A stretch of DNA of 64,000 nucleotides from an uncultured Mucilaginibacter sp. (GTDB taxonomy: Bacteria > Bacteroidota > Bacteroidia > Sphingobacteriales > Sphingobacteriaceae), in assembly GCF_913773635.1 (NCBI RefSeq), contig NZ_CAJYGQ010000013.1:233973-297972 (forward strand), in the 5' to 3' direction. Position numbers and translations under genes: made by a program. This document shows, in pieces, positions 1-64,000 of this stretch. Every line of letters begins with the position of its first letter. Within the stretch, counting starts at the first letter, position 1. Under the pieces are notes generated by a model that did not search any database, had not been told where the DNA came from, and worked only from the letters and a program-made list of their open reading frames with translations.

Positions 1-1797
1 TCAGTAAATAAATTAATTATTGACCCTGCTTACGTTGGCTTAATGCGTAACGCACAGGCAGCAATATCAACCAGTAATACCGTTACTGCTTTAATTGGTG
101 GTAAAGATGGTTTTGGCGGCGACATTCAGCCAGAAGAGATAACCGTATCTACTTCAAACGGTACTACTGCTACTAAAGGTACAATGGCATTTGGCGGTCC
201 GGTGTTTGCTTACCCAAGCCCTTACACCTCAAGCACCAACGCAACATTCAACACTACTCAATACCCACGCAGCGTTGGCCGTCCGGTTTACCTTGAGGCT
301 ACTCCTGATGCTATTGATGCTTCATTATTGTCATACATCAACGCTTCATTACCTGAAGGCTCACCACTGCCAACTACTCACCCTGAGTTTTTGACTACTA
401 ATGCGGTGTCTAACTTAAATATCACTGCTACTTCTGACGTTTGGATCACATTCGTTTCTGAAGGCGCCGGATACCTTAACACCCTGGCTTACTATACTTA
501 CCCAACCAACACCCCTCCTACAAGTGTTGATGATTTGGATAACGCTACGCTTATTTTCCCTAACGCTTCGGCAAACGGATCAGGCGGTGCTTTAAAACCG
601 GGTGATAAAGTAAAAATCGGTCGTTTTAATGCAGGTACTTCTATAGGCTTTGTATTAATTCAAAATGCATGGAATGGTAGCGGCGTATTAACCGGTAACG
701 CTAAATTCTACTCTGACTACAAATTGAATCCTGAAAGCACAGTAGCTAAAAAGAAACACGTAGTTACTTTATGGGATGATGTTCACAAATTATTCCTGAT
801 GGGCTTTGAAGACATCAACCGCGATAACGGATCTGACCAGGACTTTAATGACCTTGTGGTATATGCTACCTCTAACCCGGTAACCGGTATATCAAACAGC
901 GGTGTACCTGCAATTGACAAAGGTGGCGACGAAGATGGCGACGGTGTATTAGATGAACTAGATGCTTTCCCTAATGACGCTACTAAAGCTTACGTAAGCT
1001 ACTACCCTTCACAAACCGGTTATGCAAGCATTGCTTTTGAAGATAACTGGCCTAAAAAAGGCGACTTTGACCTTAACGACTTAGTAGTTAACTACCGCTA
1101 CACATTTGTAAGCAACGCCAGCAACCAGGTTGTTGAAATGAAAGGTGAATTTACTCCTTTAGCATCAGGCGCTTCATTCAAAAATGGTTTTGCGGTTCAG
1201 CTACCGGTTTCTGCTTCAGCAGTTAGCGCGGTTACCGGTCAAAGAAACATCAGCAACTACATCAGCTACGCAGCTAATGGTGTTGAAGCTGGCCAATCTA
1301 AAGCGGTTATTGTTCCTTTTGACAATCATGAGGCTTTACTTAGAAACCCTGACGGTGCATTCTTCATCAATACACTGATGGATAAAAACAAAGTTACCGG
1401 CAGCACCGCTACTGTAAACGTAACCTTTGCTTCACCTGTTGCGGCTTCAAACTTACAAGTTGCTAACTTCAATCCGTTCCTTATCAGTGATATGCGTCGC
1501 GGTTATGAAATACACTTACCTGGCTTTGCACCAACCGATAAAGCTACCAAATCACTTTTCGGTACTGATGATGATGCTTCGGTATTAAACAGCAACAAAA
1601 CTTACCTGTCAAAAGAAAACTGGCCATGGGCTATAAGCTTTGTGGGTGAGTACAAATATCCGGTTGAGTTACAACCTGTAAACCAAGCTTACTTACACTT
1701 CTCAGAGTGGGCATTATCTGGCGGCACTTCATATGCCGACTGGTACAGCAACACCGGAGTTGGTTTCAGAGACGCTTCTAAAATTTACTCAAAATAA
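1..1797 (+). CDS. LruC/DUF4842-domain protein with DUF4114-like domain (5' truncated by window edge)
   Basis: Frame is open from base 1 (SVNKLIIDPAYVGL-MRNA...), so the true start lies upstream. Two FED...DxDxNDLVV motifs (GFEDINRDNGSDQDFNDLVV, AFEDNWPKKGDFDLNDLVV), a DEDGDGVLD Ca-binding-like motif and the C-terminal WPWAI...YLHFSEW...DWY pattern recalled for LruC/DUF4842 proteins. Confidence 0.8.
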   Translation, partial: SVNKLIIDPAYVGLMRNAQAAISTSNTVTALIGGKDGFGGDIQPEEITVSTSNGTTATKGTMAFGGPVFAYPSPYTSSTNATFNTTQYPRSVGRPVYLEATPDAIDASLLSYINASLPEGSPLPTTHPEFLTTNAVSNLNITATSDVWITFVSEGAGYLNTLAYYTYPTNTPPTSVDDLDNATLIFPNASANGSGGALKPGDKVKIGRFNAGTSIGFVLIQNAWNGSGVLTGNAKFYSDYKLNPESTVAKKKHVVTLWDDVHKLFLMGFEDINRDNGSDQDFNDLVVYATSNPVTGISNSGVPAIDKGGDEDGDGVLDELDAFPNDATKAYVSYYPSQTGYASIAFEDNWPKKGDFDLNDLVVNYRYTFVSNASNQVVEMKGEFTPLASGASFKNGFAVQLPVSASAVSAVTGQRNISNYISYAANGVEAGQSKAVIVPFDNHEALLRNPDGAFFINTLMDKNKVTGSTATVNVTFASPVAASNLQVANFNPFLISDMRRGYEIHLPGFAPTDKATKSLFGTDDDASVLNSNKTYLSKENWPWAISFVGEYKYPVELQPVNQAYLHFSEWALSGGTSYADWYSNTGVGFRDASKIYSK

Positions 1798-1825
1798 TTT
1801 TTTAGCTGATACATAATTAAGTTGT

Positions 1826-1860
1826 AAGGGCCGCCTCCAAAAGGGCGGCCCTTTGTTGTT
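1826..1860 (+). terminator. Intrinsic terminator after LruC-domain gene
   Basis: Stem aagggccgcc (1826-1835) / ggcggccctt (1844-1853), followed by tgttgtt. Confidence 0.8.
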
Positions 1861-1900
1861 AACAGGTAATTGAGTAATTTCACTTATAAACCGTTACCAA

Positions 1901-2647
1901 ATGAAAGACAACTTTTCAACCCAATCAGACAGCTATGCCCGTTACAGGCCCACATATCCACCTGAGTTTTTTAAATACTTATACAGCTTGTTACCCATAA
2001 AAAAACATGCCTGGGATTGCGGCACAGGTAACGGACAGGTAGCTTTTGAGTTAGCCAAAAACTTTGAGCAGGTATTTGCAACAGACATAAGCCAGGCGCA
2101 AATTGATAATGCCGGGCAGGCAAATAACATAACGTACAGCGTTCAACCTGCCGAAAAAACTGATTTTAGTGACAACTTTTTTGATTTGATTGTAGTAGCA
2201 CAAGCCATTCACTGGTTTGATTTTGACAGATTTTATGCCGAGGTAAGCAGAACTGCAAAAGCAAATGCACTGTTGTGTGTTACCGGGTATGGAATGATTG
2301 AGGTTTCAAAAGAGATTGATGACGTAGTAGCATATTTTTACAAAAATGTTATTGGCAGCTATTGGGATGCCGAACGTAAGTATATAGACGAGAACTATAA
2401 AACCATACCATTCCCTTTTGAAGAGTTGGAAACGCCGCAATTTTACAACACTTTGAACTGGACTGCCGAGCATTTAATTGGCTATTTAAATACATGGTCG
2501 GCTGTTAAGCATTTTACTAAGCAAAACGGCTATAACCCGGTTGATGATTTAAAACCGCAAATTGAAAAGCACTGGGGTGATGATGAAATAAAGCAGATCA
2601 AATTCCCCATACTGCTGCGAATAGGTAGAATTCAAACTCCGATGTAA
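1901..2647 (+). CDS. Class I SAM-dependent methyltransferase
   Basis: Motif I AWDCGTGNGQ, post-I ATDISQAQI, motif II FDLIVVAQAIHWFD. Confidence 0.9.
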   Translation: MKDNFSTQSDSYARYRPTYPPEFFKYLYSLLPIKKHAWDCGTGNGQVAFELAKNFEQVFATDISQAQIDNAGQANNITYSVQPAEKTDFSDNFFDLIVVAQAIHWFDFDRFYAEVSRTAKANALLCVTGYGMIEVSKEIDDVVAYFYKNVIGSYWDAERKYIDENYKTIPFPFEELETPQFYNTLNWTAEHLIGYLNTWSAVKHFTKQNGYNPVDDLKPQIEKHWGDDEIKQIKFPILLRIGRIQTPM

Positions 2648-2712
2648 GCAAAGACAGTATGAACATGTAACTAATTGCTTGAAATCCTATCTTAGTTAAG
2701 ATCAATAAAACT

Positions 2713-2967
2713 ATGAGCACCTGGACCACCGTTTACAAAGGACATAAAATTACAGTAGAAAACAGCTGGATGGGCGGCGAACGCCTTTGGGTAAACGGCA
2801 CCCTGCAAGACGAGCAACTGGGCTGGGCCTTCCGCAGCCGCTTGTATGGCAGCATTCGCGTACCCGGTCAGGAAACCAAGCGCATTAAGGTCTCTTTGGG
2901 CACACCATCATTCTCGGTTGAATGCAGGATTTTTGTGGATGACGAGTTGGTGTTTTCGGGCAGGTAG
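2713..2967 (+). CDS. Small hypothetical protein (84 aa, beta-rich)
   Basis: ATG after an A-rich leader (aataaaactatg), host-like codon use, fills the gap between neighbours; no family recognised. Confidence 0.7.
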   Translation: MSTWTTVYKGHKITVENSWMGGERLWVNGTLQDEQLGWAFRSRLYGSIRVPGQETKRIKVSLGTPSFSVECRIFVDDELVFSGR

Positions 2968-3063
2968 ACTACTACTGCGGTTTGATCATTAAAGGGGGAA
3001 TGCTTTTTAGTAGTTTTATAGGATTATTCTAACAAAAAATATTAAATTCATTAAAAAGCACAA

Positions 3064-4059
3064 GTGAAATTTAAAGATAGAACCTTAATGCAAATTGCAG
3101 ATATGATTTGCGGAAATTCCACATCGGACAAAAGTTTTTTTGAATATAGAAGTAGCTCATACTTAACAAAATTTTTCAATGATGCTGATACAGACTATCA
3201 GCACGATGGTTCGACAAGAAATCGTTGGGTTGCTGAGGTTCTTCGTCAAATCCTTGACGAACCTCAACCGTATCCCAACACACCATCTGAAACGTTCTCT
3301 CGTGTCATCACAACTTTAATGGATCAAAGAGACGCGTCAAACGAGGGACTTGATCGTCCGAACGCTTTAAATGAACTTAACTCGGCTTTAATAAGAGAGG
3401 GCTATGAAGCATTCTATGCTGACGACAAAAAATGCTATTTAAAGCACATAGGCACTTCTACTATCGCAAAACCAGCCCCTAATCCACACAGACCATTTTC
3501 CACTACTGAATTAAAAAAACGTGAACAACTTACTTCTTATCTAAATATATGTAGTGAAGATGATTTAATATCTGAAATTCTATTACCACTGTTCAGACAA
3601 TTAGGATTTCATAGGATAACTGCCGCTGGACACAAAGACAAAGCATTGGAGTACGGAAAAGATATTTGGATGAAATATCTTTTGCCGACACAACATGTTC
3701 TTTACTTTGGATTGCAAGTAAAAAAAGGAAAACTTGATGCGTCTGGTGTAAGTAAGAATAGCTCTGCAAACGTTGCAGAAATTTATAATCAAGTTTTGAT
3801 GATGTTAGGTCATGAAATATTTGATCCAGAAATCGGCAAGAAAGTATTAGTTGATCATGCATTTATAGTTGCTGGCAGAGAAATCACCAAAGCAGCAAGG
3901 AATTGGCTTGGCGGTAAACTCGATGCTTCCAAGCGAAGCCAAATAATGTTCATAGATAGAGAAGACATTCTAAATCTTTACATTGTAACCAATTTGCCAC
4001 TACCGGACAAGGCTATACAGAGCCATGAAGTAAATGGGTATAACGACCTACCGTTTTAG
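3064..4059 (+). CDS. AbiJ-N-terminal-like domain fused to Mrr-like PD-(D/E)xK/QxK restriction endonuclease; candidate defence protein
   Basis: GTG start. The C-terminal half has SEDDL...LPLFRQLGF...EYGKD...GLQVK (Mrr_cat-like E..D..QxK) and ends IMFIDREDI. The N-terminus (TLMQIADMICG...YRSSSYLTKFF...GSTRNRWV) resembles AbiJ N-terminal domains by recall. Visibly AT-richer than dnaE. Confidence 0.65.
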   Translation: MKFKDRTLMQIADMICGNSTSDKSFFEYRSSSYLTKFFNDADTDYQHDGSTRNRWVAEVLRQILDEPQPYPNTPSETFSRVITTLMDQRDASNEGLDRPNALNELNSALIREGYEAFYADDKKCYLKHIGTSTIAKPAPNPHRPFSTTELKKREQLTSYLNICSEDDLISEILLPLFRQLGFHRITAAGHKDKALEYGKDIWMKYLLPTQHVLYFGLQVKKGKLDASGVSKNSSANVAEIYNQVLMMLGHEIFDPEIGKKVLVDHAFIVAGREITKAARNWLGGKLDASKRSQIMFIDREDILNLYIVTNLPLPDKAIQSHEVNGYNDLPF

Positions 4060-4097
4060 CATCTTCCAAGCACATGGTCTGTATTCTAACCACTATC

Positions 4098-7000
4098 CTA
4101 CTTTAACATCGGCTGCACGTTAGTCAAACTATAAATTCCGGCAATTAAATCATCGCTTGGATTTACGCGCATGGTTTTGGATGGCAGGTCAATAAAAAGG
4201 TTATCTTCACCGTCTTTAATCATGAAACGCAGGGCGCAGTTTTTAACTTCGTATTTTTGATTATTAGCCAGTACCATTTCATTAAGGTTGTTAACCATAT
4301 CATCGTTAAGGCTATGCAAATGCATACAAATAGTGAGCGATTTGGTCATCTTATCGCGCATTTCTGATAGCAGATTAATTGACCCAAGGCGCATATCCCA
4401 GTTGTCCTTCTGGCGATACTTTTCTTCAACAGTTCCTTTCAACTGTACAAAGAAACCATCGCCAAGCAGGTTACGGAATTTAATATAATCATCGCCAAAA
4501 AGGGCAAACTCGTAGCTATCGTAGTAATCTTCGATTACAAAGGTGCCAAAAGGTTTACCGGTTTTAGTCATTTTGTGCTGTACGTTAGCCATTAGTCCCC
4601 CAATGCTCAGCTCGCCCATTCGGCGCAGTTGCGCAAAGCGCTCAACAACATCAGCCGGTGCTTCGCCCCCGCGCATGGTTACCAATACTTTTAAGTCTGA
4701 TACAGTATTCTGGCAATATCGCTCCAGCTCCAACTTATAGTTATCTAAAGGGTGACCGGTTAAATAAATACCAATCATATCCTTTTCGTACTTCAACTTT
4801 TCTATCAGCGCCCATTCTTCACAAACAGGCATGGCAGGCTCGGGTATATAGGCCTCAACGGTTCCACCAAATAATGATGATTGCGAACTGCTTTGCGTGT
4901 TTTGATAATCGTTGGAGTATTTAATTAATCGTTCGATACCGGTTAGCAAGCCATTTTCGGTTTTGGCAAAAAACTGTGCGCGGTTTAAACCAAAACTGTC
5001 GAACGCACCGCTGTACACCAGGTTTTCATAAGCCTTTTTATTTACGTTGCGGGTGTTGCTGCGCTGGGCAAAATCAAAAACCGATTTGTAAGGGCCTCGC
5101 TCATTGCGCTCATCAATTATACTTTCAATAGCTTTTTCGCCCACACCTTTTACACCGGTTAAGCCAAAGCGTACGTCTCCCTTTTTATTTACCGCAAAGG
5201 CCATGTCCGATTCGTTAACATCCGGCCCCAATACATTGATACCCATGCGGCGGGTCTCTTCCATAAAGAAAGATATTTTATCGATACTGTTTTGGTTATT
5301 CAGTACCGCCGCCATGTACTCTGATGGGTAATGTGCCTTTAAATAAGCGGTTTGGTAGGCCACAAACGCATAACATGTAGAGTGCGATTTGTTAAAAGCA
5401 TACTGGGCAAAGGCTTTCCAGTCGGTCCAAACCTTGGTAAGTTTATCTTTAGGGTGGCCTTTGGCCATTGCCCCATCCATAAACTGCGCCTCCATTTTGT
5501 TGAGTACCTCAATTTGCTTTTTACCCATAGCTTTACGCAAAACGTCGGCATCGCCTTTACTAAAGCCTGCCAGTTTTTGCGATAGAAGCATCACCTGTTC
5601 CTGGTATACGGTAATACCATAGGTTTCGCCCAGGTATTCTTCCATGTCGTCCAGGTCAAACGTCACATCTTCGAGGCCATGTTTACGTTTTATAAAGCTG
5701 GGTATATACTCAATCGGCCCTGGTCGGTACAGGGCATTCATGGCAATCAAATCTTCAAACCTGTCGGGCTTTAACTCACGCAGGTACATTTGCATACCAT
5801 CACTCTCAAACTGGAACGTACCGTTGGTATCACCGCGTTGGTACAGTTCGTAGGTTTTCTGGTCGTCTAACGGAATGTAATCTATATCAATATCACGGTC
5901 ATGGTTCTGCTTAATCATGCGCAGTGCATCCTTAATAATGGTTAGGGTTTTTAAGCCCAAAAAGTCCATCTTAATTACACCGGCATCTTCAATTACACGC
6001 CCGTCATACTGCGTTACAAGCAGGTCAGAGTCCTTGGCAGTGGCTACAGGCACAATGTTAGTCAGGTCATCGGGCGCAATAATAATACCTGCCGCGTGCA
6101 CACCGGTGTTACGCACCGAACCTTCCAGCTTTTCAGCCTCGCGCAGTACCGTAGCTTTTAAGTCGTTACCCTCTTTAATGGCCTTAAGTTCGGGCACCTG
6201 TTCTATTGCCTGTTTAAGGTTGATGCCCAGAGTATCGGGCACCAGTTTTTTAAGCGCGTTTACATCGCTTAGCGGCATGTCAAGCACCCGGCCAACATCT
6301 TGTATACTGGTGCGGGCAGCCATCGAACCATAGGTAATAATTTGCGCTACCTGGTTTTTACCATACTTATCAACCACGTAATCAATAACCCGTTGCCTAC
6401 CGGCGTCATCAAAGTCGGTATCAATATCGGGCATTGACTTACGGTCGGGGTTCAAAAAACGTTCGAACAGGAGGTTATACTTAATAGGATCGATATTGGT
6501 AATACCCGTACAGTATGCCACTACCGAACCTGCTGCCGACCCACGGCCAGGCCCGATGAATACGCCCATATTACGACCCTCTTTAATAAAATCGGCCACA
6601 ATGAGAAAGTAACCCGCAAAGCCCATGGTTTTAATGGTAAAAAGCTCAAAGTTTATGCGCTCTTCTACCTCGGGTGTCATTTCCTTATAGCGCTCGTAGG
6701 CCCCGGTAAAGGTTAAGTGCTTTAAGTATTCCCACTGATTTAACACATCAGATTCCGGTCCGTCGTGTATTTTAAACTCAGGTGGTATAGGGAAATTGGG
6801 TAGCATGATGTCGCGTTTCAGCTTCAACACTTCTACCTTATCAACAATTTCGTTCGTATTATCTAATGATTCAGGCAGGTCATGAAATAGTTTGCCCATT
6901 TCAGCCTGAGTTTTGAAGTAAAACTGATCGTTAGGAAATCCAAAACGATAGCCCCTTCCGCCCTCATCATCAGTTGCAATAGGCGTGCTTTGCATATCGC

Positions 7001-7682
7001 CCGTATTTACACACAGTAAAATATCATGTGCATTAGCATCCTGCTGATCTACATAGTGCGAGTCATTTGAGCAAATAACCTTAACGTTAAATTTTTTGGC
7101 AAATTTAAGTAAGGTGTTATTAATTATTTCCTGCTCGGGTATTTCATGACGCTGCAACTCTATATAATAGTCTTCGCCAAAAAGGTCAAGCCACCATTTA
7201 AACTCAGCCTCAGCCTCCTCTTCTGTACCCTTCAAAATAGCTTGTGGTACCGATGCGCCAATACAGCAGGTGGTTGCTATAAGTCCTTCGTGGTATTTAA
7301 GTATAAGCTCCTTATCAATACGTGGCCATTTACTGTATAGCCCTTCCATATAACCCAAAGAACATAACTTAATTAGGTTTTTATACCCCTGAGGATTCTT
7401 TGCTAAAAACAACTGATGATGACGAACGTCTTTTTTCTCTTTGGTAAACTGTTTTTTATGACGGTCTTCTACCACGTAAAACTCACAGCCTACAATGGGC
7501 TTTACATTGTGCTTGCCGGCTTCGGCTACAAACTTAAACACACCAAACATGTTACCATGATCGGTTATGGCAAGTGCTTTCATACCATCAGCAGCTGCCT
7601 TTTTATACAGCTTTGATATATCGGCGGCGCCATCTAAAAGTGAAAACTGGGTGTGTACGTGTAAGTGAGAAAAATCGGGCAT
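4098..7682 (-). CDS. dnaE: DNA polymerase III alpha subunit
   Basis: PHP domain HLHVHTQFSLLDG, GPGRGSAAGS, catalytic MPDIDTDF, KMDFLGL, YAFNKSH, C-terminal OB fold; no intein. Confidence 0.99.
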   Translation of the reverse strand: MPDFSHLHVHTQFSLLDGAADISKLYKKAAADGMKALAITDHGNMFGVFKFVAEAGKHNVKPIVGCEFYVVEDRHKKQFTKEKKDVRHHQLFLAKNPQGYKNLIKLCSLGYMEGLYSKWPRIDKELILKYHEGLIATTCCIGASVPQAILKGTEEEAEAEFKWWLDLFGEDYYIELQRHEIPEQEIINNTLLKFAKKFNVKVICSNDSHYVDQQDANAHDILLCVNTGDMQSTPIATDDEGGRGYRFGFPNDQFYFKTQAEMGKLFHDLPESLDNTNEIVDKVEVLKLKRDIMLPNFPIPPEFKIHDGPESDVLNQWEYLKHLTFTGAYERYKEMTPEVEERINFELFTIKTMGFAGYFLIVADFIKEGRNMGVFIGPGRGSAAGSVVAYCTGITNIDPIKYNLLFERFLNPDRKSMPDIDTDFDDAGRQRVIDYVVDKYGKNQVAQIITYGSMAARTSIQDVGRVLDMPLSDVNALKKLVPDTLGINLKQAIEQVPELKAIKEGNDLKATVLREAEKLEGSVRNTGVHAAGIIIAPDDLTNIVPVATAKDSDLLVTQYDGRVIEDAGVIKMDFLGLKTLTIIKDALRMIKQNHDRDIDIDYIPLDDQKTYELYQRGDTNGTFQFESDGMQMYLRELKPDRFEDLIAMNALYRPGPIEYIPSFIKRKHGLEDVTFDLDDMEEYLGETYGITVYQEQVMLLSQKLAGFSKGDADVLRKAMGKKQIEVLNKMEAQFMDGAMAKGHPKDKLTKVWTDWKAFAQYAFNKSHSTCYAFVAYQTAYLKAHYPSEYMAAVLNNQNSIDKISFFMEETRRMGINVLGPDVNESDMAFAVNKKGDVRFGLTGVKGVGEKAIESIIDERNERGPYKSVFDFAQRSNTRNVNKKAYENLVYSGAFDSFGLNRAQFFAKTENGLLTGIERLIKYSNDYQNTQSSSQSSLFGGTVEAYIPEPAMPVCEEWALIEKLKYEKDMIGIYLTGHPLDNYKLELERYCQNTVSDLKVLVTMRGGEAPADVVERFAQLRRMGELSIGGLMANVQHKMTKTGKPFGTFVIEDYYDSYEFALFGDDYIKFRNLLGDGFFVQLKGTVEEKYRQKDNWDMRLGSINLLSEMRDKMTKSLTICMHLHSLNDDMVNNLNEMVLANNQKYEVKNCALRFMIKDGEDNLFIDLPSKTMRVNPSDDLIAGIYSLTNVQPMLK

Positions 7683-7704
7683 AACAAAATCCTTTCAGCA
7701 ATTA

Positions 7705-7712
7705 CAAAAGTA
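7705..7712 (-). promoter_or_regulatory. Bacteroidota -7 promoter box for dnaE
   Basis: TACTTTTG on the minus strand matches TAnnTTTG, 22 nt upstream of the ATG. Confidence 0.55.
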
Positions 7713-7921
7713 CGAAAAACCGCTCCCTGTTAAGGGTGCAACCGGCAAAAGTTATCTACAATAAATGTAAGTTATTAAGATTTACAGCTATAAAAAAACA
7801 TTTCGTGCGGTTCAAAGTTTTATAAGCAATTTGCCGTTGCTCTCGTCAGTTTAGCCACAAAGGCATGCGCTTTGTTGTATACAAAGCACCACACTATTCT
7901 TCATCTACAAATTATAATAAA

Positions 7922-10900
7922 TTGGGAAAATTTGGACGTATAGCTTTAAAAACCATTTTATGGATAGTTGCGAGTGTTATATTTCTGGTATTGCTTGTAG
8001 TAATTCTTATACAGGTACCCGCTGTACAACAGTTTGCAAAAAATAAAGCCGTAAACTTTTTAGAAGGTAAAATTGGCACCAAAGTAGAAATCGGACACAT
8101 TACCATTGGCTTTCCTAAAATGCTGGTATTGGAAAAGGTTTACTTTGAAGACCAGAAACGCGACACCCTTATAGCAGGTGATAAACTTAAGGTTGATATT
8201 AGCATGCTTAAGCTGCTTAAAAGCCAGGTTGAAGTTAACGAGATAAACCTGCAGGGTATTACGGCCAAGGTTAGCCGTGGTGCTGACAGTACTTTCAACT
8301 TCGATTACATTATAAAAGCTTTTGCAAGCGAGAATAAAAAAGAGCCAAAGCCGGAAGATACCACATCTACCCTCAAAATATCACTTGATAAAGTTGTACT
8401 TGATAGAATAAACATTGCTTACAAAGATGTAACAACCGGCAACGACGTTAAATTTTTGCTGGGCCATTTTGATACACGCATCAAAGATTTTGATTTGGAT
8501 AAGATGAAATTCAGCATTCCCAAAATCAATTTATCAGACGTTAATGCGCGCATCATTCAAACTCCTGCGGGTTCATCAATAGCGCAGGCGGCTACCGTTG
8601 ATACGGCTACTACCCCACTTAGCCTTGACTTAGATTTAGGTACTATTGATGTTAACCGGGTTAAGGTTGATTACCGCACCAACGAAATGAAAGCCAACGT
8701 TAACCTCGGCAAATTCTTGGTGGAGATGAATGATATTGATTTGAAAAATCAGCGCGTTGGCGTTAAAAGCATCACACTTGATGATACTAAGGCTGGCTTA
8801 CGCTTGGCCAAACCACAAACAGTGGTTACCGCAGTGGTTGAAACTGCTAAAAAAATTGACACTTTAGTTACGCCGCCGCAAAGCAACAAGCCTTGGTACG
8901 CCACCATTGGTAAAATAAGCCTTGCCAATAATGATATTAAATTTGACAATGATGCCCAGGCACCACTGCGCCGAGGATTGGATTTTGGGCACATGGACAT
9001 TAAAGGCCTGAGCACTGACATAGAAGACCTTTCATATAGCCCCGACACTATTGCCGGTAAGGTTAACCAATTTACTTTTGCCGATAAAAGCGGGTTTAAG
9101 CTTAATGAATTCCGCACGGCGTTTATGTATGGCGCTAAAAACGCTTACCTCAAAGACCTTTATGTTGAAACACCAAATACAGTCATCCAGCGCAATGTAG
9201 AGGTGGCTTACCCTTCAATAGAAGCCATCACGAAAAACATCGGTTTATTAAGTGTTGATGCCAATGTTGATGGAACACGCATTGGCTTGCGTGATGTGTT
9301 GCTGCTTATGCCAACAATGGCCTCTATGGAACCATTCCGCAGCACGCCAAATGCATCATTCAGGGTAAACGGCCGGGTAGCCGGTATGGTGAATGATTTG
9401 CGCATTTCAAACTTTGAAGTTTGGGGCTTGTCAAATACGCACATTAAAACATCGGCCGTATTAAAAGGCATGCCTGATGTTAAAAAGGCGTACTTTGATG
9501 TTAACCTTGCCGACTTTACTACCAGCCGCCGCGACATTTACCGTTTAGCACCGCGTGGCACCATTCCGCCAAGCGTAAGCATACCCGAGCGAATGAGCCT
9601 TAGCGGTAAATTAAAAGGTAGCATGCAAAATTTGACTACTCAGCTTAATTTACGCTCTAGCTATGGAAACTTATCTGCAGCGGCCAATGTAAAAAACGCT
9701 ATGGACATGAAGCGTATTTCTTACGCTGCTAATGTAAAAGCTATTAACCTCAATGCCGGAGCGCTTACCAAACAGCCTAAAATGGTAGGTCGCCTTACAC
9801 TAAGTGCCAATGTTAAAGGCGCCGGGGCCGATCCTAAAAACCTTAATGTTGATTTTAGCGCGAACGTAGCAAGCGCACAAATACAAGGTTATAACTACCG
9901 CAACCTGGTTGCAAAAGGCAGCGCCCGCAATGGCGCCTATGTAGCCAAAGCCACCATGCGCGACCCCAACATCAACTTCACGCTTGATGCTAAAGCCAAC
10001 ATGAGCAAAAAGTACCCGTCGGTAAATGCAACGCTTTTGGTTGACAGCATAAATTTACAACGCCTCAACTTTGTAAAGGATGATATGCGCTTCCACGGTA
10101 AAATTGTTGCTGATTTGCCAACTGCCGACCCTGATTACTTAAATGGCAGTGTTTTACTTACTGATATGCTTTTGGTAAATAAAGGCCAGCGTATACAGTT
10201 AGATACCGTAAGTGTTATTTCAACAGCTAACGCTGATAGCAGCAGCCTGCGCCTTAAAACTCCTTTTTTAACCGCCCGCTTAGGTGGCAAATACAAACTT
10301 ACCGAAGTTGGCGCCGCGCTGCAGGATAATATAAACAAGTACTTCAATACAGCATTGGCCGCAGCACCTGCTGTTCAAAGTAAAGCAAAGCCGGTTAAAT
10401 ATTCTCCGCAACAATTTAGCTTTAACCTAAAAATGGTTAAAACGCCATTAATAACGCAGTTTGTGCCCGATTTAAAACAGCTTGACCCCGTGATAATAAA
10501 TGGACGTTTTGATAGCCAGTCGGGTTTATTACTTGTAAATGGCAGCATACCAAAAGTTATTTATGGAACCAATACCATTGATAACGGTAAGCTTAACATC
10601 AACACCAATAACAATGCTCTTAATTACGGCCTTACATTTGACCAGGTAAAAGTTGGCGAAAGCTTAAAACTGCTGTACCCTGGCCTAACCGGTAATGCAC
10701 AAAATGACAAGCTTAACCTTAGCCTGCAAGTGCGCGATGCAGCACGCAAAGAACGCTACCGCATTGCAGGCGTGTTTAGCGTGTTGCCAAACGAATACCA
10801 GTTTAGCTTTTTACAGGATGGCTTATTGTTAGATTACATGGCTTGGGCTGTAAATCCAAACAATGCATTCCAGTTTGGCAGCAAAGGCATTTTAGCGCGC

Positions 10901-13102
10901 GATTTTTCAATTACCAACAGCAATCAAGTACTGAGCGTTACCAGCAATCCGCAGCAATTAAACGCTCCCTTAACGGTTAACTTTAACAATTTTCATATTG
11001 AAACCCTTACCCGTTTAGCGCAGCAAGACTCATTGCTGGTTGGCGGAACTATAAACGGAAACGCCACAGTAAGCAACCTGCAGGCCTCTCCTGTTTTCGT
11101 AGCTGATATGAATGTTGGCGATTTTAACTTTAAAGGTGATACTGTAGGCAATATTGCCATAAAAGTAAATAACCAAACTGCCAATGCTTATGCAGCCAAC
11201 GTAAACATAACCGGAAAAGGTAACCAGGTTGACTTAACCGGCATGTATTATACTGATACCCCAGAAGGCAGATTAGACATGAACCTGAACATTGTAAACT
11301 TAAGTATGAAGAGCATTGAAGGCTTCAGCTTTGGCAGTATCAGGAGAGCAACCGGTAACATAACCGGCGGATTGAAAATTACCGGCACAGCATCTGCACC
11401 AAACGTACGCGGCGATGTAAACTTTAACCAGGTGGGCTTCAACGTTTCTATGCTCAATTCATATTTTACCATGCCGAAAGAAAGCATTAGCTTTAACAAT
11501 GAAGGTATACGCTTTAATGACTTTACCATGGTTGATTCCACTGGAAATAAAGCAGTTATAAGCGGAGCTGTTTACACTAAAACGTATAAAGACTTTAGCT
11601 TTGGTTTAGATATCAATGCCAATAACTTCCGTGCAGTAAACTCTACCCGTGCCGATAACAAGTTGTTTTACGGTAAGCTTTACATTGATACACGTGTAAA
11701 AATTCGTGGTGATATGGCTAAACCTGTGGTTGATGCAAGCTTGACCGTTGATCCGCAGACAGACATGACCTTTGTGTTGCCAACCACCGACCCAAGCATT
11801 GAAGACCGTAAAGGCGTTGTTGAATTCATCGATGCCGATGCACCAAAACTTGATTCAATTCTACTGGCTAAAAGACTTGATTCGTTGCGTAAATCTGAAC
11901 TTACAGGTTTGGATGTTAACGCCACCATCAATGTAAGTAAAGAAGCCAACTTTAACATTGTGATTGATGAGCGCAACGGCGATGTGGTTCACATTAAAGG
12001 TGATGCACAGCTGAGCGCAGGTATTGATCCAAGTGGAAAAATCAACTTAACAGGTACTTATACAGTTAATCAGGGTTCTTATGAGCTATCATACGGTCCG
12101 GTTAATCGTTTGTTTAGGTTTAAACAGGGAAGTACCATTGTTTGGAACGGTGACCCTACCGACGCCAATGTTGACCTTACTGCTATTTACGTAGCCAACG
12201 TACCCCCTATTGATTTGGTTGAAAACCAATCGGGCGGTACTGATGCGCAAAGCACAGTTTACAAGCAAAAGCTTCCTTTCAATGTAAACTTAAACATGCA
12301 GAACAAATTGCTGACCCCTAAAATTGGGTTTGATATTGTACTACCTGACAGCAACTACACGGTATCACAAACAGTAGTTAATACTGTTAACACACGCCTT
12401 GAGCAAATACGCCGCGATCCTAATGAAATGAACAAGCAGGTGCTAGGTGTACTTGTACTGGGCCATTTTATTGGTGATAACCCATTACAAAGCCAGGGCG
12501 GCAGTGCCGGTGTTGAAGGAACCATACGTAACAGCGTAAGCGGTTTACTTTCAAACCAGTTGAACAAACTTGCCGGTGATTTAATTGGCGGCGTTGACCT
12601 TAACTTTGATTTGCAGTCGGGCCAGGATTATTCTACGGGTACCGAGCAGAACCGTACCGACTTAAACGTTGGCTTATCTAAACGCTTCCTAAATGATCGT
12701 TTAACGGTTACCGTTGGTAATAACTTTATGCTCGAAGGCAAACAACAGCCTGGCCAGCGTACAAGCACCATTGCGGGCAATGTAATGTTAAATTACCGCT
12801 TAACTAAAGATGGCCGCTACGCACTGCGTGCATACCGCCGCGACCAGTTTATTGTAATACAAGGCCAGGTAATTGAAACAGGTGTGGGCTTCTCGTTAAA
12901 TGTTGACTACAACCGCTTCAAAGAAATTTTCTCGAAAACTAGTCGCGAAGAAAGGGCACTTATACGTGAACGCAAACGTGAGGAAAAAGAGAAAAAGGAG
13001 CAACAAGAACAAAAAGAGAAGGATCAGCAACCTGCCGAAGAACCTAAAAAGGCAACAACAGACAGTACCTCAACCGAAAGCATATCTACATTTGAACCAT
13101 GA
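7922..13102 (+). CDS. tamB: Translocation and assembly module protein TamB (AsmA-like, DUF490 C-terminus)
   Basis: About 1726 aa; N-terminal membrane anchor (ILWIVASVIFLVLLVVILIQ), beta-taco repeats, C-terminal WNGDPTDA...KRFLNDRLTVTVG. Likely TTG start at 7922 (track start 7865). Overlaps the next gene (ATGA). Confidence 0.9.
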   Translation: MGKFGRIALKTILWIVASVIFLVLLVVILIQVPAVQQFAKNKAVNFLEGKIGTKVEIGHITIGFPKMLVLEKVYFEDQKRDTLIAGDKLKVDISMLKLLKSQVEVNEINLQGITAKVSRGADSTFNFDYIIKAFASENKKEPKPEDTTSTLKISLDKVVLDRINIAYKDVTTGNDVKFLLGHFDTRIKDFDLDKMKFSIPKINLSDVNARIIQTPAGSSIAQAATVDTATTPLSLDLDLGTIDVNRVKVDYRTNEMKANVNLGKFLVEMNDIDLKNQRVGVKSITLDDTKAGLRLAKPQTVVTAVVETAKKIDTLVTPPQSNKPWYATIGKISLANNDIKFDNDAQAPLRRGLDFGHMDIKGLSTDIEDLSYSPDTIAGKVNQFTFADKSGFKLNEFRTAFMYGAKNAYLKDLYVETPNTVIQRNVEVAYPSIEAITKNIGLLSVDANVDGTRIGLRDVLLLMPTMASMEPFRSTPNASFRVNGRVAGMVNDLRISNFEVWGLSNTHIKTSAVLKGMPDVKKAYFDVNLADFTTSRRDIYRLAPRGTIPPSVSIPERMSLSGKLKGSMQNLTTQLNLRSSYGNLSAAANVKNAMDMKRISYAANVKAINLNAGALTKQPKMVGRLTLSANVKGAGADPKNLNVDFSANVASAQIQGYNYRNLVAKGSARNGAYVAKATMRDPNINFTLDAKANMSKKYPSVNATLLVDSINLQRLNFVKDDMRFHGKIVADLPTADPDYLNGSVLLTDMLLVNKGQRIQLDTVSVISTANADSSSLRLKTPFLTARLGGKYKLTEVGAALQDNINKYFNTALAAAPAVQSKAKPVKYSPQQFSFNLKMVKTPLITQFVPDLKQLDPVIINGRFDSQSGLLLVNGSIPKVIYGTNTIDNGKLNINTNNNALNYGLTFDQVKVGESLKLLYPGLTGNAQNDKLNLSLQVRDAARKERYRIAGVFSVLPNEYQFSFLQDGLLLDYMAWAVNPNNAFQFGSKGILARDFSITNSNQVLSVTSNPQQLNAPLTVNFNNFHIETLTRLAQQDSLLVGGTINGNATVSNLQASPVFVADMNVGDFNFKGDTVGNIAIKVNNQTANAYAANVNITGKGNQVDLTGMYYTDTPEGRLDMNLNIVNLSMKSIEGFSFGSIRRATGNITGGLKITGTASAPNVRGDVNFNQVGFNVSMLNSYFTMPKESISFNNEGIRFNDFTMVDSTGNKAVISGAVYTKTYKDFSFGLDINANNFRAVNSTRADNKLFYGKLYIDTRVKIRGDMAKPVVDASLTVDPQTDMTFVLPTTDPSIEDRKGVVEFIDADAPKLDSILLAKRLDSLRKSELTGLDVNATINVSKEANFNIVIDERNGDVVHIKGDAQLSAGIDPSGKINLTGTYTVNQGSYELSYGPVNRLFRFKQGSTIVWNGDPTDANVDLTAIYVANVPPIDLVENQSGGTDAQSTVYKQKLPFNVNLNMQNKLLTPKIGFDIVLPDSNYTVSQTVVNTVNTRLEQIRRDPNEMNKQVLGVLVLGHFIGDNPLQSQGGSAGVEGTIRNSVSGLLSNQLNKLAGDLIGGVDLNFDLQSGQDYSTGTEQNRTDLNVGLSKRFLNDRLTVTVGNNFMLEGKQQPGQRTSTIAGNVMLNYRLTKDGRYALRAYRRDQFIVIQGQVIETGVGFSLNVDYNRFKEIFSKTSREERALIRERKREEKEKKEQQEQKEKDQQPAEEPKKATTDSTSTESISTFEP

Positions 13103-15366
13103 TTAAAAAATCAGCATATACACTTCTAACACTCACGGTTATTGCAAGTAGTTGCAGTACCACCAAACAATTACCAGCCGGACAAAAGCTGTACACCGGT
13201 GCTGATATTAATTTTACTGATAAAGACATATCAAAAAAAGAGCAAAGTCTTATAAAAAGCGATTTACAAAGCTTATTACGACCTAAACCAAATGGTAAGA
13301 TAGGCCCGTTCAGATTTAAGCTGTGGGTATATCAAAAAACGCGCACAAACAAAACCAAAGGCTTTAAGCACTGGCTTAACACCAAGTTTGGCGAAGCGCC
13401 TGTCTTAGTTAGTGCTGTTGATCTTACGCAAAACAGCTCCATACTACAAAACCGTCTTCAAAACCGCAGTTATTTCCAGGCACAGGTTACGGGCGATACA
13501 GTAGGAAAAGAAAAAGTTGCTAAAGCTGTTTACACAATATCGGCCGGACCATCATACAAGTACCGCAACATTATATGGCCGTCAGATAGTAAAGATCCGC
13601 TTGATACGGCAATTGCCGGTACCTCAGCTCAAACTATATTGAAGAAGGGTGAGGCTTACAATTTAGACGCTATAAAGGCCGAAAGACTACGTATTGATGC
13701 ACGTGTAAAAGAAAAGGGCTTTTATTACTTTGCACCCGAAAACCTCATTTTACGTGTAGACAGCACAGTTGGTAATCATGAAATTGATGGCTATGTTAAG
13801 GTTAAAGACGAGGTGAGCGAACGTGCACGTAGAATTTACACCATTGATAATATTTACATTTACCCCGCTTACAGCCTGCGCGATACTTCTTTAAGGTTGC
13901 AGGACAAAGTACCTTATAACTGGTACAACGTAATTGACAGCAGACGCCGCCGCACCATACGCCCATATGTGTTTAAAAATACGGTTTTGTTACGCCCGGG
14001 AGAAGTTTATAATCGTACCGATCATACCAATTCATTAAGCAGGTTTGTTGAATTAGGACCATACAAGTTTGTAAAAAACAGGTTTGAAGACGTATCTGCT
14101 GATTCCTCAAAACTGAATGTGTTTTACTTTTTGACTCAGTACCCAAAAAAATCATTATCATTTGATGCGTTGGCTCGTACAACATCAGCTAATTTCAACG
14201 GTACGCAAGTAAACGTAAACTGGCGCCATCGCAATGCTTTTTTAGGTGCTGAAGCACTTACCATTACCTTATTTGGCAGCACCGACGGACAGATATCAGG
14301 AAACGCCGGTGGTGGTAACGCTCTTTATCAATATGGCGCACAGGCTACATTATCATGGCCGCGGTTTATTAGTCCGTTTAATTTTAAGGCCGATAATGCT
14401 TACATACCCCGCACCAATCTGAGTGCTGGTTACTCAATCATTAATCGCTCAGGCTTGTATAATTTGAGCTCTATCAATGGTTCATTTGGCTACAACTGGA
14501 AACAAAGTGTACACAAAAGTCACGAGTTAAACCTGTTGAACGTTACTTATGTAAAACCTACCAACGTAACTCAGGAGTATACAGATAGTATTGTTACTAC
14601 ACGTAACCCTACGCTTAAGCACGTTATTGACCCGCAGTTTACGTTTGGGCCAAGCTATAGCTATACGTATACCAACACTACCGAAACTTATCGTACCAAT
14701 TCCATTTACTATAATGGCCGCATAAGTACCTCAGGCATGTTAACAGGTTTACTTACCGGTGCCGATACCATTGGCGGTAATGCGAAGAAAGTGTTTGGTA
14801 CCAATTTCAATCAGTATGTAAAACTGGAGAATGAAATACGTTTCTTTCATAAATTGGGTGTAAAAAGCTCATTTGCAGCACGCTTCATTGCAGGCGTAGG
14901 TATACCAATGGGCAATTCAACCATATTACCGTACAGCCAGCAATTTTTTATTGGCGGTGCTAACAGCTTACGCGGTTTCAGGGCGCGTTCACTAGGTCCG
15001 GGTACGGTTGACCCTACCCAATACATCAGCGGTACTACAGGCTTTATTGCCGATCAGTCGGGCGATATTAAATTGGAGGCAAGTATTGAGTACCGTCCGC
15101 ATTTATTTAGCATAGTATACGGCGCTCTGTTTGCTGATGCAGGTAACATATGGAATGCGCGCGGCCATCAACCGGGTGGTACTTTCAGCAGCAACTTCCT
15201 TAAGCAACTGGCAACCGACGTAGGTTTCGGTTTACGGTTTGATGCAAGTGTGTTAGTGCTGCGTACCGATTTTGGTTTCCCGCTTACCAAACCATTTACG
15301 CAAAGTAACCCGGCAATTAACTACGATAAAATGGTATTTAACCTTGCTATAGGTTATCCGTTTTAA
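13099..15366 (+). CDS. Omp85 family BamA/TamA-like outer membrane protein, lipidated (TamL type)
   Basis: Lipobox IASSC, POTRA-like N-terminus, Omp85 loop-6 motif GGANSLRGFRAR, C-terminal LAIGYPF; translationally coupled to tamB. Confidence 0.9.
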   Translation: MIKKSAYTLLTLTVIASSCSTTKQLPAGQKLYTGADINFTDKDISKKEQSLIKSDLQSLLRPKPNGKIGPFRFKLWVYQKTRTNKTKGFKHWLNTKFGEAPVLVSAVDLTQNSSILQNRLQNRSYFQAQVTGDTVGKEKVAKAVYTISAGPSYKYRNIIWPSDSKDPLDTAIAGTSAQTILKKGEAYNLDAIKAERLRIDARVKEKGFYYFAPENLILRVDSTVGNHEIDGYVKVKDEVSERARRIYTIDNIYIYPAYSLRDTSLRLQDKVPYNWYNVIDSRRRRTIRPYVFKNTVLLRPGEVYNRTDHTNSLSRFVELGPYKFVKNRFEDVSADSSKLNVFYFLTQYPKKSLSFDALARTTSANFNGTQVNVNWRHRNAFLGAEALTITLFGSTDGQISGNAGGGNALYQYGAQATLSWPRFISPFNFKADNAYIPRTNLSAGYSIINRSGLYNLSSINGSFGYNWKQSVHKSHELNLLNVTYVKPTNVTQEYTDSIVTTRNPTLKHVIDPQFTFGPSYSYTYTNTTETYRTNSIYYNGRISTSGMLTGLLTGADTIGGNAKKVFGTNFNQYVKLENEIRFFHKLGVKSSFAARFIAGVGIPMGNSTILPYSQQFFIGGANSLRGFRARSLGPGTVDPTQYISGTTGFIADQSGDIKLEASIEYRPHLFSIVYGALFADAGNIWNARGHQPGGTFSSNFLKQLATDVGFGLRFDASVLVLRTDFGFPLTKPFTQSNPAINYDKMVFNLAIGYPF

Positions 15367-15389
15367 ATCGCCCTTTCAATATAGCTTAC

Positions 15390-15429
15390 AGGTCCTTTTG
15401 ATGTTAAAACAAAAGGACCTTTTGTTTTT
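15390..15429 (+). terminator. Intrinsic terminator after tamB-Omp85 operon
   Basis: Stem aggtccttttg (15390-15400) / caaaaggacct (15410-15420), then tttgttttt. Confidence 0.75.
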
Positions 15430-15466
15430 AAGGACATTTGTAAACCTATCTCCTACCTTTACAATT

Positions 15467-15889
15467 ATGAAAGTAAACATTCCGCTGCAAGTAATTGATA
15501 TGGAAAGTGACGGCTGCCATTTGCTTGCAGATGTTAAGATAGGGCGAAAAAAATATAAAATAGTACTTGATACCGGCGCATCAAAAACGGTGTTTGATCA
15601 AAACACGCTGGCTAACGCTGGTAACGTTGATATTAAGGCCACCAACCGCTTATCGGCAGGATTAGGTACCGTAACCATGGAATCATTTACAGCTGTAATT
15701 GCAGACTTAAAATTAGGCCGACTAAAGCTAACCGACTTTGAGGTAGCAGTGTTAGATCTATCAAGCATTAACCAGGCTTATTCGCAACTCAACCATCCGG
15801 AGGTTTTGGGCGTGCTTGGAGGCGATATATTGATGAAGTACAAGGCTGTAATAGACTACCAAAAGAAACGGCTGCGATTGGAATCCTGA
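15467..15889 (+). CDS. Retropepsin-like aspartic protease
   Basis: VLDTGAS catalytic motif and GVLGGD motif. ATG at 15467 preferred because the longer track start lies within a terminator hairpin. Confidence 0.85.
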   Translation: MKVNIPLQVIDMESDGCHLLADVKIGRKKYKIVLDTGASKTVFDQNTLANAGNVDIKATNRLSAGLGTVTMESFTAVIADLKLGRLKLTDFEVAVLDLSSINQAYSQLNHPEVLGVLGGDILMKYKAVIDYQKKRLRLES

Positions 15890-15910
15890 TCACAACTATA
15901 ATCAATAAGC

Positions 15911-15947
15911 AAAATGGCCGTTAAGCAAATTGCATAACGGCCATTTT
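15911..15947. terminator. Bidirectional terminator between convergent protease and AI-2E genes
   Basis: aaaatggccgtta (15911-15923) / taacggccatttt (15935-15947). Confidence 0.8.
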
Positions 15948-15968
15948 TATCACAGTATAACGTATTAG

Positions 15969-17063
15969 CTACTCTGTTTTCATCTCCTCCTTGGCCTTTC
16001 GCTCATACTCATAATCTCCCCCTAAAAGGTACCCCCAGGGCCTGAGCGGACCAACGTGGTCAAAAATTATTTTAAATATAGCTATTACCGGTATTGACAA
16101 AAACATACCCGATAATCCCCAAAGCATTTCACCCAGCACAATGCCAATAAATGTTATTAGGGCATTCAACCTTACCTTCGAGCCCACAACCATTGGAAGT
16201 ACGACGTTTGCATCAATAGCGTGTATTGCTACCACCACAATAGCTACAATAATTGCTTTGGTTATAGCGCCTGTAGCAAATGTAATAAGCGTGCTTAGCA
16301 ACAAGGCCGAGAAGATGCCCACATAAGGTATAATATTGAAAAGCGCAGTTATGATACCTAACAGTATGGCATATTTAACGCCTATTATCCAAAAAGCTAC
16401 ACAGGTTAATATAGCAACTATTACCATTTCCAACAAAAGTCCTACAATGTACTGACGTAATATGCGCTGCACATTCTCTACAATAGTGTGTACTACCGGT
16501 GTTGCTTCTTCGTCAAACACAAATAGTATAAAACGGAACAGCAATCTGCGGTACAGCAGAATTAAAAATGTAAACAGTATGATGAAGATGTAAAACAACA
16601 ACAATGATGATACAGCTCCGAAGGTGGTACCTAAAACCGATGTTCCTGAAGCTACAATTTTGTCGGCGGTATCATTTACATAAACCATTTGCTTTTCGGC
16701 GTTGATATGAAAAGTGCGCTGTATCCACAACTGCACATCAACCGCCGATTTGCTGATCTGTTCTTTAAGTAAAGGCCAGTCATGCGCCAGGTTGGTAATT
16801 TGTGTACCAACCAAATACATTACGCCCGTTATGAACAGCACCATAAGTAATATAGCTGCAAAAGCTGCCATACTGCGCGGCATTTTACATTTTTGCTCAA
16901 AAAAGTTAGAGAGTGGTAGTAAAAGAATTGCAAACAAGAACCCGAATAAAAGCGGATCGAGTAACTCTTTTCCTAAAATAATAAGAAAACCAAGTGCCAT
17001 TAGCCCAATGAGGACCAACGCAAACTTTACATAAAAAGGCAACGATATGGATTTGTTGAACAT
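15969..17063 (-). CDS. AI-2E family (UPF0118) transporter
   Basis: Multiple TM segments; motifs FNIIPYVG, PMVVGSKVRLN, GEMLWGLSGMFLSIP. Confidence 0.9.
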   Translation of the reverse strand: MFNKSISLPFYVKFALVLIGLMALGFLIILGKELLDPLLFGFLFAILLLPLSNFFEQKCKMPRSMAAFAAILLMVLFITGVMYLVGTQITNLAHDWPLLKEQISKSAVDVQLWIQRTFHINAEKQMVYVNDTADKIVASGTSVLGTTFGAVSSLLLFYIFIILFTFLILLYRRLLFRFILFVFDEEATPVVHTIVENVQRILRQYIVGLLLEMVIVAILTCVAFWIIGVKYAILLGIITALFNIIPYVGIFSALLLSTLITFATGAITKAIIVAIVVVAIHAIDANVVLPMVVGSKVRLNALITFIGIVLGEMLWGLSGMFLSIPVIAIFKIIFDHVGPLRPWGYLLGGDYEYERKAKEEMKTE

Positions 17064-17126
17064 AGGTGATGTGCGGCAATTAATTAGCTCATAAACACAG
17101 GTTGTTATGATATGTTTCGGCTTGTA

Positions 17127-18002
17127 CTACAAGTAGTTTACAACCCTGTCGAGTACATCAGTAATGCACTTTTGCATTACATGGTATGGTTGTTTACTAA
17201 ATTGATGCTTTACACGGTTGGCCAGTATAACATTAAATGAAATAGCCTGATGACCCAGGTTTGATGCTAAGCCGTAAATGCCTGCCGTTTCCATCTCCAG
17301 GTTAGTAATGCGTTGATTGTTGTGCTCAAACTTTTCAATTATAGAAAGCAGTTGTGGCGTTGATGATTTACAACGCACCTGCCTGCCCTGCGGCGTATAA
17401 AAACCCGGGGCAGTAATTGTTATCCCCTGAGGCAAATTATGCGCAATAGTGTTAAGCAGTGAGGAACCGGCTGAGGCAACATAAGGGTGTAGTTGATAAT
17501 GCTCCGGCAAACTGTTTTCGAAGGCCGTTAACAAACGGGCTTCATCTGCGGTAAGCTCATGGTCGTAATAATGCATTAATGGATCAAGCCCTATGGCAGC
17601 TGCTGAAACCAAAACCGTGTCAACGTCTAAATCAGCCTGCACAGCACCAGATGTGCCAATGCGTATGATATTAAGGCTTCGAAGGTTTTTGTTTACCTGC
17701 CGCGTTTGCAAGTTAATATTTACTATGGCATCAAGTTCATTCAGTACAATATCAACATTATCGGTGCCAATGCCTGTTGATATTACTGTTATACGCCTTT
17801 GGCCAATGTAGCCGGTATGCGTTAAAAACTCCCGCTTACCTTTTTTGAGTTCGATATGATCGAAATGCTTACTAACCTCGCCTACTCTATCCTGATCGCC
17901 AACGGTAATCACTGTATCTGCAACTTCATCGGCCAGCAGGTTAATATGGTATAGGCTGCCATCCTCATTTAATATCAGGTCGGTTTCTGAAATGTATTCC
18001 AT
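17127..18002 (-). CDS. Nucleoside phosphorylase (uridine phosphorylase family, PNP_UDP_1)
   Basis: ITVGDQDRV, STGIGTDN, IIRIGTSG, GFYTPQGR, NLEMET motifs; start at MEYISE preferred. Confidence 0.9.
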   Translation of the reverse strand: MEYISETDLILNEDGSLYHINLLADEVADTVITVGDQDRVGEVSKHFDHIELKKGKREFLTHTGYIGQRRITVISTGIGTDNVDIVLNELDAIVNINLQTRQVNKNLRSLNIIRIGTSGAVQADLDVDTVLVSAAAIGLDPLMHYYDHELTADEARLLTAFENSLPEHYQLHPYVASAGSSLLNTIAHNLPQGITITAPGFYTPQGRQVRCKSSTPQLLSIIEKFEHNNQRITNLEMETAGIYGLASNLGHQAISFNVILANRVKHQFSKQPYHVMQKCITDVLDRVVNYL

Positions 18003-18113
18003 AATCATAAAATTTATAAAGCATATTGCCGTTTGCCGGTAGTTAACCACTTAAGTAGATAAACTAATTCAGCTGCAATTTGTAGATAAATTACACAACT
18101 AGTTAAACAAATT

Positions 18114-18290
18114 ATGGCAAAATATTCGGCAAAGGCACAGGAGAAGGTAGGCGAAACTGTGCACGAAATGAAAGAAGGAAAATTGAAAACCGGCACCGGC
18201 AAAAAAGTAACCAGCAAAAAGCAGGCGGTTGCCATAGCCCTATCAGAAGCGCGTAAAGAAGGAGCGAAAGTTCCTAAAAAGAAAGACTGA
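18114..18290 (+). CDS. DUF6496-like small basic protein (58 aa; below ORF-track cutoff)
   Basis: Manual translation MAKYSAKAQEKVGETVHEMKEGKLKTGTGKKVTSKKQAVAIALSEARKEGAKVPKKKD; the KQAxAIALSEAR motif is characteristic; followed by a strong terminator. Confidence 0.85.
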   Translation: MAKYSAKAQEKVGETVHEMKEGKLKTGTGKKVTSKKQAVAIALSEARKEGAKVPKKKD

Positions 18291-18339
18291 TATTAAACAA
18301 GAAGAGCCACATTAAATTGTGGCTCTTCTTGTTTAATAT
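18290..18339. terminator. Bidirectional terminator, perfect 22-bp stem
   Basis: atattaaacaagaagagccaca (18290-18311) / tgtggctcttcttgtttaatat (18318-18339) between convergent genes. Confidence 0.85.
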
Positions 18340-18348
18340 GTCGAGGGC

Positions 18349-18867
18349 TTATTTAACCATAAACGCCACTAGCTTATCACCCCACGAAAAATGAACTTTT
18401 CCGGCAGGCTCAATGGCAAATTTCAATCTTTCCACAAATTCTTTGGTTTTTGCAGTTTTAACGGTTATACGCAAAACGTCATCACCTTCTTCGTATTTAG
18501 TTCCCCAGTTTTTAACGCCTTTATTAAAAATTACGGTCCATTCTTTTTCACCGGGTATTGAGTATAAAGCATACTGACCAGCTGGCAATGCCTTACCTTC
18601 AATCTTCACATCCTTGCTGAAAGAGATTGTAGTAGCATTATTGGCACCTGTGCGCCACACTTTACCGTAAGGGGCTATGTCGGTACCTATAGTACGGCCC
18701 TTAACAGCAGGCTGGCTGTAAGCCACTTCAATGGCAACGCCTGCTTTCGTTGTTGCTTTTACGGTATCAGGCGGACTGGCAGGTACTTTTTTTGCCTGTT
18801 GTGCTGATGCGGTGAAGGCAGTTAAAATTAAACCGGTTACGGCAAATAGTTTAAATAATTGTTTCAT
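18349..18867 (-). CDS. DUF2911 domain-containing secreted protein
   Basis: Signal peptide, ASPP, YSQPAVKGR, PYGKVWRTGANNAT, WTVIFNK, WGTKY motifs. Confidence 0.9.
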   Translation of the reverse strand: MKQLFKLFAVTGLILTAFTASAQQAKKVPASPPDTVKATTKAGVAIEVAYSQPAVKGRTIGTDIAPYGKVWRTGANNATTISFSKDVKIEGKALPAGQYALYSIPGEKEWTVIFNKGVKNWGTKYEEGDDVLRITVKTAKTKEFVERLKFAIEPAGKVHFSWGDKLVAFMVK

Positions 18868-18891
18868 GGTATTGTATGTTAAATTTTCCGA

Positions 18892-19875
18892 TTACTTGTT
18901 TATTTTGGTTGCAAAGGCATCAATTATCTTCATTAACGTAACAGCCTCATCAATAGTACATGGATTAGCTTCCCGGCCGTTTATATAGTTCACCATGCTT
19001 TCAATCATAGGTAGTTGAATATTTTCAGGGTGCTCAAAGGTGAATACTTGTTGGTCAGATGCCGTTTTAAGGGTTACACTATCGCCAAAAACCGGGAAAC
19101 TGATTTTGCCTTCGCTGCCTATAATTTCACAAAGGTCTGTGTTCTCTGTTTCGGCAACATTAAAACACCACGATCCATTAAGTACTACGTTGTTTTCAAA
19201 CACAACAGATCCGCAAACATGATCATCAGCATCAGTGGCTTGTGCCTGGTTAAGGCTAAAGCCGGAGTAATGCACGGGGTTGCCAAAAAAGTAAAGCATT
19301 AAATCTAGCTGGTGGGGCGATAAATCATGAAAGTACCCTCCACCCGATACATTGGGTTGCGTACGCCAGTTAGGTGCGCCTTTGGTTACCAGTGCCGGTT
19401 TACGACTTTGCCACAAGCGTAATTGCACGGTGCGTACATTGCCAATACGGCTTTGTTCCAAAAGCTCCTTAACTTTTAAAAACATGGGTAAACGGCGCCG
19501 ATAGTGCGCAACAATAAGTTGTCCGTTATATTGCTTTACAGCGTCAGCCAGTTGTTGTGCCTCATGAGCATTCATGGTAACCGGCTTTTCTACGTAAACA
19601 GGTAACCGTTTTTGCAATGCAGCTATAGCATAACTCAGGTGTGATGAGGGTGGCGTGGCAACGTAAATTGCGTTTACTTCATCGTCGTTAATTAAATCAT
19701 GGGCATCGCTGTACCATTTGTTAACATTGTGGCGCTTTGCATAATCGGCTGCTTTGGTTGCATCGCGGCGCATAACGGCCACCAGTTTGCTGCCCGGTAC
19801 TTTATTAAACGCCGGACCGCTCTTTTTTTCGGTTACATCGCCGCAACCTATTATTCCCCAGTTAATGGTTTGCAT
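18892..19875 (-). CDS. Gfo/Idh/MocA family oxidoreductase
   Basis: WGIIGCGDV Rossmann motif, VYVEKP, GGGYFHDLSPHQLD. Confidence 0.92.
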   Translation of the reverse strand: MQTINWGIIGCGDVTEKKSGPAFNKVPGSKLVAVMRRDATKAADYAKRHNVNKWYSDAHDLINDDEVNAIYVATPPSSHLSYAIAALQKRLPVYVEKPVTMNAHEAQQLADAVKQYNGQLIVAHYRRRLPMFLKVKELLEQSRIGNVRTVQLRLWQSRKPALVTKGAPNWRTQPNVSGGGYFHDLSPHQLDLMLYFFGNPVHYSGFSLNQAQATDADDHVCGSVVFENNVVLNGSWCFNVAETENTDLCEIIGSEGKISFPVFGDSVTLKTASDQQVFTFEHPENIQLPMIESMVNYINGREANPCTIDEAVTLMKIIDAFATKINK

Positions 19876-20873
19876 CAGGGTTTATTTTGTAATATTGTTT
19901 CTATCCTGTTCAGTTCATCAGGTGTAAAGGCGGTATTTTTCAAACACATCAGTGAATCAGCAAGTTGTTCGGTCTTACTGGCACCTATAAGTACTGAGGT
20001 TACCCGCGCATCTTTCAATAACCAGGCCAGTGCCATTTGAGCAAGCGTTTGGCCACGGCCAAGTGCTATCTCGTTCAGTTGCTTAATTTGCTCAACCTTT
20101 TCACCGGTAATTTGCGCTGTTTGCAAGTGTCCGCTTGATTTTGCTGCTCTTGAATCCTGAGGAATACCATGCAGGTATTTGTTGGTTAGCATACCTTGCG
20201 CAAGCGGTGAAAACGGAATACAACCTACGCCCTCCTGTTCAAGTACATCCAGCAAACCGCCTTCAACCCAACGCTCAAACATGGAGTATTTAGGTTGATG
20301 AATAAGACATGGCGTACCTAAGTCTTTTAATATGCTAATGGCCTTTTTAGCTTCTTCTGCCTTGTAATTTGATAAACCTACATATAGGGCTTTACCTTGC
20401 CTTACCAGTAAATCAAGCGCAGCCATGGTCTCTTCCAAAGGAGTTTCCGGGTCGGGCCGGTGATGATAAAAAATATCTACATACTCCAGTCCCATACGCT
20501 TTAAGCTTTGGTTTAAGCTGGCTACCAAATACTTTTTTGAGCCCCAGTTGCCATACGGTCCCGGCCACATATCATACCCGGCCTTACTTGATATAATCAG
20601 CTCATCGCGGTGAGCGGCAAAGTCCTTTTTAAGTAAATGTCCAAAGTTTTCTTCAGCAGAACCATAAGGCGGTCCATAATTATTAGCTAAGTCAAAATGG
20701 GTTATGCCGCTATCGAAAGCCAGGCGCAAAATGCTGCGGTAGTTTTCAAAAACATCCACGCCGCCAAAGTTATGCCACAGGCCCAGCGATAGAGCCGGTA
20801 ATAAAATACCGCTATTGCCACAACGGCGATAAGGCATATCCTGGTAACGATTAGGTGATGGTAGGTAGGTCAT
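19875..20873 (-). CDS. mgrA: Aldo/keto reductase, L-glyceraldehyde-3-phosphate reductase (MgrA/Gpr type)
   Basis: YRRCGNSGILLPALSLGLWHNFG, FDLANNYGPPYGSAE, ISSKAGY, VDIFYHHRPDP. Confidence 0.9.
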   Translation of the reverse strand: MTYLPSPNRYQDMPYRRCGNSGILLPALSLGLWHNFGGVDVFENYRSILRLAFDSGITHFDLANNYGPPYGSAEENFGHLLKKDFAAHRDELIISSKAGYDMWPGPYGNWGSKKYLVASLNQSLKRMGLEYVDIFYHHRPDPETPLEETMAALDLLVRQGKALYVGLSNYKAEEAKKAISILKDLGTPCLIHQPKYSMFERWVEGGLLDVLEQEGVGCIPFSPLAQGMLTNKYLHGIPQDSRAAKSSGHLQTAQITGEKVEQIKQLNEIALGRGQTLAQMALAWLLKDARVTSVLIGASKTEQLADSLMCLKNTAFTPDELNRIETILQNKP

Positions 20874-20994
20874 TGGTGGTTATTAATTCATGGTTGATGA
20901 TTCGTGAAAAACATATCAGGAAACTGCTTTCTTGATTTTCAGAGCTACTATAAACTACAGACTATCAACTTTGGACACCTTCCTTCCAAATATA

Positions 20995-22302
20995 TTAAAC
21001 TATTTCGGCCACTACAAAGGTGCTGCCGCCAGCAAATACCAAATCTTTTTGGGTTGCCGCTTCCTGCGCTGCTTTTAACGCCAATGGCACCGATGAATAG
21101 CTGCTACCCTTCAAACCCACAGCTTCGGCCTGCTCTTTTAACAATGCAGCATCTAACCCACGTGGCATATCGGGTTTACAAAAATAGTAGGTAGCATTTT
21201 GGGGCAACATACTTAGTACCTTGGTAATATCCTTATCATTCACCATACCAATTACAAAGTGCAGGCGTTCATACTCAACTGCCGAAATATTTTTTAACAC
21301 CTCGGCAATACCATCGGGGTTATGCCCGGTGTCGCATATTGTCAGCGGATTTGTGCTGAGGGTGTACCAGCGGCCCTGTAAGCCGGTAAGTGCGTTTACC
21401 TGCTTCAAAGCGTCAGCAATATGCTCATCGGAAATCATGAATCCTTGCCCGCGCAATTCATCTACTGCCGAAAGTACGTTACAAACATTTTTAAGCTGAT
21501 AAGTGCCTGTTAGATCAAGTTGCAGGCAATAAATACCAGCCGGGAGATTAACTCGCTGTGCAACAATAGAAACTAAGTTTTTTTCTTGCGTATTTTCAGT
21601 TCCATGATCGTCTCTGCTCACATTCCATTGTTGTGATGCAAAAACAATGGCTGCATCTTGCTCATTCACCTTATTCAAAAATACGTCCGCTACTTCTGGC
21701 TGGTATTCTCCAATAATTACAGGTGTGTGTGGCTTAATTATCCCTGCCTTTTGCGTGGCAATTTCAGGCAAGGTGTTGCCCAGCATATTCATGTGGTCCC
21801 AACCAATATTGGTGATAATTGATAATAGCGGACTAATGATATTCGTGGAATCGAGCACACCGCCCAAACCAACTTCAATAACAGCAACATCAACTTCATG
21901 ACGTGCAAAGCAATCAAAGGCCAATGCAACGGTCATTTCAAAAAAAGATGGTTCTATTTGCTCAAATGACTGTTTGTTTTGCTCAACAAAGCTTACCACC
22001 TCTTCCTTACTAATCATTTGTCCGTTGATACGCACCCGTTCTCTAAAATCTTTTAAATGCGGCGACGTATACAAACCTGTTTTGTAGCCGGCTGTTTGCA
22101 ACACGGCAGCCAGCATATGCGAAGTTGAGCCTTTACCATTGGTACCACCAATATGTATGCTTCTAAACTTTTGATGCGGGTTATCAAGTCGTTCGCAAAG
22201 CGCAATAGTGTTGGTTAAATCTTTTTTAAATGCCGACGCACCTACGCGGGTAAACATGGGCAGTTGATTGTAGAGGTAGTCGAGGGTTTCCTGGTAAGTC
22301 AT
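20995..22302 (-). CDS. folC: Bifunctional folylpolyglutamate/dihydrofolate synthase
   Basis: HIGGTNGKGS, GLYTSPHL, EVGLGG, CDTGHNPDG; start MTYQETL at 22302. Confidence 0.95.
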   Translation of the reverse strand: MTYQETLDYLYNQLPMFTRVGASAFKKDLTNTIALCERLDNPHQKFRSIHIGGTNGKGSTSHMLAAVLQTAGYKTGLYTSPHLKDFRERVRINGQMISKEEVVSFVEQNKQSFEQIEPSFFEMTVALAFDCFARHEVDVAVIEVGLGGVLDSTNIISPLLSIITNIGWDHMNMLGNTLPEIATQKAGIIKPHTPVIIGEYQPEVADVFLNKVNEQDAAIVFASQQWNVSRDDHGTENTQEKNLVSIVAQRVNLPAGIYCLQLDLTGTYQLKNVCNVLSAVDELRGQGFMISDEHIADALKQVNALTGLQGRWYTLSTNPLTICDTGHNPDGIAEVLKNISAVEYERLHFVIGMVNDKDITKVLSMLPQNATYYFCKPDMPRGLDAALLKEQAEAVGLKGSSYSSVPLALKAAQEAATQKDLVFAGGSTFVVAEIV

Positions 22303-22431
22303 TTTCTTAGTAGCATTGCCGGTAGCAGTATGCAATATTCAAAAATGCGTTAAGTTATGCAGTTTAAGGCACAATTTTAAAGAATAGAATTGATTGCGCT
22401 TAAGAAAATGAAACAGTGAATGACGGGCTGC

Positions 22432-23253
22432 TTATTGTACTTTGAATACAAAAACTACCGTACCCTGTTGCATATCCGGAGCATTTTCGAGTTGATTAAG
22501 GCGTGAGCGTTTAACTGCTTCTTCGCATTTCTCTATCAAATTCTGGTCGGTTATGGTTGTGCCCCTGGCACCGCCGCGTGCATAGGTTACGTTGCCGTCC
22601 TTATCAACCCTGATGTCAACTACTACTTTACCGGTATGACGACCGTCATCAGTAACTGCCGGCTTGCTTATGAAGTTACGCTGCGGCATACCGGTTAAAT
22701 TACCACCATTACCTGAGCCTGTTCCATTGTAGTTGTTGGTAAGCGTTGTACCTGTGGTTTTGCCCTGGTTGCCGGGGGTTGACCCGTTGCCATCGCCTTC
22801 GCCGGTACCGTTATTGGTTTTGCCCTTATATAAGGCATTTTGATTAACGGTTGGCTTTGGTGTTTCTTTAGTGGGTTGTTGTTGTGTGGCTACCGCTTGG
22901 GTTGGTTTTTTATCGTTGCTTATTTCAGGTGCGTCCTCAGTATTTTGAGTTACTACCTGCTTACTGGCATCTTCTGTTGGTGTTACCTGCTCGGTTGGAG
23001 GTGCGGTAGTTACCTTATCAGGCTTTTGGCCGTTGGCTTGTTCGGCAACTGACGGTTCTTCGGTGCTCATGTAATCGTCACCCATACCTTCATCTACCGT
23101 TCCGTAATTTACCAGTATGCCTCCGGTACCGTCTTCCTGCTTTTCAGGGTGCTGAAAGACAATGAAATAACTCAAGCCAATTAGCATAGCCAGTATAATA
23201 CCGGTTGCTAAAAAGGCTTTAGGATAATTATTCTCTTCCTTACGGTAATTCAT
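22432..23253 (-). CDS. tonB: Energy transducer TonB
   Basis: N-terminal TM helix, Pro/Thr/Gly-rich spacer, C-terminal TonB domain (GKVVVDIRVDKDGNV...QQGTVVFVFK); downstream of exbD. Confidence 0.8.
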   Translation of the reverse strand: MNYRKEENNYPKAFLATGIILAMLIGLSYFIVFQHPEKQEDGTGGILVNYGTVDEGMGDDYMSTEEPSVAEQANGQKPDKVTTAPPTEQVTPTEDASKQVVTQNTEDAPEISNDKKPTQAVATQQQPTKETPKPTVNQNALYKGKTNNGTGEGDGNGSTPGNQGKTTGTTLTNNYNGTGSGNGGNLTGMPQRNFISKPAVTDDGRHTGKVVVDIRVDKDGNVTYARGGARGTTITDQNLIEKCEEAVKRSRLNQLENAPDMQQGTVVFVFKVQ

Positions 23254-23258
23254 ACGTA

Positions 23259-23657
23259 TTACTTAGGCTCGGTAGCCAGTACCAGTTTAATGTTTAGTTT
23301 TTGGGCTATGTCCATTACCTGCACCACATCCTGTATGGCAACGGTACGGTCAACGTGCAGTACAATAGTTAGTTCATTTGCTATGTTTTTGTAGCCTTCA
23401 AGTGTAGCCTGTAAGGCCTCAACCGATACTTCCTTTTTTTCTACATAGTAACGCAAATCCTGCGTAACTGATACCGTAATGGTTTTTTTTGAAACCGCCT
23501 GCCCCGATGATGATTTTGGCAGCATCAGCTTGATTACGTTTGGATTAGTTACTGTAGATGCGATAAGAAAAAACAGCAGCAAAAAAAACATAATATCATT
23601 CATAGCCGATGTATGCACTTCGGCCGATGCCCTGTTATGTCTCTTTCTTAAATTCAT
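23259..23657 (-). CDS. exbD: Biopolymer transporter ExbD/TolR
   Basis: SAMNDIMFFLLLFFLI TM with conserved Asp; C-terminal HVDRTV...VVQVMD. Confidence 0.92.
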   Translation of the reverse strand: MNLRKRHNRASAEVHTSAMNDIMFFLLLFFLIASTVTNPNVIKLMLPKSSSGQAVSKKTITVSVTQDLRYYVEKKEVSVEALQATLEGYKNIANELTIVLHVDRTVAIQDVVQVMDIAQKLNIKLVLATEPK

Positions 23658-24370
23658 CGGCTTGGCTCCTCCAGCAAATCAATAAACTCAATGGCGTCAG
23701 TTTCCAGTTTTAAAATAACTTTATCGACCATCATGTTCAGTATATGGTAACATACATAAGCAATGATACCAACAAACAAACCTGCTGCCGAGGTTACCAT
23801 TTTAACGTATAGACCACCTGAAATTACACCCATGCTGATGTTATCAGTTTTCGATATATCGTAGAATATTTTGATTACCCCTGCAATGGTACCTAGGAAA
23901 CCAAACATTGGCGCTATACCGGCAACAATACCCAATATACCAATATTCTTCTCCAGTTTTGATACTTCAAGCTTACCCACATTTTCAATGGCGCCTTCAA
24001 TATCTTTTATAGGCCTGCCAATACGCAATAAACCTTTTTGCAGCATACGGCCAAGAGGCGAGTCGCTGTTACGTGCCACGGCCACGGCTGAATCAAGCTT
24101 ACCGGCAGTAATGCTTCCTTTAATCTGGCGCATCAACTCCGACTCATCTTTTGCTGCCTTACTGATAGTAAAAAAGCGCTCAAAGAATATCACCAAACCT
24201 AACACAGCCAGTATACCAATTGGAATCATTACCCAGCCACCTTTAATCAAAAGGTCGCCAAAGCGTAAATCATCAACAGGTGCAGCAGGCGTAGTTACCG
24301 GCTGAATGGCCTTATTTACAGTATCAATAACTTGTTGAGCAGTATCAGTTACCTGCGTTAATAGCGTCAT
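23654..24370 (-). CDS. exbB: MotA/TolQ/ExbB proton channel
   Basis: GGWVMIPI, IAPMFGFLGTIAG, KMVTSAAGLFVGI. Confidence 0.92.
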   Translation of the reverse strand: MTLLTQVTDTAQQVIDTVNKAIQPVTTPAAPVDDLRFGDLLIKGGWVMIPIGILAVLGLVIFFERFFTISKAAKDESELMRQIKGSITAGKLDSAVAVARNSDSPLGRMLQKGLLRIGRPIKDIEGAIENVGKLEVSKLEKNIGILGIVAGIAPMFGFLGTIAGVIKIFYDISKTDNISMGVISGGLYVKMVTSAAGLFVGIIAYVCYHILNMMVDKVILKLETDAIEFIDLLEEPSR

Positions 24371-24375
24371 TATAT

Positions 24376-25662
24376 TTACTTTCTAAGAGTTTCAACGTAT
24401 AATTTCCAGTTAAGTACTTTTCCTTGCTTAACCAGTTGTTTTTTTGCTTCCTGTCCTTCGGTATAGGTTGGGTAGTAGCCCAATGCCACTTTAAATAATT
24501 TGCGCGAGTTTTCAAACGGTGATGCGCCTATGCCAACTGCCTTGTACCGCTCTGATGCAGCCTTTGCCAGCTCAAGCGTGCCGTATGAGCCGCCAACCAG
24601 CACATAGTTATAGTGATTAGAATTAACTACCGTACGCGCAGCAACTGCAGGCGTTTCTACTTCGGGCGCGTACTCGGTTGACTCGGGCAAAGCTGTATTC
24701 CTGCTTACAGTATCAGTGGCGGCAGGTGCCTTAATGATAACGGTATCAGACGGTGCCTGCGTATTAACTTTTACCGAATCCATACTTGGCGATGCTTTTT
24801 CGCCTCGGTCGCTTACTTTAGGGGTATTGTCATCAGCTGTATTTTTCAATATCATTATTACAGCCGCAGCAGCAATAACCAATACAAGCCCCAAATAAAA
24901 TGGCAGACGCATATAAAACGGACGGGCAGCAACCTCATCATTATTGTCTGCAATAGGTAAAGCCTCCGCTTTTTGAGCTTGTGGCACATTGGGTTGCGGT
25001 TGTGGCACAACAGGCGCAGGTCGTTCAACCTTATGCTGTACCGGCTTAGGCTGGCGCACTAAAGGCGATATAGAGGTTGCAGGCTGCGCTTTGGCAACAG
25101 GTGATTCATTTAAAGCCTCCGGTGCTTTGCCAAGTTCCTTTTCAATTGAAAAAGTTACCGGAACGGGCTGTATCGTTTCTTCGCCAGCAGTGGCGGAGTT
25201 TGCCGGTTCGGCGTTAATTTTCGGTTCAGTACTTTGAGCAACAGATGATTGGGGCTCGTTTTTAAGCAGACTAACTGGTGCAAAACCGAATGCTGCAGTA
25301 GCTTCTGTTGTTTCAGATGCCGGCCTGAAACGAAGTGTATCAACTTCTCTTGACAGCCAACCAAGGTTGCCAATCATAGCCTCACCTATTTCGGCCTGCT
25401 GCAAGGTATTTTGTACATACCTGTCTAAAAAAAACTTTGCTGATGATACCGAAACCTTACTCTTATCGGTAAGGTATTGCAGCAATACATCATCGCTTAC
25501 AGTGGTTTGCTCAAACTCGGTAGCAAAATATGGCGGGTATAGCTTACCCTCTTCAGCATTATAATAGCCTCTTTTACGAACCTGTTTAAACACACCAATA
25601 TCTGGTATGCCAATGTTGCCACGTTCGTTAAGCAGCTCTGATATATATACTGAAAGATCCAT
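24376..25662 (-). CDS. Membrane-anchored protein: N-terminal HU-CCDC81-like domain, TM helix, C-terminal SPOR domain
   Basis: N-term YISELL...IGIPDIGVFKQVRK...LYPPY...F, second HU-like lobe (AMIGNLGWL), Pro-rich linker, TM LPFYLGLVLVIAAAAVIMIL, C-term YVLVGGSY...A...FKVALGYY. Confidence 0.7.
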   Translation of the reverse strand: MDLSVYISELLNERGNIGIPDIGVFKQVRKRGYYNAEEGKLYPPYFATEFEQTTVSDDVLLQYLTDKSKVSVSSAKFFLDRYVQNTLQQAEIGEAMIGNLGWLSREVDTLRFRPASETTEATAAFGFAPVSLLKNEPQSSVAQSTEPKINAEPANSATAGEETIQPVPVTFSIEKELGKAPEALNESPVAKAQPATSISPLVRQPKPVQHKVERPAPVVPQPQPNVPQAQKAEALPIADNNDEVAARPFYMRLPFYLGLVLVIAAAAVIMILKNTADDNTPKVSDRGEKASPSMDSVKVNTQAPSDTVIIKAPAATDTVSRNTALPESTEYAPEVETPAVAARTVVNSNHYNYVLVGGSYGTLELAKAASERYKAVGIGASPFENSRKLFKVALGYYPTYTEGQEAKKQLVKQGKVLNWKLYVETLRK

Positions 25663-25704
25663 TTTTTGTAAGCAGTATTTTTAGCGCAATGGCGGCAAAT
25701 ATAG

Positions 25705-27516
25705 TTAAAAACTGTAGCCTACGCCTCCAAATATGTTAAATGAATAATTAGGGTAGTACAACCAGGTTTGATAGTTTGTATTGAGAATATTGTTGGCCTG
25801 TACAAAAACCGACAATTTTTTTGTAGCCTTATAGCTCACACCGCCGCTTAAATCAGCAAATGATTTTATGTTAACCACCTGGGTGCCCGAAATAATATCT
25901 TTTGTACTTCCGCGGAACAATAACGAACCGTTGAAGTCAACCTTGTCACTGATGTGAATGTGAGTACCTGCAGTTAACTTAAATTTAGGCAAGTTCCATG
26001 GCTGCGCCTCGCTGGCCAGCTTATAGTCGCGGAATTCCACCCTACCGAATATATTTAAATCATCAGATGCTTTGTAATCAAGCTCACCGTTGAAGCCGCT
26101 TATGCGGGCTTTGCCATTGTCGTAAATGACGTTAAAGCGGTTGTTACCGGTTGGGTAAGCTGCAGCAATTGGCTGCACACCACTTACAAACAAAGGCAAA
26201 TCAGATACACTATTGCGGAAAACTGATGCTTTAAAGCCCAGGCCTGCAAATAATCTTCCTTTTAAACCGATACTCAAATTAAGTTTATCAACTGAGTTTT
26301 TGATGGCTATATTTTGCCCGATGAAAGGGTTTTCTTCTGAAAAGCCGCGTAACGACGAACGGTTTACGTCGCCGCTTGCCTCGGCAAACAAACGCACGTA
26401 TTGAGGTATAACCTGAAATTCAAGCTTGGCAGCAGGAAAAATGAAAAATCGGGTAAAGTAGCTGAATTCCTTAACAATGTTTATTCCCGCATCAATCTTA
26501 TAGTTTTCGCCCTGAAATTTTAAGTAAGGATTGGCGCGTAAAAAGCTATTGTTTATAGAGTAGGCTAAATCCTTTTGTGAAGCAACATCAACAGAAGCAG
26601 CAATACCTGCGTAAAACTGGTTAATGGTTTGATTTAAATAACCACTAATTACTACGTTATTTTCGCGCGCTTTAAAAGCATTGCTAAACAAGTAACCGTT
26701 AATTTTAGCTGCATAAGTAAACACACGGTCGGTGTCCTGATAATTACGGCTTAATTCGCCTTCGGCACTTATGGTGTTGAAGTGCTGCTTTGCGGGGTCA
26801 ATTGGAGCAGTGGTTAAGGTGTTATCATAACCATAAAAATAATTGTTACGACGCTGGTAGTTTATACGACCAGTCAACGTGTTTACCTCACCAATGCTTT
26901 TTCCAAACACAGATGCATCAAGCTTGCTGTGGTTCTGCTTTTCAAGATCACTGCCCTGTTGCCCGAAGTACTTTACGTACGCTCCGGTTTGCAAGGCGGC
27001 GTCTTTACCGTTATTTATGTAAGCCTCCCCAAATAGGGTACGCAAACTGCCAAATCCGGCTCGTACAAAATTATCGGCGGGTACCGAATCGCGCTCAATA
27101 GGCATCTTCATAGCCTCTAACTGGCGTATGTCGCTATTGCGCTCAAGGCGTTTATCTAACGTCGAATACGTAAGCGGAGCTTTATATAGCTGTGTTTCTT
27201 CAAGATTTGGATTACGGCGTATTTTAACCGCATCAGCCAAAACAGGTTTGTAAATAGTAGTTACTACAATTTCTTCTGAAAGGCTTCCGCCGTTTTGCTG
27301 GGCATTGTTTGCAGGTGCATTACCACCTTTCTTTGTAGTATCCTGCTTTGATTTGGCAGCAGCATCACCAACCTTTTTGGCTACCGGTTTGCTCACCGGC
27401 GCCTTTTGCGCTGGCTTTTGCACTGGTTTTTTTGCCGGCTGCTGCGTTTGAGCATGTGCAAGCGCAGCGCCAAACGTAAAAATGCTTGTCAGTAATATAT
27501 ATCTATATCTGGTCAT
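25705..27516 (-). CDS. Outer-membrane beta-barrel protein (TonB-dependent-receptor-like, apparently without a full plug)
   Basis: Signal peptide, Lys/Pro/Gln-rich linker, EEIVVTTIYKP, amphipathic beta strands, terminal FVQANNILN...IFGGVGYSF. Confidence 0.7.
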   Translation of the reverse strand: MTRYRYILLTSIFTFGAALAHAQTQQPAKKPVQKPAQKAPVSKPVAKKVGDAAAKSKQDTTKKGGNAPANNAQQNGGSLSEEIVVTTIYKPVLADAVKIRRNPNLEETQLYKAPLTYSTLDKRLERNSDIRQLEAMKMPIERDSVPADNFVRAGFGSLRTLFGEAYINNGKDAALQTGAYVKYFGQQGSDLEKQNHSKLDASVFGKSIGEVNTLTGRINYQRRNNYFYGYDNTLTTAPIDPAKQHFNTISAEGELSRNYQDTDRVFTYAAKINGYLFSNAFKARENNVVISGYLNQTINQFYAGIAASVDVASQKDLAYSINNSFLRANPYLKFQGENYKIDAGINIVKEFSYFTRFFIFPAAKLEFQVIPQYVRLFAEASGDVNRSSLRGFSEENPFIGQNIAIKNSVDKLNLSIGLKGRLFAGLGFKASVFRNSVSDLPLFVSGVQPIAAAYPTGNNRFNVIYDNGKARISGFNGELDYKASDDLNIFGRVEFRDYKLASEAQPWNLPKFKLTAGTHIHISDKVDFNGSLLFRGSTKDIISGTQVVNIKSFADLSGGVSYKATKKLSVFVQANNILNTNYQTWLYYPNYSFNIFGGVGYSF

Positions 27517-27540
27517 GTACTTATCTGGTATGGGCGTTGC

Positions 27541-30500
27541 TTACTTGTCTTGTTTTTTTGTACCTGTTGCGGCAGGTGCTGATTTCTCGGCATCATTAAT
27601 TTGTTGCAGCTTTGCTTTAGCTTCCGGTAATATATCGTCATTACCCTTATAGCCATCAATTACACTTTGTAATGTAGCTTTTGCCTGGAATGGATCTTTA
27701 AGCGCCAGGTAATTATCGGCCAGGAGTATAAAGGTTTTTGTAAGCCAATAATCATAGTTCGACATTTTGTTGATGATGTCGAAGCAAGTTTTTTGCGATG
27801 CTTTGTAATTACCTCTTTTATATTCTATTTGGGCAATGCGGTATTTAGCCTCAGCTGCTGCAACTGTTTTAGTATTGGTTACCGTATAGTTGAGCTCTTT
27901 AATGGCAGCTGCAGTATCACCTTTGGAAAGATGGGCAACGCCTGCGTAAAGACCGGTTTTATACTTATCCTCCTCTGCCGATTTCTCGTTCTCTCTAACC
28001 AGTTTTACATAGTGCAGGGCATCGTCTGCCATCTCCATTTGTGCGTAGCACATTAACAGGTTATTAATAGCAAAGGTGTAATCGGCTTTATATTCTGAGT
28101 TGGTTTCCAAACGCTTTAAGTAAACAACGGCTTCGTTATACTTTTTCTGCGATATATACATTTTGGAAATAGCAATAAGCGATTTTTCTGTATAGGCACT
28201 TGTCCAATCGTTTAATATAACATTGTAATCCTGCACGGCCTCATCAGTACGGTTGAGGTTTACCAACGCCTGCGCACGTATAAAGCGCATTTGCTTTTCA
28301 TAAATAGGCTTGGTTTTAAACTTATCATAATAAGCCCCTACCGCAGCAACGGTACCCTCCCAATCGCCTTTGAGGTAAAGGTTGTTGGCGGCAGTGGCCA
28401 TCAAGCTTTCCTGCTCGGCTGCGCTGTAGTTGCCAATTGGCGTGGTTTGCGCGTAGCTTATAAACGTTTGAGCGTCTCCCTTATCGGTGTAAATTTTTTC
28501 TATCTGCTTTAAGGCCTGTTTAGCTTCTTCGGCCGATGGGTAAGTTTGTACTACTTTTTTAAATGATTCTACAGCAGCATCATCCTGGTTGTTATTGTAA
28601 TCAATTAAACCAATTGTTACCAGCGCACGCGGCACGTAACTGCTGTTAGGGTATTTTTGAATCATGGCCTGAAGATCAGTCTTAGCACGGTCTCCTTCAT
28701 TTTTCAGGAAGTAAGTGTAAGCTATCTCAAACGCGGCATCATCTGCAAAATCGGAGTTTGGATAACGGCTCAAAACACTGTTGAGTGTTGAAATTTTAGC
28801 ATCAGGTGATGATTGTAAACCCTGTATCATACCACGCTGAAATAATGCATAATCCTGGCTTTGGCTGCCACTCGCTATCAACCTGTCGTAATATGACATG
28901 GCCGAGCCATAGTTTTTGGTTACAAAGTAACTATCGGCAATACGCGCAACCGCATCATTAACGGCATTTTTATCAGTTGGGCCGCCGGCTAAAAAGCGCT
29001 CAAAGTAACTTGCGGCTTTCTTGTACTGCTCATCGCCAAATGCTGCATATCCTAAACCATAGTTCGCGTAATTATACACACTCAATGAACGCGATTGCGG
29101 ATTCTCAAGGAAAGTTTCAAACTGTTCAACAGATTCGCCGTACTTACGTACTTCATACATTGACTCGGCAAGCCAGTAAGTAGTAAGAGCGACAATTTTT
29201 TCATCACGCGGGTGCTTCAGTGAACGCAAGAAAATGCCTATTGCATTTTCGAATGCACGCTCATTGTAAAACTCAAGCCCGCGGTAATAAGTAACTTTTT
29301 GGTAGGCTTCTGCTGCGCTTGGATTTGCGGCAACAATTGGCTCTAAAATTTCCACTGCTTCCTTATAGTTTTTCGAATTCAGCAGCGCCTCGCCTAACAA
29401 GGTCTTCACCTCATCGGTACGGGTTGACCGCGGGTAATTGCGCAAATATTGGCGGGTAGCCTCTAAAGCCTGCGTATTAAAATCAAGCTCGTAAGATAGC
29501 TTAGCATATTCAAAGAGAGCGTCTTCCTGCAGTTGCTTATCAAAATCTAATTTGCTTGCAATTTGGAATGCGTTACGCGCCGATTGCTTGTTGCCTGATT
29601 TTAAAAATATACTACCAAGCGTATAATTGCCACTTTGCGCGTACTCATCATTTTCGTTTACCAGTTTTGATAGCTCGGTAGTAGCCTTTGCATTATTACC
29701 GGTTTTGTAATGAGCATAGCCTATTTGGTAACTGTCCTGGCTGTTTTGAGTTTTTCCCTGGTCACGGTCCTGAAACTGTGTGTAGTATTTAACCGCATTA
29801 GGATAATCACCTTTAGCAAAGTAAGAAGCGCCCACTATACGCATCATATCAGTTTCGTGCTGCTGCTTGGTACTATTTAAGATAGGTATGGCGTAGTTTA
29901 ATACGTCATCATAGCGTTTATCTAAAAAGTAAACAGCTGATATGTAATAAGGGTAGCTGCTTTCGTATTTTTTTGAGTTTTTAAGCTTTTCAAAATTTAC
30001 TAAAGCTATGTGGTAGTCTTTATTAAGGTAAGCTATATAGGCGTAATAATAGATAGCGTCTTCCTGAAATGACGACTTTTTATCCTTTATATCTAAAAAT
30101 TGCTGCTGGGCATATTTATAATCGCCCATGTCAAAGTAGGCATAACCTTTACGAAACTTATACTCGGTATACTCATGCCCGTTAAGTTCATTAGCGTTTA
30201 TTTTATTAAACCACAGCAATGCATCGCCATACATGCGCTGATGCGAATACGATTTGCCAATTTGAAAGTAAGCCAGCTTGGACAGCGGGTTTTCAGGATG
30301 CTCCTTAATGAAGCGCATAAACATGGGCAAAGCATCATCATTACCCAACTCAAGCGCACAAAGAGCCTCATAGTATTGGGCGTTTTCCTTAAGCATGGAC
30401 AACTCCGACTCAAACTTTGGCTGTGTAGTTGTTTTTAAGCGTACTTGTTCAATAAGCCTGAATTGCTCGGCCGCGGCTACAAATTGTCCGCCGTTAAGCA

Positions 30501-30615
30501 GCTCCGTAGCGGTATGATAGGTGCGATATATATTAAAAGAATCATTTTGCTGGGCCTTAACGGTTAGCGTGCCTAACATTAAAGCACATGCAGCAATGGG
30601 TTTGAGTTTGATCAT
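27541..30615 (-). CDS. Large secreted tetratricopeptide repeat protein
   Basis: Signal peptide (MIKLKPIAACALMLGTLTVKA) and many TPR units (YYxGYAY, A..YP.S..A); start MIKLK at 30615. Confidence 0.9.
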   Translation of the reverse strand: MIKLKPIAACALMLGTLTVKAQQNDSFNIYRTYHTATELLNGGQFVAAAEQFRLIEQVRLKTTTQPKFESELSMLKENAQYYEALCALELGNDDALPMFMRFIKEHPENPLSKLAYFQIGKSYSHQRMYGDALLWFNKINANELNGHEYTEYKFRKGYAYFDMGDYKYAQQQFLDIKDKKSSFQEDAIYYYAYIAYLNKDYHIALVNFEKLKNSKKYESSYPYYISAVYFLDKRYDDVLNYAIPILNSTKQQHETDMMRIVGASYFAKGDYPNAVKYYTQFQDRDQGKTQNSQDSYQIGYAHYKTGNNAKATTELSKLVNENDEYAQSGNYTLGSIFLKSGNKQSARNAFQIASKLDFDKQLQEDALFEYAKLSYELDFNTQALEATRQYLRNYPRSTRTDEVKTLLGEALLNSKNYKEAVEILEPIVAANPSAAEAYQKVTYYRGLEFYNERAFENAIGIFLRSLKHPRDEKIVALTTYWLAESMYEVRKYGESVEQFETFLENPQSRSLSVYNYANYGLGYAAFGDEQYKKAASYFERFLAGGPTDKNAVNDAVARIADSYFVTKNYGSAMSYYDRLIASGSQSQDYALFQRGMIQGLQSSPDAKISTLNSVLSRYPNSDFADDAAFEIAYTYFLKNEGDRAKTDLQAMIQKYPNSSYVPRALVTIGLIDYNNNQDDAAVESFKKVVQTYPSAEEAKQALKQIEKIYTDKGDAQTFISYAQTTPIGNYSAAEQESLMATAANNLYLKGDWEGTVAAVGAYYDKFKTKPIYEKQMRFIRAQALVNLNRTDEAVQDYNVILNDWTSAYTEKSLIAISKMYISQKKYNEAVVYLKRLETNSEYKADYTFAINNLLMCYAQMEMADDALHYVKLVRENEKSAEEDKYKTGLYAGVAHLSKGDTAAAIKELNYTVTNTKTVAAAEAKYRIAQIEYKRGNYKASQKTCFDIINKMSNYDYWLTKTFILLADNYLALKDPFQAKATLQSVIDGYKGNDDILPEAKAKLQQINDAEKSAPAATGTKKQDK

Positions 30616-30641
30616 CAGAAAGCTGTTAACAAAGCAAATGC

Positions 30642-30687
30642 AAAAATGCAATCCGCGGCATGTTTAAACAAGCCGGATTGCATTTTT
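30642..30687 (-). terminator. Terminator-like hairpin immediately 5' of TPR gene
   Basis: aaaaatgcaatccg (30642-30655) / cggattgcattttt (30674-30687) with an inner tgtttaaaca palindrome; A/T tracts on both sides. Confidence 0.55.
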
Positions 30688-30790
30688 TTAAACGAAAGTA
30701 AATAATTGATGGTATAACCCGATAAACTTAAAGTAATAATAGGTTTACTGTCAGCTATTTATTTTTAAGATGATCGAATTGATTGGAAGA

Positions 30791-31162
30791 TTAAGCAACC
30801 AGTTGGCGCTGAATTTTATTGATAAGCATACTTATATCAAACGGTTTAGCCAAAAAGTCGTCAGGAGCACACTCTTGTTTGAGTACATCACCTACATTAT
30901 GGCTGGCAGAAATCATAATAACAGGAATACTGTGCGTTTTGTCGTTAAGCTTAACATGCTTACATAAATCGCGGCCGTCTAATCCATTTAACATGATATC
31001 CATTAAAATAAGGTCGGGCTGTTCTTTATTAATCATATCAAACAACTGGTGACCATCGGCAAGAGTATTAACTTCATATCCGTAATCCTCAAGAACTAGT
31101 TGCAATGCCTCTAAAATATCCTTGTCATCGTCAACCGCTAATATCCTGCTCATGGTGTTCAT
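30791..31162 (-). CDS. Single-domain response regulator (receiver)
   Basis: ILAVDDD, PDLILMDIML (phospho-Asp), PVIMISA, DFLAKPF. Confidence 0.93.
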   Translation of the reverse strand: MNTMSRILAVDDDKDILEALQLVLEDYGYEVNTLADGHQLFDMINKEQPDLILMDIMLNGLDGRDLCKHVKLNDKTHSIPVIMISASHNVGDVLKQECAPDDFLAKPFDISMLINKIQRQLVA

Positions 31163-31504
31163 ATAAGTTGTGTTGTATCTGCTTATAATTCAATTAAAAT
31201 ATTATTAACAATTAATAAGCCAAATCTTAAAAAAAAGTAAATAAGGGGCAAGAGCCGATTTAATCACCTTAATAGAAATAAATATTTAGCACCACTACTA
31301 ACACAAAGTTTGCAATAAATACTTGTTACAACTTACTTTCTGTATACAATTAACATCAAAAAAACTTATGAGCTTAAATTATACACATCAACGAATGTTA
31401 TTAACAATGTTGTGCATTTGAAACACTAAGCTATTAGTTATTGAACCAATAATTATACAGCGTTCTATTTATAGTACAGCATTTTTGATGAGTATTCAAA
31501 ATGC

Positions 31505-31528
31505 AAAAGCCGGCTTTAGCCGGCTTTT
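31505..31528 (-). terminator. Intrinsic terminator after RRM gene
   Basis: aaaagccggct / agccggctttt. Confidence 0.75.
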
Positions 31529-31551
31529 AAATGCAATAATACAATGTTTTA

Positions 31552-32010
31552 TTATTCGTTGGAATTATCGTTACGCTTAAAGCCACCGCCTTCTCCCCTG
31601 TTGTAGTTGCTGTTATTACCTCTGTTGTAACCGCCGCCACCACTGTTACGATCTTTATTATAGTTTCCATTGCGATTGTTACCATAACCACTACCACCAC
31701 CACGGTTATAGCCACCTCCGCCACCGGTACCACGGTTATTGCGGTTAAAGCCACCTGCAGGCTTAGGCCTTTCGGTGGCCTGGCTAACTGCCAGTTGCTT
31801 GTTGTGTCCTACGGTTTTCTGATCTAAATGGCTAATGGCATTAAGAGCTTCCTCATCATTCACCATTTCAACAAATGCGTAACCTTTACTACGGCCGGTT
31901 TCTCGGTCGGTTACAAGGTTGATAGTTAAAATGTCGCCATAAGTAATAAAGAGTGTAGCGATATCCGTCTCATCATAATCAGGCGGAAGTTTTGCAACAA
32001 AAATTTTCAT
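31552..32010 (-). CDS. RRM RNA-binding protein with Gly/Asn/Arg-rich tail
   Basis: RNP2 KIFVAKL, RNP1 KGYAFVEM, C-terminal GGGGYNRG repeats. Confidence 0.92.
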   Translation of the reverse strand: MKIFVAKLPPDYDETDIATLFITYGDILTINLVTDRETGRSKGYAFVEMVNDEEALNAISHLDQKTVGHNKQLAVSQATERPKPAGGFNRNNRGTGGGGGYNRGGGSGYGNNRNGNYNKDRNSGGGGYNRGNNSNYNRGEGGGFKRNDNSNE

Positions 32011-32088
32011 GGTAGATACGTTGATACTACAATTTTAGTAAAAAGCAACCGTGTTTATATATTTTTTTTTAAAATTGAAATAAAACAG

Positions 32089-32655
32089 TTAGCGCCTGAT
32101 AAATTCAAATAAGCCGTCGGGATTAATACGCATTATAGTAGAAGGCTTTTTTGCCGTTAAATCATGCTGATCTACATTCACCACATAATCAACGCCTTCT
32201 ATAACCTCTGCCGAAATTTGGGAAAAATTTTGAGGCGATGGCTGCCCACTGATGTTAGCCGACGTTGATACCAGCGGCTTGCGCATACGCTGAATAAGTT
32301 GCTGGCAAAACGGGTGTTTGCTCACCCGTACAGCAATACTTCCATCGGCATTAATCAATGAAGGTGATACGTTTTTTGCACCGGGCATTACCAGCGTAAG
32401 CGGATTTTCGGCAAACTCAATTAAGTCGTAAGCTATTGAGGAAACTTCAGCCACATAGCTTTCCAGTTTGTGGTCGGCATCAAGCAAAATAATCATGCTT
32501 TTTTCCTGCGGGCGCTGTTTAAGCTCAAATATCCTTTGTATGGCTTCTGTATTGGTAGCATCGCAGCCTATGCCCCATATAGTATCGGTTGGGTAAAGTA
32601 TAATACCGCCTTGTTTAACAACTTCAAAGGCTTTATGTACCTCGTCTCTAAGCAT
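32089..32655 (-). CDS. tsaC: L-threonylcarbamoyladenylate synthase (Sua5/YrdC/TsaC)
   Basis: LYPTDTIWGIGCDA, KQRPQEK, PLVSTSANISG, KPSTI. Confidence 0.92.
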   Translation of the reverse strand: MLRDEVHKAFEVVKQGGIILYPTDTIWGIGCDATNTEAIQRIFELKQRPQEKSMIILLDADHKLESYVAEVSSIAYDLIEFAENPLTLVMPGAKNVSPSLINADGSIAVRVSKHPFCQQLIQRMRKPLVSTSANISGQPSPQNFSQISAEVIEGVDYVVNVDQHDLTAKKPSTIMRINPDGLFEFIRR

Positions 32656-33775
32656 CGTTCAATGTTTTTTTATAAACTTCTATAAGCTGGCCGGCCAGCT
32701 TCTCGTGATCAAAGTTTTTTGCATAATCAAATCCCTGCGTTATCATATGTTGCCTCACCGACGGCGAATTCCATATCCTGTTAATTTTACGGGCAAGCTC
32801 CTGTTCATCATTGGGGTTTGCATATAAGCTATCTGGTCCTCCGGCCTCTTCAAGACACGAGCCTGTAGCTGCTACCACCGGCACACCTGAATTTAATGCC
32901 TCGATAATAGGAATACCAAATCCTTCATAGCGAGATGGATATACAAACACCGTAGCTAACTGGTACAACACGGGTAGCTCTTCAAAACTCACCTGATGAA
33001 GAAAGGTTACGCGGGCAGATAAGTGATTTGCCTCAATATATTCTTTTACCTGCTGCATGTAGTCCGTAGGTTTACCAACAACCACCAGGCGCATACTATC
33101 TTTGGTATGCTCAAGTGCTTTTAAAATGAGCATCAAATTTTTGCGCTCTTCAATGGTGCCCACGGTTAACAGGTACCTTTTGGGCAGGTTGTATTTTTTG
33201 CGTACCTGTGCCCTGTAATCATCGCTGTGGTACAGGCTAAAAATTTGATCGCAGCCCTGGTATACCACATCAATTTTTGATGGCTTTACGCCAAACAGTT
33301 CAATCAAATCTTGCTTAGTTTTTTGGCTTATAGCAATGATACGGGTAGCGGTACGGCAGGCATATCTGAGCTTGGCACGGTAAATTACCCTATCGGCCCA
33401 TTTAAAGTACTGCGGGTAACGCATGAATATAAGATCATGCACGGTAAGCACGCCTTTTATATCACTTTCTCTAAGCCCGAAAGGCAATTCGTGACTCAGG
33501 CCATGATACAGCTCTATATTATCGCGCTTTAAATTTTTAACAACACCCATGCTACGCCACCACGATGAGAGGTACAAGTGGCCTGGAGTTACAATAGAAA
33601 TGTTTTTAAATCTACTGAACTCGTCTTTATAACGGTTTTGCCTTATGCGGGGGGTATACAGGCTTAGCTGATTTTGGGGATGATACTGAGCAACACTCTT
33701 AATTAACCAGCGGCTGTAGTTTCCCAGCCCTGTACTATTTAAAAATGCCCGCTTTGCATCAAAACCAATTATCAT
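32648..33775 (-). CDS. Glycosyltransferase (GT-B, family 4 type)
   Basis: TGLGNYSR, TVHDLIF, VGTIEERKN, PSRYEGFGIPIIEA. Confidence 0.92.
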   Translation of the reverse strand: MIIGFDAKRAFLNSTGLGNYSRWLIKSVAQYHPQNQLSLYTPRIRQNRYKDEFSRFKNISIVTPGHLYLSSWWRSMGVVKNLKRDNIELYHGLSHELPFGLRESDIKGVLTVHDLIFMRYPQYFKWADRVIYRAKLRYACRTATRIIAISQKTKQDLIELFGVKPSKIDVVYQGCDQIFSLYHSDDYRAQVRKKYNLPKRYLLTVGTIEERKNLMLILKALEHTKDSMRLVVVGKPTDYMQQVKEYIEANHLSARVTFLHQVSFEELPVLYQLATVFVYPSRYEGFGIPIIEALNSGVPVVAATGSCLEEAGGPDSLYANPNDEQELARKINRIWNSPSVRQHMITQGFDYAKNFDHEKLAGQLIEVYKKTLNDA

Positions 33776-33891
33776 GCTTCAGATATTTTAAAACAATATT
33801 GCGAGAAATAAAGCAATTTCGTTAGTAATAAGCAGTTAAGCTTACATTGAAATCTCTTCACCCCTCGCAATAACGAGTTTTATTTTAACAG

Positions 33892-34710
33892 TTAAACAGC
33901 TACGTTGTTATCACGTAACGCATCGTTTAATGATGTTTTTTTATCAGTTGATTCTTTACGCTTTCCGATAATTAAGGCACAAGGAACCTGGTACTCACCG
34001 GCAGGAAACTTTTTGGTGTATGAACCTGGAATTACTACCGAACGTGATGGTACACGGCCTTTGTATTCTATCGGAGTTTCACCGGTTACATCAATTATTT
34101 TTGTTGAGGCAGTAAGTACAACGTTAGCGCCTAAAACGGCTTCGCTCTCTACATGCACACCTTCAACCACAATAGCACGCGAGCCAATAAAGCAATTATC
34201 TTCAATAATTACGGGAGCTGCCTGCACAGGCTCTAATACACCGCCAATACCAACACCACCACTTAGGTGTACGTGCTTGCCAATTTGCGCACATGAACCC
34301 ACGGTAGCCCAGGTATCAACCATGGTGCCTTCATCAACAAATGCACCAATGTTTACATATGATGGCATCATAATAACGCCTTTAGCCAAATGCGCACCAT
34401 AACGGGCAATAGCATGAGGCACAACACGTACGCCATTCTTTTTGTAATCGGTTTTAAGTTTCATTTTATCATGAAACACAAACGGACCTACTTTAATTTC
34501 CTCCATCTCACGGATAGGGAAATATAAAATAACGGCTTTCTTAATCCAGTCATTAACATGCCAGCGGTTGGTAATCAGTTCGGCAACACGTAGTTCACCT
34601 TTGTCTAAACGCTCAATAACGGTTTCAACGGCAACAATATATTCATTAAGGTTAAGCAATCCCCGGTCTTCCCAGGCATCCTCTATCATTTTCTTTAAGT
34701 TAGCGGGCAT
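33892..34710 (-). CDS. dapD: 2,3,4,5-tetrahydropyridine-2,6-dicarboxylate N-succinyltransferase
   Basis: W.KKAVILYF, RVVPHAIARYG, MPSYVNIGAFV, DTWATVGSCAQIG, GGVLEP, KTSLNDALR; start MPANL at 34710. Confidence 0.95.
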   Translation of the reverse strand: MPANLKKMIEDAWEDRGLLNLNEYIVAVETVIERLDKGELRVAELITNRWHVNDWIKKAVILYFPIREMEEIKVGPFVFHDKMKLKTDYKKNGVRVVPHAIARYGAHLAKGVIMMPSYVNIGAFVDEGTMVDTWATVGSCAQIGKHVHLSGGVGIGGVLEPVQAAPVIIEDNCFIGSRAIVVEGVHVESEAVLGANVVLTASTKIIDVTGETPIEYKGRVPSRSVVIPGSYTKKFPAGEYQVPCALIIGKRKESTDKKTSLNDALRDNNVAV

Positions 34711-34809
34711 ATCAAAAGTTTTCGCAAATAAAGGGAATTTTAAGGAAATTTGCAGAACTCTATGCATCAATAGTGTTTATTAAGCTATTGGTTATATTGA
34801 TACTTGGTT

Positions 34810-35247
34810 ATGCCGGAAAAAGAAAAATTACGAATAGACAAATACTTGTGGGCCATACGCATTTTTAAAACGCGCACATTAGCCTCAGAGGCCTGTAAGG
34901 CCGGCCGCGTTAAAATTAACGGGCAAAATATAAAAGCATCGCACGAAGTAAAGGTTGGCGAAACCTATAATATTTCCAAAGGACTGGAACGCAAAATTAT
35001 AACGGTTACCGGCCTGCTTGAAAATCGTGTGGATGCTAAAAAGGCCGTGGAATTTTATAGCGACCTCACCCCTGTTGAAAACACGCCGTCGTTTAAATCA
35101 ATGTTTAACATGCCTATGCTCAGGCGCGACCGTGGTACCGGCCGGCCAACAAAGCGCGACCGCCGTGAGATTGACGATTTGCAGGACGGATACTTTGCAC
35201 CTCAGCCCCCGCAAACCGGAAGCGGAAACGATGATACTGAAGAATGA
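34810..35247 (+). CDS. hslR: S4-domain RNA-binding protein (Hsp15/HslR-like)
   Basis: LRIDKYLWAIRIFKTRTLA...GRVKING, C-terminal GRPTKRDRR. Confidence 0.88.
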   Translation: MPEKEKLRIDKYLWAIRIFKTRTLASEACKAGRVKINGQNIKASHEVKVGETYNISKGLERKIITVTGLLENRVDAKKAVEFYSDLTPVENTPSFKSMFNMPMLRRDRGTGRPTKRDRREIDDLQDGYFAPQPPQTGSGNDDTEE

Positions 35248-35525
35248 AACCAACCATTTGTATTGAATATTGCCCAAAGTGCGGCTGGATGCTGCGTGCC
35301 GCTTATATGGCGCAAGAGTTACTCACTACATTTACGGATGATGTAAATGGCGTGTTGCTTAAACCAAGCGAAGTAAGCGGACGCTACATCGTAAGCATTG
35401 ACGATGTAGAAGTATTTGACCGTAAAACAGCAGGCAGGTTTCCGGAGGTTAAAGAGCTCAAGCAACTGGTTAGAGACATTGTAAACCCTGATAAGAGCCT
35501 GGGACATTCTGATAAACATGCTTAA
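35244..35525 (+). CDS. SelT/SelW/SelH (Rdx) family protein
   Basis: IEYCPKCGW CxxC motif, RFPEVKELKQLVRD, LGHSD. Confidence 0.9.
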   Translation: MKPTICIEYCPKCGWMLRAAYMAQELLTTFTDDVNGVLLKPSEVSGRYIVSIDDVEVFDRKTAGRFPEVKELKQLVRDIVNPDKSLGHSDKHA

Positions 35526-35529
35526 AATC

Positions 35530-35567
35530 AAAAGAGCCGGAATCAGTCGTTGCTTCGCGGCTCTTTT
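35530..35567. terminator. Bidirectional terminator
   Basis: aaaagagccg / cggctctttt between convergent genes. Confidence 0.7.
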
Positions 35568-35574
35568 GTACTAT

Positions 35575-36066
35575 TTAATAATGTGTTTTGCCTTCGTGAG
35601 CTTCCCAGGCCTTGAAGGCTCCTAAAGCCTCATCGCGGAGCATTTCAACAACCGGCACTTTACGTTCACTTTTAGGCCGCTCCAACTCCTCATAAATAAA
35701 TTGGTCGTCAAAGCCAATGGCAGCAGCATCGGCCTTATTATTGGCATAGTAAATTTTATTTATGCGCGCCCAGTATATAGCAGCCAGGCACATGGGGCAT
35801 GGTTCGCAACTGGTGTAAATTACACTGCCTTCTAAACTAAAATTTTTCAATTCGGCGCAGGCCAGCCTTATGGCTGATACTTCGGCATGGGCTGTAGGGT
35901 CATTATTCGGAACAACCTTATTGCCGCTTGCACCAATCACCTTACCATCTTTTACTATTACGGCACCAAATGGGCCGCCTAAGCCTTCGGCTACGTTTTG
36001 TTCTGAAAGCGCAATAGCCATGCGCATATAATCTTCATGATTCATTATATCTCCTTGCATATTCAA
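35575..36066 (-). CDS. Nucleoside deaminase (guanine deaminase GuaD-like, CDA fold)
   Basis: GGPFGAVIV, DPTAHAE, YTSCEPCPMC, GFDD. Confidence 0.9.
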   Translation of the reverse strand: MNMQGDIMNHEDYMRMAIALSEQNVAEGLGGPFGAVIVKDGKVIGASGNKVVPNNDPTAHAEVSAIRLACAELKNFSLEGSVIYTSCEPCPMCLAAIYWARINKIYYANNKADAAAIGFDDQFIYEELERPKSERKVPVVEMLRDEALGAFKAWEAHEGKTHY

Positions 36067-36104
36067 AGCGCTATTTTTAAACTATCAATAAGTTGTAAAA
36101 CAAG

Positions 36105-36134
36105 AATGCCTTCTGCTTTTAAACAGAAGGCATT
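36105..36134 (-). terminator. Hairpin downstream of ompH
   Basis: aatgccttctg / cagaaggcatt. Confidence 0.6.
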
Positions 36135-36182
36135 TGTATGTGTTTTTATTCTACCCTTTTATGTAAAGGAAAGAACTATAAA

Positions 36183-36803
36183 TTATTTCTTGTCTTTGTT
36201 GTATGCTTCGTTAAGCTTGGCAACAACATCGCTGGTTATATCCAAACTGGCATCACCATATAAAATTCCACTGTTACCTTTTTGGTAGGTCATAACCATT
36301 TTGTAGCCTTTTTCTTTGGCATAAACCTTTAAAAAGTCGGCAACTTTTTCGTAGAGTTTTGCTTGCTCACCAGCCTGATCTTGCTGCACCTGTGCACCGG
36401 TATTTTGCTGGTAAGCTTGTAACTCTTGTTGTTTGCGTGCAAGGCGCTGCTCAGTAGCCTGGCGCTGATCAGCACTCATGGTTGCTGCTGATTTTTGATA
36501 CTCGGCAACTTCACGCTGAAAAGCCTGACCCCGGTTTTGCAAATCGGCCTGCGCAGCTTTGCCCTTTTTCTCTAAACGGTCGGCCATATCTTTAAAATAC
36601 TGATACTTATTTAATAACGTGTCAGAGTTTACAAAAACAATATCACCGTTTTTAAGTGTGTTGTCTTCAACTTTGGCAGCAGCCGGAGTTGTAGCTGGCT
36701 TATCATTGGTTTTGTTTTGGTTGCAGGCAGCTAAGCTTGCGGCTACCAGTATGCTTAAAGTAATTTTCGATAGTGTCGAAGCAGGGTTCTTCATCGTGCT
36801 CAA
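36183..36803 (-). CDS. OmpH/Skp family periplasmic chaperone (lipoprotein type)
   Basis: Lipobox LAAC, IVFVNSDTLL, Gln-rich coiled coil, LDITSDVVAKLN. Confidence 0.88.
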   Translation of the reverse strand: MSTMKNPASTLSKITLSILVAASLAACNQNKTNDKPATTPAAAKVEDNTLKNGDIVFVNSDTLLNKYQYFKDMADRLEKKGKAAQADLQNRGQAFQREVAEYQKSAATMSADQRQATEQRLARKQQELQAYQQNTGAQVQQDQAGEQAKLYEKVADFLKVYAKEKGYKMVMTYQKGNSGILYGDASLDITSDVVAKLNEAYNKDKK

Positions 36804-36915
36804 TTAAAAAATTTCACAAATATATAATTTCATTATTAGTATTCTAATGTTTTTAAATGACCTGATACTGACCCGTCAAGTTATCAACAATAACAAGATT
36901 ATGCGCTATAATGCG

Positions 36916-36923
36916 TATATTTG
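36916..36923 (+). promoter_or_regulatory. -7 promoter box for gyrB
   Basis: TATATTTG exact TAnnTTTG match, 22 nt before the ATG. Confidence 0.6.
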
Positions 36924-36927
36924 TTAG

Positions 36928-38904
<1,977 letters not shown>

Positions 38905-38933
38905 GTAAGTTTTCTTACTGATTTACACATACT

Positions 38934-38963
38934 AAGCCCTGCATTTATGCAGGGCTTTTTTTA
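38934..38963 (+). terminator. Intrinsic terminator after gyrB
   Basis: aagccctgcat / atgcagggctt followed by a T-run. Confidence 0.85.
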
Positions 38964-39136
38964 TGGGCGGCTCTTAGCAGCAAGCTTATTGCACATGCTT
39001 TGAATTAATCGGCAGCTTATATGCGTAATGCGCCAACTTATTTTGGCATTACTTGTTATAAAATTATTATTTTGCACCTGTATACTGCTGCCACTAACCA
39101 ATTATAAGCTTAGCAGTTTACGTTAACTGCTTAACT

Positions 39137-39841
39137 GTGACCGATTATCTGATCTTTATTGATATTGAGGCTTCTGGCTTGCCTATCAACTGGCACTCGC
39201 CCTATTCTGAAGAAGGTGCGTGGCCGTCGGCTGTGCAAGTGAGCTGGCTCATCTATAATAAGGATGGTGAGGAACTTAAGCAAGAAGATCATTACATTAA
39301 AAACTCTGATTTCATCATCACTCCCGCTGCCATGGAAATTCATGGTATAAATCCGGGAATTTTGGGCATAAAGGGCGAAGAAAGGGTACCTGTTATGCAG
39401 AAACTGGCTAATGATCTTAACCATTACAAACCGCTTGTGGTAGGCCATTTTGTACAACTGGATTATCACATTTTAAGCGCCGACTTTTACCGCGCAGGTA
39501 TCGAAAACCCGCTGGCTGATTTGCCCGTGTTTTGTACAATGATGGCAACTTCGCAGTTTATATGGAACCCCATGCCTAAAAACTTGCGCCTGGCCGATTT
39601 ATATTCATATCTCTTTTACAAATCACTTCAGGACCAGCACAATGCACTTTCAGATGCAGGTGCCACGGCCGACTGCTTCTTTGAACTCAGAAAAAGAGGA
39701 GAAATTAATGATAAGCTTATAGAAAGTCAGCAAAAATTTGCTAACATCAAAAACCTCAAAACCAAATCGGGGAAACTTTTTGCTGTTATAATTCCGGTTA
39801 TTATATTGGCGTTGCTTATACTATTTGCCCATTACTTATGA
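39137..39841 (+). CDS. DEDDh 3'-5' exonuclease (DnaQ-like) with C-terminal TM helix
   Basis: ExoI FIDIEASG, ExoII GHFVQLD, ExoIII HNALSDA; hydrophobic C-terminal LFAVIIPVIILALLILF; GTG start. Confidence 0.85.
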   Translation: MTDYLIFIDIEASGLPINWHSPYSEEGAWPSAVQVSWLIYNKDGEELKQEDHYIKNSDFIITPAAMEIHGINPGILGIKGEERVPVMQKLANDLNHYKPLVVGHFVQLDYHILSADFYRAGIENPLADLPVFCTMMATSQFIWNPMPKNLRLADLYSYLFYKSLQDQHNALSDAGATADCFFELRKRGEINDKLIESQQKFANIKNLKTKSGKLFAVIIPVIILALLILFAHYL

Positions 39842-41742
39842 CTGAACGTGTTAAATACCTTCAGCAAATAACACCTTTTAACTTATTGCCTCTTGAGGTG
39901 CTTCAAGGCATAGCCGAACAGCTTGAAGAAGTAACCTACAGCAAAGACAAGGTTATTTACCAACAGGAAATATCAAAGCTCAAAGGCGTTGATATTATTG
40001 TTAAGGGTGAATACGAATCCTTTTTTTACGACAGCGTACAAAACAAACGCCTGGTTGAATATCACAACCCCGGGTTTTGTTACGGCGGAGTATCGGTTTT
40101 ACTTAATCGCAGGCTTTCGCTACGCACCGTTATTGCCAAAAAAGGAACGCTTGTTTATTTTTTGCACCGTAAAGACTTTCGCGCTATTTGCAAAGCCTAC
40201 GAAGACTTTTTCCTATACTTCACCGCAGAGTTTGGTAAGCGCATGCAAAATGAGGAGTTTGTGCACTTTTTTAAGCAGCCACCTGCGTTCGATGACAGCT
40301 ACCTCGCGGCAGACCAGCTATACTCACGAAAAATTGACAGTCTTGAATTTCGTGCTATAGTAAAATGCAGCGCAACCACTCCTATTTATGAAGCCGCAAG
40401 GCAGATGACTAATCATAAGGTAAGCTGCTTGTTTGTAACCGACAGCCATGAGCAAATAGCAGGTTATGTAACTGATATTACGCTGCGCGATCGTGTGATA
40501 GCAGAACGCCGCGATGCCGCCGACCCACTTGAAACCGTGATGGACAGCCATACAGTTAGTATTGATGCCGACGCTTACATCTATGAGGCCATACTAATGA
40601 TGTTTAGTACCAAAACGCGTTATTTACTGGTAAAAAAGAATGACGAGTATATTGGTTTCCTGAGCCGTAACAGGTTGTTGAGCGAGCAGGCACAGTCGCC
40701 GCTGGTATTTATACAGTCAGTAAAATCGGCAGTAAGTGATGATGAGCTTAAACGCAAGTGGGAATCGGTCCCGCACTTTGTTAATCAGTTACTTGAACGT
40801 GGCGTAAACGCCAAAATTGCCAACCAGGTAATCAGTACCATTGCCGATACCATAGCCCAAAAGGTAATTGAAGGGGTAATTGAAAAAGTTGGCCCCCCGC
40901 CTGCAAAATTTGTCTTTATGGTGCTTGGCAGTGAAGGCCGTAAAGAGCAAACCTTTAAAACCGACCAGGATAATGCCATTATATATGAAGACAAAGCCAA
41001 TGAGCACCGCGAGGTGGTAAGAGAGTATTTCCTTGACTTTGCTACCCAGGTATCGGGCAGGTTAAATGGCATTGGTATTGACTATTGCACAGGGGGTTTT
41101 ATGGCACAAAACCCTAAATGGACCCACTCCCTATCTCACTGGAAACGTAACTACACCAGTTGGATGGCAGAGTCGCTTCCGGAAACGGTTATTAATTTTT
41201 CTACGTTTTTTGATTGCCGGTTTGTTTATGGCGATGAGAACATAATGCACGAATTAAAGGCGTTTTTAGATGAAGAGCTAAAAAAACCGATGGAAAAGCT
41301 CTTCCACAATATGGCCATCAATGCATTGCAGTACGAGCCACCACTTACTTTTTTCAAAAACATAAGAACGTTTACCAAGGATAAGCGCGAGGTATTTGAT
41401 ATAAAAAAAGCAATGACCCCTATAGTTGATTTAGTTAGGGTTTATGCGCTTAAGCATAGGGTATTTGAAGTAAATACAGGTGATAGAATGCAGGAGCTAC
41501 GCAAGTTAGAAGTGTTTAACGACACAGCCTATCATGAGCTTTCTCAATCGTATTACTTTTTAATGAGCATGCGTTTGAAGAAGCAGGCACTGCAAGTAAT
41601 TCAGGATAAATCTCCCCCCGATAACTATATAGACCTTTCTACACTTACAAAAATTGAGCAGGTTACCCTCAAAGAAATCTTTAAAGTAATTGGTAATTTT
41701 CAAACCAAAATACGCATGGATTTTACCAATAGCGTATTTTAA
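39838..41742 (+). CDS. cNMP-binding / CBS-pair / DUF294 nucleotidyltransferase-like protein
   Basis: N-terminal cNMP-binding fold, two CBS repeats, LGSEGRKEQTFKTDQDNAI NTase motif, DUF294_C (FDIKK...PIVDLVRVYAL). Confidence 0.9.
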   Translation: MTERVKYLQQITPFNLLPLEVLQGIAEQLEEVTYSKDKVIYQQEISKLKGVDIIVKGEYESFFYDSVQNKRLVEYHNPGFCYGGVSVLLNRRLSLRTVIAKKGTLVYFLHRKDFRAICKAYEDFFLYFTAEFGKRMQNEEFVHFFKQPPAFDDSYLAADQLYSRKIDSLEFRAIVKCSATTPIYEAARQMTNHKVSCLFVTDSHEQIAGYVTDITLRDRVIAERRDAADPLETVMDSHTVSIDADAYIYEAILMMFSTKTRYLLVKKNDEYIGFLSRNRLLSEQAQSPLVFIQSVKSAVSDDELKRKWESVPHFVNQLLERGVNAKIANQVISTIADTIAQKVIEGVIEKVGPPPAKFVFMVLGSEGRKEQTFKTDQDNAIIYEDKANEHREVVREYFLDFATQVSGRLNGIGIDYCTGGFMAQNPKWTHSLSHWKRNYTSWMAESLPETVINFSTFFDCRFVYGDENIMHELKAFLDEELKKPMEKLFHNMAINALQYEPPLTFFKNIRTFTKDKREVFDIKKAMTPIVDLVRVYALKHRVFEVNTGDRMQELRKLEVFNDTAYHELSQSYYFLMSMRLKKQALQVIQDKSPPDNYIDLSTLTKIEQVTLKEIFKVIGNFQTKIRMDFTNSVF

Positions 41743-41746
41743 TAAA

Positions 41747-41778
41747 AAAGCCACAATCAACTTAATGATTGTGGCTTT
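41747..41778. terminator. Bidirectional terminator
   Basis: aaagccacaatca / tgattgtggcttt between convergent genes. Confidence 0.8.
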
Positions 41779-41791
41779 CTTGTTAAAACTA

Positions 41792-44074
41792 TTATTTCAG
41801 ATTGAAAGGCAGATAAAAGCCGAATGTGATATTACGGCCGGGATTAAATACACCCAGCGTTGTATCTTCCTGACTTAAGCGGCCAGGCTTAAGCCGGCTA
41901 AGCGCATCATAGTAACGTTTGTTAGTTAAGTTATAACCCGAAATATATATTTTAAGAGGCTGTGATCCTAACTTAATAGTAGTGCCTATACCTGCATTAA
42001 GTAAGGTGTATGAATCAGTAGTGGTTTCAAAATCGGCATCAACTCTACCCTGGCGAAAATAATTATCAATACCCGCATAAAAATAAAACTCATGCAAACC
42101 TTTAATCTTGGGTTCAAAACGCAAGGTATTGTGTAACGTTCCGGCCGGTATAAATGGAAGCGGCTTGCTGAACGTACGATTTTGCGCATGGGTATAATTA
42201 AATGTGTTTTCGAAATGAATAAATGAAACCGGGTGTAAGGTAACGGCAGCTTCGGCACCATATAGGTTTGCATTAACCTGCCCGTAACGATACACAGGGT
42301 ACGTACCTAAATCTTCATCAGGCACTTCAATGGTTTCGTTATTGTTTGAAAGGTAAATATAGTTGTGCACATAGTTTTCGTAAACGCCAAGGCTACCTGT
42401 AAGTATACCGGTACCAAATTCCAATGTTGCATCGGCCTGGTAACTGCGCTCAGGGCGTAAATTTCCGTTTCCAATCTCGTATCTGAATGTACCTTCATGC
42501 ACTCCGTTTGCACCTAATTCTGCAGGGTTTGGCGCACGGAAGGCCGTACCGGCATTAGCTTTAAAGTTTACATACTCGTTAAAGATGTGTGTGTAGCCTA
42601 AAGCCCCGCTTATGCTGTTAAAAGTGTTGTTAAAGCCGGCAAAACGTTCCTCATCATCCTCAAATAACTGTTTACCTTTATTGCGTATGTAATCGTAACG
42701 CAAACCTGCACTCACCGTATTATCGCCGAATGTTTTTTTAACAAAACCAAATACACCTGCAGCATATGCATTGTATTCAGGTATTAATTTTTCTTCGGCT
42801 TTATTTAAGCTTTTACCTATACTTCCGCTTAAACCTATAACCGGCTCCCAGCCATTTTTGGCAGGCAGCGCATATTTAACATCCAACGAGTAGGTGTTAA
42901 GGTCAAAATACAAGGCAGGATCGGCACTGTCCTCAAGCTCGCGTCGTTGGTTTTTTTGATAGCCTAAATCAACCTTTAATGATCCCTCCCCTATAACAAA
43001 ATTGTTATTCAGGGCCACCTTGTAGTGCCGTATATCTTGCCGCGGGAAGTCCAGCTTGCGCGAACGCTCGGTAGTGTAAAGCTCATCGGCTGTTTCAGGA
43101 TCGTAAAAGCCTATATTATTTTTATAGTATGAGAAATTTAAATGCGAGTAACCCCAGCTTTTGTTTAAACCAAGCATACCACTTAGGTTTGTATTATTAA
43201 AACCGCTATTTGGAAAGTAGCCATCAGGTGTTTTAAATGAGTAAGCGTTTTGGTACGAGCCACGACCTCTCCACACAAACCCGTTTTCGTTACCTGTTAA
43301 CATTAATGACGAGCCGGTTAACCCATTATTGGTAGAATAATTTGAAAGCAATTCGCCTTTAATCTTACCCGGTGCAGGCGCTAAAGGCTCAACCAAATTT
43401 ATAACGCCGCCAATGGCATCTGATCCATATTGGAGTGAAGCAGCTCCGCGCAATACTTCAACTTTATCGGCCTGGTACTGATCAAGCTCTATTCCATGTT
43501 CATCACCCCATTGCTGTCCCTGTTGCTTTATACCATCGCTAAGGGTAACTACACGGTTATAGCCTAAACCCCGTATAACCGGCTTTGATATACCTGGTCC
43601 GGTAGTAATCTGGCTTACGCCGGGTACCTGCTTGGCCAACGCATCAATAAGGTTGGTGTAGGAGCCTTGCAATTCTTCCTTATTAAGCACCGTTGCTGAT
43701 GTGCTGTTGCTTTTGCTGGTTGATGTAAGCACCGTACCGGTTACCACCACTTCGCGTGCTTCAATTATACTTGGAGTTAAAGAAAATGACAAAGCCGTTG
43801 GCGATGACAAATCAACCGTTTTAACCTGGGTTTGGTAGCCTAAATAACTAATCTGTACCACAAAGCGGCCACGTGCCGGCAATTGCGCAAAACTGAATTC
43901 ACCGGCGGCATTTGTACTGGTACTTATTCTCAATTGCGGAATAGTAATTACAGCACCAATAATAGGTTCGTTGGTTTTGGCATCGGTAACTTTTCCGTTA
44001 AAAGCAGCAATGGCCGCTTGTAGATAAACGGGTAATATAAGCAGCATTAAGCTGCATAGAAACTTGAATTTCAT
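41792..44074 (-). CDS. TonB-dependent outer-membrane transporter, probable metal uptake
   Basis: Signal peptide, CarboxypepD_reg-like N-domain, EVVVTG TonB box, plug SKPVIRGLG and QQWGDEHG, barrel with NGVHEG, terminal PGRNITFGFYLPF. Confidence 0.93.
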   Translation of the reverse strand: MKFKFLCSLMLLILPVYLQAAIAAFNGKVTDAKTNEPIIGAVITIPQLRISTSTNAAGEFSFAQLPARGRFVVQISYLGYQTQVKTVDLSSPTALSFSLTPSIIEAREVVVTGTVLTSTSKSNSTSATVLNKEELQGSYTNLIDALAKQVPGVSQITTGPGISKPVIRGLGYNRVVTLSDGIKQQGQQWGDEHGIELDQYQADKVEVLRGAASLQYGSDAIGGVINLVEPLAPAPGKIKGELLSNYSTNNGLTGSSLMLTGNENGFVWRGRGSYQNAYSFKTPDGYFPNSGFNNTNLSGMLGLNKSWGYSHLNFSYYKNNIGFYDPETADELYTTERSRKLDFPRQDIRHYKVALNNNFVIGEGSLKVDLGYQKNQRRELEDSADPALYFDLNTYSLDVKYALPAKNGWEPVIGLSGSIGKSLNKAEEKLIPEYNAYAAGVFGFVKKTFGDNTVSAGLRYDYIRNKGKQLFEDDEERFAGFNNTFNSISGALGYTHIFNEYVNFKANAGTAFRAPNPAELGANGVHEGTFRYEIGNGNLRPERSYQADATLEFGTGILTGSLGVYENYVHNYIYLSNNNETIEVPDEDLGTYPVYRYGQVNANLYGAEAAVTLHPVSFIHFENTFNYTHAQNRTFSKPLPFIPAGTLHNTLRFEPKIKGLHEFYFYAGIDNYFRQGRVDADFETTTDSYTLLNAGIGTTIKLGSQPLKIYISGYNLTNKRYYDALSRLKPGRLSQEDTTLGVFNPGRNITFGFYLPFNLK

Positions 44075-44158
44075 GATTTAATGAAAGGGCTAAAGTGTAA
44101 TTTTAAAAAAAAGAAAATACAGCGACCCGATAAACGATCACTAGTCGATTTAGAAAAA

Positions 44159-44476
44159 TCACACTACCGGAGGCCCGCGGTTACCGGCAAGCAGTATTTC
44201 AATGCTGTTGTAAACGGGCACATATTCGCCTGTTTCACAAAAGCTTGTTAAAGCAAAAAAGTAGAACTGATGATGCTGCAAAAACAATTGCAGATTGCCG
44301 TGTTGCACACAAATTGGACAACTGTCTTCAGATATTTTCGACTTGTCTTTTTGCGCGTAATGCTTATGCAGTTGCGGGGTTACTTTGTGCGTATGCGCAA
44401 AAACAATTACCTGCCCTGTTATAAAAAAAAACAGCAGTAATATTGATGTCGATATTTTTGCGGCGCGTTTGGTCAA
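44159..44476 (-). CDS. DUF2946-like leader protein (signal peptide, His-rich, CPIC, C-terminal RGPP)
   Basis: TTG start; hydrophobic signal, then AHTHK...HKH, CPICVQH, and a GNRGPPVV terminus 84 nt upstream of the transporter. Confidence 0.75.
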   Translation of the reverse strand: MTKRAAKISTSILLLFFFITGQVIVFAHTHKVTPQLHKHYAQKDKSKISEDSCPICVQHGNLQLFLQHHQFYFFALTSFCETGEYVPVYNSIEILLAGNRGPPVV

Positions 44477-44489
44477 AGCAATTACAGTA

Positions 44490-44497
44490 CAAATATA
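44490..44497 (-). promoter_or_regulatory. -7 promoter box for leader ORF / TBDT transcript
   Basis: TATATTTG on the minus strand, 13 nt upstream of the TTG start; no such box seen in the 84-nt spacer before the TBDT. Confidence 0.6.
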
Positions 44498-44602
44498 AAC
44501 TGTAAGTGTGTGCGCTTTGCATATTATTTATTAATCCAACACTTTTATTACAAAGTATTTAAAAATGAGTGCCACTTCTCTTAAAAGTAAAAAGTTTACC
44601 TG

Positions 44603-44610
44603 TAATTTTG
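44603..44610 (+). promoter_or_regulatory. -7 promoter box for CDF transporter
   Basis: TAATTTTG matches TAnnTTTG, about 43 nt upstream of the ATG. Confidence 0.5.
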
Positions 44611-44653
44611 CTTTAAACTAAAACCTAATACACTTGCAACGTGTAATTAGCGT

Positions 44654-45547
44654 ATGCCCGCATCTAAAACTCCAATTTATACAGCGCTTGCTGCCAACCT
44701 GCTCATAGCCGCAACAAAGTTAACAGCTGCAATATTTACGGGCAGTTCAGCAATGGTGTCGGAAGGTATTCATTCCTTAGTTGATACCAGCAACGAAGTA
44801 CTACTGCTGCTAGGCATACGTAAAAGCCAAAAGCCTGCCGATGCTGTGAGGCAGTTTGGCTACGGTAAGGAACTCTACTTTTGGTCGTTTGTGGTGTCAC
44901 TTTTGTTTTTTGCCCTTGGCGGGGGCTTTTCCATATACGAGGGCATTGAGCATTTGATGCACCCGCAGCATGTTAAAAACCCTATTTGGAATTACATTGT
45001 GCTTGGTATAGCGTTTATATTCGATGGTATATCGTTTATAACTGCTTTAAAGGAGTTTAAACGTCAGCGCGGAGATACGCCTTTTTGGAAGGCAGTACAC
45101 GTAAGTAAAGATCCATCAACCTTTGTGGTACTTTTTGAAGATGCCGCCGATGTTTTAGGTATCCTGATAGCGTTTACAGGGATATTGCTTGGTCAAATTT
45201 TAAACAACCCATATATTGATGGCATTGCCTCGGTTATGATTGGCCTGCTTCTTACGGCTGTAGCCATTTTGCTGGTACGCGAAAGCCGCAGCCTGCTCAT
45301 GGGTGAAAGCGCATCGGCAGAGGATCTGCATGCAATTACCTGCATCATTGAAAACAACAATAACGTACAGCAGGTGCTATCTCATCAATCAATGTACCTT
45401 GCTCCCGAAGAAGTGATTTTGGTGCTAAAAGTAAGGTTCGCCGAACGCTCAATTGTTGAGGATTTGAGTAAGACCATAGAAGCACTAAAGAAAAGTATAC
45501 AAAATAAGTATCCTCACTTTAAGCAGATTTACATTGAAATAGGGTAA
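44654..45547 (+). CDS. Cation diffusion facilitator (CDF) family transporter
   Basis: SEGIHSLVD (TM2 HxxxD), QFGYGKE, LFEDAADVLG (TM5), C-terminal cytoplasmic domain. Confidence 0.92.
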   Translation: MPASKTPIYTALAANLLIAATKLTAAIFTGSSAMVSEGIHSLVDTSNEVLLLLGIRKSQKPADAVRQFGYGKELYFWSFVVSLLFFALGGGFSIYEGIEHLMHPQHVKNPIWNYIVLGIAFIFDGISFITALKEFKRQRGDTPFWKAVHVSKDPSTFVVLFEDAADVLGILIAFTGILLGQILNNPYIDGIASVMIGLLLTAVAILLVRESRSLLMGESASAEDLHAITCIIENNNNVQQVLSHQSMYLAPEEVILVLKVRFAERSIVEDLSKTIEALKKSIQNKYPHFKQIYIEIG

Positions 45548-45557
45548 TTTATTTGGG

Positions 45558-46391
45558 CTATAATATGCCTGCCTTTTCCAACTCTGTTGCCATTTGCGTT
45601 TGCAGCTTTAAGGCTTCGGCACGGGCAGCTTCGGCAAAATCTTTTCCGTTTGATGCATAAATAATTGACCTGGAAGAATTCACCAGCAAACCGCATTCAC
45701 TTGTCATACCATACCGGCATACATCTTCAAGGCTTCCACCTTGGGCACCCACACCCGGAACAAGCAAAAAGTTGTTTGGCGCATGCTTACGTATGTTTTC
45801 AAACTCCTGCCCTTTGGTAGCGCCAACAACAAACATTATTCGGTCGGCTCCTGCCAGGGTATTTACCTTGTTAATTACGGCTTCATGTAACAAACCTTCG
45901 TTAGTTTGCAGGTATTGAAAATCGTGGCTTCCAACTGATGATGTAAGCGCCAGCACAATAATCCACTTACCTTCGTAAGCAAGGTACGGTGTGATACTGT
46001 CATGCCCCATGTAAGGTGTTATGGTTATGGCGTCAAAACCCATTCCGCTGGCTTTTTCATCAAAAAAAGCACGGGCATAACGGTCGCTGGTGTTACCAAT
46101 GTCGCCGCGTTTGGCATCAATAATACTCAGGCAGTTTTTAGGCAAATACTCGTAAGTTTTAATGAGGCTTTGCAAGCCCTTTACGCCATAAGTTTCGTAA
46201 AAGGCAGCATTTGGTTTGTAGGCCACACATAAATCGGCGGTGGCATCAATAATACGCTTGTTAAATTCAAATATTGGGTCTTCAAAATCATGCAAAAAAT
46301 CGGGTATCTTATCTAAATCGGTATCTAAGCCAACGCATAAAAACGATTTCTTTTGTTTAATCTGATCGATGAGTTCCTGACGTGCAAGCAT
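45558..46391 (-). CDS. pyrF: Orotidine-5'-phosphate decarboxylase
   Basis: [43 protein letters not shown]. Confidence 0.96.
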
Positions 46392-46677
46392 ATTTAAGAA
46401 AAGTAAAATATTTTACCGGGCAAAAAAACTAAAAATAGCCCGAAGTGTTAGCCTTGTGTAACTATTTTTTAAATTAATTGTATAAAATAAAATTAATGGT
46501 TACTATTGCAGCGTTTCCGAATAAATTTTTCTTGCACTAAAGAAAAGTTGTTAAAATCCCACGTTGCTTTTAAAACATTAACTTTTTAATCAAGGTGCGT
46601 TACAGCAGCAAGACTAATTTTCTTTATACAACAAACAATCAAAATATTATCCCTTTTTGAATTTTTAATTCACCTCC

Positions 46678-48459
46678 ATGCCCGATAAACTTGAACTGAA
46701 TGACAAGCTAGTGTCTGAATTGCGCCAAATGGCCAAGGACCTGGGTATTGCCGAAGCAGACGAACTGCGCAAGGCTCAGCTTGTTACACGCATAACCGAA
46801 CAACAACAGCTTATAGAAACCGCAAGGGAACAACAAGCTACTCTTGATACTAATTATAGTAACGGTACTGATACTGCTCAAAGTGCCGCCGCTCCGGCTG
46901 CTGAAGCAGAAAATGACGATAAACCACGCAAACGTACGCGTAGCGTAAAGGCTAAAACTCCTGCCGCAGAAGCAGAGGTTACTGCAGCTGCTGATTTATT
47001 TGCCGCACCCGAGCCTATTGTACAGGCTGAAACTGCAATTGCAGGTACACCAAATGATGTACAGGCAATTGAAACCGTTACCGAAAACACGCACACACCG
47101 TTTGCGGCACCACTTGCCGAACAAGCAACACGCACGCGTACGCAAAAATTTGAGCGTGAGCGCCGTCCGCAGGGAAACCCGCGCGAAGGACAAAACCAGC
47201 AACGCGAGAATCAGCAGCCTCGTGAAAATAATCATCAGCAGCGCGAGAATAACCAACAACGTGAAAACGGTCAGCAACGCGAAAACAACCGCGAGCATAA
47301 CCGCGACAATAATCAAAATAAAAAGGAAGAGATAAACCTTGATTTTGATAACGTTATTGTAAACGAAGGCGTTTTAGAAATTATGCCTGATGGTTACGGT
47401 TTCCTGCGCTCGTCTGACTATAACTATCTTACCTCTCCTGATGATATTTATGTATCACAATCGCAAATCAAATTGTTCGGATTGAAAACCGGCGATACCG
47501 TGAGAGGTAGTATTCGTCCACCAAAAGAAGGTGAGAAATACTTCCCGCTGGTGCGTGTAGAAGCCATCAATGGCCGTATACCTGCCGAGGTTCGTGATCG
47601 TGTTCCATTTGATCACTTAACGCCTCTGTTCCCGTCGGAGCGCTTGAACTTGTTTACTGATGGCAGCAATTATTCAACCCGTATTATGGACCTGTTTTCA
47701 CCAATTGGTAAAGGTCAGCGTGGTTTAATTGTGGCGCAGCCTAAAACAGGTAAAACCATGCTTTTAAAGGATGTGGCTAATGCAATTGCAAAAAACCATC
47801 CGGAGGTATACCTTATTATATTACTGATTGACGAACGCCCTGAGGAGGTAACCGATATGGCCCGCAGCGTACGCGCCGAGGTGGTTTCATCAACGTTTGA
47901 TGAGCCGGCCGAGCGCCACGTTAAAATTGCCAACATTGTGCTTGAAAAAGCGAAACGTATGGTAGAGTGTGGTCATGACGTTGTTATATTGCTCGACTCT
48001 ATTACCCGTTTAGCGCGTGCTTACAATACCGTAGCACCTGCATCAGGTAAAATACTATCGGGTGGTGTTGATGCCAACGCATTACACAAGCCAAAGCGCT
48101 TTTTTGGTGCAGCCCGTAACATTGAGGATGGCGGTTCATTAACCATTATTGCTACAGCACTTACTGAAACCGGCTCTAAAATGGATGAGGTTATCTTTGA
48201 AGAATTTAAAGGTACCGGTAATATGGAGCTGCAACTGGATCGTAAGTTATCTAACAAACGTATCTTCCCTGCTATTGATATTACTGCATCAAGTACCCGC
48301 CGCGACGATTTGTTGTTAGACCGCGAAACCCTGCAACGCATATGGATTCTTCGCAATCACCTTGCCGATATGAATTCAATCGAATCGATGGAGTTTTTAC
48401 AGGCACAAATACGTGGCACCAAATCAAACGAAGAGTTTTTGGTATCAATGAACTCATAA
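46678..48459 (+). CDS. rho: Transcription termination factor Rho with long N-terminal insertion
   Basis: [67 protein letters not shown]. Confidence 0.99.
47170..47325 (+). repeat. Imperfect tandem QQREN-like repeats in Rho insertion domain
   Basis: [43 protein letters not shown]. Confidence 0.85.
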
Positions 48460-48504
48460 GGTTCACAGGTTGATGGCAACATCAATCATAAACTGAAAAT
48501 ATAT

Positions 48505-48542
48505 AATGCCATTTCGAATTGCTGTTCGGAATGGCATTTTGA
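48505..48542 (+). terminator. Intrinsic terminator after rho
   Basis: aatgccatt(tcgaa) ... (ttcg)gaatggcatt followed by ttgattt. Confidence 0.65.
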
Positions 48543-48741
48543 TTTAAGAACACTTCATCATTTAGGATGATATTTGATAAAAGCCATGCAAACGGCGTTT
48601 ATGTTAAAAAGGTAGTAATAACAATATTGGTCAAGTGTTACTGATAATTATGGCTTATTTGATGGCACTGCAAACATCCACATTAAAATACCGTTAGGAT
48701 TTAAAGCCAATGCCACAATGTTTATACATGGTTAATATTAT

Positions 48742-49476
48742 TTGGCTATCTTCAACGCCGAAATGAGGAATCGCGTTCAGAAACATGTACCCAACGCCAT
48801 TACCTGTGCCAACCTGTTTAGCGGATGCGTGGGAATAGTTTTCGTTGCCTTTCAAGACAACCTTATATTTGCATCATACTGCATTTTCCTGGCAGCTATT
48901 TTTGATTTTTTTGACGGCCTGGCTTCCAGGGTACTCAAAGCATTTTCAGTTATAGGAAAAGATCTTGATTCGCTAGCCGATGTGGTAAGCTTTGGGGTAC
49001 TGCCCTCTTTTATTATGTACCGTTTATTTCTACAGGCGCCTCAAATATCGGGAGTAAGCACCTATTTAAATTACATAGCATTTCTTATACCTGTATTTTC
49101 GGCATTAAGGCTGGCAAAATTCAACAACGATGAGCGGCAGTCTGATAGTTTTATAGGCCTACCCACCCCTGCTAATGCTATACTCATTGGTTCGTTTCCG
49201 CTTGTACTTAAAGACAATGTTGACTTCTTGTCGGCATTTATACTTAACCCATTCTTTTTAGCCTTTTTTGTGCTTATAATGTGTACGTTGCTGGTAATTG
49301 AATTACCATTGATGTCACTCAAATTTAAGAACCGCGATTTTCAACGAAATATTTATCGGTATATCTTACTCCTATTGTCGGCAATTCTGATATTGTTTTT
49401 TAAATTTGCCGCAATTCCGGCGATTATAGTAATGTACATCGCCTTATCAATCATTCAAATAAGATTTGCCAGATAG
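48742..49476 (+). CDS. pssA: CDP-diacylglycerol--serine O-phosphatidyltransferase
   Basis: PNAITCANL, FDFFDGLASR...GKDLDSLADVVSFG, LRLAKFN, FIGLPTPA; start may be at 48763. Confidence 0.88.
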   Translation: MAIFNAEMRNRVQKHVPNAITCANLFSGCVGIVFVAFQDNLIFASYCIFLAAIFDFFDGLASRVLKAFSVIGKDLDSLADVVSFGVLPSFIMYRLFLQAPQISGVSTYLNYIAFLIPVFSALRLAKFNNDERQSDSFIGLPTPANAILIGSFPLVLKDNVDFLSAFILNPFFLAFFVLIMCTLLVIELPLMSLKFKNRDFQRNIYRYILLLLSAILILFFKFAAIPAIIVMYIALSIIQIRFAR

Positions 49477-49477
49477 T

Positions 49478-49729
49478 ATGAAATTCCAGGCCGAAATTGA
49501 CGTAATGCCAAAAAAAGAAATTCTTGACCCGCAAGGTAAAGCTGTTACCGGCAGCATGAAAAACCTTGGACTGGCCGAAATTCAAAACGTACGCATTGGC
49601 AAGCACGTATCATTAGAAATTGAAGCAGACACTCAGGAAGCTGCTGAAAACAAAGTAGAGCAAGCTTGCAAAAGCTTACTGGCTAACCTTATTATGGAAA
49701 GCTATAGCTTTACAGTTACCGCTGTATAG
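49478..49729 (+). CDS. purS: Phosphoribosylformylglycinamidine synthase subunit PurS
   Basis: MKFQAEIDVMPKKEILDPQGKAV...VRIGK...LLANLIMESY; ATG at 49478. Confidence 0.95.
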   Translation: MKFQAEIDVMPKKEILDPQGKAVTGSMKNLGLAEIQNVRIGKHVSLEIEADTQEAAENKVEQACKSLLANLIMESYSFTVTAV

Positions 49730-49950
49730 TTTCATAACCTTTATAAAACATCGAAATTACTGTCATTTTGATTAGTAGTTGAATTAATCAATGGTATCCA
49801 CCATGTAAGAAACACACCTACCAATCAAAATGACTTTTCTATTTGCAGTCGCCACAACGCCTAAGCTTGCGTGTGTATTTTGATCATACGCAAAAAAAAT
49901 ACGCATTACCTGCGTCTCACTTTCAATTACGAACTGAATTCAAAACAGCC

Positions 49951-50316
49951 TTAAGCGCTTTTTTCAGCTCTTATTTTTTCCAGCTCTGCAAGGTTAGCTT
50001 CAATAAGCACTTTAGCGTTTTCAAATTTTTCTTTTAAAACCTGAGGCTCCGGAGCGCCATTTTTAGCTATGTGCTCAATATCCTGCATCATACCCTGCGT
50101 AGTATGCATACCAAAAAATCCAAGATTGGGTTTAAGCTTGTGCGCTGCAGCGCCGGCTGCCGCCCAGTTTTCACTGCTTATAGCGCTACCAATTTCGGTA
50201 ACAAGCATTGGAGTTTGCTGTAAAAACATATCTATGGATTCTACAATAAACTCGTCGCTGCCGTCAGCTATCTCGTATAAAAAGGTTAGGTCAAGGTCTG
50301 CTTGGTTCTCAGCCAT
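49951..50316 (-). CDS. Hpt (histidine phosphotransfer) domain protein
   Basis: LDLTFLYEIADGS..FI...F...AAAHKLKP with conserved His. Confidence 0.88.
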   Translation of the reverse strand: MAENQADLDLTFLYEIADGSDEFIVESIDMFLQQTPMLVTEIGSAISSENWAAAGAAAHKLKPNLGFFGMHTTQGMMQDIEHIAKNGAPEPQVLKEKFENAKVLIEANLAELEKIRAEKSA

Positions 50317-50335
50317 ATAAATTTACAATTGTTAT

Positions 50336-50821
50336 TCAAAAATATATTTTTTTTACATCCGATTTATCCTGCAAATCACTTTTCAATTTATTAATTGTGG
50401 TTTGCAGCAAAGGATGTACAAAGTTTGGTGCAATTTCGGCAAGTGGTTCAAGAGTAAAGCGCCTGTTATGCAACTCCGGGTGCGGAACAACCAAATTAGG
50501 TTTATTAATGATCTCATCACCGTAAAACAAAATATCAATATCAATGGTACGGGCTCCCCACTTCTCCAACCGCTCGCGGCCAAGTAATAACTCAATTGCA
50601 AGAATGTTGTTTAACAAATCTTCAGCGCTTAACTGGGTTTGTATTAGCAACACCTGGTTCAAATAGTCGGGCAAATCAGTCTTTCCCCAGCTTTGGGTTT
50701 CGTAAATGCCCGATTTTGTTTGTATGCTTCCGGCTTGGGCACTAATGTAATCTGCCGCTTGCTGTAAAAACATTTGCCTGTTGCCAAGGTTACTTCCCAA
50801 CAGTAAATAAACGCTTACCAT
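50336..50821 (-). CDS. folK: 2-amino-4-hydroxy-6-hydroxymethyldihydropteridine diphosphokinase
   Basis: YLLLGSNLG, YLNQV, ERLEKWGARTIDIDIL, VPHPELHNRRF. Confidence 0.96.
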   Translation of the reverse strand: MVSVYLLLGSNLGNRQMFLQQAADYISAQAGSIQTKSGIYETQSWGKTDLPDYLNQVLLIQTQLSAEDLLNNILAIELLLGRERLEKWGARTIDIDILFYGDEIINKPNLVVPHPELHNRRFTLEPLAEIAPNFVHPLLQTTINKLKSDLQDKSDVKKIYF

Positions 50822-50829
50822 GTTGTAAC

Positions 50830-50882
50830 AAATATTATATTGTATGCTCTAAACATTATATTGTACTCAATTATTAAGTTTG
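50830..50882. promoter_or_regulatory. folK/sppA divergent promoter: 15-bp direct repeat pair plus -7 box
   Basis: aaatattatattgta (50830-50844) and aaacattatattgta (50851-50865); TAAGTTTG at 50875-50882. Confidence 0.5.
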
Positions 50883-50908
50883 CATAGTTAAATTATTTAA
50901 TATAGTTA

Positions 50909-52681
50909 ATGAAACAATTTTTCAAGTTCGTACTGGCTACTGTAGTGGGCATTGTTATAGTTTGTGTAATAATGCTATTTGTAGTAATAGGCATAATAGC
51001 TGCCGCCGCCAGCGACGGTGATGTTAAAGTGGAGGACAACTCTGTTTTAAACGTATCTTTTAAAACTAACATTCCTGAACGTACACCTAACAATCCGCTT
51101 GCCGGGCTCGACTTTCTGGGCTTTAGTGATGATAAGCAATTAGGATTGAATGATATTTTATCAAGCATAAAAAAAGCTAAGACTGACGATCATATTAAAG
51201 GTATATTTATTACTGATAGTTACCTGATGGCCGGACAGGCAACCGCCCAGGAAATACGCGATGCTCTTATCGACTTTAAGAAATCAAAAAAATTTATCAT
51301 TGCTTACTCCGAAGTTTATACCCAAGGCTTTTACTACATGGCTTCTGTAGCTGATAAGGTTTATATAAACCCCAAAGGTATATTTGAGTTTGCGGGCATG
51401 AGTTCACAGGTTACTTTCTTTAAAGGTGCGCTTGATAAACTGGGCATTGAAGCACAAATAATTAAAGTAGGAACCTATAAAAGTGCCGTAGAGCCGTTTT
51501 TTCTTGATAAAATGAGCGATGCAAACCGTCAGCAGGTAACAGCCTACCTCGGCTCATTGTATAACCAGTTTTTGGGCGGTGTTAGTGCAAGCCGTAAAAT
51601 TAACAAAGACAGCTTGTACGTTATAGCCGACCAACTAAAAGTACGCTACCCTGCCGATGCGCTTAAATATAAACTGGTTGACGGATTAAAATACAAAGAC
51701 GAGGTTTTAAACGAACTTAAGAAACTTACCAATACCGACTTAGACAAGAATTTAAAAGGTGTTGACTTACCGGCCTATGCAAAAAGCAGCGGCGCCGATG
51801 ATGATGACAAAGATGTTGATTCATCAAACCAAATTGCTATGATATACGCATCGGGCGAAATTAATGGCGGCGAAGGTGATGACAACAGCATAGGCTCTGA
51901 CCGTATTTCGGCAGCCTTACGTAAAGCACGCCTTAGCGATAAGGTAAAAGCAGTTGTTTTGCGTGTAAATTCACCAGGTGGCAGTTCACTAGCTTCGGAT
52001 GTTATATGGCGAGAAGTAAGCCTTACCAAAAAGGTAAAGCCTATTATTGTATCAATGGGCGATTACGCTGCATCGGGCGGTTACTATATCTCATGTGCGG
52101 CCGATTCTATATTCGCTCAGCCAAACACTGTAACCGGTTCAATAGGCATATTTGCCATTCTTCCTAATATGCAAAAACTGCTTAACGATAAGCTGGGCAT
52201 TACCTTCGACGGCGTTAAAACAGGTAAATATGCCGATCTGGGGGATGTAAGCCGTCCGCTTACTGCTGATGAACGCGCCATTTTGCAAGACCAAATTAAC
52301 AATGGCTATGATGATTTTACCAAGGCAGTTGCCGATGGTCGTAAAAAAAGCCAGGCTTATATAAATACCATCGGTCAGGGCCGGGTATGGACAGGTGAGC
52401 AAGCACTTAAAATTGGATTGGTTGACAGGCTTGGCAACATCAACGATGCCATTGCCAGCGCCGCCAAAAAAGCTAAAATTAAAAATTACAAACTGGTTGC
52501 CTACCCTGAGCAAAAAGGTTTCTTTAAAAGCATGAGCGATGATGTGCAAACCCGTGTAAAAACAAACCTGCTGCAAAAAGAGCTTGGTGCTAATTACGCT
52601 TACTATAATCAGCTTAAAACACTGCAAGGCATGATCAGGGTTCCGCAGGCACGCTTGCCATTTGTTGCCGAACATTGGTAG
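50909..52681 (+). CDS. sppA: Signal peptide peptidase SppA (protease IV, 67K type)
   Basis: N-terminal TM, KVGTYKSAVEPF, RVNSPGGS, SMGDYAASGGYY, TGSIG, GQGRVWTG. Confidence 0.96.
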   Translation: MKQFFKFVLATVVGIVIVCVIMLFVVIGIIAAAASDGDVKVEDNSVLNVSFKTNIPERTPNNPLAGLDFLGFSDDKQLGLNDILSSIKKAKTDDHIKGIFITDSYLMAGQATAQEIRDALIDFKKSKKFIIAYSEVYTQGFYYMASVADKVYINPKGIFEFAGMSSQVTFFKGALDKLGIEAQIIKVGTYKSAVEPFFLDKMSDANRQQVTAYLGSLYNQFLGGVSASRKINKDSLYVIADQLKVRYPADALKYKLVDGLKYKDEVLNELKKLTNTDLDKNLKGVDLPAYAKSSGADDDDKDVDSSNQIAMIYASGEINGGEGDDNSIGSDRISAALRKARLSDKVKAVVLRVNSPGGSSLASDVIWREVSLTKKVKPIIVSMGDYAASGGYYISCAADSIFAQPNTVTGSIGIFAILPNMQKLLNDKLGITFDGVKTGKYADLGDVSRPLTADERAILQDQINNGYDDFTKAVADGRKKSQAYINTIGQGRVWTGEQALKIGLVDRLGNINDAIASAAKKAKIKNYKLVAYPEQKGFFKSMSDDVQTRVKTNLLQKELGANYAYYNQLKTLQGMIRVPQARLPFVAEHW

Positions 52682-52820
52682 GCTAACAACTTACTTACTT
52701 TGGAACAATAAGCATTGCTTACCGTTTTAATGCCGGGCATGCTTCTTTAGTTCCAACAAAATACCAACAAAAGCTGTTCATTGAGAATGGCTTTTGTATT
52801 TTTACAACCATTCTGCTGTT

Positions 52821-54509
52821 ATGGAAAATAAACCTATTGCCGGTCAACTTAAACTGCTGGCCAAATTAATGGAACTGCATGGCGAAAACGAGTTTAAAAC
52901 ACGCTCGGTTGCCAATGCCTCTTTTACCATTGATAAGCTGCCCTATAAAATTGCCGACAAAAGCTTTGAAGAAATAACGCAAATTAAAGGTGTAGGCAAA
53001 AGCATTGCCGCTTACATCAAAGAGCTTTTAGAAACCGGTTTATTATCTGATTTACAAGACCTGCTTAAGGCCACTCCCGATGGTGTAATTGAAATAATGA
53101 ACATCAAGGGCATCGGGCCTAAAAAGGTTGCCGTAATATGGAAACAACTGGGTATTGAAAACACAGGCGAATTATACTATGCCTGTAATGAAAACCGGCT
53201 TGCCGAGGCAAAAGGATTTGGCTTAAAAACACAGGATGAAATTTTAAAAGCCCTTGAATTCAGAATGGCAAGCAATGGCAAGTTCCTGTATGCACAGGCC
53301 CAGCACGAAGCCAAAGAATTAATGGTTTTACTGAAAGGCATGTTTCCTGGCGCGCTTATAGAGTTTGCCGGAGATTACCGCCGTTGCTGCGAAGTAATAT
53401 CTGAGTTAGTAACTGTTCTTGGCAGCCGCGATGCGGAGCTGGTAATAAGCTCGCTCTCGGTATCAACTATATTAAACAACATAAACGTTAACAATTGCGA
53501 AGTAAGCGGCGAAACAGCAAATGGCTTACTGGTAACCATAGTAGTTACCGACAAACGCTTTTTTTATCGCGATTTATTTACTTACACTGGTAACGACAGG
53601 CATGTGGAGGCAGTGCTATCGCGCATTGTTGATGCCATTGACCAGCCTGATAACGAAGAATTTATATATAAAAAGGCAAGCCTTCCCTGGATGCCACCCG
53701 AGTTACGCGAGGGTACAAACTTTATAAACAAAGCTGCCGTAAACTTTTTACCCGATTTGATTGATTATTCGGACCTAAAGGGCACCTTGCACAATCACAG
53801 TACCTGGAGCGATGGTATAAACACCCTTGAAGAAATGGCCTTATTTTGCCGCAACGAGCTTAAATTGCAGTATTTAGGCATATGCGATCATAGCAAAAGC
53901 GCTGTTTACGCCAAAGGACTGAGTATTGAAAGGGTATTGCAACAACACGACGAAATTGATCAATTAAACAGCACTTTTAAAGATTTTCATATTTTCAAAG
54001 GGATAGAATCGGATATCTTGGGCGATGGTTCGCTTGACTATCCTAATGAAATCCTTGAGAAATTTGATTTTGTAGTTGCTTCCGTTCATTCAAACTTAAA
54101 AATGGATATTGATAAGGCAACAAAACGTATTATAAAAGCAGTTGAAAATCCATACACTACCATATTGGGCCACCCTACCGGCCGCCTGTTGCTGGGTAGA
54201 GAAGGATACCCGCTGGATTTTGAAAAAGTTATTGACGCCTGTGCAGCTAATAACGTAATAATTGAAATAAATGCCAATCCACGCAGGCTTGATCTTGACT
54301 GGCGGTGGTGCCAGTATGCCATATCAAAGGGTGTATTATTATCAATTAACCCCGATGCACACCGCGTTGAAGGTTTCCATGATATGCATTACGGCATATT
54401 ATCGGCACGCAAAGGTGGCGTTACAAAAGAGAATTGCCTTAACGCACTATCATTACAGCAAATTAGAGAGAAATTTGAACAGCGTAAAGCTACTATCACT
54501 ACCGTATAA
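52821..54509 (+). CDS. polX: DNA polymerase X family / PHP-domain protein (polymerase active site degenerate)
   Basis: HhH motifs ([22 protein letters not shown]); PHP motifs [30 protein letters not shown]; catalytic GD-D motif replaced by SELV. Confidence 0.9.
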
Positions 54510-55012
54510 TGAGACCTGAGCTTGAGCACATACTTCTAAGTAAAGTAACAGACCTGCCATCACTACAACAAAGAATTAACGAGTGGAAGCAGCAAGGCCA
54601 AAAGGTAGTGTTTACAAACGGCGTTTTTGATTTGGTACACATTGGCCACATCAGCTATCTTAACAAAGCTGCACAATTGGGTAACAAACTTATAATCGGG
54701 CTAAATGCCGACTCATCCGTAAAAAGGCTAAAAGGCGAAACACGACCGGTAAATAATCAGGATAGCCGGGCGGCGTTGCTTGCAGCATTCTTTTTTGTAG
54801 ATGCCGTAGTTTTGTTTGATGAAGATACACCTCATAATCTGATCAGCACCCTCCTTCCTGATATTTTGGTTAAAGGTGCCGATTATGAAATTGAGAATAT
54901 TGTTGGTGCAAAAGAAGTGCTTGCCAACGGTGGCGAGGTACAAACCATAACTTTTGTTGAAGGCTATTCTTCCACATCAATCATCCAAAAAATCAGGAAT
55001 CAACAATCCTGA
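54509..55012 (+). CDS. rfaE2: D-glycero-beta-D-manno-heptose 1-phosphate adenylyltransferase
   Basis: [44 protein letters not shown]. Confidence 0.92.
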
Positions 55013-55029
55013 AGCATAACTGCAGGTAA

Positions 55030-55998
55030 ATGAAAATTCTGGTAATAAGGTTTAGCTCCATGGGCGATATAATTTACACTACCCCGGTAGTGCGTTGCCT
55101 TAAAGAGCAAATTCCAGGTGCGGAAGTTCATTTTTTAACCAAACCGGCATTCAGATATATTTACGATAACAATCCATACGTTGACAAACTGTTGCTACTA
55201 AAGCGTAGCTTGAGTGATACCATTAAGGACATTAAAGCTGAGAAGTATGACATACTGGTTGACTTGCATTCAAACCTGCGAACGCGCTTAATAAAAATAC
55301 GTACCGGCCTTAAGGCTTACACTTATAATAAGCAACGCATACGCAAGTGGCTAAGCTTAAAATTCAATCTTAACCTTGTACCACCTGTTCACCTGGTTGA
55401 CCGCTACCTGAAAGCTGTAGCTCCGCTGGGAATAAGCAATGATGGAAAGCCTATTAATTATTATATAAAAAAAGAATACTCCCTATTAAACTTACTGCCC
55501 CCAACCCATCAGGCTGGTTATGTAGTTTTTGTGATTGGGGCAACGCATAACACCAAGCGTATGCCAAACCATAAGGTTGCGCAAATATGTCAAAACATAA
55601 ATCAGCCCGTTATGCTCTTAGGCGGAAACGATGTAAAGGCTAACGGCGATGACATTACTGCCAGTGCAGGCTCGCATGTAATTAACCTTTGCGGCGCTAC
55701 AACTTTAGACGAATCTGTTTTCCTGGTATCAAAAGCGCGTTGTTTATTGGGGTTTGATACTGGTCTTACTCATATTGCCGAAGCTTTCGATATACCCATA
55801 GCATCCATTTGGGGCAGTACCGTGCCCGAGCTTTTGGGTGTACAGCCTTATAAAGTAAGTAAGGCACTTGTAGCCGGTGTTGATTTACCATGCCGTCCAT
55901 GCTCAAAATTTGGCCAGGAAAAATGTCCGCTGGGGCATTTTAAGTGTATGCAAGAAATAAGTAATGAGCTGTTAATAAATTTTATTAAAAGCTGTTAA
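55030..55998 (+). CDS. Glycosyltransferase family 9 (heptosyltransferase-like)
   Basis: KILVIRFSSMGDII, VDLHSNLRT, GFDTGLTHIA, CRPCSKFG...C..GHFKCM. Confidence 0.92.
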   Translation: MKILVIRFSSMGDIIYTTPVVRCLKEQIPGAEVHFLTKPAFRYIYDNNPYVDKLLLLKRSLSDTIKDIKAEKYDILVDLHSNLRTRLIKIRTGLKAYTYNKQRIRKWLSLKFNLNLVPPVHLVDRYLKAVAPLGISNDGKPINYYIKKEYSLLNLLPPTHQAGYVVFVIGATHNTKRMPNHKVAQICQNINQPVMLLGGNDVKANGDDITASAGSHVINLCGATTLDESVFLVSKARCLLGFDTGLTHIAEAFDIPIASIWGSTVPELLGVQPYKVSKALVAGVDLPCRPCSKFGQEKCPLGHFKCMQEISNELLINFIKSC

Positions 55999-56038
55999 AC
56001 GCTTAATAATGACGTGATAAACGCAGCCAATATTTATT

Positions 56039-56046
56039 TATATTTG
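56039..56046 (+). promoter_or_regulatory. -7 promoter box for porin-family genes
   Basis: TATATTTG 23 nt before the ATG at 56070. Confidence 0.55.
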
Positions 56047-56069
56047 CTCCATAAGCTTTATCGCATTTT

Positions 56070-56765
56070 ATGAAAAAATCTCTACTAACCCTTGTGGCTG
56101 CAGTAAGCTGTTTTACTGCGTCAGCACAATTCCGTAACACGTCAAGCCCTACATTTGGTATAAAAGGCGGTGTAAACTTTGCAAGTGTGACAATTTCACA
56201 AAACGGCTCATCATCTGATTATGGCAGTGGTACCCTTACATCATTTTCAGCAGGTGTATTTGCTGATTTACCACTTAGTGAAAAATTCTCGGTACAACCG
56301 GGCTTATTCTACAGTGGCAAAGGCTACAAAATCAAAGTTAATTTTGACATGGGTTCTGCATTTAACATCAATGCAGAAGAATCATTAAAGCTGGCTTATA
56401 TCCAACTTCCGGTTCATCTCCTTTATAACGCTGATGCTAATTTTGGCAGGTTCTTTTTTGGAGCAGGTCCATTTGCAGCAGCTGCTATAAAAGCCAAAGG
56501 TAAAATTAGCGGAGACATCTCATTGGGTGAAGAATATGGAGGTGAATCAGGCAGCAATACTTCCGAACAAGACCTTGAAATTGGCAGTAATGGAGTTATT
56601 AAGCGCTTGGATTATGGTGTAACCGGCCTTATTGGCGTTAGGTTTAATAACGGCATATCATTGAGTGCCAACTATGATTATGGCTTGGCTGACATTTATA
56701 ACAATTCGGTAAGTCAAAAAATGAAAACCCGTACCATCGGACTTTCTTTAGGCTATTCTTTTTAA
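56070..56765 (+). CDS. Outer-membrane beta-barrel (porin family, OMP_b-brl_2 type), copy 1
   Basis: Signal peptide, FGIKGGVNF, SVQPGLFYSGKG, YIQLPV, terminal GLSLGYSF. Confidence 0.88.
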   Translation: MKKSLLTLVAAVSCFTASAQFRNTSSPTFGIKGGVNFASVTISQNGSSSDYGSGTLTSFSAGVFADLPLSEKFSVQPGLFYSGKGYKIKVNFDMGSAFNINAEESLKLAYIQLPVHLLYNADANFGRFFFGAGPFAAAAIKAKGKISGDISLGEEYGGESGSNTSEQDLEIGSNGVIKRLDYGVTGLIGVRFNNGISLSANYDYGLADIYNNSVSQKMKTRTIGLSLGYSF

Positions 56766-56840
56766 AAATATTAAGCGTTAAACCTTAACATACTGCTACA
56801 GTCTCAACTACATCAATTAACATACTTTATCACAACACAA

Positions 56841-57443
56841 ATGAAAAAACTCATTTTAGCCGCATTTTTAGCAGGCTCATTCTTTACTGCTTCGGCACAA
56901 TCAAACACAACTTTCGGCGTTAGCGGCGGCGTTAACTTTGCAAAAATCACAGCATCGGTTGATGGTGTTTCGGGATCAGGTTCAAGCGGTACCTTAACTT
57001 CTTTTTCGGTAGGTGTATTTGCTGATGCGCCAATTGGGAACAACTTTTCTATCCAACCAGGTTTATATTATACCGGTAAGGGCGGAGCATCTGACGATGG
57101 CGGCGATGGCAAACTGAAACTAAGTTACCTGCAGGTTCCAATAAACTTTCTTTACAATGCTCCTTTTGGCGGCGGTAAGCTTTTTGTAGGTGCAGGCCCT
57201 TACGTTGGTATTGGCTTAAACGCTAAAACAACAAATGGAAGGCAAAGCGTTGACCTTGAATTTGGTACCGATGTAAAAAGAACCGACGTTGGAGCAACCG
57301 GCTTATTAGGTGTTCGTTTTGACAATGGTTTACTTTTAAAAGCTAATTACGACTTAGGTTTAACAAATATTTTAGGCGATAACGAGATTGGCGTATCATC
57401 TAAAAACCGCGTAATTGGTTTATCAGTAGGTTTCACATTCTAA
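56841..57443 (+). CDS. Outer-membrane beta-barrel (porin family, OMP_b-brl_2 type), copy 2
   Basis: FGVSGGVNF, SIQPGLYYTGKG, YLQVPI, terminal GLSVGFTF; clear paralog of the upstream gene. Confidence 0.88.
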   Translation: MKKLILAAFLAGSFFTASAQSNTTFGVSGGVNFAKITASVDGVSGSGSSGTLTSFSVGVFADAPIGNNFSIQPGLYYTGKGGASDDGGDGKLKLSYLQVPINFLYNAPFGGGKLFVGAGPYVGIGLNAKTTNGRQSVDLEFGTDVKRTDVGATGLLGVRFDNGLLLKANYDLGLTNILGDNEIGVSSKNRVIGLSVGFTF

Positions 57444-57453
57444 TAAAAATACA

Positions 57454-57500
57454 ATAAACGCAAACGGCCGGCTTTTATCAAGCCGGCCGTTTGCGTTTAT
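57454..57500. terminator. Strong terminator, perfect 21-bp stem
   Basis: ataaacgcaaacggccggctt (57454-57474) / aagccggccgtttgcgtttat (57480-57500). Confidence 0.8.
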
Positions 57501-57606
57501 CAGGTTTTGTAATTTATATAGATTAAGCAAATTAAACGTACTGCCAATTGAATTTTATTTTGACTGTATTGAAACGATTGACGGGTATTTGCTATTTTTA
57601 TAGTAA

Positions 57607-58083
57607 ATGAAGAAGTTACTGCTGATTAGACATGCTGAAGCGTTACCGCATTCAGAAAAGGGTGATTATCACAGGCCGCTATCTAAAAAAGGAGAGGCGG
57701 ATGTAAAGGACCTGGCTCAAAAGCTTGGTGCCAATAACCTGGTACCTGAACAAATTATTTGCAGTGCGGCTTTGCGAACGCAAACTACTGCCAACATACT
57801 GGCAACTGCTTTTAACATGAATAACCTTAAGGCAACGGAGGCAATTTATGAAGCCAGCGAGCACACCTTGCTTCGCGAAATCAATCATTTTTCAAATGCT
57901 TATGACTTTACAGCCATGGTGGGGCACAACCCTGGCATAGCTTACCTGCTGCTCAACTTAACGGGCAAAGTGCGTGATGTACCACCCTGCACCGCCATCA
58001 CTATAGTATTTGAAGACGCCGACAGTTGGCAGGAAATAACGCATGAATCGGGCGTAATAACATGGTATGCAACGCCATTATAA
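57607..58083 (+). CDS. sixA: SixA-type phosphohistidine phosphatase
   Basis: LLLIRHAEA, RPLSKKG, CSAALRTQTTA, MVGHNPG. Confidence 0.88.
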   Translation: MKKLLLIRHAEALPHSEKGDYHRPLSKKGEADVKDLAQKLGANNLVPEQIICSAALRTQTTANILATAFNMNNLKATEAIYEASEHTLLREINHFSNAYDFTAMVGHNPGIAYLLLNLTGKVRDVPPCTAITIVFEDADSWQEITHESGVITWYATPL

Positions 58084-58137
58084 GAGATTTCAAACATCTC
58101 AATAAAAAAATTCAGATATCAGTTAAATAGCCCCCGC

Positions 58138-59238
58138 TTAAGCTATTACATAAGTTTTGCCCGGCCGGGCATTAATATAACCCTGCATCTCCATGTTAAG
58201 CAGGTTCATGGCTAGTGCGCTAACAGGCATATTCAATTTAATGCTTAAATCATCAATTGCTACGGGCACAGTACTATTTTGCAGCATATGCCATATGGCT
58301 TGTTCCTGTTCACTCAAATCAATTGGCAACATAAACTGCTTAGCGGAAGGCTTGCTGTCCAATTGAACATCCCACCCCATTAAATAAGCCAAATCGGCTG
58401 CGCAACTTAACAAACCAGCCTTATGGTTCCTAATAAGAAAATTACAACCTTCAGAATAGGTATCATTTACACGCCCTGGAAACGCAAACACATCCCGGTT
58501 ATATGAATTGGCAATTTCGGCAGTAATTAGTGCTCCCCCTTTTATGCCTGCTTCCACCACAACAGTTACATCGGCCATGCCAGCCACAATTCGGTTACGC
58601 TGGGGGAAATTTTCCCTGTCGGGCTTGGTGCCTGATGGGTACTCGCTAAGCAAGCCGCCGTTAAGTATCATTTTATCAGCAACGCCCCGATTTTGGCTGG
58701 GGTATAGTCGGTCTAAACTATGGCCTAATACACCAATGGTTGGCAGGTTAAGTCTCAGGCTTTCCTTATGCGCCGCTACGTCAATACCCAGCGCAAGGCC
58801 GCTTACTACCAACACGCCGTATTGCTGCAAATTTTCAAGCAGCTCTTTGCATAGCTGCCGTCCATAGTCAGTAGCATTACGCGTTCCAACAATGCTTACT
58901 ACACGTTGGTTGTTTAAGTCGGCATTTCCTTTACTGTAAAGTAAAATAGGAGCGTCATTACAATTCTTGAGCTTTTTTGGATATCGATCATCGGTATAGA
59001 AAATAACATCAATACCGTTTTTCTCAACAAATTGAATTTCCTGCGTAGCCTGATCAAGGGCTGCATTAAGGTTTAGGCTCTCAATGGTTTTATGACCTAT
59101 GCCCGGCACACGCTTAAAACGCTGTACCGATCCATTGAAAACCTCATCAGCACTGCCAAAATATGCCAGTAACGATTTTGACAAAGTAGGCCCGATGCCC
59201 TTAATAAGTGATAAAGCTATTTGGTGTTTAAGTGTCAT
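58138..59238 (-). CDS. dprA: DNA-processing protein DprA
   Basis: VSIVGTRNAT.YG, VSGLALGIDVAAH, FPQRNRIVAG, GGALITA, FAFPGRV, C-terminal winged helix. Confidence 0.96.
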   Translation of the reverse strand: MTLKHQIALSLIKGIGPTLSKSLLAYFGSADEVFNGSVQRFKRVPGIGHKTIESLNLNAALDQATQEIQFVEKNGIDVIFYTDDRYPKKLKNCNDAPILLYSKGNADLNNQRVVSIVGTRNATDYGRQLCKELLENLQQYGVLVVSGLALGIDVAAHKESLRLNLPTIGVLGHSLDRLYPSQNRGVADKMILNGGLLSEYPSGTKPDRENFPQRNRIVAGMADVTVVVEAGIKGGALITAEIANSYNRDVFAFPGRVNDTYSEGCNFLIRNHKAGLLSCAADLAYLMGWDVQLDSKPSAKQFMLPIDLSEQEQAIWHMLQNSTVPVAIDDLSIKLNMPVSALAMNLLNMEMQGYINARPGKTYVIA

Positions 59239-59341
59239 GATGCAGCCGCAAGATAATACCTCGTACCAATTTACCCGTTAGGGTAAAAAAATTTTTTTAG
59301 AAAAACAGCTTATTTAATAGACTAAAGCACATTTGAGTAAC

Positions 59342-59455
59342 AAAACTATCAAAATAGTTTGCAAACTATAAAAATAGTAGTACTTTCGGCTATTCAAACT
59401 ACAAAAGCAGTTTGCAAACTATTTTGATAGTTTTAATAAACTACCGTTATAGTTT
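59342..59455. promoter_or_regulatory. Array of five BlaI/MecI-type operator palindromes (AAACTA-N6-TAGTTT) spanning divergent dprA/blaI promoters
   Basis: Boxes at 59343-59360, 59363-59380, 59396-59413, 59416-59433 and 59438-59455; perfect 26-bp inverted repeat 59342-59367 / 59409-59434; -7 boxes TAGTTTTG (minus, 59341-59348) and TACTTTCG (plus, 59381-59388). Confidence 0.8.
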
Positions 59456-59478
59456 GCTCTAAAAACAGGAAAACGATA

Positions 59479-59859
59479 ATGAAAGAATTAACCAAGGCCG
59501 AGGAACAGGTAATGCAGATTTTGTGGAAGCTTAAAGAAGGTATTGTAAAGCAAATACTCGATCAAATGCCTGACGATCCGAAGCCTGCGTACAACACGGT
59601 AAGCACGGTGGTACGCGTACTTGAAAGCAAGGGATTTGTTGACCACAAAGCATACGGAAATTCACATGTGTACTTCCCTACCGTTAGTGAAGACCAGTAC
59701 AAAAAATTTGCTTTTGATAAAGTGATTAAAAGCTACTTTAACAACTCTTACAAAAGCCTGGTATCATACCTGGTAAAAGAGCAAAAGCTAAACCTTAGCG
59801 AGTTGGCGGAATTAATTTTATTGGCTGAACGCAGTCGCAAAAAAAACAGTGATGATTAA
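59479..59859 (+). CDS. BlaI/MecI/CopY family transcriptional repressor
   Basis: LTKAEEQVMQILW, AYNTVSTVVRVLESKGFV, YFPTVSEDQY, SLVSYLV. Confidence 0.95.
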   Translation: MKELTKAEEQVMQILWKLKEGIVKQILDQMPDDPKPAYNTVSTVVRVLESKGFVDHKAYGNSHVYFPTVSEDQYKKFAFDKVIKSYFNNSYKSLVSYLVKEQKLNLSELAELILLAERSRKKNSDD

Positions 59860-61507
59860 TTTTTTGCAGTATATGCTTGAGGTAAACATTTACCTCGCCC
59901 TTGCTTATTTGGGTTACTGGGCGCTATTGCGCCGGCAAACATTCTATAACGCAAACCGGGCTTACTTGCTTGTTTCCATTGTAGTTTGTTTTATAATTCC
60001 GCTGGTACAAATAAGCTTTGGAGCACGGCAACCAAGCGTAGCTACCCAAGTAACAATACAACAAAGCACAACGCAGGTGTTGACGGCTGCCGCACCCAAT
60101 ACCGCAGATGATGCTTTATTGGCGCCTTTTAAAGCCCTCACAGCGCTTTATTCAACCGGAGTGACACTCTCGCTTGTTTTATTACTTTCAAAGCTTTACA
60201 AGCTCTTAAAATTAATATCTGGAGGCAAGAGAAGCAAAGGCGATGGTTACATGCTTGTGCAGGTGCCTGAAACGCCATCGCCGTTTTCATTTATGAGCTA
60301 TGTATTTGTAGGTAATGAAGACCAAATGCAGCCTGTAATTTTGAAGCACGAATTGGTTCATATTAACCAAAAACACAGCTATGACATACTCTTCCTGGAG
60401 GTGGTAAAGGTAATTTGCTGGTTTAACCCAGTTGTATACCTGCTGCAAAATAGCCTCAAAACAATTCATGAATTTGAGGCCGACCGCCTTACGGCGGGAA
60501 AAACTGAGCAGGATAGCTATGTTGACTTTTTGATTGCCCAGGCTTGCCAAAATAGCGGCCTCAGCGTTGCCAATCACTTTTCTGAAAAAAACCTTTTAAA
60601 ATCAAGAATAATGAAGCTCTATCAAAAACGCTCAGGTAAATTAGCCAGGCTAAATTACCTCATGGCCCTGCCCTTATGCGCAGGCATGCTATGCGCCTCA
60701 TCGGCCGCATTTAGTAAAGAATATGGATTTAAAGTTGAGTGGGGAAAAGCTGCTTTAACCACCGGGTCAAACGCCAAAGCGATAGCCTCAACCATTGACT
60801 CGTTGAAAAAGTTACGCTTAAAAGTCATCAGTGGCAATACCACCACAGTAACTGATCAACTTAAAGTGAATGGCGCCAGCGGCAAGCAACTTGTATACAC
60901 CGCTCAAAATATCACCGAAAACGACAAAAGAAACTTAAAAGAAAAGTTTGGCATCAAGGTGGAAACTATAAGCGCTGAGAGCAATACAACCAGCATAATG
61001 GCGCTACCCCCGCCTCCGCCAGCTACCTCGCGCAATTCATCTAAATACAAGTTACCACCGCCACCGCCACCAATTGAAGGTAATTTAAAGGATGAAGACT
61101 TAACAGCAGGTGAGAAAACCAAACTTAAAAACGAAGGTAAATTGGTAACCTATTCGTTTCAAGAATTGCTTAAGCATGTAAACAGAAACATGCGCTACCC
61201 TGCTCAAGCGCAAAAAAATAACGTTACAGGTACACTGCTAACAAGCTTTAGGGTAGATGACAACAGAGAAGTATCAGACGTTACTATCAAACAAAGCGCA
61301 AATCCAGTTCTTGATTCTGAGGCGAAAAAAGCAATATCTGGCTACAAAGGAAAAGTGGTTGCTAAACCGGGAATTTATACAATGCGGTTAAGCTTTAAAC
61401 TTCAGTATCCGGATGGTAAAACGTCTGATAGCTATGAAAGCAAAAGTGAATTGGAAAGGCCTACCGCAGGTACAATCATCATAACTGCAGAAGGCGATAG
61501 CATTTAG
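59852..61507 (+). CDS. M56 family metallopeptidase (BlaR1-like) with C-terminal TonB_C-like domain
   Basis: TM N-terminus, PFSFMSYVF, KHELVH (HExxH), WFNPVVYL, HEFEAD, LKSRIMKL; poly-Pro linkers; C-terminal MRYPAQA...GTLLTSFRVD...LDSEA TonB_C-like domain. Confidence 0.9.
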   Translation: MINFLQYMLEVNIYLALAYLGYWALLRRQTFYNANRAYLLVSIVVCFIIPLVQISFGARQPSVATQVTIQQSTTQVLTAAAPNTADDALLAPFKALTALYSTGVTLSLVLLLSKLYKLLKLISGGKRSKGDGYMLVQVPETPSPFSFMSYVFVGNEDQMQPVILKHELVHINQKHSYDILFLEVVKVICWFNPVVYLLQNSLKTIHEFEADRLTAGKTEQDSYVDFLIAQACQNSGLSVANHFSEKNLLKSRIMKLYQKRSGKLARLNYLMALPLCAGMLCASSAAFSKEYGFKVEWGKAALTTGSNAKAIASTIDSLKKLRLKVISGNTTTVTDQLKVNGASGKQLVYTAQNITENDKRNLKEKFGIKVETISAESNTTSIMALPPPPPATSRNSSKYKLPPPPPPIEGNLKDEDLTAGEKTKLKNEGKLVTYSFQELLKHVNRNMRYPAQAQKNNVTGTLLTSFRVDDNREVSDVTIKQSANPVLDSEAKKAISGYKGKVVAKPGIYTMRLSFKLQYPDGKTSDSYESKSELERPTAGTIIITAEGDSI

Positions 61508-61551
61508 ATTTTAGTTTAATTAACACACATTAAAAACTAAATCACAGCGTT

Positions 61552-62178
61552 TTATATCTTAACATATATAACCTGCTTGGTCTCGAAGAACTCCTCCTCA
61601 AAGTAGTTTTTCAGGAAGTATTGCTGAACGGCTAAACCCGACTCGGCAATTTCCTGTTTAAGGTCTCCCCCTTTTAAATACAAAATTCCGTTGGTTAGAA
61701 TATTCTTCGAATCCTTGTTGAATTTACCTTTTACCCAAGGGTAAAAGTCTTTTAATTGCGTTACAGCGCGAGATACAACAAAATCAAATTTACCAGGTAT
61801 TTGCTCTGCACGGCTATGCGTTGCTTTCAGGTTTTTCAAGCCCACTGCCGATGCCACTTCGCTCACCACTTTTATTTTCTTGCCAATAGAATCAACCAGG
61901 TGAAAATCAGTTTCGGGAAACATAATGGCTAATGGCACACCCGGAAAACCACCGCCCGTACCCACATCAAGCACATGTTCGCCAGGCAAAAAGCTCATCA
62001 CCTTGGCAATTCCCAATGAATGAAGCACATGCCGCTCATACAATGAGTCCATGTCCTTGCGCGAGATGACGTTAATTTGCTGGTTCCAGTAATTGTACAG
62101 CTCAGAAAGTTGGTTGAATTGATCCTGCTGCTGATTTGTTACTTCAGGAAAATATTTAGTGATAAGTCCGGCGTCCAT
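61552..62178 (-). CDS. rsmG: 16S rRNA (guanine(527)-N7)-methyltransferase
   Basis: WNQQINVISR, RHVLHSL, LDVGTGGGFPG, DSIGKK, VVSRAV, LYLKGG. Confidence 0.96.
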   Translation of the reverse strand: MDAGLITKYFPEVTNQQQDQFNQLSELYNYWNQQINVISRKDMDSLYERHVLHSLGIAKVMSFLPGEHVLDVGTGGGFPGVPLAIMFPETDFHLVDSIGKKIKVVSEVASAVGLKNLKATHSRAEQIPGKFDFVVSRAVTQLKDFYPWVKGKFNKDSKNILTNGILYLKGGDLKQEIAESGLAVQQYFLKNYFEEEFFETKQVIYVKI

Positions 62179-62772
62179 TTATCGGTCAATGCGGTTAATG
62201 ATGTTACCCAACAGGTATTTGGCTCTGAATAATTGAGCTTTTACGGTACCTAGCGGCAAATCAAGTTGTTGTGCAATTTCTTCGTACGACAATTCATCGA
62301 AGTACCTCAACGTTAATAAATTACGGTAACGAGGTGGCAAACTCTCAATAAGCATCTTAATTTCATTTGACTGCTGCTTTTTTATTGATGTTTCCTCTGG
62401 GTTCAATGTATCAGCCTTAATCTGTAGAGGCCTGTCATCCTCCTCATCCATCATATTGTTGATAGAAACCGTGTTGAGCTTTTTTTTACGCAAAAAATCG
62501 ATACAGTTATTGGTGGCCACCCTAAACAGCCATGTGCTAAAAGCATAGTCTGGCTGGTATTTGTCCAGCTTTTCAAATGCCTTAGCAAAGGTTTCAACGG
62601 TTATGTCCATGGCATCCTCACGGTTGTTTACCATTTTAAGCGACATAAAGTATATCGAATCTTTGTAGCGCTGCATCAAATCAGCGAAAGCTTTCTGGCT
62701 TCCTTCTCTGGCTTTCAGCACCAGCTGATAGTCGTTTTTTGCGTTTTCGGTAAAGTTAGCGTTTACTTCCAT
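62179..62772 (-). CDS. ECF-type sigma-70 factor
   Basis: Region 2 (AMDITVETFAKAF...FSTWLFRVATNNCIDFLR) and region 4 (LSYEEIA..LDLPLGTVKAQLFRAK). Confidence 0.95.
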   Translation of the reverse strand: MEVNANFTENAKNDYQLVLKAREGSQKAFADLMQRYKDSIYFMSLKMVNNREDAMDITVETFAKAFEKLDKYQPDYAFSTWLFRVATNNCIDFLRKKKLNTVSINNMMDEEDDRPLQIKADTLNPEETSIKKQQSNEIKMLIESLPPRYRNLLTLRYFDELSYEEIAQQLDLPLGTVKAQLFRAKYLLGNIINRIDR

Positions 62773-63884
62773 TGTATGGTTTTTACAAATGTTCCTATTA
62801 AACCAAACACATTCAAGTACACATAATAAAGCAAATCAAAAAAAGGTAAATACCATATCAAATCTTTGCCTGTCAGCCTGTTAGCCGACTTTATGTAAAT
62901 TATAATTTGAGTTATTAACCTTACAGCATATAACCCGGCTATAATTGGTAACTGTATTTTAAAAACTATGCACAATACTAATGCCACATAGAAAAAGAAG
63001 CCACTTAAAGCTTCAAAACTTAGCATACGGCGGTGCTTGTTTTTGTACAGGCCCCCTACTCCCATGTGCCGCTTTTTCTGCCGGTAATAACCACCTAAGG
63101 TGCGCTTAGCATCAGTATATACAAAAGCATCTTTATGTATCTCAATTGCAGTATTGCTGGCGGTAGCGTTCTTATTTACAAATAAATCATCATCGCCTGC
63201 TAAAATATGCAAATGCGATGCAAACCCTTTTACGCTAAAAAATAATGATTTGGTATAAGCTAAATTACGACCAATACCCATATAAGCGTTGCGCCCCAAG
63301 GCTGCCGAAAAATAGGTAACTGCTGTTTTAAGCGTTTCGAAGCGTGTAAAGGCATTTATAAATCCTCTGCTCTTTTTATAGGGCGAATATCCCAATACAA
63401 TTTGCACACCGGGCGTAAATTGAGATGCCATCCGCGCAATCCAGTGCGGCGAAGCCGGTTCGCAATCGGCGTCGGTAAACAGTAGATGTTCGTGACTGGC
63501 GGCTTTTATACCCATGGTTAAGGCAAACTTTTTCCCGGTTTTAAAACGGGGGTGTTCTGTAACTGTAACCAATTTAAGGTGCGGATGGTTTTTGGCAAAA
63601 TCCTCTAACACCCAGCGAGTATCATCTACCGAACAATCATTAATGACAACTACCTCAAAATTAGCGTAATCTTGTGATAAAATTGCAGGCAAATACAGCT
63701 TAAGGTTTTCCGCCTCGTTACGGGCACTTATAATTACCGAAACCGGTAAGTTCACTGCTGAAACATCAGCATCGGGCACTTTGAAAGCAGCCAAACGACG
63801 CTGCACTATTAATAAAAAGCCCATTTGCCAAACAAAGCAAAGCGCAAAAAAACTCAATAAAACAAAGGGTATATATTGTTCCAA
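62763..63884 (-). CDS. Glycosyltransferase family 2, membrane-associated
   Basis: TTG start; VSVIISARNE, VINDCSVD, GKKFAL, FTDADC, GDDD, QKKRH motif; flanking TM helices. Confidence 0.92.
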   Translation of the reverse strand: MEQYIPFVLLSFFALCFVWQMGFLLIVQRRLAAFKVPDADVSAVNLPVSVIISARNEAENLKLYLPAILSQDYANFEVVVINDCSVDDTRWVLEDFAKNHPHLKLVTVTEHPRFKTGKKFALTMGIKAASHEHLLFTDADCEPASPHWIARMASQFTPGVQIVLGYSPYKKSRGFINAFTRFETLKTAVTYFSAALGRNAYMGIGRNLAYTKSLFFSVKGFASHLHILAGDDDLFVNKNATASNTAIEIHKDAFVYTDAKRTLGGYYRQKKRHMGVGGLYKNKHRRMLSFEALSGFFFYVALVLCIVFKIQLPIIAGLYAVRLITQIIIYIKSANRLTGKDLIWYLPFFDLLYYVYLNVFGLIGTFVKTIQWK

Positions 63885-64000
63885 ATTCGGGCACTTATTT
63901 CAAGCCGCAAATTTGTTAATTTTAAGCGAATTAGTAGGGAATTAGTTAAATTTAAAGAACACCAACAAAACGCCCTGAGAGGAAATGTAAATTCCTGCAC

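What the first reader, a model, noticed from the sequence alone, without database searches (positions are those of the whole stretch)
3064..4059. Lone AbiJ-NTD-like / Mrr-like nuclease gene inserted beside dnaE: candidate single-gene anti-phage system
Seen: a 331-aa two-domain protein whose C-terminal half carries an Mrr_cat-like signature (SEDDL...LFRQLGF...EYGKD...GLQVK). It is AT-richer by eye than dnaE (many TTA/AGA/ATA codons), convergent with dnaE, with no methyltransferase partner in its unit and no mobility gene. Established: AbiJ N-terminal domains are fused to varied toxic effectors (HEPN, REase) in abortive-infection proteins. Inference: a sensor-effector defence protein, either abortive infection or modification-dependent restriction, sitting in a small variable slot of otherwise core DNA.
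Basis: partly seen in the sequence, partly recalled or inferred. Interest (0 to 1): 0.7.

Follow-up and report, generated by a model that had tools for sequence, protein, structure and literature searches.

The report
Solitary Mrr-like nuclease with SSB-mimic tail

Summary
The ORF is real (3064-4059, +, 331 aa, GTG start). It is AT-richer than its surroundings, convergent with dnaE, and not found in 40 related genomes searched.

Its C-terminal half is a divergent Mrr_cat-type PD-(D/E)xK nuclease. hhalign against 29 Mrr_cat domains gives 94% probability, and the top Foldseek matches are MspJI and FokI. The motif D200...Q218-x-K220 is invariant.

The N-terminal domain models confidently but has no fold match in PDB or BFVD.

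233 of 249 full-length family members end in D-D-D-[LI]-P-F, which is the SSB C-terminal tip. That tail follows each host's own SSB tail: EPPF in Actinomycetota, DLPF in Bacteroidota (this genome included), and a 12-residue match in CPR bacteria. Permuted pairings never reached the observed match (0 of 20,000). Codon usage shows convergence, not copied DNA.

The gene has no conserved neighbour in 79 loci. It often sits among defence or mobile genes and is under strong purifying selection (dN/dS about 0.1; 69% identity between phyla).

A defence role is inferred, not shown. Earlier agents of this scan found the same family and tail at least 18 times on other DNA. I found no paper describing it.

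The parts
3064..4059 (+). Whole gene: 331 aa, GTG start, stop at 4057-4059
   Evidence: ORF list and translation. A 100% identical cluster representative and 3819 related clusters were found. Homologues start at the same position.
2968..3063 (+). AT-rich upstream intergenic region, presumed promoter region (not shown)
   Evidence: Sequence. The sigma-70 consensus scan found nothing here, but that scan does not cover Bacteroidota-type promoters.
3064..3447 (+). N-terminal domain (residues 1-128): five helices plus a beta-hairpin, fold unassigned; candidate sensor or regulatory domain
   Evidence: AF2 domain model with pLDDT 92 and pTM 0.88. No PDB or BFVD match at E<=0.001. Invariant residues G17, F26, Y28, G49, R52, W55. 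Other N-domains replace it in relatives that keep the nuclease and the tail.
3448..3501 (+). Inter-domain linker (residues 129-146), contains the conserved P-N-P-H-R-P
   Evidence: AF2 secondary structure and lower pLDDT. Conservation in A4.
3502..3999 (+). Mrr_cat-type PD-(D/E)xK nuclease domain (residues 147-312)
   Evidence: hhalign against 29 Mrr_cat domains: 94%, E 1.4e-7, 140 columns. Foldseek matches to MspJI 4f0p, FokI 1fok, EcoT38I and the Cap4 nuclease. 11 of 73 members give sub-threshold Mrr_cat hits.
3556..3561 (+). E165-D166 on the first core helix (invariant acidic pair)
   Evidence: Invariant in 73 sequences. Codons read.
3628..3657 (+). Loop G189-H-K-D-K-A-L-E-Y-G198: nearly invariant yet modelled with pLDDT<50
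   Evidence: Low-confidence segments 189-192 and 194-198 against near-invariance. This is an insertion relative to Mrr_cat.
3661..3663 (+). D200, predicted catalytic aspartate
   Evidence: Invariant. Aligns with the D of the Mrr_cat 'G-I-D'.
3715..3723 (+). Q218-V-K220, the Mrr-type QxK catalytic motif
   Evidence: Q218 and K220 are invariant. They align with the Mrr_cat Q-x-K. Mutating the equivalent Q355 abolishes MspJI activity (PMC2938202).
4000..4038 (+). Variable, disordered linker (residues 313-325)
   Evidence: pLDDT about 52-55. Variable in sequence and length across the family.
4039..4056 (+). SSB-Ct-like tip Y-N-D-L-P-F (residues 326-331)
   Evidence: 233 of 249 full-length members end in PF; consensus DDD[LI]PF. 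The host SSB of this genome ends A-D-N-L-P-F. The tail follows the host SSB tail across phyla.

Best explanation
The gene encodes a stand-alone DNA endonuclease of the Mrr/MspJI branch of the PD-(D/E)xK superfamily, with catalytic residues D200, Q218 and K220.

The protein has three parts. First comes an undescribed, swappable N-terminal domain that most likely senses or regulates. Then comes the nuclease domain. Last is a short disordered linker ending in a copy of the host SSB C-terminal tip.

I infer that the tip docks the nuclease onto proteins carrying an SSB-Ct-binding pocket. These could be host replication or repair enzymes at forks and gaps, or phage and plasmid proteins that must bind host SSB. 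DNA cleavage would then be coupled to replication of invading DNA, making this a one-gene immune system.

Shown here: the fold, the motif, the tail and its tracking of the host SSB tail, the solitary and accessory nature of the gene, and strong purifying selection.

Inferred only: nuclease activity, what the tail binds, what the N-domain senses, and the defence role.
For: Nuclease domain:
- hhalign gives 94% probability, E 1.4e-7 over the whole Mrr_cat domain.
- Foldseek's top hits are MspJI, FokI and EcoT38I.
- E165, D166, D200, Q218 and K220 are invariant.
- The motif matches the published Mrr (D/E)...(D/E/Q)xK.

Tail:
- 94% of full-length members end in PF after an acidic run.
- This genome's SSB ends ADNLPF and the protein ends YNDLPF.
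- In 35 genomes the tail matches its own host's SSB tail better than permuted hosts. Positions -8 to -3 give 2.63 identical residues against 1.65 +/- 0.16, reached by 0 of 20,000 permutations. With phylum groups as units, 37 of 362,880 permutations reach the observed value.
- Identical residues often use different codons, so the match arose by convergence, not by copying DNA.
- A CPR pair nested inside the actinomycete clade has switched to the CPR SSB tail.

Solitary gene: no neighbour family occurs in more than 3 of 79 loci.

Context:
- Integrase islands, an Eco57I-type methyltransferase/XhoI restriction-modification pair, a PIN-domain gene and a NACHT gene.
- MmeI, pAgo, DRT and MADS genes.
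- VapBC, Abi and S-4TM genes on plasmids.

Accessory gene: the only match among 41 genomes is the window's own.

Constraint: 68.8% identity between phyla, against 36.1% for the host SSB OB domains. dS is saturated and dN/dS is about 0.11.

Modularity: relatives with a different N-domain keep the nuclease and the tail.
Against: - There is no experimental evidence of any kind.
- PADLOC 2.0 gives no defence-family hit except a weak match to the N-terminus of Stk2, E about 1e-3.
- There was no match in 50,697 phage records.
- Many immediate neighbours are ordinary metabolic genes, and in this window the neighbours are not defence genes.
- Such slow evolution is unusual for immune genes.
- The independent tail switches number only about 4-6 on the tree, so the permutation figures overstate independence.
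- In this genome the tip is only a partial match: 3 of the last 8 residues.
- The AF2 model does not show what the tail binds.
Confidence: 0.55

Rival explanations
1. It is a conventional type IV (modification-dependent) restriction enzyme. The N-terminal domain would be a new reader of modified DNA, the Mrr-like domain would cut, and the SSB-like tip would only help localise the enzyme to replicating DNA.
For: Mrr_cat homology and the D...QxK motif. The two-domain layout of a variable N-domain plus a conserved C-terminal nuclease is the published Mrr/MspJI plan. There is no cognate methyltransferase, as expected for type IV enzymes. Several loci lie in restriction-modification or defence neighbourhoods.
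Against: The N-domain has no similarity to known readers (winged helix, SRA, and so on) in PDB. Specificity domains of type IV enzymes are usually diverse, whereas this N-domain is 55-70% identical across phyla. The reading does not explain why the tail must track the host SSB so closely.
Confidence: 0.2
2. It is a selfish or establishment factor of mobile elements, not host immunity. The SSB-like tip would compete with host SSB for partners such as exonucleases, helicases and restart proteins, to the benefit of the plasmid or island that carries it, or to exclude rival elements.
For: The gene is on 47 plasmid records, 25 of them conjugative, and on integrase islands. Earlier notes of this scan place it in prophage cargo sites (not checked here). 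Host-matched tails are what a competitor for host pockets would need.
Against: An invariant catalytic motif under strong purifying selection points to DNA cleavage, not mere competition. In this window there is no mobile element around it. On the plasmids examined it sits among toxin-antitoxin and Abi-type genes, not in a transfer leading region.
Confidence: 0.15
3. It is an AbiJ-type abortive-infection protein. An AbiJ N-terminal sensor domain would be fused to a nuclease in place of HEPN, and would kill the infected cell.
For: Two of 73 members touch AbiJ_NTD3 at E 0.064. hhalign repeatedly aligns the same 45-residue stretch, a helix followed by G-F-E and a hairpin. There is a weak PADLOC hit to the N-terminus of Stk2.
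Against: Profile-profile probability is only 4-7%. P0001 itself has no Pfam hit. True AbiJ proteins found here carry Abi_C/HEPN, not Mrr_cat. AbiJ proteins have no SSB tail.
Confidence: 0.08
4. It is a housekeeping repair or replication nuclease that happens to lie next to dnaE.
For: It is adjacent to dnaE. It carries an SSB-related tail and is very highly conserved.
Against: It was not found in 24 other species of the genus or in 16 other families of the class. The dnaE flank holds unrelated genes in relatives. Contexts in other genomes are unrelated to dnaE. The gene has atypical GC.
Confidence: 0.03

Closest known systems
MspJI / AspBHI / EcoKMrr: Mrr_cat (PF04471) type IV modification-dependent restriction endonucleases
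   Same: Same C-terminal nuclease fold and the same D...(Q/E)xK catalytic motif. Both have two domains, with the nuclease at the C-terminus. Neither has a partner methyltransferase. Both are stand-alone genes.
   Different: The protein is below the Pfam threshold. It has an inserted, invariant G-H-K-D-K-A-L-E-Y loop before the catalytic D. Its N-domain resembles no known modification reader. It carries a host-matched SSB-Ct tail that no described Mrr-type enzyme has, as far as my literature searches show. It evolves far more slowly.
FokI cleavage domain and the nuclease heads of Cap4 and EcoT38I
   Same: Structural neighbours of the nuclease domain.
   Different: Different N-terminal modules, and the matches carry only marginal E-values. 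None has an SSB-like tail.
Bacterial SSB C-terminal tip (SSB-Ct, D-D-D-I-P-F) and its partner network
   Same: The last 6-12 residues copy the host SSB tip, and they follow a disordered linker as in SSB.
   Different: There is no OB fold (no PF00436 hit). The tail is attached to a nuclease, not to a DNA-binding hub.
AbiJ (AbiJ_NTD3 + Abi_C/HEPN) abortive-infection proteins
   Same: Similar size and a two-domain sensor-effector layout. Both are solitary genes in defence contexts. There is a weak local similarity in one helix-hairpin stretch.
   Different: The effector is Mrr-type, not HEPN. Homology of the N-domain is not established. AbiJ has no SSB tail.

Membership tests
Mrr_cat / PD-(D/E)xK restriction-endonuclease superfamily | Restriction-endonuclease-like alpha/beta core fold | tested here: met
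   AF2 model with pLDDT 88. Top Foldseek PDB hits: MspJI (probability 1.0), FokI, EcoT38I, Cap4 nuclease, EndoMS, EcoO109I.
Mrr_cat / PD-(D/E)xK restriction-endonuclease superfamily | Profile-level homology to Mrr_cat domains | tested here: met
   hhalign of the family C-domain against 29 Mrr_cat domains taken from genomes of the same class: 94% probability, E 1.4e-7, 140 aligned columns.
Pfam PF04471 Mrr_cat (formal family membership) | Score above the Pfam gathering threshold | tested here: not met
   P0001 has no Pfam hit at E<=1. 11 of 73 members give only sub-threshold hits, best E 0.0011.
Mrr_cat / MspJI type IV enzymes | Catalytic motif (D/E)...(D/E/Q)xK | tested here: met
   D200, Q218 and K220 are invariant in 73 sequences and align with the G-I-D and Q-x-K of Mrr_cat. 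The motif is as published (PMC2938202).
Mrr_cat / MspJI type IV enzymes | N-terminal domain that reads modified DNA (winged helix, SRA-like) | tested here: not met
   The N-domain model (pLDDT 92) has no PDB or BFVD match at E<=0.001.
Mrr_cat / MspJI type IV enzymes | Cleavage only of modified DNA | not testable with these tools
   Needs biochemistry.
AbiJ abortive-infection family | AbiJ N-terminal domain (for example AbiJ_NTD3, PF18860) | tested here: inconclusive
   P0001 has no hit. 2 of 73 members hit at E 0.064. hhalign probability is 7% against 3 AbiJ_NTD3 domains and 4% against about 120, although both runs align the same 45-residue stretch.
AbiJ abortive-infection family | C-terminal Abi_C/HEPN effector | tested here: not met
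   The C-terminal domain is Mrr-type. True AbiJ proteins carry PF14355.
SSB family | OB-fold ssDNA-binding domain (PF00436) | tested here: not met
   No Pfam hit. The model has no OB fold.
SSB family | Acidic C-terminal tip ending in [ILVP]-P-F after a disordered linker | tested here: met
   The protein ends Y-N-D-L-P-F. The family consensus is DDD[LI]PF in 233 of 249 members. The tail has low pLDDT.
Known anti-phage systems (PADLOC-DB 2.0) | Match to a model of a described or candidate defence protein | tested here: not met
   Only a weak hit to the first 66 positions of the Stk2 model, E 9.5e-4.

The most novel reading that the evidence does not exclude
The tail is bait. Phage recombinases and replication proteins must dock on the host's SSB C-terminal tip; RecT compatibility with a host, for example, follows the last seven SSB residues (PMC13490951). 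A nuclease that displays a faithful copy of that tip would be seized by such proteins during infection, and that binding would switch it on. This would be a decoy or guard design, in which an immune effector is armed with a mimic of an essential host hub peptide that the virus cannot afford to stop recognising.
Probability: 0.25. Interest if true: 0.85.

Novelty: new variant of a known kind. Interest (0 to 1): 0.72.

Why it matters
The SSB C-terminal tip is the universal docking peptide of bacterial genome maintenance. A natural nuclease family that carries a host-matched copy of it would show a new way to couple DNA cleavage to replication or repair, or to sense invaders that depend on host SSB.

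The family is large: 3819 clusters at 90% identity, spread over a dozen phyla. It is unnamed and is annotated only as 'hypothetical protein'. It also occurs on enterobacterial plasmids, so it can be tested directly in laboratory E. coli.

Its extreme conservation, greater than that of the host SSB itself, implies an interaction with something that hardly changes. That is unusual for an accessory, defence-island gene.

Tried and rejected
1. Direct family assignment failed. Pfam, NCBIfam and PHROGs gave nothing for P0001, and PADLOC gave only a weak hit to the Stk2 N-terminus.
2. Sequence searches of PDB, with the single sequence and with a profile, gave only chance-level hits to TetR, talin and FtsZ.
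3. AbiJ_NTD3 homology was tested three ways: hmmscan of 73 members, hhalign against 3 domains, and hhalign against about 120 domains. It was not established.
4. The N-domain fold was searched in PDB and BFVD with no match.
5. The upstream methyltransferase and the 84-aa ORF were considered as partners and rejected. The methyltransferase is of the small-molecule type, its 'mad2' PADLOC hit covers only the SAM-binding fold, and neither gene recurs beside family members.
6. Gene conversion from the host ssb gene was considered as the source of the tail and rejected for most pairs, because identical residues use different codons.
7. Recent inter-phylum transfer was considered as the reason for the high identity and rejected, because dS is saturated in 360 of 433 pairs.
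8. A mobile-element boundary was looked for in the window. No flanking repeats or mobility genes were found.
9. The sigma-70 promoter and terminator scan was uninformative.
11. Literature searches for a described nuclease carrying an SSB-tail mimic found none.
Full report
THE OBSERVATION

Window 3064-4059 (+) is an open frame of 331 codons starting with GTG. Homologues start M-K-F-K-x-R-T-L at exactly this position, so the GTG is the start and not the ATG nine codons downstream.

The gene has GC 37.4% and GC3 29.8%. One-kilobase windows of the 64-kb window average 41.8 +/- 2.4%, and only 4% of them are as low.

The gene is convergent with dnaE (4098-7682, -; PHP, DNA_pol3_alpha, finger and HHH_6 domains), with 38 bp between the stops. 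The genes to its left are:
- an LruC/DUF4842 protein;
- a class I SAM methyltransferase of the BioC/UbiE type;
- an 84-aa ORF with no family and an oddly high GC of 52.9%.

To the right of dnaE lie TamB- and TamA-like genes. No integrase, transposase or flanking repeat was found.

THE GENE IS ACCESSORY AND THE SLOT IS VARIABLE

The protein has one copy in its own genome. It was not found in 24 other species of the genus or in 16 other families of the class; 34 of the 41 genomes searched, the window's own included, are at least 90% complete.

DNA similarity to relatives stops at the dnaE stop codon. The nearest relative with shared synteny keeps the pseudouridine synthase and NUDIX genes on one side and dnaE on the other. 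Between them it holds DUF1501, DUF1800, glyoxalase and TfoX genes instead. Another relative has thioredoxin and DUF58 genes there. This is therefore a variable slot between core genes, but not a recognisable defence hotspot.

On a tree of 79 family members the window's protein sits in a Bacteroidota clade with Hydrotalea, Pedobacter, Sphingobacterium and Flavobacterium. This fits its low GC and suggests acquisition from within the phylum. Another agent's note calls the genome a Mucilaginibacter; I did not check this.

THE FAMILY

The family is large and unnamed.
- There are 3819 clusters at 90% identity with E<=0.001, nearly all 320-340 aa, with no precomputed Pfam domain. They are labelled 'hypothetical protein', apart from one UniRef 'restriction endonuclease'.
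- There are 978 representatives at 50% clustering.
- There are 47 plasmid records, 25 of them conjugative, and no match in 50,697 phage records.

Members come from Pseudomonadota, Actinomycetota, Bacteroidota, Acidobacteriota, Verrucomicrobiota, Chloroflexota, Planctomycetota, Gemmatimonadota, Thermodesulfobacteriota, Cyanobacteriota, Bipolaricaulota and CPR bacteria.

THE NUCLEASE DOMAIN

AlphaFold2 on a 73-sequence alignment gives pLDDT 88. The top Foldseek PDB hits are MspJI (probability 1.0), FokI, EcoT38I, the Cap4 nuclease, EndoMS and EcoO109I. All are restriction-endonuclease folds. The E-values are only marginal (2e-3), because the whole two-domain model was used as the query.

Pfam's Mrr_cat model does not reach threshold: the window protein has no hit, and 11 of 73 members have sub-threshold hits. 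I therefore collected 29 Mrr_cat domains from genomes of the same class and compared profiles. hhalign gave 94% probability, E 1.4e-7, over 140 columns covering the whole domain.

In that alignment D200 falls on the D of the Mrr_cat 'G-I-D', and Q218-x-K220 falls on its 'Q-x-K'. E165, D166, D200, Q218 and K220 are invariant in 73 sequences. This is the published Mrr-type motif (D/E)...(D/E/Q)xK, and the D334A and Q355A mutations abolish MspJI activity (PMC2938202).

The domain is thus a divergent member of the Mrr_cat superfamily. It has an inserted loop, G-H-K-D-K-A-L-E-Y-G, that is nearly invariant yet modelled with pLDDT below 50.

THE N-TERMINAL DOMAIN

Modelled alone from 41 sequences, the N-domain gives pLDDT 92 and pTM 0.88: five helices and a beta-hairpin. 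It has no match at E<=0.001 in PDB or in BFVD.

- hmmscan: the window protein has no hit, and 2 of 73 members hit AbiJ_NTD3 at E 0.064.
- hhalign against three AbiJ_NTD3 domains found in the phylum: 7% probability.
- hhalign against about 120 AbiJ N-termini: 4% probability.

Both hhalign runs align the same 45-residue helix-hairpin stretch, so a very remote relationship is not excluded, but it is not shown.

The domain is highly conserved, at 55-71% identity across phyla. It is nevertheless replaceable: relatives P0125 and P0133 have unrelated N-termini but keep the nuclease domain at 68-77% identity, and they keep the tail.

THE TAIL

That is the C-terminal tip of bacterial SSB (SSB-Ct), which docks on many replication and repair proteins (for example PMC5872125). 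The tail follows a variable linker that AF2 leaves disordered.

In this genome the main SSB, encoded next to mutY, ends A-D-N-L-P-F, and the protein ends Y-N-D-L-P-F. Both are less acidic than the E. coli type.

THE TAIL FOLLOWS THE HOST

I extracted the family member's tail and the host's main SSB tail from 34 other genomes plus this one.
- Actinomycete members end in E-P-P-F, A-P-F or T-P-F, often with an upstream P-W. Their hosts' SSBs end in D-E-P-P-F with an upstream D-D-P-W.
- In Bacteroidota both end in D-L-P-F.
- An acidobacterial member and its host SSB share I-T-D-D-D-I-P-F.
- A Variovorax member and its host SSB share D-M-D-D-D-I-P-F.
- A Bipolaricaulota member ends in E-V-P-F, like its host.
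- Two CPR members match their hosts' SSB in 8 and 10 of the last 12 residues.
- A cyanobacterial member has no tail at all, and the one SSB found in that genome ends Q-D-E-F. This is a single case.

Excluding the constant P-F, positions -8 to -3 match the own host at 2.63 residues on average. Permuted hosts give 1.65 +/- 0.16, and 0 of 20,000 permutations reach the observed value. With phylum-level groups as the units, 37 of 362,880 permutations reach it.

There is a caveat. On the tree, actinomycete members form nearly one clade, so the truly independent switches number perhaps four to six. One clear case is the CPR pair: it is nested inside the actinomycete clade and has changed from the PPF type to the CPR type.

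The resemblance is not copied DNA. Identical residues often use different codons: 0 of 7 identical codons in the Bradyrhizobium pair, 4 of 10 in the Saccharibacteria pair, and 1 of 6 in Phytohabitans. The tail is therefore kept like the host's by selection.

THE GENE IS SOLITARY AND OFTEN IN DEFENCE OR MOBILE NEIGHBOURHOODS

Among 1768 ORFs within 3.5 kb of the gene in 79 loci, no family recurs in more than three loci.

Contexts examined:
- A Burkholderia integrase island.
- A Streptomyces locus with a NACHT ATPase and an IS110 element.
- A Syntrophobacteraceae island with an Eco57I-type methyltransferase, XhoI, a PIN domain and a DEAD helicase.
- An E. coli IncI/K plasmid stretch with VapBC, DUF4238, S-4TM and Abi genes.

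The 56 immediate neighbours in 28 loci include three integrases, an MmeI-type IIG enzyme, a pAgo, a DRT reverse transcriptase, MADS components, CHAT and PADLOC candidate systems. They also include ordinary metabolic genes. This is an enrichment by eye, not a formal statistic.

CONSTRAINT

Between phyla the core of the protein is 68.8% identical on average (range 60-81%). The OB domains of the same hosts' SSBs are 36.1% identical, and the family is the more conserved of the two in all 433 pairs.

Synonymous sites are saturated or undefined in 360 of 433 inter-phylum pairs and never fall below 1.1. dN is about 0.26 and dN/dS about 0.11. The similarity therefore reflects strong purifying selection over long times, not recent spread.

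HOW IT MOST LIKELY WORKS

Shown: a catalytically intact Mrr-type nuclease domain, a swappable N-domain, a disordered tail that mimics the host SSB tip and tracks it, no partner gene, an accessory distribution, and strong constraint.

Inferred: the tail engages proteins with SSB-Ct pockets in trans. An interaction purely within the protein would not need to follow the host's SSB.

Two versions fit. In the first, the tail docks the nuclease on host fork or repair enzymes. In the second, it is bait for phage or plasmid proteins that must bind host SSB. Phage RecT function in a host follows the host's last seven SSB residues (PMC13490951), which makes the bait version plausible.

I put about 0.55 on the overall reading of a one-gene immune nuclease coupled through the SSB-tail mimic. 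The rivals are a conventional type IV enzyme whose tail only localises it, a mobile-element factor that competes with SSB, and an AbiJ-type abortive-infection protein. A housekeeping role is largely excluded by the distribution.

NOVELTY

I found no paper describing a natural nuclease with an SSB-Ct mimic. All database names are 'hypothetical protein'.

Earlier agents of this scan have met this family at least 18 times in at least 17 other genomes and noticed the same tail. Two notes also say that it follows the host SSB. I reached the tail independently from the alignment before reading those notes.

This report adds:
- the permutation test;
- the codon evidence for convergence;
- the nested CPR switch;
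- the comparison of constraint with host SSB;
- the profile-level Mrr_cat proof;
- the negative fold and AbiJ results for the N-domain;
- this Bacteroidota example, with its degenerate, host-like tip.

LIMITS

No multimer modelling was available. The defence-context enrichment was not tested formally.

Noticed in passing
window 2713-2967 (+): An 84-aa ORF between the methyltransferase and the nuclease gene has GC 52.9% and GC3 64.7%, far above the window mean of 41.8%. It has no Pfam, NCBIfam, PADLOC or PHROG hit. It may be a separately acquired small gene, or not a gene at all.
   Followed up: partly
window 1-1797 (+), continuing upstream of the window: An LruC-domain / DUF4842 / DUF4114 protein (699 aa from its longest start) has several paralogues elsewhere in this genome (contig C7) and in relatives. 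It is not syntenic with dnaE in other species.
   Followed up: partly
L024 (own genome, contig C9) 1483-1815: A second SSB paralogue of 110 aa lacks any acidic tail or P-F tip. The main SSB (L023, next to mutY) ends A-D-N-L-P-F.
   Followed up: no
L161 6218-7981 and L162 6205-7981 (E. coli and Klebsiella plasmids): In two different enterobacterial plasmids the family member lies about 140-160 bp downstream of a vapBC toxin-antitoxin pair, with otherwise different surroundings. The three genes may travel together there. No such pairing was seen in the 79 chromosomal loci.
   Followed up: partly
window 3628-3657 (residues 189-198): The loop G-H-K-D-K-A-L-E-Y-G just before the catalytic aspartate is nearly invariant across phyla, yet it is the only internal segment AF2 models with pLDDT below 50. 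It is an insertion relative to Mrr_cat, so it may be a regulatory or partner- or DNA-induced element.
   Followed up: no
L069 (Leptolyngbya MAG); L154 (its SSB): The cyanobacterial family member stops right after the globular domain and has no SSB-like tail. The only SSB detected in that genome ends Q-D-E-F instead of P-F. This is one case only. Two Streptomyces members (L060, L099) also lack the tail.
   Followed up: partly
P0125, P0133 (relatives): These proteins keep the nuclease domain (68-77% identical) and an SSB-like tail (I-D-D-L-P-F; D-P-W-G-P-P-P-F) but have unrelated N-terminal domains of about 100 aa. This indicates domain shuffling at the N-terminus.
   Followed up: partly
window 7865-15366 (+): TamB-like (1745 aa) and Omp85/TamA-like (755 aa) genes lie divergent from dnaE. 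They are ordinary envelope biogenesis genes.
   Followed up: no
L164 704-2412: A true AbiJ (AbiJ_NTD3 + Abi_C) gene in a Bacteroidota genome overlaps by 4 bp with an upstream 263-aa ORF of unknown function, which may be a partner gene.
   Followed up: no

Follow-up and report, generated by a model that had tools for sequence, protein, structure and literature searches.

A candidate metal-sensing arrest-peptide leader upstream of the gene for a TonB-dependent transporter in Mucilaginibacter

Genes and signals at the locus

The window analyzed here is a stretch of 64,000 nt from the genome of an uncultured Mucilaginibacter sp. Its minus strand carries a short leader ORF followed by the gene of a TonB-dependent transporter (Table 1), and the next gene (39838-41742) is convergent with this two-gene unit. 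All the elements listed in the earlier note, i.e. a 105-residue ORF with a signal peptide, a His cluster, CPIC, QH and HH motifs and a terminal RGPP, are present at the places given for them. The same holds for the 84 nt that separate the leader from a transporter with GDEHG and NGVHEG motifs.

Table 1. Features of the leader-transporter locus (positions in the window)
Feature	Position	Strand	Remarks
Strong hairpin GCCACAATC/GATTGTGGC followed by T6	41744..41775	minus	ends the two-gene unit, as read from the sequence
TonB-dependent transporter, 760 aa	41792..44074	minus	CarboxypepD_reg, plug and barrel domains; heme/ZnuD-type subfamily
U-rich tract UAUUUUCUUUUUUUU	44105..44119	minus	directly 3' of the spacer hairpin
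Spacer hairpin, 8 pairs	44120..44143	minus	starts 24 nt past the second Pro codon
Leader ORF, candidate metal-sensing arrest peptide	44159..44476	minus	105 codons, TTG start, 105 aa
Arg100-Gly-Pro-Pro103, predicted ribosome-arrest motif	44168..44179	minus	43 residues past CxxC; 2 codons ahead of the stop
Cys53-Pro-Ile-Cys56 (CxxC), then His59	44309..44320	minus	invariant in 150 aligned relatives
His28-Thr-His30 (HxH)	44387..44395	minus	nearly invariant; would form the mature N-terminus
Export signal, codons 1-27	44396..44476	minus	n-region TKRAAK, hydrophobic core, invariant GQ, predicted cleavage between VFA and H
Bacteroidota-type -7 promoter box TATATTTG	44490..44497	minus	13 nt upstream of the leader TTG
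TGTAATA block	44546..44552	minus	lies between the divergent promoter pair; does not vary within the RGPP clade
Cation-diffusion-facilitator efflux gene	44654..45547	plus	divergent; shares a 177-bp control region

The leader starts with a segment rich in K/R, and hydropathy places after it a hydrophobic stretch of about 20 residues that runs up to V-F-A before His28. The cleavage site was assigned by the -3/-1 rule, and the resulting N-terminus of the type X-X-His would be ATCUN-like. Further His residues are found at positions 37 and 39 as well as in the QH and HH motifs. AlphaFold predicted a helix over residues 3-30 (pLDDT >85) and no confident fold past it (pTM 0.36), so that nothing was usable for a fold search. 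The RGPP motif is followed by Val-Val and the stop; among the roughly 36,000 residues of the open frames of the window, R[AGS]PP is present in the leader only. The leader is a single-copy gene in the genome to which the window belongs.

The His residues of both transporter motifs align with His residues of the zinc receptor ZnuD, and these motifs are thus features of the subfamily. ZnuD of Neisseria, a zinc TonB-dependent receptor (PDB 4RDR), is also the closest solved structure (E = 1.7e-17). Similarity is low, with 130 bits compared to an NCBIfam cut-off of 950 bits, and heme-receptor models match the transporter equally well. Unlike ZnuD, the transporter bears an N-terminal CarboxypepD_reg domain.

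The distribution of promoter signals agrees with the earlier claim of a promoter box upstream of the leader only: TATATTTG is the sole Bacteroidota-type -7 box on the minus strand outside coding sequence, and the leader-transporter spacer contains none. Each of the 33 related loci has a TAnnTTTG or nAnnTTTG box 15-40 nt upstream of its leader start. The predicted 5' UTR of the leader would be only ~6-10 nt long and is combined with a TTG start, which counts against the reading favored below. The divergent efflux gene is conserved as a neighbor in L002, L029, L030 and L033 and absent in L035. Within the shared control region, the TGTAATA block is a possible regulator site. An inverted repeat around the -7 box (44479-44508) was considered as an operator and rejected, as it is not conserved in relatives. 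A Zur-like box, TAACAAnnTTGTTAC, was found in sister clades only.

Conservation of the leader family

About 550 relatives of the leader were identified, nearly all in Mucilaginibacter, and in each of two genera the leader was found in 12 genomes out of 12. Residues Q22, C53, C56, P102 and P103 are invariant across the family, R100 is nearly so, and H28 and H30 are kept in at least 90% of the relatives. The C-terminal motif was tallied in 160 relatives: RAPP accounts for 106 of them, RGPP for 25 and RSPP for 24, i.e. 155 sequences ending in R-[A/G/S]-P-P. The distance from CxxC to RxPP is 43 residues in 146 of these 160 relatives (and in 11/11 loci of the RGPP clade) and 42-44 in all of them. 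The sequence of this stretch is poorly conserved, its length is fixed; the distance from HxH to CxxC varies from 19 to 29. Finally, the leader lies directly upstream of a transporter homologue in all 27 homologues taken from family genomes. Conservation of RGPP and CxxC in orthologous leaders had been proposed as a test of the earlier note, and the CxxC and PP residues indeed proved invariant. Motif conservation, the fixed distance and the constant gene order together back its CruR/CutF-like reading.

The presence of a single R[AGS]PP in the open frames of the window, added to conservation over hundreds of relatives, indicates that the leader motifs are not due to chance. The Cys codons of the family alternate between TGT and TGC; codon changes of this synonymous kind, seen also at the conserved Arg and Pro, point to selection on the peptide. 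One whole genus (12/12 genomes) and locus L024 have G-L-S-P-P in place of RxPP. These loci would count against an arrest function, since they lack the Arg that RAPP-type arrest requires. Leader starts in the related loci are nearly all TTG or GTG.

Comparison with known leaders

CruR (Bp2923) of Bordetella pertussis, reported in 2022 upstream of the BfrG transporter gene, belongs to the Pfam family DUF2946, and its function depends on CXXC, on RAPP and on their spacing (PMC9426467). A CXXC-to-motif spacing of 45 +/- 1-2 residues is a reported hallmark of this family, and more than 95% of its members have an export signal (PMC9426467). In CruR the ribosome arrests with Pro codons occupying its P and A sites, and of the motifs tested none arrested more strongly than RGPP and RAPP (PMC12992588). 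The leader studied here shares with the DUF2946/CruR family an export signal, CXXC, a RAPP-type end, a fixed spacing and a position as first gene before a TonB-dependent transporter. Like CruR, it is a small, poorly structured exported peptide that has R-A/G-P-P 2-3 residues from the C-terminus at a fixed distance from CxxC, and a non-coding spacer separates it from the transporter gene. It differs from CruR by a spacing of 43 instead of 45 residues, by HxH after the signal peptide and by the absence of a downstream PepSY gene. The spacers differ as well: that of CruR is 162 nt long, GC-rich and contains a Rho site, whereas the one studied here is 84 nt long and AT-rich, with a hairpin and a U tract. 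Bacteroidota are absent from the published list of CruR homologues (PMC9426467).

The leader also falls below detection by the DUF2946 profile, PF11162: no match was obtained with the leader at E <= 1, nor anywhere in the genome of the window. Among relatives, 34 of 150 matched at E <= 0.01 and 16 of 37 at E <= 10; only P0153 passed the gathering score of 23.7 bits, with 25.1 bits and profile positions 34-117 aligned. The six matches whose extent was displayed all reach the last profile position, which corresponds to the RAPP end. Weak matches of this kind, with a single one past the cut-off, make the leader a twilight-zone relative and not a demonstrable DUF2946 member. Searches of Pfam and NCBIfam with the leader gave nothing usable (a weak LIC10965 match of 17.7 bits for a 130-bit cut-off), and no Rfam match was found on 43900-44750 at E <= 1. 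The leader-family profile matched solved structures below threshold only, namely zinc-finger and RING proteins (E >= 0.011), and these matches were not used as evidence. Other identities were considered and dropped: a lipoprotein (no lipobox Cys), a RiPP precursor (modifying enzymes absent nearby) and a C-terminal sorting signal (neither transmembrane segment nor basic tail after the motif).

CutF, upstream of the multicopper oxidase gene cutO in Rhodobacter capsulatus (PMC8456105; bioRxiv 10.1101/2025.02.05.636593), shares with the leader the plan of a DUF2946-type exported sensor, in which a Cys motif is exposed during co-translational export and a C-terminal proline stall controls the next gene. 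CutF has CxxxC and PPP, and its copper-induced stall melts a stem-loop over the Shine-Dalgarno site. The locus studied here has no Shine-Dalgarno site. ApdA, ApdP, ApcA and SecM are likewise comparable: these small secreted proteins have RGPP/RAPP close to the C-terminus and are encoded upstream of a co-directional gene (PMC12992588; PMC10987492). The characterized examples monitor protein export and not metal, and no bench-tested example is known from Bacteroidota. A 2025 survey found upstream ORFs of the RAPP/RGPP type ahead of TonB-related genes across the Gram-negative bacteria (PMC12992588). The trp, his and pyrBI attenuators also combine a short translated leader with a hairpin and U tract ahead of the structural gene; unlike them, the locus has no alternative antiterminator, and its signal would be the state of a nascent chain and not charged tRNA or nucleotide supply. 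We regard the leader as a distant Bacteroidota relative of CruR and CutF and as a further, putative representative of the type already described with CruR, CutF and the RAPP/RGPP upstream ORFs.

Structure of the spacer

The spacer extends from the leader stop to the transporter ATG at 44074; in 27 related loci it ranges from 59 to 162 nt. A terminator-like site was called at 44143-44120, followed by TATTTTCTTT, and the layout of an intrinsic terminator (a G-C hairpin, then a U tract) was found at this place. The earlier note had drawn a weak hairpin with cgac/gtcg arms before a T-rich tract: hairpin and tract are both there, and only the register had to be corrected slightly, to UAGUGAUC/GGUCGCUG. 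Terminator-like hairpins with a T-rich tail occur in 18 of the 27 related spacers, compared to 1.0 expected from shuffled sequences. When RNAalifold was applied to the RGPP clade, the spacer hairpin was the only helix kept, with changes on both sides in 5 of 9 pairs. Conservation of the hairpin and its T-rich tail with compensatory changes fits the earlier guess of a transcriptional output. In L029, the nearest relative, the U tract is degenerate, which speaks against the reading favored below.

No conserved antiterminator, mutually exclusive with the hairpin and governed by ribosome position, was found. Of 29 loci, 23 have the hairpin in their lowest-energy fold when no ribosome is present and 27 when the ribosome footprint is masked, and the antiterminator hypothesis was rejected on this ground. 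Counted from the leading edge of a ribosome arrested at RGPP, the hairpin starts 12-17 nt further on, and the presence of this ribosome makes no difference to its folding. A hairpin that folds independently of the stalled ribosome, and no antiterminator, count against the mechanism favored below, in which a stall would have to suppress termination. In the closest relatives a 1-nt deletion shifts the stop by 15 nt, but RGPP keeps its RNA distances of 22-27 nt to the hairpin and of 90-93 nt to ATG. Rather than selection, recent common ancestry may account for the constancy of these lengths in the RGPP clade.

Proposed mechanism and alternatives

We lean towards the view that the leader is an exported, metal-sensing ribosome-arrest peptide of the CruR/CutF type, which controls the transporter in cis. 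The ribosome would stall with the two Pro codons of the leader in the P and A sites. CxxC would then be ~46-49 residues from the peptidyl-transferase center and therefore just past the ribosome tunnel, at or in the translocon, with HxH already outside. Metal bound to Cys53, Cys56 and His residues would alter how the nascent chain folds or how much tension it is under, and thereby the duration of the stall. We adopt the polarity of CruR: the stall would persist without metal and the transporter would be expressed; with metal the stall would be relieved, the ribosome would depart, transcription would end at the hairpin and U tract or close to them, and metal import would be switched off. In this scheme RNA polymerase would pause and terminate at the hairpin and U tract, either intrinsically or with the help of Rho. 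As to the metal, our own estimates put zinc first, tentatively, followed by copper as a somewhat weaker candidate, and nickel or cobalt as rather unlikely ones. The divergent efflux gene and the ZnuD/heme-type transporter offer no more than an indirect context for a metal response. The more specific combination, in which the stall is read out by pausing or termination at the spacer hairpin and U tract and in which zinc or nickel, not copper, is captured outside the cytoplasm by CxxC and by an HxH made ATCUN-like by signal-peptide cleavage, appears doubtful to us.

The same arrest peptide could act on translation in the manner of CutF, the stalled ribosome melting a pairing over the transporter start and the hairpin serving as a scaffold that joins the two strands. 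Evidence for this comes from the sister RAPP clade, in which the end of the leader with its last codons and stop, UUUCAUAA, has a complement in UUAUGAAA at the start of the transporter gene (p <= 0.01 in L003, L006, L009, L019, L022 and L025). The cost of opening transporter positions -18 to +10, computed with the ribosome footprint masked or unmasked, drops there by ~3 kcal/mol (6.7 to 3.7) in 6 of 8 loci when a ribosome sits on the leader 3' end, controls being unaffected. In the window, the lowest-energy fold (z = -2.35) pairs the stop region with AAAAUUACAC and GGGC with GCCC upstream of ATG, with the hairpin enclosed. Against this, the tail-to-start pairing of the window is not significant (p = 0.30), and the long-range helix was rejected, as RNAalifold keeps none. 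The opening cost is low and nearly flat in the window (4.9 to 4.5 kcal/mol) and in L029 (4.0 to 4.0), and responds in only 2 of 10 RGPP-clade loci. Start-codon pairing and CutF-type unmasking are thus supported in the RAPP clade and not at the window locus. CutF itself works in this way (bioRxiv 10.1101/2025.02.05.636593); for the window we judge such a mechanism improbable.

That the start region of the transporter becomes free in the RAPP clade once a ribosome occupies the 3' end of the leader argues for arrest as the ON state across the family, in line with the polarity adopted above. Another scheme has the reverse polarity, and we give it the same low credence as the translational one: in a pyrBI-like coupling attenuator, a stall stabilized by metal, as by copper for CutF, would leave RNA polymerase running ahead, the hairpin would form and transcription would stop, and on release a ribosome at the stop codon would hinder the hairpin. 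A hairpin free to fold with the ribosome at RGPP and the metal-induced stalling of CutF are in line with it. So are L031-L033 and the LSPP clade, where -2 to 12 nt separate the stop from the hairpin and a terminating ribosome would cover the 5' arm. In the window and the RAPP clade, however, the stop lies 15-23 nt from the hairpin, beyond the reach of a terminating ribosome, and arrest in the RAPP clade would terminate transcription yet unmask the start codon, which would be self-defeating.

Small periplasmic partners encoded in operons with TonB-dependent transporters are common, and the leader might be one of them, i.e. a stable exported metallochaperone or accessory of the transporter, with RxPP in a structural or targeting role and no stall. 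The conserved HxH, CxxC and nearby His residues do resemble a metal site, and the LSPP clade retains all but the Arg. Several observations make this quite unlikely: there is no confident fold past the signal helix; the 43 residues from CxxC to RxPP, fixed in number and not in sequence, suit a ruler and not a domain; TTG or GTG starts nearly throughout suggest a low output; RGPP, of which the window has no second copy, is the most avoided tetrapeptide of bacterial proteomes (PMC12992588); and CruR escaped detection as a protein (PMC9426467).

Significance

Uptake of metals across the outer membrane is usually viewed as being under the control of repressors such as Fur and Zur. To our knowledge, a nascent peptide acting as metal sensor, as in CruR and CutF, has been shown only in Proteobacteria and only for copper. 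The locus and its ~550 relatives carry the CruR/CutF architecture into soil Bacteroidota. If true, the more specific combination of hairpin read-out, HxH/CxxC site and zinc or nickel would add a novel read-out and a novel ligand to the CruR/CutF class, and Bacteroidota would have their first demonstrated metal switch based on a leader peptide. Bacteroidota initiate translation without Shine-Dalgarno guidance, and this absence of Shine-Dalgarno pairing makes the step that couples the stall to the next gene directly testable. The family offers natural variants for this purpose: RAPP, RGPP and RSPP leaders, an LSPP clade without Arg, stops that wander while the RNA geometry is fixed, and sister clades with and without tail-to-start pairing.

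Organization of the leader and its locus

The earlier note had read the leader as a metal-sensing arrest peptide of the CruR/CutF type, and the features that it described (export-signal region, His residues, CPIC, RGPP, transporter, promoter box and spacer hairpin) were all found in the sequence. The leader product is MTKRAAKISTSILLLFFFITGQVIVFAHTHKVTPQLHKHYAQKDKSKISEDSCPICVQHGNLQLFLQHHQFYFFALTSFCETGEYVPVYNSIEILLAGNRGPPVV. By hydropathy, the N-terminus is basic and leads into about 20 hydrophobic residues, with V-F-A just before His28; the His residues form two pairs, His28/His30 and His37/His39. AlphaFold predicts a helix over residues 3-30, and with the family alignment this N-terminal helix is the sole confident part of the leader (pTM 0.36). 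Across the open frames of the window (about 36,000 residues), R[AGS]PP occurs once, as the leader RGPP.

Coordinates of the leader, the transporter gene and their signals
Feature	Position	Strand	Remark
Leader ORF, 105 codons	TTG at 44476 to TGA at 44159-44161	minus	read from sequence
CPIC, leader residues 53-56	44309-44320	minus	read from sequence
RGPP, leader residues 100-103, then two Val codons and stop	44168-44179	minus	read from sequence
TonB-dependent transporter, 760 aa; CarboxypepD_reg, plug and barrel domains	41792-44074	minus	84 nt downstream of leader
Bacteroidota-type -7 box (TAnnTTTG) TATATTTG	44490-44497	minus	sole such box outside coding sequence on the strand
Terminator-like hairpin, then UAUUUUCUUUUUUUU	44143-44120	minus	terminator scan of spacer
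Strong hairpin and T6 downstream of transporter	41744-41775	minus	next gene convergent

No Bacteroidota-type -7 box is present in the spacer between leader and transporter. At all loci such a box precedes the leader start by 15-40 nt, and by only 19-22 nt in the clade of the window (RGPP leaders), so that the 5' UTR there should be very short, about 6-10 nt. At the conserved start position of 33 loci the codon is TTG (21), GTG (11) or ATG (1), ATG being strikingly avoided; the window has TTG at 44474-44476. A TTG start behind so short a UTR is unusual, and counts among the evidence against reading the ORF as an arrest leader.

A leader was detected in 28 of 201 same-family genomes: every one of 12 in the genus of the window, every one of 12 in a second genus, and 3 further genomes. 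All 27 true leader homologues have a transporter homologue downstream in the same orientation, 59-162 nt away, and the window leader is 98% identical to that of Mucilaginibacter aquatilis HME9299. Leader and transporter are a two-gene unit. Two transporter lineages stand behind the leaders of loci L001-L027, with about 62-67% and about 40% identity to that of the window; both occur within the genus with LSPP leaders, and the leader therefore travelled with, or was recruited to, paralogous receptors. In a Sphingobacterium MAG (L036, 6479-8747) the transporter behind the leader is broken into two frames (516 and 143 aa), a possible pseudogene or assembly error.

In the window and its closest relatives a cation-diffusion-facilitator (CDF) efflux gene diverges from the leader. 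Midway between the leader promoter and the divergent CDF promoter (TAATTTTG at 44603, plus strand) lies TGTAATA (44546-44552, minus strand), which does not vary among the seven RGPP-clade loci and may be a site for a shared regulator. An inverted repeat with 10-nt arms (CACTTACAGT N10 ACTGTAATTG; 44479-44508) flanks the -7 box; it may be due to chance, since M. aquatilis has a mutation in one arm and M. terrae does not conserve the repeat. A box TAACAAnnTTGTTAC(G) is conserved about 30 nt upstream of the leader -7 box in L003-L009, L013, L019, L022, L024 and L025, sits further upstream in LSPP-clade loci, and is absent from the clade of the window. Its half-site resembles Caulobacter Zur boxes (ATTGTTAT...), which points, in the sister clades, to repressor control on top of the leader. 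A Rho termination factor gene (46678-48459, plus strand), two genes away from the leader, carries a long low-complexity N-terminal insertion of Gln/Asn/Arg/Glu repeats.

Conservation of the leader peptide

A first search returned ten close relatives, among which GNRGPP, CPIC, FAHTH and QHG are invariant. An exhaustive profile search then gave 38 representative clusters. Their alignment, used in a second, word-based search, yielded 551 proteins, nearly all of Mucilaginibacter origin (isolates, MAGs and soil metagenomes). Among 150 aligned members, Gln22, Cys53, Cys56, Pro102 and Pro103 are invariant and Gly21, His28, His30 and Arg100 nearly so. The C-terminal motif of 160 leaders is mainly RAPP (106), RGPP (25) or RSPP (24). 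The Arg, Pro and Cys of the motifs are written with several synonymous codons each across loci; the constraint is therefore on the peptide, not the RNA.

RAPP and RGPP arrest translation at the peptidyl-transferase centre, RGPP being the strongest and most avoided tetrapeptide and RSPP partly permissive (PMC12992588). Between the CxxC and the C-terminal motif lie 43 residues in 146 of 160 leaders and 42-44 in all of them, a stretch poorly conserved in sequence; the distance from HxH to CxxC varies from 19 to 29 residues. A linker of fixed length and free sequence, ending in the strongest known arrest tetrapeptide, looks like a tunnel-spanning ruler rather than a folded domain.

In thirteen loci (L008, L010-L012, L014-L018, L020, L021, L023 and L024) a strictly conserved H-A-D-G-L-S-P-P replaces R-x-P-P. 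These G-L-S-P-P leaders belong to one genus (12/12 genomes) plus L024, have a spacing of 44 and lack the Arg, and their loci retain CxxC, HxH, hairpin and transporter. They count as evidence against the arrest reading: either they stall differently, without Arg, or stalling has been lost.

Relation to DUF2946

DUF2946 (PF11162) did not match the leader protein of the window at E <= 1, nor any protein of its genome. Scanned singly, 34 of 150 relatives matched it at E <= 0.01, and no other family recurred except for a spurious membrane-helix match. The six matches whose extent was shown all continue to the RAPP end of the profile, its last position. One relative (P0153) exceeds the gathering score (25.1 vs 23.7 bits), and a few already carry the DUF2946 label in NCBI or UniRef. 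The homologues in the CruR paper (PMC9426467) come from Proteobacteria and a few other phyla, and the text and tables of that paper contain no Bacteroidota names. From these comparisons we treat the leader as a twilight-zone relative of DUF2946 that shares every architectural hallmark, not as a demonstrable Pfam member; its ruler measures 43 residues, compared to 45 in CruR-type DUF2946.

RNA structure of the spacer

Of 27 spacers, 18 have a hairpin with T-rich tail, where dinucleotide shuffles predict 1.0, and most remaining spacers hold a hairpin narrowly below the criteria. In the RGPP clade RNAalifold retained this hairpin alone, with 5 of 9 pairs changed on both sides; the nearest relative of the window locus has only a weak U tract, a point against the proposed mechanism. 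Counted from the second Pro codon, the hairpin starts after 22-27 nt (RGPP clade), 18-24 nt (LSPP clade) or 29-35 nt (RAPP clade). In L031, L032 and L033 the loss of 1 nt takes the ancestral stop out of frame, and translation ends 15 nt further downstream: the peptide tail has 7 residues instead of 2 and the new stop abuts the hairpin. The RNA from RGPP to the transporter ATG keeps its length there (90-93 nt), which may reflect inheritance, not selection, as these species are close kin. No conserved antiterminator was found, the hairpin being in the lowest-energy fold with or without the stalled-ribosome footprint masked, and an Rfam search of the locus gave no family match.

In the RAPP subclade the leader 3' end UUUCAUAA pairs strongly with the transporter start UUAUGAAA. 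With the footprint of a ribosome masked at the leader 3' end, opening this start costs 3.7 instead of 6.7 kcal/mol in 6 of 8 loci; controls are unaffected. This pairing is absent from the window (p = 0.30; opening cost 4.9 to 4.5 kcal/mol).

Proposed mechanism

In the CruR stall, two Pro codons occupy the P and A sites (PMC12992588). At arrest the CxxC would be 46-49 residues from the catalytic centre, therefore just past the tunnel, at or in the translocon, and HxH would already be exported; signal peptidase cleavage after Ala27 would make it an N-terminal X-X-His site. Metal binding would change how the nascent chain folds or the tension on it, and thereby how long the stall lasts. We commit to CruR polarity, in which the stall would keep the transporter on and metal, relieving it, would turn it off, because the cargo gene is an importer and because in the sister RAPP clade the transporter start is laid open by a ribosome on the leader 3' end. 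For the latter reason the opposite polarity would be self-defeating in that clade. In the window the read-out element would be the conserved hairpin and U tract, as the pause or termination point of the decision. The weakest link is how a ribosome stalled 12-17 nt upstream of the hairpin would favour read-through, which could come from Rho protection, as in CruR, or from coupling to RNA polymerase.

Candidate metals

The closest solved relative of the transporter is ZnuD (E = 1.7e-17), and the transporter His motifs pointed out in the earlier note align with ZnuD His residues, both of which favour zinc. Among NCBIfam models, the heme-type and ZnuD models score equally and above the copper model, all far below cut-offs. 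In Caulobacter, DUF2946 genes also adjoin genes under zinc regulation (PMC4176598). The divergent CDF exporter and the Cys2-His ligand set fit zinc, or cobalt or nickel; the CruR/CutF precedent and a possible ATCUN-like N-terminus point to copper or nickel. Zinc is narrowly the favoured candidate, at less than even odds, with copper almost as likely and nickel or cobalt less so.

Leaders of this kind are already known from CruR (2022), CutF (2021-2025) and a 2025 survey of RAPP/RGPP upstream ORFs, which precede TonB-related genes throughout Gram-negative bacteria (PMC12992588). Our literature search for a Bacteroidota example found no paper. The variant features of the present leader are its position below the DUF2946 threshold, the 43-residue ruler and the HxH pair, together with, in a phylum where Shine-Dalgarno pairing does not guide initiation, the hairpin and U tract.
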